Part shown: one piece after another, positions 1 through 24,977 of the stretch
How positions within the stretch are numbered: the stretch's first letter is position 1
Layout: the number at the start of each line of letters is the position of its first letter
Virus record (IMG/VR): IMGVR_UViG_3300008448_000588
Coordinates: 1 to 24,977 of that record
From: a virus
Taxonomy: Duplodnaviria; Caudoviricetes
Reading direction: 5' to 3' (one strand)
DNA length: 24,977 bases
The notes under the pieces: model-generated
The model's database searches: none
What the model was told of the DNA's origin: nothing
The model's input: the letters and a program-made list of their open reading frames with translations, nothing else
Program-made: the position numbers and the translations under genes

Positions 1-198
1 ATGTGTACCCTCTGGAGCTGGAATCATCTCACCATCAGCAACAACAAAAACAGGCATCCCAACCTCAAGAGCTTCATACTCAATGACAGTCACACCATCA
101 ACCAAAGTTGCTTGCTCAAAATTTGAGGCCTCTTTTTTGTGGAATGCTCCCTTTATTTCGGATAGCAAGTCCATTACCTTCTTGAAATTTTGATTCAT
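1..198 (-). CDS. Partial ORF (runs off left edge), probable capsid scaffolding-type protein
   Basis: Hand-translated, not in ORF track: ATG at 198, MNQNFKKVMDLLSEIKGAFHKKEASNFEQATLVDGVTVIEYEALEVGMPVFVVADGEMIPAPEGTH..., open to base 1. Lies directly after the prohead protease and a late-promoter motif. The function is inferred from position. Confidence 0.6.
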   Translation of the reverse strand, partial: MNQNFKKVMDLLSEIKGAFHKKEASNFEQATLVDGVTVIEYEALEVGMPVFVVADGEMIPAPEGTH

Positions 199-211
199 TT
201 TATTGTTTATT

Positions 212-229
212 TATTATGTGTTATTGTTC
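212..229 (-). promoter_or_regulatory. Candidate phage late promoter GAACA-N6-CATAATA
   Basis: Minus strand GAACA ATAACA CATAATA, 13 nt before the ATG at 198. The same motif and spacing occur at 1132, 10839 and 13350. Confidence 0.65.
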
Positions 230-1126
230 TAAAATTCCAGCTTGCTTCAATTTAGATGCGGCCCATCTCTTGCCAGCAAGTCCTCCCCATAATAGATATG
301 ATATGGTGCCACAAGCATTGGAATCCTCTGGATCATAATACTCCTCTGCTCTTGAGAGATAGGAATACATGCGTCTAATTGTTGACAGGCTGAGATTCTT
401 TCTCTGTGACAACTGCCTGGCTCTGATTTTGCCTGTCTGAGTTGCACACTTGTTGCCATTCTTTTCATTCAGCTCAATGCCTCTCTTGGCATTGTTCACA
501 ACAGCATCTGGATAGTCATTGAAAAAAATGATGTATTCACTCACCTTCTTGAGCTCTGTGTACAATTGGCCCATGAACTCCTCTTCCATTGTTGATCCTG
601 TCTCAATCAAGTTGAATACACCCTCAATGGAGAATCCTTTGAACACTCCATTCTTGGCGGCCTCATAAACTTCCTTGTCAGTTACTTTGTAGCTCACAAG
701 CCAAGAGCCATTGGTTGCATCCTTGAATCTCTCAGGAGCTGTGAATCCTTTCTCATTGTCAATCACATAACTCATGACCATGTATATACCATCAACAACT
801 CTTGTCTCATCATGCTCAAGATTTACATTGTTGAAATTGTTTCTCCTGGCATAATCAAAAACAATGTCTTTGATGGCCTTTGGTGTGAACACAACATAGT
901 ACTCCTCATTTGTATCATCCTCTCTCCGATATATTGGAGTATCCGCTGAGATGGCAATCCCTGTGATGATCTGCTCATCATCATTGAATTGATATTTCCT
1001 TTGCTTTGAGAAGGTGTCAAATAGCTTCTCATGTGCTGGATGCACAACCAAGGAATTGAATGACACTGTTGTATCTGTATCCTGGAGATCAATCATGATC
1101 TCATATACTGGCAATTCTCTCATCAT
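221..1126 (-). CDS. Prohead maturation protease, XkdF-like, with an extra C-terminal domain
   Basis: Motifs IPIYR-like (DTPIYRR), YYVVFT, NVNLEHD (His), GSWLVSYKV and GVFKGFSIEG (Ser) are typical of XkdF-like phage serine proteases. Followed by a ~95-aa basic domain (YPDAVVNNAKRG...ISYLLWGG). Confidence 0.8.
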   Translation of the reverse strand: MMRELPVYEIMIDLQDTDTTVSFNSLVVHPAHEKLFDTFSKQRKYQFNDDEQIITGIAISADTPIYRREDDTNEEYYVVFTPKAIKDIVFDYARRNNFNNVNLEHDETRVVDGIYMVMSYVIDNEKGFTAPERFKDATNGSWLVSYKVTDKEVYEAAKNGVFKGFSIEGVFNLIETGSTMEEEFMGQLYTELKKVSEYIIFFNDYPDAVVNNAKRGIELNEKNGNKCATQTGKIRARQLSQRKNLSLSTIRRMYSYLSRAEEYYDPEDSNACGTISYLLWGGLAGKRWAASKLKQAGILEQ

Positions 1127-1131
1127 ATATA

Positions 1132-1149
1132 TATTATGTATCTTTGTTC
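1132..1149 (-). promoter_or_regulatory. Candidate phage late promoter GAACA-N6-CATAATA
   Basis: Minus strand GAACA AAGATA CATAATA immediately upstream of the protease ATG. Confidence 0.65.
1139..1146 (+). promoter_or_regulatory. Bacteroidota -7 promoter box TAnnTTTG for the Stealth-like gene
   Basis: TATCTTTG 4 nt before the ATG at 1151. No clear -33 TTG seen. Confidence 0.45.
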
Positions 1150-1150
1150 A

Positions 1151-1804
1151 ATGGTATTTGTATATCCATACAGGAGGAGCCCTGATCACTTTGATATCTT
1201 GCAATCAATTGCCTGGATCAAGAGAGTATATCCAGAGGCAATCATTTACACCATTGGTGATGCTGTGCCTGGAGCTCTCAATATACCATGCACTCAGTAC
1301 AATAATATCAGAGGGATTGATGTGACCAACAGGATCTTGACTTTTGCCAGGACCATTGGAGGAGAATTCGTGTATATGAATGATGACTTTTACATATCAG
1401 AGAAATGGTGCCCTGATATTGCATATTTCAAAGGAATCCTGGAGATCAATGCCAATCATCCTCCGCATTATCAAGAGGCCGCAAGAAATACAGCTGAGTT
1501 TCTCATGCACAACAAGTTCCCTCTCAACAACTACGAATGCCATCAGCCTGTCAAGATGAACTCTGCCAAGTTGATCAAGCTCTTTGATCAGATCAACTGG
1601 CAAGATGGCAACCATTTTATCAAGAGCATATATCTCAATGTGTACAAATGTAATGCTCAGCCAGGTGAGAATGTAAAGTTGCACAGGCCAGATGTGACAA
1701 AAGCATCCGAATTCCTGAGAATATATGGATGCTTCAGCACTGGAGAGGCCTTTCTTTCAAAGGCTGGAGTTGATTTCTTAAAAAGAGGTCTTAGCCTCTT
1801 GTAA
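1151..1804 (+). CDS. Stealth-family-like (hexose-1-phosphate transferase-like) protein
   Basis: N-terminal VFVYPY, EFVYMNDDFY (Stealth CR2-like NDDF) and NYECHQP (CR3-like HxP). Only long credible plus-strand gene. The start is probably 1151 (MVFVYP) rather than 1136. Confidence 0.6.
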   Translation: MVFVYPYRRSPDHFDILQSIAWIKRVYPEAIIYTIGDAVPGALNIPCTQYNNIRGIDVTNRILTFARTIGGEFVYMNDDFYISEKWCPDIAYFKGILEINANHPPHYQEAARNTAEFLMHNKFPLNNYECHQPVKMNSAKLIKLFDQINWQDGNHFIKSIYLNVYKCNAQPGENVKLHRPDVTKASEFLRIYGCFSTGEAFLSKAGVDFLKRGLSLL

Positions 1805-4165
1805 TTTTACTTTATTCTGTGTTCCTGTGATATCTGATTCAAGCACAACAACCTGAGAAAGATTCACACCAGGCTGAGCTCCTTGTCCTAATGTTGACAA
1901 GTTTGTTGTCTGAGCATTGGTGTTGGCTGTGAATGATGATGCACTGGCTCCTGTTAAATTAGGAACTGATCCTGTATCACCAGAGGCTGATGGTGTGCCT
2001 CCTCCTTCAAATTTCTGAGATGCTATTTTAGCCACATTTACAATTCCAGATGATATTGCCAAGCCAGCTGCAATGAATGGTTGTGCTGGAAAGAGTATGC
2101 TTGATGGATTGGCAGCAGCACTGGCAAAGATGGCATTGGCACCCTTGTATGTTTCAATGGTTGCCTGTGCAATGGAGGATGCTTTCTGAATCATGAATGC
2201 TCTCTTTGCTGCCTTCTCATTCTTTTTGCCAAATAGATCAGCAACATCAGAGATTAGCTTGAATGTTTCTGTTGCTGCAAAGAGTTTAAATTCCAGGATG
2301 TCCTGTTCTCTCTTGAGATCTTTCTGCCTTTGTTCCTCATTCTGTTTATCTCTCTGCTCTTGATATTTTAAATTGATGTTGTTTAATTCATTGGCCTTTG
2401 CAATCTCAATCTCCTGGAGAGCAACTGCATTGCCTTGAGCCAATGTCTCAAGCTCGAAATACTTATCTTGAATAGCCAATACTTCTCTCTCCTGATCAGA
2501 CAATGTTGCCAGATAGTTCTGTTCAGAAAGATCCTCAATCATTTTTAGGAGCTCTCTCTCTTGCTTAATCTTGAAATCAAGAGCTGTTTTCTCAGCCTCT
2601 TGTTGTTTTTTTAATGCAGCATTATCAAGAGCCTGGAGATCTCTTTGCAACTTCTCATCAATTAGTTTTTTCAATGTTGCTTTTTTCTCCTCATCAGCTT
2701 TGAGCTTATTAATTTCTTTTGTGCTTCTCTCAGCATCTTTCAACAATTTTGCTCTTGCTCTGATATCCTCATTCTGAATTGCTTCAATCTGAGCATCCTC
2801 AATTTGTTTTATTAAATTTTTGTTATTATCAGCTCTTTCTTTTGCTCTTGCCTTTGCATCATCCGCGGCTTTCTTATTTCTTTCTTTTTGAGCATCCTCG
2901 GATTCTTTATTGTTTTTTGCTTCATTTACAGCAAGAGAATTTTCTGCATCCTTGATTGATTCTATTAATTCAACCCTTTGTTTTGTAATTTCTTGAAATC
3001 TTATAACTCTCTGATCTTGTGCCGCGCTTAGTCTCTTGAGCCGTTCAGCCGTTTCTCTTGAGGAATTTATTTCAATTTCAAGCTCTTTGAGTTTCTCTTT
3101 TTGATATTTGATTGATTCCTCAATCTTTAACTTGGTTAATTTTTTAGTATCTTTTCCTTGAGCATCTAGCAATTCAAGCTCTCTATCATATTGTTTTTGA
3201 CTTGAATTAAATTGATCCTCTCTGACCTTTGCAAGATCCTCTCTGGCTTTTATTTCTGATTGTATTCTTGATACTGTTTTATTATGAGCCTCCTCCTCTG
3301 CAAAGTTTGTCAAGCCGATTGCATCTCCAATTGCTTTAAATCCATCAATGACAGGCTTCATGAACTTGACAACCTTGTCAAAATTAGCAACCAATAAACC
3401 AAGGCCCACAATCAAGGCACCAATACCAGTTGCAAGCAAGGCTCCTCTGAATAATTTGAGAGCAATATTTGTTGCTGTTGTGGCTCCAGTCATTGCAACC
3501 TTTGCTCCAGTTGCTGCCTTGGTTGCTGTTGACTCAGCTGTCACAGCCGCAGCTGATCCATAGATAATAAAGTTTTGAGCTTTCTGGAGGGCTGATCTCA
3601 ACTGAATTCCAAGTATGGCATCCTTGTTAAGATTGTTGGCAACAGTCTGAACAGCATTAACCAATCCCTGTGCTGCCTGGAGCTTGACCATTGTCTGGAC
3701 CAAAGCCTCTGATTCCACACCTGTCAAGGCAATGGCTGATTGCACTCCCTGGAATGCAGCTGCTCCTGTCTCAACTCCAGCAAGAGCTGTGTCCAGCTTC
3801 ACTGTGTCTGATGCAAGGGCCGTTGTTGCTGCTCTCAGATCTCCAATCTCATCTTTTAATTGTGCCGCATTCTGAATGGCTTGTTGACCTATTGGTGATT
3901 GTGATCCTGATTGTGCTGCCAAGGTCTGATATTCCTTCATGAGCTTGGTCATGTCACGCATGCTCAAGCCACCAGCCTCAAGTCTCTCATTGAGCTCCTG
4001 GAGCTTGGCCTCGAATTGGTCCATGCCAGTTTGTTGAGAGGCCGTTGTCTGAGTCTCTTTGAGATCTTTATTCAGATTCTGTACAGCCTGGTCAAAGTTC
4101 TGAACATCCTGTACCGAGTTGCCTGTGTCAACTCTCAGTGTGAATACCGCTTGCTTATCTGCCAT
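1778..4165 (-). CDS. Tail tape measure protein
   Basis: 795 aa, Ala/Gln/Lys-rich helical and coiled-coil sequence with hydrophobic LLATGIGALIVGLGLLV and FIAAGLAISSGIVNVAKI segments, C-terminal VVVLESDIT. Located in the tail module. Confidence 0.8.
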   Translation of the reverse strand: MADKQAVFTLRVDTGNSVQDVQNFDQAVQNLNKDLKETQTTASQQTGMDQFEAKLQELNERLEAGGLSMRDMTKLMKEYQTLAAQSGSQSPIGQQAIQNAAQLKDEIGDLRAATTALASDTVKLDTALAGVETGAAAFQGVQSAIALTGVESEALVQTMVKLQAAQGLVNAVQTVANNLNKDAILGIQLRSALQKAQNFIIYGSAAAVTAESTATKAATGAKVAMTGATTATNIALKLFRGALLATGIGALIVGLGLLVANFDKVVKFMKPVIDGFKAIGDAIGLTNFAEEEAHNKTVSRIQSEIKAREDLAKVREDQFNSSQKQYDRELELLDAQGKDTKKLTKLKIEESIKYQKEKLKELEIEINSSRETAERLKRLSAAQDQRVIRFQEITKQRVELIESIKDAENSLAVNEAKNNKESEDAQKERNKKAADDAKARAKERADNNKNLIKQIEDAQIEAIQNEDIRARAKLLKDAERSTKEINKLKADEEKKATLKKLIDEKLQRDLQALDNAALKKQQEAEKTALDFKIKQERELLKMIEDLSEQNYLATLSDQEREVLAIQDKYFELETLAQGNAVALQEIEIAKANELNNINLKYQEQRDKQNEEQRQKDLKREQDILEFKLFAATETFKLISDVADLFGKKNEKAAKRAFMIQKASSIAQATIETYKGANAIFASAAANPSSILFPAQPFIAAGLAISSGIVNVAKIASQKFEGGGTPSASGDTGSVPNLTGASASSFTANTNAQTTNLSTLGQGAQPGVNLSQVVVLESDITGTQNKVKLQEAKTSF

Positions 4166-4167
4166 AT

Positions 4168-4419
4168 TTATTCAAATGGAGGGGGTGTTGGTTTCGGCTC
4201 ATAAATAATAACATCTAAATCCTTAACCCATAAAAAGTCAGGATTAACTGTTTGTTCCATCTCTTCAATAGAGATTATCCAGTTTAAATTTAGGTCTTGA
4301 ATAGGATTGAAATAAGAGTCAGGTGCATACCATTGACCGACTAATTCGTCTTTCTGTACCTCTGTCAATAGTCCGACATAGGTTAACTTTTGTTCTGTTG
4401 TTAAATCTGTTAGTTTCAT
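4168..4419 (-). CDS. Hypothetical protein, partner of the adjacent repeat-domain virion protein
   Basis: 83 aa ORF overlapping the stop of 4416..6014 and sharing its atypical base composition. Confidence 0.65.
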   Translation of the reverse strand: MKLTDLTTEQKLTYVGLLTEVQKDELVGQWYAPDSYFNPIQDLNLNWIISIEEMEQTVNPDFLWVKDLDVIIYEPKPTPPPFE

Positions 4420-6014
4420 ACGTTTCTATTTAAAGCTGTATTAAAAGTTTGAACTCTATTTGTTAAATTAGTCGCTTCTGTATCGTCAAGTCCATCTCCT
4501 ATTGAGGCAAAAGCACATTCTCTATCTGTATAATAATTAAATCCTCCTGGATTATTATAAGCTAACAAGAATATATTAATATTATTTAATGTATTGCTTA
4601 AAGTTGAATCATTAAACAATACAGAACTATTACGGTACAATTTCATAGCTGTTGAATTAACTCTTGAAGCTATAAAAAACCCTTGCATATTTGGAGATGC
4701 TCCTGGACCTGCTTGTGCAGAGTTAACTGCTCGATATGCTGTATTTGCACCTGAAAATTTAGGAGCAATAAATAATCTACTATTATTATTAATATCATTA
4801 ACGCCCATTTCAACATTTTCAGATGTAGATGTATCAGTTCTTGAATAAAAAGATATATGAGTGCTATTCAAACTTAACACACTTGAAGGTGAAAGTTTAG
4901 TATCGGCATAACCATTAACGCCACCTAATAAACCTGTTGAACTATATGTTAATCCTCCGCTATAAGTTAATCTAAATGCAGCATCCGTATCTAATGGGTT
5001 TTTAAGATTAAATTTAAAGCTACTTGAAGACGAACCAACAAACGGATAAACCGCTTTCATCTTAGTCCACAAGCTATCAGCTTTTAATCCTATTACTAAA
5101 TTGTTTATTGCGTTAGCTTCTACTTGGTCAACTATACCTGCGTTAGTTACAAATGCTTGTGCATCAGCATCACTTACTGTTTGTGTGCCTATGCTACGTC
5201 CTAAAGTAGTTTGAAATGCTTGTACCGCTGTGTAAAAGTTAGCTGCTTCGGTTGAATCTAATGTATCTCCTAAAAATGCAAAAGCTAATGTTCCGTTGAA
5301 ATAAAGGTCTGCTGTTCCATTGTAATTTCTTGCACCTAAAAAAACTGCAAAAGCTGGTGCAACTTGATTTCCACCTGTGAATGAATTGATAGATGACCCG
5401 TTTCTGTACAATCTTGAAACTGTTAAACTATCTTTGTTTATATGCCAAAAACCAGTTGTATTTGCAACAAGATTAGTGCCTCCATTTATTAGGTCATTAT
5501 TAACCCAATAATAAGTAATATTATTTGAAAATTTTGGAATCAAACCAAAACCTTGAAATGCAGCATTCAAAGAACCAAATGTAGCAGAATCAGCTGTTAA
5601 ATTAGTCCTTGAATAAACACCACCGCTAACATTGCTTGTTGTGCTATTTACACTTGGCAACCATTTAGTGTTTGCATATCCATTTGTAGCAAATGTAATT
5701 CCATTGCTTGAATGAGTAACACCACCATGAAATGTCATTCTAAAGGCAGCGTCCGTATCTAAAGGATTCTTAAGGTTAAACTTATGAGCTGTACTTGTTC
5801 CACCTACCATTGGATATAAGGCTTCCATTTTACTCCAAATAGAATATCCTTTTAAGTCAACTACTAATTGATTAATAGCACTTTGTTGAGTAGGGTCTGT
5901 AATTGATGCAGCTGTTATAAATGCTTGGGCATCTGGATCAACTGCTCCTCCTGATGCAGTCCTCGCTAATATTCCGTGTGTTGCTAAAAACATACTATTT
6001 CCGTAACCTATCAT
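4416..6014 (-). CDS. Putative virion appendage / receptor-binding protein with two tandem ~255-aa beta-rich (possibly ConA/LamG-like) repeats
   Basis: DAQAF...AINxLVxxLK...W.KM.A.YP.VG...KFNLKNPLDTDAAFR...AFA..GD.LD.TEA.N....VQ.F.T.L.R occurs twice. Start taken at 6014 (ATGA overlap with the upstream stop). The fold assignment is inference. Confidence 0.6.
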   Translation of the reverse strand: MIGYGNSMFLATHGILARTASGGAVDPDAQAFITAASITDPTQQSAINQLVVDLKGYSIWSKMEALYPMVGGTSTAHKFNLKNPLDTDAAFRMTFHGGVTHSSNGITFATNGYANTKWLPSVNSTTSNVSGGVYSRTNLTADSATFGSLNAAFQGFGLIPKFSNNITYYWVNNDLINGGTNLVANTTGFWHINKDSLTVSRLYRNGSSINSFTGGNQVAPAFAVFLGARNYNGTADLYFNGTLAFAFLGDTLDSTEAANFYTAVQAFQTTLGRSIGTQTVSDADAQAFVTNAGIVDQVEANAINNLVIGLKADSLWTKMKAVYPFVGSSSSSFKFNLKNPLDTDAAFRLTYSGGLTYSSTGLLGGVNGYADTKLSPSSVLSLNSTHISFYSRTDTSTSENVEMGVNDINNNSRLFIAPKFSGANTAYRAVNSAQAGPGASPNMQGFFIASRVNSTAMKLYRNSSVLFNDSTLSNTLNNINIFLLAYNNPGGFNYYTDRECAFASIGDGLDDTEATNLTNRVQTFNTALNRNV

Positions 6015-6277
6015 AATACTAAACAAACTGATCCTGATACTAAATCAACTGCACTGAATTTCTGTGCCTCTGTTGGCCTGATGATTGCTCCAGCTTTCAC
6101 AGCTGTTCCTGTGGCTGCAATGTAACTTGATTTCACATCAACTCCTCCAATCTTGATGGAGTTGAATACTGTGTCCTCAAGCACAACAATGGCATCATGG
6201 AGAATTGTTTTCTCTGTTGTATCATTCACAATGAATGTTCCTTGACTTGCTGAAATTACACTTAAATCTGTACTCAT
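6011..6277 (-). CDS. Small hypothetical virion protein
   Basis: 88 aa beta-rich ORF in the structural operon with an A-rich start context. Confidence 0.65.
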   Translation of the reverse strand: MSTDLSVISASQGTFIVNDTTEKTILHDAIVVLEDTVFNSIKIGGVDVKSSYIAATGTAVKAGAIIRPTEAQKFSAVDLVSGSVCLVL

Positions 6278-6289
6278 TTTATTTTTATT

Positions 6290-6751
6290 TTACGTTGTTA
6301 TATCACCAGCAAGAGCCCACTCATTTGATCCAATCTTGATCAATGAGGCCTCTGCATATTGTGCTGAAAGTTTTGTCTTGCCACCAGAGGATCTCAATGT
6401 CACTCCTCCTGATGTTGTCACTGTTGTCTGACCAGCTCCATATTGAATCAACAAAATCTGTGTTCCTATTGGAAAGTTTACTGATGACTCAGCTGGAACT
6501 CTCAAGTCATTGGCTCCAGCATTGGTCAATTTTAGCAACTTGCCAGCATCACTGAGTTGCAAGGTTGTCAAGGCAGCTGTGTATTCTGTGATGTTCAGAG
6601 CATAGGTCTTGATTGCCTCTCTGATCTGAGCTCCTGTCATTTTTCTTGAGACATACACACCAGCTGAGACATATTGCTCAACTTCAATGATGTCATTATC
6701 AGCAAATGTGCTGGTTGCTAAGGATGTTAAATCTTGAATCTTTACTCCCAT
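6290..6751 (-). CDS. Tail fibre / baseplate-associated small structural protein
   Basis: VPAESSVNFPIGTQILLIQYGAGQTTV...LSAQYAEASLIKIGSNEWALAGD resembles a domain common at phage tail-fibre termini. Confidence 0.6.
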   Translation of the reverse strand: MGVKIQDLTSLATSTFADNDIIEVEQYVSAGVYVSRKMTGAQIREAIKTYALNITEYTAALTTLQLSDAGKLLKLTNAGANDLRVPAESSVNFPIGTQILLIQYGAGQTTVTTSGGVTLRSSGGKTKLSAQYAEASLIKIGSNEWALAGDITT

Positions 6752-9108
6752 TATGCTTGAATTTCTCTGATGGTGCCATCCTGTGTGATCCTTATCTCAT
6801 CATCCTGTGTGAATCTTGCCTCAGGATCAGTGAATGGATCATAAGGAGGCACAACCGTTGTTGTTTGTATTCCCTCTCCTTGTATTATGCGAATCAGTTC
6901 TATTTGTGTACTTGTATTTTTTCCGCTGTCATAATCACTAACTTTCTGCAATCTGTACACAACTCCATCAATGTTGATTAAGTTTCTGAAATCAAGAGAA
7001 TTGATGTGCTCTGGTGCAAGCATTGCTGAGCAAGTCAGTTGCTTTCCAAATCTGCTCACCAGCTCCTTGATGAATCTCTCATGATACAAATACAAGTTGT
7101 TGGTTGTATATGTTGATGTGGACCAGAATACATAGTCAGGCACCCCAAAATTGAAATCAAATGAAGGTGAATCAAGAGAGTCAAGATGGCCCACATATGG
7201 ATAGGATGTCTCATTGCTGTCAACACCACTCTCATCCCTGTGTTCCCACTCTCCAGATTTCAAGCCACCAAGTTGCACAATGAAGGGCTTACCTTTTTTC
7301 TTTTCAATTAGACTGGTGCCATCCTCATTGAATTTCACCTGGAATGTTCTCGGCACAATCAGATCTGTGAATGATGATGGAGAATCCTCTGGTATCCTTG
7401 CCAATAGTTTTTGGCTGAATGGCAACTTGAATTCTGTATCATCCACAGCAAATTGGCTCTGAGATTGGACCAAGAATTGACCATATTGTTTCTGAACATC
7501 ATCAGTGTATCTTGTGTTCCAATAGTCATCATCCTCCTCAAAATTGAACTTGTAATTCTTAGCACTAAAATTGATTGTCGGAGTCACTGTGATATCCTTG
7601 CTCCTGTCAATCAGATGGCTCCAATCAAGAGCATCTCCAGATGCATTGTAGAAATCAGCCAAGGGCTCAATCTCCAGATATGATGGTGAGGATGTTGCTG
7701 GCTTGACATACAGATTGAATGCCGTAATCAAACCCTTGAAAAACACATCACAAGTCATATCAGGCAAGAATGCACTCAGCTCAACTGTACCTCCAGGAGC
7801 CAAGACTTGAGTATTCCTTGTGATATTCAGATCAGCTGTGTTGCTCACAATCTGTGTTGTGATGCCTTGCAAGCCTGGTGTTCCTCCAATTATTTGTGGC
7901 TCAATCAACTGATATCCTAATCTGAAAGTCAAGACATCATTGATCAGCATGTTTATTTCCCTGGTGTAATCAAAGGAATATGTCAAAGAGTAACCTGTTG
8001 AGGCACCCTCAAGAAGGCCCTCATAAATTACATCACCAGATACAGCATTGCCATTCTTGAATATCAACAACTGCAATCTGTAATTGCCATACATCAATGA
8101 GCCTCCTGTTGACCAGGTGATGTCATGATCACCAAGATAGTTAATGGTGAATAAGCCCTCTGTTGCGGCAACAAACTGCAAAGGAGCTGTTGTCTGAATC
8201 TGACCAAGATTGTCCTGATTGACAGATCCATCATAATCATCAAGCAAAGCAAGATCATTAAGAAACCAAACTCCATTGCCATATCCCTGTGTTGTGCCGT
8301 TGATGATGAATCCTCCAGTGTTGTTCTGCTCTGTTGTGAATGCTGAGTCATTATCACTCTGTGTTGCATCAATGGTTGGCAGATCTCCTCCAGGATAGGC
8401 CATCAACAGCCTCTTGAATAATTGGCTCTCAAGGAATGTGCTGGACCATTTAATGCCAGCATATGTGAATGCCTTCTCAAGGATCTCATAAACGAAAACT
8501 TGAGGAGGGATGTGCTCAACACCAAACGTGGATGGCGTTGGTCTTGTGTACCCGTAATCAATCAAGCCGTAGTAATAACCTCGGCCATCCCAGTCTGGTG
8601 AGTTGTACACATATGCTGGTGAGCCATTCAGCTCAATCAATCCACTCCATGAATTCTGTTGGTTGCTCAATGTCATGGCATGGTTGTATTCTGACCATCC
8701 AAGTTCATTGATCTTAATTTTGGCAAGCCTGGAGATATAGTCAATTGTGTCACTCACAAGAGTCACATCAAAGGACCAAACTCCTCCAGAGAGCTTGCAC
8801 TCCATGAGCTGTGCCACTCCATTAAACTCAAGCAAGCCATTCTGATAATACCTTGCACTTGCCTTGATGCTTGGATCAAAGTCAATGAAATCACTCTCAA
8901 CATCTGAGATCTTGTCAATGGATGACAAGGTGAATACTGAGAGCATAAGCTCATAATTTCTCCTGGTCCCTGGCAAGGTGATTGTCTTTGATTTGTTGCC
9001 TTTCCTTGCTGTCAGATCCTTGATGTCACTGATGTTGAATGTCAATGGAAATGGGATGCTCTGATCCAGGTCAACAAGCCTGTCATTTATGTAAAGTTCT
9101 CCAGCCAT
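6751..9108 (-). CDS. Large tail-tip / baseplate hub-like structural protein
   Basis: 785 aa. N-terminal ELYIND..VDL...FPLTFNISDIKD...SKTITLPGT..N is typical of siphovirus tail-tip proteins of Bacteroidota phages. Translationally coupled to both neighbours. Confidence 0.6.
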   Translation of the reverse strand: MAGELYINDRLVDLDQSIPFPLTFNISDIKDLTARKGNKSKTITLPGTRRNYELMLSVFTLSSIDKISDVESDFIDFDPSIKASARYYQNGLLEFNGVAQLMECKLSGGVWSFDVTLVSDTIDYISRLAKIKINELGWSEYNHAMTLSNQQNSWSGLIELNGSPAYVYNSPDWDGRGYYYGLIDYGYTRPTPSTFGVEHIPPQVFVYEILEKAFTYAGIKWSSTFLESQLFKRLLMAYPGGDLPTIDATQSDNDSAFTTEQNNTGGFIINGTTQGYGNGVWFLNDLALLDDYDGSVNQDNLGQIQTTAPLQFVAATEGLFTINYLGDHDITWSTGGSLMYGNYRLQLLIFKNGNAVSGDVIYEGLLEGASTGYSLTYSFDYTREINMLINDVLTFRLGYQLIEPQIIGGTPGLQGITTQIVSNTADLNITRNTQVLAPGGTVELSAFLPDMTCDVFFKGLITAFNLYVKPATSSPSYLEIEPLADFYNASGDALDWSHLIDRSKDITVTPTINFSAKNYKFNFEEDDDYWNTRYTDDVQKQYGQFLVQSQSQFAVDDTEFKLPFSQKLLARIPEDSPSSFTDLIVPRTFQVKFNEDGTSLIEKKKGKPFIVQLGGLKSGEWEHRDESGVDSNETSYPYVGHLDSLDSPSFDFNFGVPDYVFWSTSTYTTNNLYLYHERFIKELVSRFGKQLTCSAMLAPEHINSLDFRNLINIDGVVYRLQKVSDYDSGKNTSTQIELIRIIQGEGIQTTTVVPPYDPFTDPEARFTQDDEIRITQDGTIREIQA
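6883..6900 (-). promoter_or_regulatory. Possible fifth late-promoter copy GAACT-N6-CATAATA
   Basis: One mismatch to the consensus. Lies inside the 3' end of the 785-aa gene, ~130 nt upstream of the 6751 start. Confidence 0.35.
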
Positions 9109-10307
9109 CAGTTAAGTTGTGATGTGTATGAATATGTTCTCTCAATGGTGATCTGCTCTTGTATCAAGCCATCTCTCCTCCTTGTCTTGAATTGATATGA
9201 GCTGTTGGTGATATTCACTGGCTCGAACTCTGTGCCATTCTCTTGCTCAAGATATACAACAGGTGATTCATACAAGCTCCTCACAAGCCATTGCTGGACC
9301 TCTTGACTGATCCAGTCACTGTTGAGAATCAGCTGATCTGTTGCCCTCTTTGCAAAGGTAACTCTCTCACCTTGATACAATGGATAAGTATATGATGTAT
9401 TATCCCAGACTCCCTTCTCTCTCTGATATCCATAACTCTCAACATTGGTTGAATCAACAGATACCAAGGTGAAGGTGAATGAATCCCACACACCAAACTT
9501 GTTGAGCCAGTGTAATCTCTTGGTGTCATATCTGTGGCACTCAAGATCAATGTCAATTCTGAAAGCCTCTGATGCTCCAGAATAAGCCCCTCCTCCTGTT
9601 GGCCTTGCCTCAATGGTGTAATATGCAGCCGCATCAAAGTTGCCTTGTGTGATGCTGGTATTTGCAATGATGGTTGATGGTGATGCATCAAACACAATAA
9701 AGTTGCTCAAGGTCACAGCCACAAGATCTGTTGCAATCTGTGTGTTTGAACTGTTATATATTCTGACTCTGAGATTCATCCCTGTGTCATCACAGATGAT
9801 GCCCAGAAATACCCTCTCATCCAAGCCACAATAATATCTCTTGGCTCTTGGCCATGATGTCAAGAACAATCTTGGTGATGTGCTGTTGTTGGTATCTGCA
9901 TTATAATTCTGATAATCAAAGTCAATCCAATCAGGATGCCTCAATGAGCCATTGAATGCATACAATGTTGCACTTGTATCACTGGCTTGAGTTGTCGGAG
10001 TTGCTCCATATTTCTCATATACAATGATGTAATATTCATTTATGGCTGAATCATAGAATGTTGTCAATGTGCCATCCACAATCAAAGGGCTTGACAATGT
10101 TGATGACAAGATACCAGAACAATCAAACTTGCTCAAGGTGTTGAATTGTCTGAACACCTGATGTGTTGAATGCAATGATCCATTCACATACACCTCAACA
10201 ATGAATGAGAAATTAGGTTGTGCTGTCTCATCTGATGAGAATGTGAACATCAAAGGATTCCCAGCTGTGCTGTATTTTTGTGGCTCATCATATATTGTTA
10301 CTGCCAT
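9108..10307 (-). CDS. Tail structural protein (distal-tail-like)
   Basis: 399 aa with C-terminal LHWLNKFGVWDSFTF...LILNSDWI...LYESPVVYL motifs. Located between the neck-like and tail-tip genes. Confidence 0.6.
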   Translation of the reverse strand: MAVTIYDEPQKYSTAGNPLMFTFSSDETAQPNFSFIVEVYVNGSLHSTHQVFRQFNTLSKFDCSGILSSTLSSPLIVDGTLTTFYDSAINEYYIIVYEKYGATPTTQASDTSATLYAFNGSLRHPDWIDFDYQNYNADTNNSTSPRLFLTSWPRAKRYYCGLDERVFLGIICDDTGMNLRVRIYNSSNTQIATDLVAVTLSNFIVFDASPSTIIANTSITQGNFDAAAYYTIEARPTGGGAYSGASEAFRIDIDLECHRYDTKRLHWLNKFGVWDSFTFTLVSVDSTNVESYGYQREKGVWDNTSYTYPLYQGERVTFAKRATDQLILNSDWISQEVQQWLVRSLYESPVVYLEQENGTEFEPVNITNSSYQFKTRRRDGLIQEQITIERTYSYTSQLN

Positions 10308-10828
10308 GTTTTTGTGTTTTTAGTGAATGTGATATCAAAGAGCAATCCTGTCACTGTTGCCAGGTCAGAGGCAATCCTCTCAAGATAATCATCAGTGATT
10401 GTGCTTGTTGTTATGTTCCTTGGCTTGAGTCCTGATGTTGTCTTCATATGGCTTGCTATTGCATAGGCCTGTGACATGTCCATGCCTTTCCATTGCTGGA
10501 TGGCCTTGGCATGATTGGAGCTCACTCCAGGATATTGGAATGAATAAGGTGTATCATACAAACTCTTGCCAACTGGATTGACACCCTCATCAATGAACTT
10601 GTAATAATCATCAGCCTGAATCTCAAAGCTCAACTGACCTGTTGGAAAGTAAACAACTGACTGAGCCAAGGCCCCTGTGTTTCTTGCCTTGCTGGAGATT
10701 GTCTCTCTCAGATCCTCTGTGACCTTGTTGGCAAGATCAAGAATGAATCTCTCATATGCATTTGCTGGCTGAGATGCATCACTCTCAGAGACACCAAACT
10801 GGTCAAGAAAGTCAAATTCATCAGCCAT
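10298..10828 (-). CDS. Putative neck / tail-completion protein (HK97 gp10-like)
   Basis: NTGALAQSV...DYYKFIDEGV...AYAIA...GLKPRN motif pattern. Confidence 0.5.
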   Translation of the reverse strand: MADEFDFLDQFGVSESDASQPANAYERFILDLANKVTEDLRETISSKARNTGALAQSVVYFPTGQLSFEIQADDYYKFIDEGVNPVGKSLYDTPYSFQYPGVSSNHAKAIQQWKGMDMSQAYAIASHMKTTSGLKPRNITTSTITDDYLERIASDLATVTGLLFDITFTKNTKTWQ

Positions 10829-11087
10829 GCTCTTTGTTTATTATGCGTTTTTGTTCATCAGCAATCTTGAAATAATTCATCCAGAACAATGTTTTCACAT
10901 ATGGCTGTTTTGTAATTCCTTCCACACTGCATCCCATCTCTCTTGATAATCTATGGATGATTCCTGTCCAGAGGAACCATTCTGAATCTTTAACTCTTGC
11001 TCCAGTATCATCCTCTCCATCATCATCCTCGCTGTCTGTATCCCCAAAATAGCGAGCCTCCGCTTTTCTAAGCTGGCCAAAAAAAAA
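10821..11087 (-). CDS. -1 frame extension of the 10895..11608 gene (frameshift product, about 262 aa total)
   Basis: After the T9 run the -1 frame reads FGQLRKAEARYFGDTDSEDDDGEDDTGARVKDSEWFLWTGIIHRLSREMGCSVEGITKQPYVKTLFWMNYFKIADEQKRIINKEHG*. Its stop overlaps the start of the next gene. Confidence 0.65.
   Translation of the reverse strand, partial: FFFGQLRKAEARYFGDTDSEDDDGEDDTGARVKDSEWFLWTGIIHRLSREMGCSVEGITKQPYVKTLFWMNYFKIADEQKRIINKEHG
10839..10856 (-). promoter_or_regulatory. Candidate phage late promoter GAACA-N6-CATAATA
   Basis: Minus strand GAACA AAAACG CATAATA, 10 nt before the ATG at 10828. Confidence 0.65.
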
Positions 11088-11608
11088 GCGTAGAAATTTA
11101 AGAACTCATCACCAGGGAAATGCTCTCTGAATATCAGATACCTCTTTTCATTAGGATTGAGCACTCTGCCTCTCTCATCCTCTTGGCAATACTCCATGCC
11201 ATCCTCAACATACATGATTGACAATGGTGCCCAAGGATCAGCACTGATGTCCTCAATCAGTTTCAAGTCAATGATCTGACCTGTTGTGACATGGGCAAAG
11301 TTTTTCTCAAGCCTGTACTTTTGGCCCTGTATCTCAATGACCTCCTCTGGCTCTTTCTGTTGGTATTGGCTGATGATTGTGAATATATGCTTGCTGGCCT
11401 CCATGATTGAATCAGGAACAGCCTTCTTGACTTTGTTCACTGGCAACCTTGAGAATATGCTCACAACTTGACAATGGAATTCAAGTATCTCTGTAAGTGA
11501 CCTCTCATTAATGGTTGATAATGTGTCACTTACCATGAGCCACTTGTACATCATATCAGCCCCACATTCCTTGATGCTTACTGGTAGTTTTATGTTGAAA
11601 TCTTTCAT
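10895..11608 (-). CDS. Putative tail assembly chaperone-like protein (0-frame product)
   Basis: Start taken at 11608 (ATGA overlap with the terminase stop; MKDFNIKLP). Contains TTGQIIDL and a YAFFL slippery site. Confidence 0.55.
   Translation of the reverse strand: MKDFNIKLPVSIKECGADMMYKWLMVSDTLSTINERSLTEILEFHCQVVSIFSRLPVNKVKKAVPDSIMEASKHIFTIISQYQQKEPEEVIEIQGQKYRLEKNFAHVTTGQIIDLKLIEDISADPWAPLSIMYVEDGMEYCQEDERGRVLNPNEKRYLIFREHFPGDEFLNFYAFFLASLEKRRLAILGIQTARMMMERMILEQELKIQNGSSGQESSIDYQERWDAVWKELQNSHM
11079..11087 (-). other. Slippery sequence T TTT TTT TT (programmed -1 frameshift candidate)
   Basis: Run of 9 A on the plus strand with an open, protein-like -1 frame downstream. Confidence 0.6.
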
Positions 11609-12807
11609 GCTCTGATCACTTGATATCTGCCTTTGTTCTGTTGTGTTTTGCGACAATGCCATGCAAGAGCCAAGCTCATTACACCATCATCATGCAATCC
11701 AATTGGAGCTGAGTATTGCACAGCCCTGGTATTCACGTTGTAAATATAGGTAAAATTCTCAAGCTCGTCAACCAACCAATCAACATCTTGCAAGGAGATC
11801 TCTCTCTGTTCAAATGCCATGGCAAGATCCTCAATGATGATGGGCTTGCTCTTGGATGTTGTTGTGAATGGCACAATCAGATTGCGACACTTGTCTCTGA
11901 GCATCTCATGGAATACATCTCCTTGGTTGTTGATCTCAATCAGTGTTGTTGCTCTGTGCCTATTGATGACATCAGCAACTGAGTCAATGATCTTGGTCCA
12001 CTCCTGGTGCCTCCATCTGTTGACATAGACCTGTTGACCATCCTCATCCAATATATTGAGCACAGTGTAGTCATCAGCTCGGCCAATGTCCAAGCCAGCA
12101 TATGCCTTGGCTCCTGGAGATATTGGCTTGATGCAATCTCTGATGTTCTTGAATAAACCAGAGCCATTGTCAAGGAACTCTGCCAGATACTCCTGTCTGA
12201 ATATGTGATCAGGAAGGGATCTCTTTCTCTCATCCAATTCTCTTGGATCAATCATGGGATTGTCATATGAGGAGTAATGGAAATATGCATACCTATCATC
12301 ATAGTTGTGTTGCATACAGATCCTGTGGAAATGATTCTTGCCCTTGGGTGTTGAGATGAATATCACCTTCTTTCCTTTTACCATAACTGTTGCACTGAGC
12401 ACCTCATCCCACAGCTCTGCTCTGGTGAATGCCATCTCATCCACAACCATATAGTCAAAGGTATTCCCTCTGATGTTGTCTGGTCTCTCTCCAGAAAAGA
12501 ACTCAATGGATGATCCAAAGCCTGTTACAATCAGATCAGACTTGTTGAATGTGAATAGTCCACTCCTTGTGACTGCTCTCTCCAGCTCTGAGAATACTTT
12601 CTTGCCTTGCTTGTAAACTGGTGTGATCCAGGCAATCTTGCATCCTTTGTCATTTATGGCCCAGTACAAAAGCTGGTTGATTCCAAGCAAGGTCTTTCCG
12701 AACTGCCTACCAATGTTCAGAGCATAATATTTCTCATGCCCATGGTTGATGGCATCATGGATCTCTCTCTGTGTTTTGTGAGGCTTGTACCCTTTGACTG
12801 TTGTCAT
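11605..12807 (-). CDS. terL: Terminase large subunit
   Basis: Walker A GRQFGKT, Walker B YMVVDE, ISTPKG coupling motif, FRQEYLAEF, nuclease GLDIG...D and HDDGVMSLALA. Confidence 0.93.
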   Translation of the reverse strand: MTTVKGYKPHKTQREIHDAINHGHEKYYALNIGRQFGKTLLGINQLLYWAINDKGCKIAWITPVYKQGKKVFSELERAVTRSGLFTFNKSDLIVTGFGSSIEFFSGERPDNIRGNTFDYMVVDEMAFTRAELWDEVLSATVMVKGKKVIFISTPKGKNHFHRICMQHNYDDRYAYFHYSSYDNPMIDPRELDERKRSLPDHIFRQEYLAEFLDNGSGLFKNIRDCIKPISPGAKAYAGLDIGRADDYTVLNILDEDGQQVYVNRWRHQEWTKIIDSVADVINRHRATTLIEINNQGDVFHEMLRDKCRNLIVPFTTTSKSKPIIIEDLAMAFEQREISLQDVDWLVDELENFTYIYNVNTRAVQYSAPIGLHDDGVMSLALAWHCRKTQQNKGRYQVIRA

Positions 12808-12811
12808 TAAA

Positions 12812-12819
12812 CAAAGTTA
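12812..12819 (-). promoter_or_regulatory. Possible Bacteroidota -7 box (TAACTTTG) just before terL
   Basis: TAnnTTTG match 4 nt upstream of the ATG at 12807. Confidence 0.35.
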
Positions 12820-12821
12820 AG

Positions 12822-12903
12822 AAAAAAACCCGCTAAGTGTGGGCGACCAGGGATTCCCTAATCCATTAACCATAGCGGGTGTATTAAATCGAATCACTCG
12901 ATT
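12822..12903 (-). other. Structured intergenic element: ACCCGCTA/TAGCGGGT stem followed by a T-tract, plus a second hairpin
   Basis: Inverted repeats at 12828-12835/12873-12880 with an A7 run at 12822-12828, and an AATCGA/TCGATT hairpin at 12887-12903. Confidence 0.5.
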
Positions 12904-12925
12904 CATTGAAAGTCGGATTTCAAAT

Positions 12926-12955
12926 CAAAGATAAGTAATTTTATTCAAAATCAAA
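12926..12955 (-). promoter_or_regulatory. Bacteroidota sigma-70-type promoter TTTG-N18-TATCTTTG
   Basis: -33 TTTG (12952-12955) and -7 TATCTTTG (12926-12933) firing into the terS-terL intergenic element. Confidence 0.5.
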
Positions 12956-13339
12956 GTTCTCAACATTCCTGGTTTCAACTTGTTGCCTGTCATGCATGCC
13001 AAGAGCATTCTTTGCGTAGAAAATTCCCTTGCCCTCATTGGCAACAATGTCCTTTGCTAAGCCTTTAAAGAGCTCATCAATTGTTTTTATAGTGTTCGAT
13101 AATGGATGACTTTCATCATTCATTGCATCATACCAGTTTGTTCTTTTGTAAAAATCAAAATGTTCTCTTCTCAGGTAGTGATTCAAAAAGTATGATATTG
13201 TTGGGATATGTCTCTCAGCAACTTTTTTCACTCCAGAATTTGTTGCAACTTCTTTTGTTGATGCAATACAAAAATCACAATAGCCAAAAGCCTTGGATAA
13301 TAGATCATCCTTATCAATATTTCTATATTGATTAGACAT
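12941..13339 (-). CDS. terS: Terminase small subunit (probable)
   Basis: 132 aa immediately upstream of terL. HIPTI...GIFYAKNALGMHDRQQV resembles the C-terminus of DNA-packaging small subunits. Confidence 0.7.
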   Translation of the reverse strand: MSNQYRNIDKDDLLSKAFGYCDFCIASTKEVATNSGVKKVAERHIPTISYFLNHYLRREHFDFYKRTNWYDAMNDESHPLSNTIKTIDELFKGLAKDIVANEGKGIFYAKNALGMHDRQQVETRNVENFDFE

Positions 13340-13349
13340 AATTATTTAT

Positions 13350-13367
13350 TATTATATAAGTGTGTTC
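13350..13367 (-). promoter_or_regulatory. Candidate phage late promoter GAACA-N6-TATAATA
   Basis: Minus strand GAACA CACTTA TATAATA, 10 nt before the terS ATG. Confidence 0.65.
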
Positions 13368-14437
13368 TATTTGCAATATTTAATGTAAAACGTATATGGC
13401 ACAACTTTGAGCTTTGCAAGTATCCAGATCAATGCTCTGTATTTCTTGAAATCGTATTTATCAAAGTTCTTTCTGTCCAGCTTTCTGATGGAGATCAGTT
13501 TCATGACTCTCTGCTCAATGGCTCCCAGTTTGGTTGTGTCGAATGTTGATGGCTGATTGAATATGGCAAGAGCCTCCTCTTTCTTGAGCTTGCCACTTCT
13601 CACCTGTGCTGAGAGATAAACAATTCTTTTATCAATTCCGAACTTTACAGGCAATAGATATGATCCAACAAACTCAGTGTAAACATTCTCACAATGCTTG
13701 CCTCCATAATCTTGCCAGTTGATGAATCTTTTCATCTCCTCCTCCATTGACTCACGATCCCACTTGTAATGGAATGGCCTCACATTTTTGATGCCCATCA
13801 GAGCATAGAACAATTGGTCCTTGAATGTGAATAATGGATAGTTATGAAGCTCAAGGCCACTGTACTTGTTGTAAACTGATCGGATGTATTTTGCATCCAT
13901 GTATGTCCATCCCTTTGGAGTTGATCCCTCTGTTCTGAAATCATGGCCATTGAGAATGTACTTGATGCCATATTTGTGAGCTGTGTCATACATCAGCTTA
14001 GTCATGGCAATGTCATTTGGTATATCTGCATCAGGAAGGCCAGCCCACAGGAATGCATCATTGAGCCTGTCATATTCACTCTTGTTGACTTGGTATGTGA
14101 TGCAATCAACTCCGAGCTTTTGGACCAGCTGTGTCATGTTGTGGACAGCCTCTGGAGCATTCCAGTTGTTGTCAAAGTGAATGACCAAAGGTCTGAGATT
14201 CCAATATCTGACTGCTGCATATAGCAATGTTGATGAGTCCAGTCCTCCAGAGATCCCCATGATACAGTTATATTTTTTCTTTCTGCCTGTCCATCTGATG
14301 GATTCCAGGAGATTATCAAGGGCACCAGGTCCTGATGCTTGTCTCTCCAGCTCGTCATGGAGATCACAGTATTCACATTGATGCTCTCCTATCTCTGCAA
14401 AAGAGTCATTAAATAAACAGCGTTGACATTCTTTCAT
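13367..14437 (-). CDS. N-acetyl sugar amidotransferase (WbpG/WbuX-like, PP-loop family)
   Basis: N-terminal CxxC...CxxC, YNCIMGISGGLDSS PP-loop, VIHFDNNWN, YILNGH and WQDYGGKHCEN motifs. Confidence 0.85.
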   Translation of the reverse strand: MKECQRCLFNDSFAEIGEHQCEYCDLHDELERQASGPGALDNLLESIRWTGRKKKYNCIMGISGGLDSSTLLYAAVRYWNLRPLVIHFDNNWNAPEAVHNMTQLVQKLGVDCITYQVNKSEYDRLNDAFLWAGLPDADIPNDIAMTKLMYDTAHKYGIKYILNGHDFRTEGSTPKGWTYMDAKYIRSVYNKYSGLELHNYPLFTFKDQLFYALMGIKNVRPFHYKWDRESMEEEMKRFINWQDYGGKHCENVYTEFVGSYLLPVKFGIDKRIVYLSAQVRSGKLKKEEALAIFNQPSTFDTTKLGAIEQRVMKLISIRKLDRKNFDKYDFKKYRALIWILAKLKVVPYTFYIKYCK

Positions 14438-15149
14438 AGTTCACAAATGTATGATAAATTTTTGATACTTCTTTATTACTAAATTCTCTCAGTGAATATT
14501 CCAGCATTATGTTGTTGCATATATCATCCACTGAATGCCAGGGAATTGATGCTGGCAGATCACCATTGTATATTGACCTTTTCCCCATGAGGCCCATCTC
14601 AATGTTGGTATTTGGGCAACCATCATGGGGTGTCAATCTGAGATTGAGAAAGCATTGAGAATACACACTGACCAGCTCCTCTCTTGAGAATGTGTCATGA
14701 CCAGCTCTGATGATTGGAATGTCAATTCTCTCTTTGATCTCATTGATCAGCTCCTGTCCATAGAACTCTGGGCTGTTGCCAGAATACCAGAATATCTTGT
14801 CACCATTTGGCACACATGGCCACATCTCAGCCTCAACAGCATTGAATGGATAAACCATGGCATCAACTCCCTTGCTCTCCAGTGTATCAGCCACTCGCTG
14901 AGATACTGCAATGTTGACAGCTGAGTTGAGAGTATCAACCCACTCCTCTCTGAGATCCATGGCATCTGATCCAAACCAGATGACTGTTGCTCCTCCGATA
15001 TGTTTTGAGAATAGGTTGAAATCCTCATATCTGTACATGCCCATGAATATTGCTGGAAAGATAAAATTGCTGTACGGCACCAGGTTGTATTTCTTGATGA
15101 GCCCTTTATCAAGGCCAGCAAGAGATTCTGAGATGTGTGCCTGATTCAT
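14409..15149 (-). CDS. Putative glycosyltransferase (GT-B / GT4-like)
   Basis: VIWFGSDA, NIAVS and SREELVSVYSQCFLNLRLTPHDGCPNTNIEMGLMGK (ExxGxxxxEA-like donor-binding motif). Confidence 0.6.
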   Translation of the reverse strand: MNQAHISESLAGLDKGLIKKYNLVPYSNFIFPAIFMGMYRYEDFNLFSKHIGGATVIWFGSDAMDLREEWVDTLNSAVNIAVSQRVADTLESKGVDAMVYPFNAVEAEMWPCVPNGDKIFWYSGNSPEFYGQELINEIKERIDIPIIRAGHDTFSREELVSVYSQCFLNLRLTPHDGCPNTNIEMGLMGKRSIYNGDLPASIPWHSVDDICNNIMLEYSLREFSNKEVSKIYHTFVNYERMSTLFI

Positions 15150-15844
15150 AGTGTGAATATCTCGTTAAAATTATTTTTCAACAGCTCATTGTTCATATGT
15201 GTTGACTTGAGAGCTCCTGACCAATGATCTGAGAATTTATGCTTGTTGGTCCATTTATCTGTACTAATTGACAAGAGTCTGACATCTTTCTCCTGATCCT
15301 TGATCACAGCAATCTCATCAACGAGTCTGATGGTCTTGAGATACATTGACCAATCGAGCCCTGATGATAGTCTTGGATCAAATGGTTGCCAGTTTATTTT
15401 TTGAAGGAGATCAGATCTGAGCACTCTGCCAATTCCTATTGGCTCATATTGTCGTTGGCCTTTGGCATATCCTGGCCAATGGACCAGTCTCACCTCATCA
15501 GACACATCAGCAAAGTGACAGCCAAGCATTCCAATGAATGGAAAGTCATTGAGAGCATCACTGACTGATTGAATGTAATCATCAGATGCCCAGTCAGAGG
15601 AGCCCATGAATATGACTCCATCAGGATTGTAACTCTTGCAAGCCATGAATCCAGCATTCCACTTGTTGCCAAGAGGATCATTGCTGATTGATATGAACTC
15701 AACATCCAATTCATTGGCAATGTCAAGAGCTTCTCTCTCATGGCCCATAATTATCGGAATGACTCCTTGCCTTATCAATCTGGAGATAGTGAGTCTGACA
15801 AGAGGAAAACGGCCAAAAACAGGGATTGGAGCACAAAGTTTCAT
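15146..15844 (-). CDS. Putative glycosyltransferase (GT-A / GT2-like)
   Basis: N-terminal IPVFGR, NDPLGNKWNAG, VIFMGSSDW (DxD position), IGIGR and GLDWSM. Confidence 0.6.
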   Translation of the reverse strand: MKLCAPIPVFGRFPLVRLTISRLIRQGVIPIIMGHEREALDIANELDVEFISISNDPLGNKWNAGFMACKSYNPDGVIFMGSSDWASDDYIQSVSDALNDFPFIGMLGCHFADVSDEVRLVHWPGYAKGQRQYEPIGIGRVLRSDLLQKINWQPFDPRLSSGLDWSMYLKTIRLVDEIAVIKDQEKDVRLLSISTDKWTNKHKFSDHWSGALKSTHMNNELLKNNFNEIFTL

Positions 15845-16188
15845 GAGAGGGCTTGTATTAAGTCTTGCTTGGTTGATGTGTTTGGCATGTTGATGCCTCT
15901 CCTCTTGGCCTCTGCCTTGAGTTGATTGAAGGTCATGGCTGTGATTGACTCTTGCTTGACTCCAATGAAATGAATCTTTGGGCTCTTTGGTGCCATCTCA
16001 GTCAGATAATAGTTGCTGAGTTTCTGCATAGCATTACGGATGCATGTTGCACAGCCGATGTTCAGTGTGCCATATCCAGCATATTTGTACCATTGAGCCA
16101 GCTCTCTCTTGAGAGGCCCATCCAAGGCAAAGGATCTGGTCTTGACATATCTGTCCACTTGTGTCTGGAGCTCGTTACTTATTTTCAT
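15841..16188 (-). CDS. Hypothetical protein with CxxC and a C-terminal HeH/SAP/Rho-N-like motif
   Basis: GCATC; MTFNQLKAEAKRRGI...TKQDLIQAL. Confidence 0.6.
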   Translation of the reverse strand: MKISNELQTQVDRYVKTRSFALDGPLKRELAQWYKYAGYGTLNIGCATCIRNAMQKLSNYYLTEMAPKSPKIHFIGVKQESITAMTFNQLKAEAKRRGINMPNTSTKQDLIQALS

Positions 16189-16384
16189 AAATCAAGATTA
16201 AGTCACTGATTAGATAAGAGAGGAAGCCAAGGGCACAGAGCCTCCATTCATACAAGGAAAAGATTGCTACTGTTGTCCAGAATGACATGCAGCTCTGACA
16301 ATTAAATGGTTTGATGTTGGGCATTGCAAAACTCTGGAGAGCTCTGGCAATCCCCACTGATAAAAGAGGAATTATGTATATCAT
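16175..16384 (-). CDS. Small membrane protein with KPFNCxxCxxFW motif
   Basis: Hydrophobic 69-aa ORF coupled to both neighbours. Confidence 0.6.
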   Translation of the reverse strand: MIYIIPLLSVGIARALQSFAMPNIKPFNCQSCMSFWTTVAIFSLYEWRLCALGFLSYLISDLILIYENK

Positions 16385-16820
16385 GTTTAAATTTATTTAT
16401 TGCTTTGTTGATAGTATCCAGGTTGATTCCTGTGAGGCCTTTGATTTCTCGGTAAGTCATGCCCATGAGTCTCATCTTGGTGATCTCTTTGCAGAACAGC
16501 TCCTCATCATTGTCAGGAGATTGCTCAAGGTAAGCATCCAGGATCTGTTGGTATTGACTCTCATTGTACACATCATCCTCTGCTATTTTGTCGAATCCTT
16601 CTGGGATGGGCACTGATCCTCTGTACAGCTGGTTGAACTTTGATTCTTTCCAGTTGTATTGGTTGTATGCCCACCTGGCGAATACACGAGGCAAATCCTG
16701 TGGCTTGATGTCGAGCTTTGCCAATAGTAGATAGACATGGGGCACAAGGTCATGGTGAAGGTGATTTCCTCCTGTGATCTTGTTTGCGATGATATAAGCC
16801 TCTTTTTTCCAGAATTCCAC
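16302..16820 (-). CDS. Sigma-factor-like / sigma region-4 HTH transcription regulator
   Basis: N-terminal IANKIT...HDLVPHVYL (ECF region-2-like) and C-terminal GMTYREIKGLTGINLDTINKAI HTH. Confidence 0.6.
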   Translation of the reverse strand: MEFWKKEAYIIANKITGGNHLHHDLVPHVYLLLAKLDIKPQDLPRVFARWAYNQYNWKESKFNQLYRGSVPIPEGFDKIAEDDVYNESQYQQILDAYLEQSPDNDEELFCKEITKMRLMGMTYREIKGLTGINLDTINKAINKFKHDIHNSSFISGDCQSSPEFCNAQHQTI

Positions 16821-16829
16821 ATCACTAAG

Positions 16830-17054
16830 TTATTGCTTTTTAACATACCAAGAAAACCATCTCTGATAAAAGTCATCATTGACATTCTTGCCAGTGAGGA
16901 ATCTGTGGATCTTGGATGGATTGACAGCAAGGTCCTCGGCCAAGTGAATGGCCTTGTATCTCCTGGAAAGCCTGGAGAGAGTTTCTCGAATCATCCAGTC
17001 CTTGATACTCTCTCCATCTTTTAGGGCAATTAAAAAATGCCTTGCACTTTCCAT
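16830..17054 (-). CDS. Small HTH (XRE-like) protein
   Basis: HLAEDLAVNPSKIHRFLTGK. The true start may be internal (MIRETL). Confidence 0.55.
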   Translation of the reverse strand: MESARHFLIALKDGESIKDWMIRETLSRLSRRYKAIHLAEDLAVNPSKIHRFLTGKNVNDDFYQRWFSWYVKKQ

Positions 17055-17314
17055 GCCTCTAATGTGTTAAAATATTTGACTTCACCTTTTGGGCTGAGCC
17101 ATTCTCTGCCTTTGAGATTAAATGACACCGTTACCTCCTCACCAACACCAAATGCATCAATCAGATCTGTTCTGTCATTGAGCAACTCAAATGTGATGAA
17201 TTGCTCATATTTGTCATCCATTGTCTTGACTGTGAATTGTCTTGTTGAGAATTTCTCTGATCTCTTTTGGATTGCTCCCTTGACATGCAAGATGCCCTTT
17301 ACTTCATAACTCAT
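17030..17314 (-). CDS. DUF3127-family protein (putative OB-fold ssDNA-binding)
   Basis: SEKFSTRQF...YEQFITFEL...GEEVTVSFNLKGREW...YFNTLEAWKV. Confidence 0.85.
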   Translation of the reverse strand: MSYEVKGILHVKGAIQKRSEKFSTRQFTVKTMDDKYEQFITFELLNDRTDLIDAFGVGEEVTVSFNLKGREWLSPKGEVKYFNTLEAWKVQGIF

Positions 17315-17321
17315 ATTTATT

Positions 17322-18017
17322 TTATTTTAATTTACAATAAGTGAATGGAAATCTGTACTGATGGTTATGACCATCAACATAGACTTGTTGATATCCTCTA
17401 TTGAGGAATGTGTTGTGTATTGGTCCATTGAGATATCTCTCTCTGTGCTCTCCGACACAAGTATAATCCCATCCATCAATGGTCTCTCCTTTTTGGTATG
17501 TTGGTGTGATGATTACATTCTCAGCAAAACTTTCAACCCATTGAAGGAATTTGTTGATATCAATCTTGTTGTTGGTCCACTCATCAGAATTGATGGAGCC
17601 TTTTGCCACAACATAATCAACAGCATCAACTGATGGCCTTTGTGTTCGATAGTCGTTGTAATATCCCTTAAAACCAAGGAGCTCACAGAATCTGAATATC
17701 ACTGGATCATTGTCAATGAACAAGCATTGAGATGCACCAAGATCTTTTGCAACAATCAAACTCTCAGCACTTCCTGGTCCAAGGTCCAGAACTTTCTTTC
17801 CTTTGAGATCTAAGTCAAGAAATTTGTAAATGCTTGACCATATTTCTCTGTGATGTGCTGCTCCTCTGTAATCTTGGATATTATCAACTTGATCATGAAT
17901 GTATGACCATAGTGATGTGAGATTCTGATAATGTCCTGGAGTCTCTTGAATCCATGATACAAGCTCATCCATGCTCATATCTTTACAATGCTCTCTGAGC
18001 TGTGTGTAGTTTGTCAT
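17322..18017 (-). CDS. Class I SAM-dependent methyltransferase (substrate unknown)
   Basis: Motif I KVLDLGPGS, post-I LFID and VDYVV. No DPPY/NPPY or PC DNA-methyltransferase motif. Confidence 0.7.
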   Translation of the reverse strand: MTNYTQLREHCKDMSMDELVSWIQETPGHYQNLTSLWSYIHDQVDNIQDYRGAAHHREIWSSIYKFLDLDLKGKKVLDLGPGSAESLIVAKDLGASQCLFIDNDPVIFRFCELLGFKGYYNDYRTQRPSVDAVDYVVAKGSINSDEWTNNKIDINKFLQWVESFAENVIITPTYQKGETIDGWDYTCVGEHRERYLNGPIHNTFLNRGYQQVYVDGHNHQYRFPFTYCKLK

Positions 18018-18656
18018 TTATTTATTATTTAATTGTTGCATATATTGTGAATAAAACTCTGATGCATCTCTCAATCTGGAGAGCATCAACTCCTCCTTCA
18101 TCTCATCTCTCTCATATTGTACCACAGTGATTCTCTTGGTTGGATCAATATGAGATACCTTGTGAATATCTCTATTGTCCCAGTCACTCAAGAGCTCATC
18201 ATCTGTGTCAATCATGCAAAAGATCACAAATGCTCTTGGCTTGTTGAACAGGTGCATATATCCTCTCACTTGCCATTCATAGGAATCAGCATCCTCTGGC
18301 AAGGCTGGAAAGGTCTCAAGGCTCCAGGATGTTTTGATGTCAATGATGGAATCATCAGTGATGATATCTGGATGTCCTGAGAGATATCCTTGATTCTCTC
18401 TCAATTGATTCTTGACAAAGTTGCTACCAAACCAAACTGAATTGACCAGAGCAATGGATTCCATTTCATACTCTGTGCCCTTTCTCATTTGCTTGGTCTC
18501 AACCTTGCTGGTATATCCATAGAAATTCTCTTTTGCCAATTGCTTGATGTAGCTCTTGGCTGTCTCTGATAAACTCTTGGCTGTCTCTGATAAACTCTCA
18601 GACTTTTTCCTTGGATTAGTCATGAGCTTTGGTAATGATGAACATCTAAATATCAT
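18018..18656 (-). CDS. YqaJ / lambda-exonuclease-family nuclease
   Basis: FRCSSL, MRKGTEYE, LSGHPDII...IIDIKTS and YEWQVRGYM. Confidence 0.85.
   Translation of the reverse strand: MIFRCSSLPKLMTNPRKKSESLSETAKSLSETAKSYIKQLAKENFYGYTSKVETKQMRKGTEYEMESIALVNSVWFGSNFVKNQLRENQGYLSGHPDIITDDSIIDIKTSWSLETFPALPEDADSYEWQVRGYMHLFNKPRAFVIFCMIDTDDELLSDWDNRDIHKVSHIDPTKRITVVQYERDEMKEELMLSRLRDASEFYSQYMQQLNNK
18553..18598. repeat. Exact 21-bp in-frame tandem duplication (SLSETAK x2)
   Basis: CTCTTGGCTGTCTCTGATAAA at 18553-18573 and 18574-18594. Confidence 0.95.
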
Positions 18657-19219
18657 AACTGTGCCTCCTGTTCTGGTGTTAGTTTGTACGTTTCTTTCAA
18701 TGACTCAACAGTGTATGTGCCTTTTTTAATGGCAGCAAGAGCACTTGAGAATCTCTCATCAGTTATTGATGGCAGCTCTTTCTTGCTATTTGACACCTCT
18801 TTGCCATCATCATCCACAGCTTGCAATGCCAGGATTGCCTGTAATGTTGCCCTCCGATAGTAAGTTGTTGCACTGATCATCTTTTGTGGATCTGTAATCA
18901 ATGGCAATGACAACCATGATTCAATCATCTGACCAGAATCAATGTCAATAATCTGAGTCACAAGCACTGTGTCATGGATTGGTTGCAATAACAACAGGCC
19001 ATTCTCATGCAAGATTGGCTCAACAGTCTCCAGGAGAGCATTGATATCTGCATATGATTTCTTGAAATGTGGATTCGTTGCATTCTTAACAACCTTTCCA
19101 ATGCTCAGCTTTGCTCTGTGGAGCTTGCTGTACAAACTGATTCCAGTAACTGGATCAGCTTTCTTTGCCCTCAACTTCTCTGATGTTGATGGGATGTCAA
19201 AATTTAATTGATTTTCCAT
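18653..19219 (-). CDS. ERF-family single-strand annealing recombinase
   Basis: KNATNPHFKKSYADI, DPQKMISATTYYRRATLQAILAL..DDDG. Confidence 0.88.
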   Translation of the reverse strand: MENQLNFDIPSTSEKLRAKKADPVTGISLYSKLHRAKLSIGKVVKNATNPHFKKSYADINALLETVEPILHENGLLLLQPIHDTVLVTQIIDIDSGQMIESWLSLPLITDPQKMISATTYYRRATLQAILALQAVDDDGKEVSNSKKELPSITDERFSSALAAIKKGTYTVESLKETYKLTPEQEAQL

Positions 19220-19237
19220 ATATGATGTTATTAATTT

Positions 19238-19705
19238 TTACAAATGTAATGAAAAACTTTCATACCAAAGTACAAAAGAGTCAAAATCTTTTGCAATGTA
19301 ATATGTTCCTCCAGCTCTCTCAACATCTTGTTGATATGCTTTCTGAGCATCTGATTGCCTGTCTGAGCCATATTTCACCTCAATCTTAACTGATCGGCCT
19401 CTGATGGTTGCTGAGATATCAGCTGTGCCCTTGGTGCCTGTTCCTGGAGTCCACTTGCCAGGGAGTTGCTTGAATGTATCACCAACTTGTATCTTGTTGC
19501 CAGCTCTGTATTGCCCTTGATTGGAGATTCTCTCAGCTTGTCCTGACATTGCCTTGATCCAAAAGATAATGCACTTGGTCAGGTTGTTGGCTGAATTATC
19601 TTTCCAGTCAGTCAATGGAATCATCTCCTCTCTCATGGATGGATATCTCTCTTTCAGTTGCTCAAGCTCAAGGGCCTTGAGTTTATCTCTGTTGGCTTTG
19701 TTCAT
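19238..19705 (-). CDS. VRR-NUC-like PD-(D/E)XK nuclease (possible Holliday junction resolvase)
   Basis: KGTADI...IEVKYGSDRQSDAQKAYQ...AGGTY. The start is probably MNKANRD at 19705. Confidence 0.75.
   Translation of the reverse strand: MNKANRDKLKALELEQLKERYPSMREEMIPLTDWKDNSANNLTKCIIFWIKAMSGQAERISNQGQYRAGNKIQVGDTFKQLPGKWTPGTGTKGTADISATIRGRSVKIEVKYGSDRQSDAQKAYQQDVERAGGTYYIAKDFDSFVLWYESFSLHL
19241..19269 (-). promoter_or_regulatory. Bacteroidota-type promoter TTTG-N17-TACATTTG upstream of ERF
   Basis: -7 box at 19241-19248 and TTTG at 19266-19269. Confidence 0.5.
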
Positions 19706-19883
19706 AATCAGTGAATTTATTGAATTCATCCTCTGTCACTCTCTTGACATCAAATTGATTTGCATTTGTTGTGCAATTAGCTACAAAGTAGTGACCTTCC
19801 TCTTTTAGCTTATCCATAATATCAAAGAGAATTGTCTCATGCATATCCTCTCCGACCTCAATAATAAAGTATTTTTTTTCCAT
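19683..19883 (-). CDS. Hypothetical protein
   Basis: 66 aa ORF whose ATG is supplied by the 23-bp junction repeat. Confidence 0.65.
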   Translation of the reverse strand: MEKKYFIIEVGEDMHETILFDIMDKLKEEGHYFVANCTTNANQFDVKRVTEDEFNKFTDYEQSQQR

Positions 19884-19903
19884 CTTATTCTGATTTAAAG
19901 GTT
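19881..19903 (-). repeat. Gene-junction repeat copy 1 (AACCTTTAAATCAGAATAAGATG)
   Basis: Identical to 20064-20086. Confidence 0.9.
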
Positions 19904-19914
19904 AATAAAAAAAA

Positions 19915-20059
19915 TAGTCAGGACAGGATTCGAACCTGTATGCGCCCTCGTATCGGAACCTTTTAATTGTTTTTTGAGTGCGCTATCCGCAATCGAAATG
20001 TTTACGCCCTTACGGGTCTACTCATTCCTACTCAGCGTCTACCATTCCGCCACCTGACT
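19915..20059 (-). ncRNA. tRNA-like RNA with a greatly expanded anticodon/variable region, no assignable anticodon
   Basis: Acceptor stem AGTCAGG/CCTGACT-A, Leu-type D-arm GCGGAATGGTAGACGC, T-arm ACAGG-TTCGAAT-CCTGT, with ~95 nt between the D- and T-arms. No encoded CCA. Confidence 0.75.
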
Positions 20060-20063
20060 ATTT

Positions 20064-20086
20064 CATCTTATTCTGATTTAAAGGTT
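20064..20086 (-). repeat. Gene-junction repeat copy 2
   Basis: CATCTTATTCTGATTTAAAGGTT on the plus strand, directly upstream of the tRNA-like gene. Confidence 0.9.
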
Positions 20087-20197
20087 TTTATTTCTTTTTT
20101 TAAATAATTGGTAATACCAATAGTGAATTGCTATACAAAATCCTGAAACACTAATTGCTCCATAAACAATACAAAATCCAATATCTTCACTGCTCAT
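20078..20197 (-). CDS. 39-aa single-pass membrane peptide
   Basis: Hand-translated MSSEDIGFCIVYGAISVSGFCIAIHYWYYQLFKKRNKNL*. Starts in repeat copy 3 and stops in repeat copy 2. Confidence 0.6.
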   Translation of the reverse strand: MSSEDIGFCIVYGAISVSGFCIAIHYWYYQLFKKRNKNL

Positions 20198-20217
20198 TCT
20201 ATTCTGATTTAAAGGTT
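20195..20217 (-). repeat. Gene-junction repeat copy 3
   Basis: CATTCTATTCTGATTTAAAGGTT (21/23 identical), followed by AATAA as in copy 1. Confidence 0.9.
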
Positions 20218-20241
20218 AATAACTTCCGCAATTAAAACTGC

Positions 20242-20292
20242 GGATAACAGTCAGCAAGTGAAATTAAAACTTCACCTGCTTTGGTGTTAGCG
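20242..20292. mobile_element. attC-like site 1 (short, 51 bp)
   Basis: GGATAAC...AGCAAGTGAA/TTCACCTGCT...GTTAGCG. Confidence 0.6.
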
Positions 20293-20293
20293 G

Positions 20294-20524
20294 TCATTGC
20301 TTAGACCGATACGCATACCAATCAACACCACTACCATCTTCATACATTTTTGCACCAAGCAATTCGCCAAGCCTTAATGAAGCCTTTTCGTGTGGTTCAA
20401 TATCTTGGCAACAGCTACATCCTTCACTTGCGTAATAATCTGCAAAGGCTTGTCTAATTTCTTCCAGCAACGAACCGCTAACAAGTGGTTGTTGCAATGG
20501 CTGGTTTTGTTCTTCGTTTGGCAT
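20294..20524 (-). CDS. Cassette gene B, hypothetical protein (GCSCC motif)
   Basis: 76 aa. The ATG lies inside attC-like site 2 and the stop abuts site 1. Confidence 0.7.
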   Translation of the reverse strand: MPNEEQNQPLQQPLVSGSLLEEIRQAFADYYASEGCSCCQDIEPHEKASLRLGELLGAKMYEDGSGVDWYAYRSKQ

Positions 20525-20608
20525 TTTATTGTTATTTAAAAGTTAGTAATTCTATTTCAGTTTTGTGGTGAATTGTCGCCACTGACAACAACCGCCGATA
20601 CGTTAGGT
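20476..20608. mobile_element. attC-like site 2 (133 bp)
   Basis: CGCTAAC...GGTTGTTGCAATGGC (20487-20501) / GCCACTGACAACAACC (20578-20593, one extra base)...GTTAGGT. Confidence 0.75.
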
Positions 20609-20614
20609 GCAATA

Positions 20615-21025
20615 CTACTCATCGTAATAATTTGAAGGTTCTCGTTTCTTAATGAAATCTTTGCACCAAGTAACTATGTGGTTATTATATAACTCCGACA
20701 TTTCAGAAATTTCTTCTCCCCAATATTCTTCATCAGTAAAATACAATCGACCTTCCCAAACACCTCGCCAGCAAAATGAACCTTCAAATTTCTTCAAGCA
20801 TTTACCTTCTTCAAATATCTCTCTATCATCGGGCTCATTCTCTTTGTCTATGTAGCTAAATCCTTTTTTGCCAGTTGGTAAATGCTCCCAATCCTGCACA
20901 GGATATACTTCAAATTCTAAAGTGTGTGCATCTGTTTTGAAGTGAACCATATAGTCCATCATTCTAACCCGTACTGCACCTAACACTACATTGGCGTTAT
21001 TGCCTTTTTGTTTTTCGTTTGACAT
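20615..21025 (-). CDS. Cassette gene A, hypothetical protein
   Basis: 136 aa. The ATG lies inside attC-like site 3 and the stop abuts site 2. Confidence 0.75.
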   Translation of the reverse strand: MSNEKQKGNNANVVLGAVRVRMMDYMVHFKTDAHTLEFEVYPVQDWEHLPTGKKGFSYIDKENEPDDREIFEEGKCLKKFEGSFCWRGVWEGRLYFTDEEYWGEEISEMSELYNNHIVTWCKDFIKKREPSNYYDE

Positions 21026-21104
21026 TTTATTTATAATTTAAACATTTGTAATTCTAATCAAACTTTGTGCATCGGCAACAAACGCCAATGCTTTTCCGTT
21101 ACTC
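20978..21104. mobile_element. attC-like site 3 (127 bp)
   Basis: ACCTAAC...CATTGGCGTTATTGCC (20989-21004) / GGCAACAAACGCCAATG (21074-21090, one extra base)...GTTACTC. Confidence 0.75.
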
Positions 21105-21117
21105 TGATTTAAAGGTT
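21099..21117 (-). repeat. Gene-junction repeat copy 4 (truncated by attC-like site 3)
   Basis: TTACTCTGATTTAAAGGTT, encoding the TFKSE* end of the 67-aa gene. Confidence 0.85.
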
Positions 21118-21302
21118 TCGTTGTAGTATGTGTTAGGAATTAAATTATTTGGCACATCAATTCCATAAGCAGCACCATATACATACGCATTTTCTATCTG
21201 CTCCTTCTCCATTACTTTGGCTTGTTCAATAATATTCATTTCTTGTTCAGTTGCAAATATTTCTAATTTATCAACCAACCATTCTACTGCTGTCTGTTTC
21301 AT
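21099..21302 (-). CDS. Small hypothetical protein (MKQTAVEWL...EQAKxMEKEQI...YYNETFKSE type)
   Basis: 67 aa, ATGA-coupled to the primase stop. Confidence 0.75.
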   Translation of the reverse strand: MKQTAVEWLVDKLEIFATEQEMNIIEQAKVMEKEQIENAYVYGAAYGIDVPNNLIPNTYYNETFKSE

Positions 21303-23527
21303 TTTTTCTCTATTTTAGTTATCCAATTTATCACTGTCCTTCTGCTCACCTGGAGAATCTCTGATGCTGTTGTTCTGTTCAGTTCAGGATCTGATTGATA
21401 CATTGCCAGGAATTGCTCATATTTATTTGTGCCATGACTTGCCAATTTCCTTAGATCTGCCTTCTCTTGAGCATCTTGCTTGACAAGTTTACTCATATTG
21501 ACAAAGTAATCACTTAGCCTCTCAGCTCTCAATATCGCCTCCTCACATATTGACAAGGCATCTGATCCATCCTCTGAGCTTATAAGAATATTCAATATCA
21601 TTGCGAATCTTGGAATGTAGCTCTTTTGTTTTGGCAACATTGATTTCATATATTCATTTTCATCATCTGAATTCTGCATCTCAGATATCTTGTCATGTAT
21701 TCTGATCCATTGCTCATTGGCCTCATGAGAGAATCTTGTGACATGAGGAATGATCTCACCTTTCTCATCAGTTCTAAAAAAGTTCTTGGCAATTGATTCC
21801 TTGAGTCTGATCATAAAATTCTCATACCATGACATCAATTCATAATCAAGAACATTGGTGTTATATTTCTCAACAGATAGCTCTGGATAGCTTATCAGCA
21901 TCCTGTCAATGAATCCATTCTCCTTGTTCACTCCTGTTGCAAATTGCTCAAAGATATCTGGTTGAATACCTCCAATGACAGGAATGAATGGCTTGTCAAC
22001 AAATGCACTCTTGGATGTTTTTCTGTTCAGAGATATGCTCTGACCATTCCAGGATGACAACCAGAATTCAAGATCTGATCCAGCTCTGTACTTGTTCATG
22101 TCTTTAAACCATCCAGCAAGCTCATCCTTGAATACTCCAATGCAATTTGGATTGGTTTCATGCAAGTCAATCAATGCCTCCAGTGTGATATCACCAACAA
22201 TGAACTGTTCTGATCTTGGCTTTTTTATCTCCTCAGCATATTTCTTGGCATCCTTATCAAGCCTGTCATACTCAACATATTTGGCATATTCTTTCTGAAA
22301 TTCCTTTTGCTTTCTTATATTCAATTTCTGCAATGGAAAGATAATCTGATTTAAGCTTGGTGTCTTACCGATTCCTGGCTTTCCGACAACAGCAAGCCAC
22401 AATGTTGCTGTCTCTCTCCATCCTGGTTTGATTTCAACAATGAATGAGTTACCAATACAAACTGACATGGACCAAAGGAATGCACAGCCCATGTAATCAA
22501 TGGAGAGTCCAAGAGTCTGAGAGCTTTGGATTATGTATTGCTGGATCTCCTCGCTAAAAATATCAATAGGAAATTGCACTCTTTGAACATTAGTCTTGAG
22601 CTCAATAGGTTGTATCTTAATTTTTTTCTCTTTCCTGGCTCCATATCCTTGAGCATATATCTCTCTTGCTGATGCTGTGAAATCACCGTTATGACATTTA
22701 AATGTGTATGCCTTGAATGGTGTGATCAACTGCTCATGAGGATATATTGTGCCTGTTGAGAATAGATACATGCATCCAGTGTTCCTGTAAATATATCCAG
22801 AATGAGGAGATGTTCCTCCATTTCTCTTGATGATATCTTTGTCATGAGTCTTTGAGACAATTGTGAAATCATCAGAGATGATATCCCATATTGACACCCT
22901 CTCATTGTAATCTTGCCAAGGTGTTAATGTGCTTTCATATTGCTCAGTTACTTCCTCTTTCACCTCTTCATCACCAGTCCAGTTGTACATCTTGCAAATT
23001 GTCCAGAGTATTTCTCTGTCCTTGTCTGAGATATGCTTGACATCCAAGTATGTGAGCTCTGTGATGTTGTTAGTGTACACAACACAATATCCTCCCTTTC
23101 CTCTTGATTCAATCACAGCCTCTGAATGGTCCTTGAGTCTTGCAATCTTGGTGTTGCCTTGCACATTCTTGGTCTTGTATAGGATATGATATCCCTGATT
23201 GATTGTCTTGTAAATTGTGAACTTGAGATCAAAGTCATCAATGTTGTCTTTGAGTAACTGGAGGAATTCATTCCAGAAATCATTCTGCTCTTTGAGAGTT
23301 GCGAATACTTTGAGATCCACATCAATGACCTCAATCTCATTGTATCCAGTCAGAAAGCCAACATAATTAGCCTTGTCAGAATAGTATTTCTGTTCAAATT
23401 GTTCCTTGGTGAATGCCTTTTCTTGACATTCTTTCCAGGATCCAATTGGTCTTTTTAGATCATCAGAGACAATGAGAGAATATCCAATGTCAATAAGTTT
23501 CTTGGCATGTGTTAATGGTATTAGCAT
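21299..23527 (-). CDS. Bifunctional primase-polymerase (Prim-Pol) fused to a DUF3987-type helicase-like domain and a C-terminal HTH
   Basis: IEVIDVD, GYHILY and IESRGKGGY (AEP Prim-Pol); VGKPGIGKT, FKDELAGW, IGGIQP and NGFIDR (DUF3987); NRTTASEILQVSRRTVINWI (HTH). Confidence 0.85.
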   Translation of the reverse strand: MLIPLTHAKKLIDIGYSLIVSDDLKRPIGSWKECQEKAFTKEQFEQKYYSDKANYVGFLTGYNEIEVIDVDLKVFATLKEQNDFWNEFLQLLKDNIDDFDLKFTIYKTINQGYHILYKTKNVQGNTKIARLKDHSEAVIESRGKGGYCVVYTNNITELTYLDVKHISDKDREILWTICKMYNWTGDEEVKEEVTEQYESTLTPWQDYNERVSIWDIISDDFTIVSKTHDKDIIKRNGGTSPHSGYIYRNTGCMYLFSTGTIYPHEQLITPFKAYTFKCHNGDFTASAREIYAQGYGARKEKKIKIQPIELKTNVQRVQFPIDIFSEEIQQYIIQSSQTLGLSIDYMGCAFLWSMSVCIGNSFIVEIKPGWRETATLWLAVVGKPGIGKTPSLNQIIFPLQKLNIRKQKEFQKEYAKYVEYDRLDKDAKKYAEEIKKPRSEQFIVGDITLEALIDLHETNPNCIGVFKDELAGWFKDMNKYRAGSDLEFWLSSWNGQSISLNRKTSKSAFVDKPFIPVIGGIQPDIFEQFATGVNKENGFIDRMLISYPELSVEKYNTNVLDYELMSWYENFMIRLKESIAKNFFRTDEKGEIIPHVTRFSHEANEQWIRIHDKISEMQNSDDENEYMKSMLPKQKSYIPRFAMILNILISSEDGSDALSICEEAILRAERLSDYFVNMSKLVKQDAQEKADLRKLASHGTNKYEQFLAMYQSDPELNRTTASEILQVSRRTVINWITKIEKK

Positions 23528-23544
23528 GGTTTATCAAATAGGAA

Positions 23545-23637
23545 TGCCCCACCATATCCAGGTGCCACCACAGCTGATCCTTCAATGACAGGGCAAAAAA
23601 TATCTTGATTAATTTGTGGTGGCATGTTGCAAATATA
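23545..23637 (-). promoter_or_regulatory. Primase promoter (-7 TATATTTG, 23630-23637) and structured 5' leader
   Basis: TAnnTTTG box followed by two interleaved 10-11 bp complementary pairs. Confidence 0.55.
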
Positions 23638-23683
23638 ACAATAATTTGATTCTTGATTCATTTTTTTTATTTTTCTAGTTTAC

Positions 23684-23866
23684 TGTGAAATTCACACTAA
23701 ATTTCACACCTAATTTCACACCTAATTTCACACCTATTTTCTAATGTTTATAAGGCTTTCAGAGCCTTAGTGTGAAAATTTCACACCTGGAGAAAAAAAT
23801 AGTTTTTTTAATGTCTTTTAATTTTCTATTTTATCAGGTGTGAAATCCCTTTCACAGTTCACACCT
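23684..23866. repeat. Iteron-like cluster, probable replication origin
   Basis: AATTTCACACCT x3 in tandem (23700-23735), plus direct and inverted TTCACAC/GTGTGAA copies at 23684-23697, 23770-23788, 23836-23846 and 23850-23866, flanked by AT-rich tracts next to the primase gene. Confidence 0.75.
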
Positions 23867-24293
23867 TACTTAAAGTATTGATTTCAATAAACTTTGCAAC
23901 TATCTCATTCAGAGTTGTTTGACCTTCAAATGATTGTGCCATATCTTTGTCAATCTCCAGTGTGAAAGTGATGTCATAGTTCACACCTCTTTTTTTGATG
24001 GTCACTGGAATGTATTGCATTTCACATTCAAACATCAGGAGCTCATCCATCAATTGCTTGATTGTGTCCATATATCTCTGATCCTTGAGCTTGTACCATT
24101 TCTTGTGTTGCTTGATGCCATACAATACTGTTGCATGGTCCTTTCCAAATGCTCTGCCAATGGAACTGCACCCCATTCCTGTCCTGGATAGCAAGTAATA
24201 AAGATAGTATCTCTTGTAACATTCTGACTCTTGTCTATTGTTGTTGGCAAGATTGTACTTGTCAATCAAGTTGAGGAGGAATTCTCTTTTCAT
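23859..24293 (-). CDS. Protein with a DnaA C-terminal (domain IV)-like HTH
   Basis: SSIGRAFGKDHATVLYGIK matches the DnaA IGxxFgRDHxTV signature. No AAA+ domain. Confidence 0.75.
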   Translation of the reverse strand: MKREFLLNLIDKYNLANNNRQESECYKRYYLYYLLSRTGMGCSSIGRAFGKDHATVLYGIKQHKKWYKLKDQRYMDTIKQLMDELLMFECEMQYIPVTIKKRGVNYDITFTLEIDKDMAQSFEGQTTLNEIVAKFIEINTLSKV

Positions 24294-24469
24294 AGCTCCT
24301 CCACTTTGTATCCATGATCAAGGTACCATTGCAATGTGTCTGGCTCATCATCAGGATGATTGTAATCTTGCAAGCATCCATTATTGTCAAGGTAGCAATG
24401 CCACCAGAATCCACCTTCTGGCTCAACTGAATCCTCAAGCCATACTCTGTATTGTTTAAATCTTTCCAT
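24290..24469 (-). CDS. Hypothetical protein
   Basis: MERFKQYRVWLED...GYKVEEL, coupled to the downstream gene. Confidence 0.6.
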   Translation of the reverse strand: MERFKQYRVWLEDSVEPEGGFWWHCYLDNNGCLQDYNHPDDEPDTLQWYLDHGYKVEEL

Positions 24470-24608
24470 CTCTCTCAACTTTAATTATTAACGGAGGCCA
24501 CATGTCCATGCGTTTGACAGCATCCTCTGGGCTGTTGGCTTGGATGATCCTGGTCAACTTGATCCATTTGCCATCCTTTACTTTGTATGTTACTTTGAAA
24601 TTCTGCAT
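24456..24608 (-). CDS. 50-aa hypothetical protein
   Basis: Hand-translated MQNFKVTYKVKDGKWIKLTRIIQANSPEDAVKRMDMWPPLIIKVERDGKI*. Confidence 0.55.
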   Translation of the reverse strand: MQNFKVTYKVKDGKWIKLTRIIQANSPEDAVKRMDMWPPLIIKVERDGKI

Positions 24609-24696
24609 TTCTCTTTGCTCTTAAATAGTTATTAAATAGTTCCATATTGAATCTGCCTGACCTTTGCCACCAGTATTCATAATCAGCTGAACTCAT
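24481..24696 (-). CDS. Hypothetical protein (MSSADYEYWWQRSGRFNMELFNNYLRAK...)
   Basis: ATGA-coupled start at 24696. The C-terminal half overlaps the 50-aa ORF and may be non-functional. Confidence 0.45.
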   Translation of the reverse strand: MSSADYEYWWQRSGRFNMELFNNYLRAKRNAEFQSNIQSKGWQMDQVDQDHPSQQPRGCCQTHGHVASVNN

Positions 24697-24797
24697 AATG
24701 TTGCGGCTAAAATGGTGAGTAATATCATCACAGGGATGACAACAATACAAATCACAAACTCCCTTTGATCTGCATCTCTTGGAATAAACTTTCTCAT
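24693..24797 (-). CDS. 34-aa membrane peptide
   Basis: Hand-translated MRKFIPRDADQREFVICIVVIPVMILLTILAATL*, with ATGA overlaps at both ends. Confidence 0.55.
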   Translation of the reverse strand: MRKFIPRDADQREFVICIVVIPVMILLTILAATL

Positions 24798-24977
24798 AAT
24801 GCAATCAATTTAGTTCTGTACGCCTTCAATCTTGCAAGGCCTCTTGAACAAGTATCCATTCTATTGGTGTACTTGTTCACCAGGTTGTCAAGTCCTCCTC
24901 TCTTGCACTCCATTGCCATCTTGCTCATATCAGCAAGCCTGATCATCATGCCCTCAATCAAGGAGTCAATGTCATCA
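24794..24977 (-). CDS. Partial ORF entering from the right edge
   Basis: ...DDIDSLIEGMMIRLADMSKMAMECKRGGLDNLVNKYTNRMDTCSRGLARLKAYRTKLIAL*. Confidence 0.55.
   Translation of the reverse strand, partial: DDIDSLIEGMMIRLADMSKMAMECKRGGLDNLVNKYTNRMDTCSRGLARLKAYRTKLIAL

Follow-up and report, generated by a model that had tools for sequence, protein, structure and literature searches.

The locus and its genomic context

The window, that is, the whole stretch of DNA analysed here, is an entire virus record of 24,977 nt (78% complete), from a freshwater phage, that encodes a terminase, an Erf-like annealing protein, an exonuclease and a primase, with all Pfam-matched genes on the minus strand. The host would be a member of the Bacteroidota, because relatives of gene B (see below) occur in Cellulophaga phages and because 74 of the 80 genome matches listed for a site pattern carry Bacteroidota titles. 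Words of the window are present in RNA runs, at a fraction of 0.20 in one run and of 0.07-0.12 in five (two only guessed to be RNA).

The features of interest (Table 1) are three sites with TAAC...GTTA cores and two small genes that start within the loops of sites 3 and 2. The gene that contains MMDY is denoted here gene B, so that the letters are swapped relative to the earlier note. The block 20286-21097 is foreign to the phage backbone, given its observed/expected CpG ratio of 0.88 versus 0.09 for the backbone.

Table 1. Features of the cassette locus (window coordinates)
Feature	Position	Strand	Remarks
Site 3, hairpin recombination site of cassette B	20981..21101	-	TAAC 21101-21098, GTTA 20984-20981; loop with A-rich leader and ATG 21025; missing from the empty alleles L489 and L505
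Gene B	20615..21025	-	136 aa; MSNEKQK..VVLGAVRVRMMDY, first 14 codons inside site 3; phrog_38298, function without assignment
Cassette B unit, 496 bp	20602..21097	-	Site 3 and gene body; end arm 20606-20615 complementary to start arm 20971-20980
Site 2, hairpin site of cassette A	20479..20605	-	Loop with leader and ATG 20524; hairpin before an unrelated body in L361, leader before another in L355
Gene A	20294..20524	-	76 aa; MPNEEQN..LVSGSLLEE
Cassette A unit, 316 bp	20286..20601	-	Site 2 and gene body; end arms complementary
Site 1, insertion point (attI-like role)	20245..20289	-	Short hairpin, A after TAAC on both strands; remains in empty alleles, takes other cassettes in L493
Mini-palindrome behind site 1	20215..20248	-	Resembles the gene-less 'empty cassettes' of other arrays
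Left junction	21098..21113	-	Intergenic repeat of the backbone; the TAA of the TAAC core serves as stop codon of gene 21302-21099

Neither genes A and B nor the sites have matches in Pfam or Rfam, and gene A has none among the PHROGs; its relatives were found at three loci, one of them with an identical sequence. Gene B has 93 homologues, many without the site 3 leader; in annotated phages, a DNA search recovered only a 59-nt piece of it, in two Cellulophaga phages.

Several other features of the window deserve mention. A short intergenic repeat (19889-19899, 20072-20082, 20203-20213 and 21103-21113) ends one gene and starts the next, and the small modules between its copies (genes, a tRNA-like unit, the site 1 module) vary among close relatives, the site 1 module being missing from L491, L492, L494, L495 and L508; these repeats represent a second shuffling system, which probably operates via homologous recombination. 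The 145-nt segment 19915-20059 on the minus strand gives a weak tRNA match, the only Rfam match in the scanned interval 19700-21400, and its part 19940-20035 is replaced in contigs by many differing inserts of about 20-40 nt, which suggests either a variable insert or unrelated tRNA-like genes with common ends. Short direct repeats upstream of the primase gene (23683-23735, 23838-23866 and 23960-23988) are possibly origin iterons. The 536-aa gene at 4416-6026 contains an internal duplication and has CpG and TpA above those of the backbone.

The mobile unit

Site 1 is present in four of the 80 loci collected through the neighbouring primase. L490 carries the window allele. In L489 and L505, the upstream stop codon joins site 1 directly, with exactly 812 bp absent and the junction inside TAAC; the missing block consists of hairpin plus gene B followed by hairpin plus gene A. 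On either side of the junction, L489 matches the window at 99.9-100% identity for 2.9 and 2.5 kb, and the only sequence that the empty and filled alleles have in common at the junction is the 4-nt core. In L493, two other hairpin-plus-body units occupy the same insertion point, and in three related phage records (L327, L153 and L283) the arrays are reshuffled as upstream hairpin plus body. Given the empty alleles and the replaced allele at site 1, the mobile unit appears to be the hairpin plus the gene that starts in it, inverted relative to classical cassettes. These alleles at a single site are what the present locus contributes. The first of two readings offered by the earlier note, in which the hairpin travels with its gene, the crossover falls at the plus-strand G|TT and the gene is inverted, is thus upheld by the empty and alternative alleles, by the reshuffled arrays and by the linkage described below; that site 1 is the insertion point had been missed.

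A contig joint between 20285 and 21098 is present in three of four runs, with four letters that fit both sides and depths of 237, 113 and 143 versus 376, 132 and 144 for the filled contig; the joint does not show if anything lies between the two positions, so that it may represent a replaced rather than an empty allele. No back-joint of the kind expected of a circle is among the 15 joints listed of 106. At 21099 on the plus strand, a loose contig end in runs X2 and X4 shows another leader at the insertion point. In L493 (3801-4356), residues that immediately precede a P-loop motif are encoded by the hairpin stem; a portion of the protein fold may therefore come from the site.

The association of genes with hairpins was examined in 379 cassettes from four pattern- or protein-based viral locus sets, the counts leaning toward the hairpin families whose patterns were used for the collection. 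Among 34 homologous cassette pairs, which are not independent of one another (one of 35 was dropped because of a common downstream neighbour), the upstream hairpin is at least 75% identical in 14 and the downstream hairpin in none, with an upstream lean in 13 of 16 families (p=0.003); the linkage between gene and hairpin that the earlier note had proposed to check accordingly lies on the upstream side. The 99 genome cassettes contain no homologous pairs for the equivalent chromosomal comparison.

The two ends of the cassette bodies are complementary at 4.9 of 6 positions versus 2.2 at random (379 cassettes); in 252 bodies examined, the pairing extends 11 nt past the core and includes a G.T at position 7. 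In 35 pairs, the changed end positions comprise 26 compensatory and 8 one-sided cases and none that is doubly changed and unpaired; in L004/L005 both arms of cassette B are altered in a compensatory manner. This covariation suggests that the end arms would pair in a putative excised circle. There are 41 viral cassette starts without a detected hairpin before them, most of which look by eye like decayed right arms.

Regrafting of leaders

The unit is not permanent: in 10 of 21 pairs of bodies with at least 80% amino acid identity the hairpins are unrelated, the register being kept in nine of the ten, and, conversely, hairpins at least 80% alike precede non-homologous bodies in 517 pairs. A site-type junction is present in 30 of the 93 gene B homologues, with varied leaders, and many of the others start on their own; the site 2 leader was found on three bodies. 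As judged from these comparisons, leaders have moved onto other bodies over longer times, which had escaped the earlier note.

All these observations could also be accommodated by a two-part device, in which the hairpin with its leader moves separately from the body and the recombinase, by cutting at both cores as a matter of routine, purposely builds fusions of leader and body. We consider such a device rather unlikely, given that the closest alleles always move hairpin and body jointly and that some of the swaps break off the core: in L150 the start arm mismatches its own end, and in L003 the arms of the upstream hairpin do not match. The leaders, moreover, are low-complexity and freely divergent, with no common protein motif seen among them. 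Because of the exchanges off the core, regrafting by homologous or microhomology recombination, followed by selection, is favoured over routine cutting at both cores.

Cassettes without a gene, which consist of two end arms and one conserved loop with covarying 5-nt stems, were observed in L435, L319/L274/L276, L275 (two) and L157 as well as at 20215-20248 of the window, and the ends of cassette A belong to the same class. Their loop also closes minimal hairpin sites including P12002L_attC1. A general origin of filled cassettes from the TCGT..ATG empty cassette was considered, but the case for it is weak, with 7 of 252 bodies (cassette A among them) of this class.

Loops, folding and detection of the sites

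The minus-strand loops of sites 3 (21069-21006) and 2 (20567-20505) are alike at 51 of 64 columns (score 86; mean 28 and maximum 50 in 2000 shuffles), and they are closer than 95% of random pairs of phage sites (score 69 versus a 95th percentile of 58); the stems are unlike (score 8). The homology of the loops, as opposed to the stems, thus stands as originally described, and so does the reading of both loop ATGs in frame through the cores (ORFs 21025-20615 and 20524-20294), the GTTA at 20984 being crossed in the register GTG TTA GGT and that at 20482 in the register GTT AGC GGT. Of 20 viral matches to the loop-ATG motif, 11 lie in full hairpins (two of them the window phage's own, and 10 opening an ORF of at least 60 aa), four are decayed or fused-looking sites and five are unrelated.

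A stem detector picks sites 1-3 in the window and, at scores of at least 25, 665 oriented sites in 1.67 Mb of loci versus one in a Markov null (one-third sample). Folded as RNA, sites 3 and 2 give z-scores of -4.4 and -2.1, and folded as DNA, -3.3/-2.9 and -0.3/-1.3, so that, going by energy alone, site 2 forms only a weak hairpin as DNA. The better folding as RNA, together with the presence of Erf-like and exonuclease genes, the lack of a tyrosine recombinase and the shuffling of genes between short intergenic repeats that already occurs in this phage, would fit hairpins that are RNA elements (stabilisers, terminators or translation control) on units moved by phage homologous recombination, with no site-specific recombinase involved. 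This possibility appears very improbable in view of the junction, where empty and filled alleles have only the 4-nt core in common, the covariation of cassette ends hundreds of bases apart and the chromosomal sites, which point the other way and adjoin a recombinase and an attI-like site (see below).

Probable start codons in the loops

In sites clustered to non-redundancy, with the window copies left out, the loop ATG is in the open frame at 80 of 93 sites, whereas permutations give 39 on average and 57 at most. Read-through is seen in 127 of 281 non-redundant long sites versus a permutation mean of 53; the conserved start module noted at sites 2 and 3 is common without being universal. On the opposite strand read-through drops to 18/372, versus 195/368. 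Start contexts were scored with a matrix built from 296 backbone starts; the median is 5.2 for 188 loop ATGs, 3.2 for the backbone starts themselves and -2.2 for 168 first internal ATGs, and in the window the two loop ATGs score 5.1 and 6.6 and the internal starts -6.3, -5.1 and -6.6. The earlier note had named internal starts and loop ATGs that are mostly out of frame as outcomes contrary to its proposal; the loop ATGs are in frame in the large majority of sites, and in the window they score from +5 to +7, against -5 to -7 for internal starts.

Of 68 non-redundant read-through proteins, 67 were compared with Pfam (gene B had been scanned earlier). In the 27 with a domain matched from its first six positions (the 40 without such a match at position 6 or earlier were left out), most of them DNA methyltransferases, the first internal ATG lies inside the domain in 18, and in 13 no ATG, GTG or TTG precedes the domain. 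In gene A, the first in-frame ATG beyond the core is only at residue 60. Short sites (<100 nt) behave differently, with read-through in 1 of 159 and an ORF with its own ATG following in 136 of 150. ATGs in good context are found in 216 of 335 phage loops versus 1 of 58 chromosomal loops, which indicates that the start module is an adaptation on the phage side; A-rich starts that lack a Shine-Dalgarno (SD) sequence and have A at -3 are the norm in Bacteroidota (PMC6847099). The hairpin loop thus likely supplies the true start codon and the first 14 residues.

That the loop ATGs are incidental and translation starts internally is hardly credible given the frame agreement, the context scores, the Pfam comparison and the chromosomal loops devoid of such ATGs, even though gene B has an ATG ATG 22 nt beyond the core, some of its homologues are called from internal ATGs, and an internal ATG lies within 45 nt of the core in 75 of the 168 read-through genes that have one. 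The second reading of the earlier note, a position-dependent expression switch in which cassettes have the classical orientation and the site of the upstream neighbour donates a start to whichever cassette follows, finds some encouragement in the symmetric TAAC..GTTA cores, which can be read either way, and in the effects of attI1 ORF-11 and of attC ORFs on downstream translation in class 1 integrons (PMC8876359). Its probability is close to nil, because agreement of frame in 80 of 93 sites compares with about 39 under random pairing, because the downstream hairpin is common to none of the 34 homologous pairs and because site 1 stays in the empty alleles L489 and L505 while sites 2 and 3 are gone; L493 contradicts it as well. 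The start codon borne by the cassette's own hairpin thus remains the preferred reading.

Anatomy of the sites and of the arrays

On the gene-sense strand of 365 sites, a G follows TAAC/AAC in 98%, and a 5/1 loop comes next; a C.A mismatch at 10/6 is present in 73%, a conserved T-A pair in 98% and, eight positions past that pair, a G.T at 19/15 in 76%. The first 24 positions of these sites contain no conserved bulge; sites 2 and 3 have single T bulges. A G after AAC is the rule at the cleaved box of attC on the bottom strand (PMC2727003), and its presence on the gene-sense strand here fits inverted genes. The AAC/GTT cores are conserved, inverted and accompanied by complementary cassette ends, and the R/Y pattern RYYYAAC/GTTRRRY is followed loosely. 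On the 3' side of the genes, the arrays end in a non-hairpin junction with a consensus of its own (42 of 59 junctions). Site 1 occupies the position of this terminal junction, but is a short-hairpin variant that matches the consensus only partly. A head site of the attI type is thus represented by the site 1 alleles and by the terminal junction in 42 phage array ends and in 4 of 7 recombinase-linked genome arrays.

The classical order, in which the top strand has the gene first and its site behind it, is seen in only 10 of 338 phage cassettes, the other 328 being inverted, whereas at the genome loci it prevails (53 of 77, versus 24). The sites lack classical attC character and, as described below, adjoin a recombinase that has no IntI insertion, two points absent from the earlier note. 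The array works like integron cassettes and, judged by integrase, bulge and orientation, is not a member of the integrons; the observed arrangement is real and mechanistically coherent.

A candidate recombinase and chromosomal arrays

No tyrosine recombinase is encoded in the window, in a complete relative or in two complete array-rich phages, so the enzyme would be supplied in trans. Sites of the window's hairpin type form arrays at genome loci, with the genes in classical orientation, and several of these arrays are headed by a tyrosine recombinase of 266-386 aa; in seven such arrays tested, the attI-like junction lies 93-148 nt from the recombinase in four and 2.2 kb away in one and was not found in two. 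Among 175 viral loci with sites, five phage contigs have a shorter recombinase behind the array, as does one further record, L488. In the cultured Polaribacter phage Leef_1, the recombinase follows the array, and gene 37 starts inside a hairpin.

None of nine array-linked recombinases reaches the 265-bit cut-off of the integron integrase model TIGR02249; they score 133-209 bits, each matching in two pieces. The array-linked enzymes fall below the cut-offs of TIGR02224 and TIGR02225 (XerC/XerD) as well, and two pass the archaeal XerA model; the alignment to archaeal XerA is continuous. In the region of the IntI insertion, the L004 enzyme falls about 43 residues short of VchIntIA (2A3V 175-243 corresponds to residues 169-194); I2, a domain specific to integrases, reads extrahelical bases (PMC4792948). 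Standard integron profiles miss this type of recombinase. An integron-like tyrosine recombinase of Bacteroidota that lacks I2 is likely to act on the sites, enzyme and sites being linked only through their adjacency.

The array might, finally, be an ordinary CALIN whose cassettes have classical attC sites and are mobilised by a true IntI that the host provides, as the loose fit of the cores to RYYYAAC/GTTRRRY and the published phage CALINs, one array of this family among them (PMC9892861), could suggest; such an origin can be given next to no probability, considering that none of the nine recombinases reaches TIGR02249, that a 5/1 loop and C.A and G.T mispairs take the place of conserved single-base bulges, and that the only hairpin of the family assayed with IntI1, P12002L_attC1 of Polaribacter phage P12002L (Qi et al. 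2023), gave no verified product according to the available part of that report, where attC2 did (PMC9892861). P12002L_attC1 is a short site of the present family (30008-30056, before a methyltransferase gene), and attC2 sits at what corresponds here to the terminal junction of the array.

Three further observations concern these arrays. In L005, L038, L154, L298, L300, L309, L323 and others, the place behind the attI-like junction that the recombinase occupies in other phages is taken by a recurring gene of about 60 aa (e.g. one starting MKLLTKTKVIRISE), whose product looks by eye like a small DNA-binding protein. On an Acinetobacter plasmid (NZ_CP090068.1; L570:5067-7230), a 45%-identical recombinase adjoins tet(X3), which has a terminal-type junction upstream and a truncated site downstream, the two ends mismatching each other; the arrangement suggests that tet(X3) passed through such an array. 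On a Chryseobacterium plasmid (NZ_CP041688.1; L571:7764-13563), the recombinase is followed by an array with two sites of the hairpin family, three copies of another 142-nt palindrome, an IS110 element and a group II intron.

A model of cassette movement and its implications

We consider it probable that the 812-bp block consists of two hairpin-plus-gene cassettes inserted at site 1, which is empty or refilled in near-identical phages, with the start codon and 14 residues likely provided by the loop and the cuts likely made by an integron-like tyrosine recombinase acting in trans. Under this model, the gene-sense strand would fold, with cleavage at TAA|C, which corresponds to G|TT on the plus strand. 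The cassette would leave as a circle with its two 11-nt end arms paired, and would re-enter either at site 1 or at a different hairpin. Since each gene is directed away from the site that belongs to it, this site forms the 5' part of the mRNA; the loops of phage sites have likely been reshaped into A-rich, SD-less initiation regions of the Bacteroidota type. Occasionally, leaders would be regrafted by homologous or microhomology recombination within loops and arms, an Erf-like annealing protein and an exonuclease being encoded by this phage, with selection keeping the frame.

The empty and alternative alleles of one phage show that phages swap accessory genes, many of them for DNA methyltransferases, as precise cassettes in which the recombination site is at once the gene's 5' end. 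Hairpin-borne starts would also account for the odd N-terminal extensions that make up a large class among the proteins of Bacteroidota phages. The formation of cassettes has been named an open question (PMC8618304); given that gene B occurs both as an ordinary and as a leader-fused gene, and that gene-less cassettes exist, the present arrays would offer a handle on it. A candidate enzyme without I2 is also relevant to the order in which I2 and attC arose, which has been called a puzzle (PMC4792948), and to the rarity of complete integron calls in this phylum, few having been reported in Bacteroidetes by IntegronFinder 2 (PMC9024848). More tentatively, a second, I2-less integron system, composed of a recombinase, an attI-like site and hairpins marked by mismatches and missed by the current finders, might exist in Bacteroidota and their phages and could be a sister or precursor of the true integrons; phage cassettes would be born when start-less bodies are grafted downstream of a start supplied by a hairpin, with paired end arms on either side. 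Were this true, cassette formation could be watched and tested in the cultured phage Leef_1.

Comparison with known systems

Integrons, and the sedentary chromosomal ones in particular, share with the present arrays the AAC/GTT hairpins, the G after AAC, the complementary cassette ends and a head site that forms no hairpin and adjoins a tyrosine recombinase; in addition, the sites of the chromosomal arrays are homogeneous, at about 126 nt, as they are in sedentary chromosomal integrons. The differences are that the recombinase here is devoid of I2 and misses TIGR02249, that the sites have a 5/1 loop and mispairs, that the arms pair over 11 nt, that in chromosomes the recombinase gene mostly runs in the same direction as the genes of the cassettes, and that the phage genes are inverted and start inside the site.

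As far as the available parts of the open-licence literature go, neither the layout nor the enzyme has been described, apart from a single cluster of attC sites in a phage, the CALIN of the virulent phage P12002L (PMC9892861); there the sites are treated as classical attC, and the accessible text is silent on inverted genes, on starts in loops and on a separate recombinase. Translation signals borne by sites are familiar from ORF-11, ORF-17 and ORF-18 of attI1 and from short attC ORFs, which mostly encode coupling peptides (PMC8876359); those ORFs sit in the fixed platform or in an upstream cassette, whereas here the gene's own site encodes the N-terminus and moves with the gene. CTXphi and other IMEX that exploit Xer (PMC4792948) resemble the present system in the use of a folded single strand and of an I2-less recombinase in trans, both of which are conjectural here, but in their case an entire phage integrates at dif through XerCD, whereas small cassettes enter arrays in the phages discussed here.
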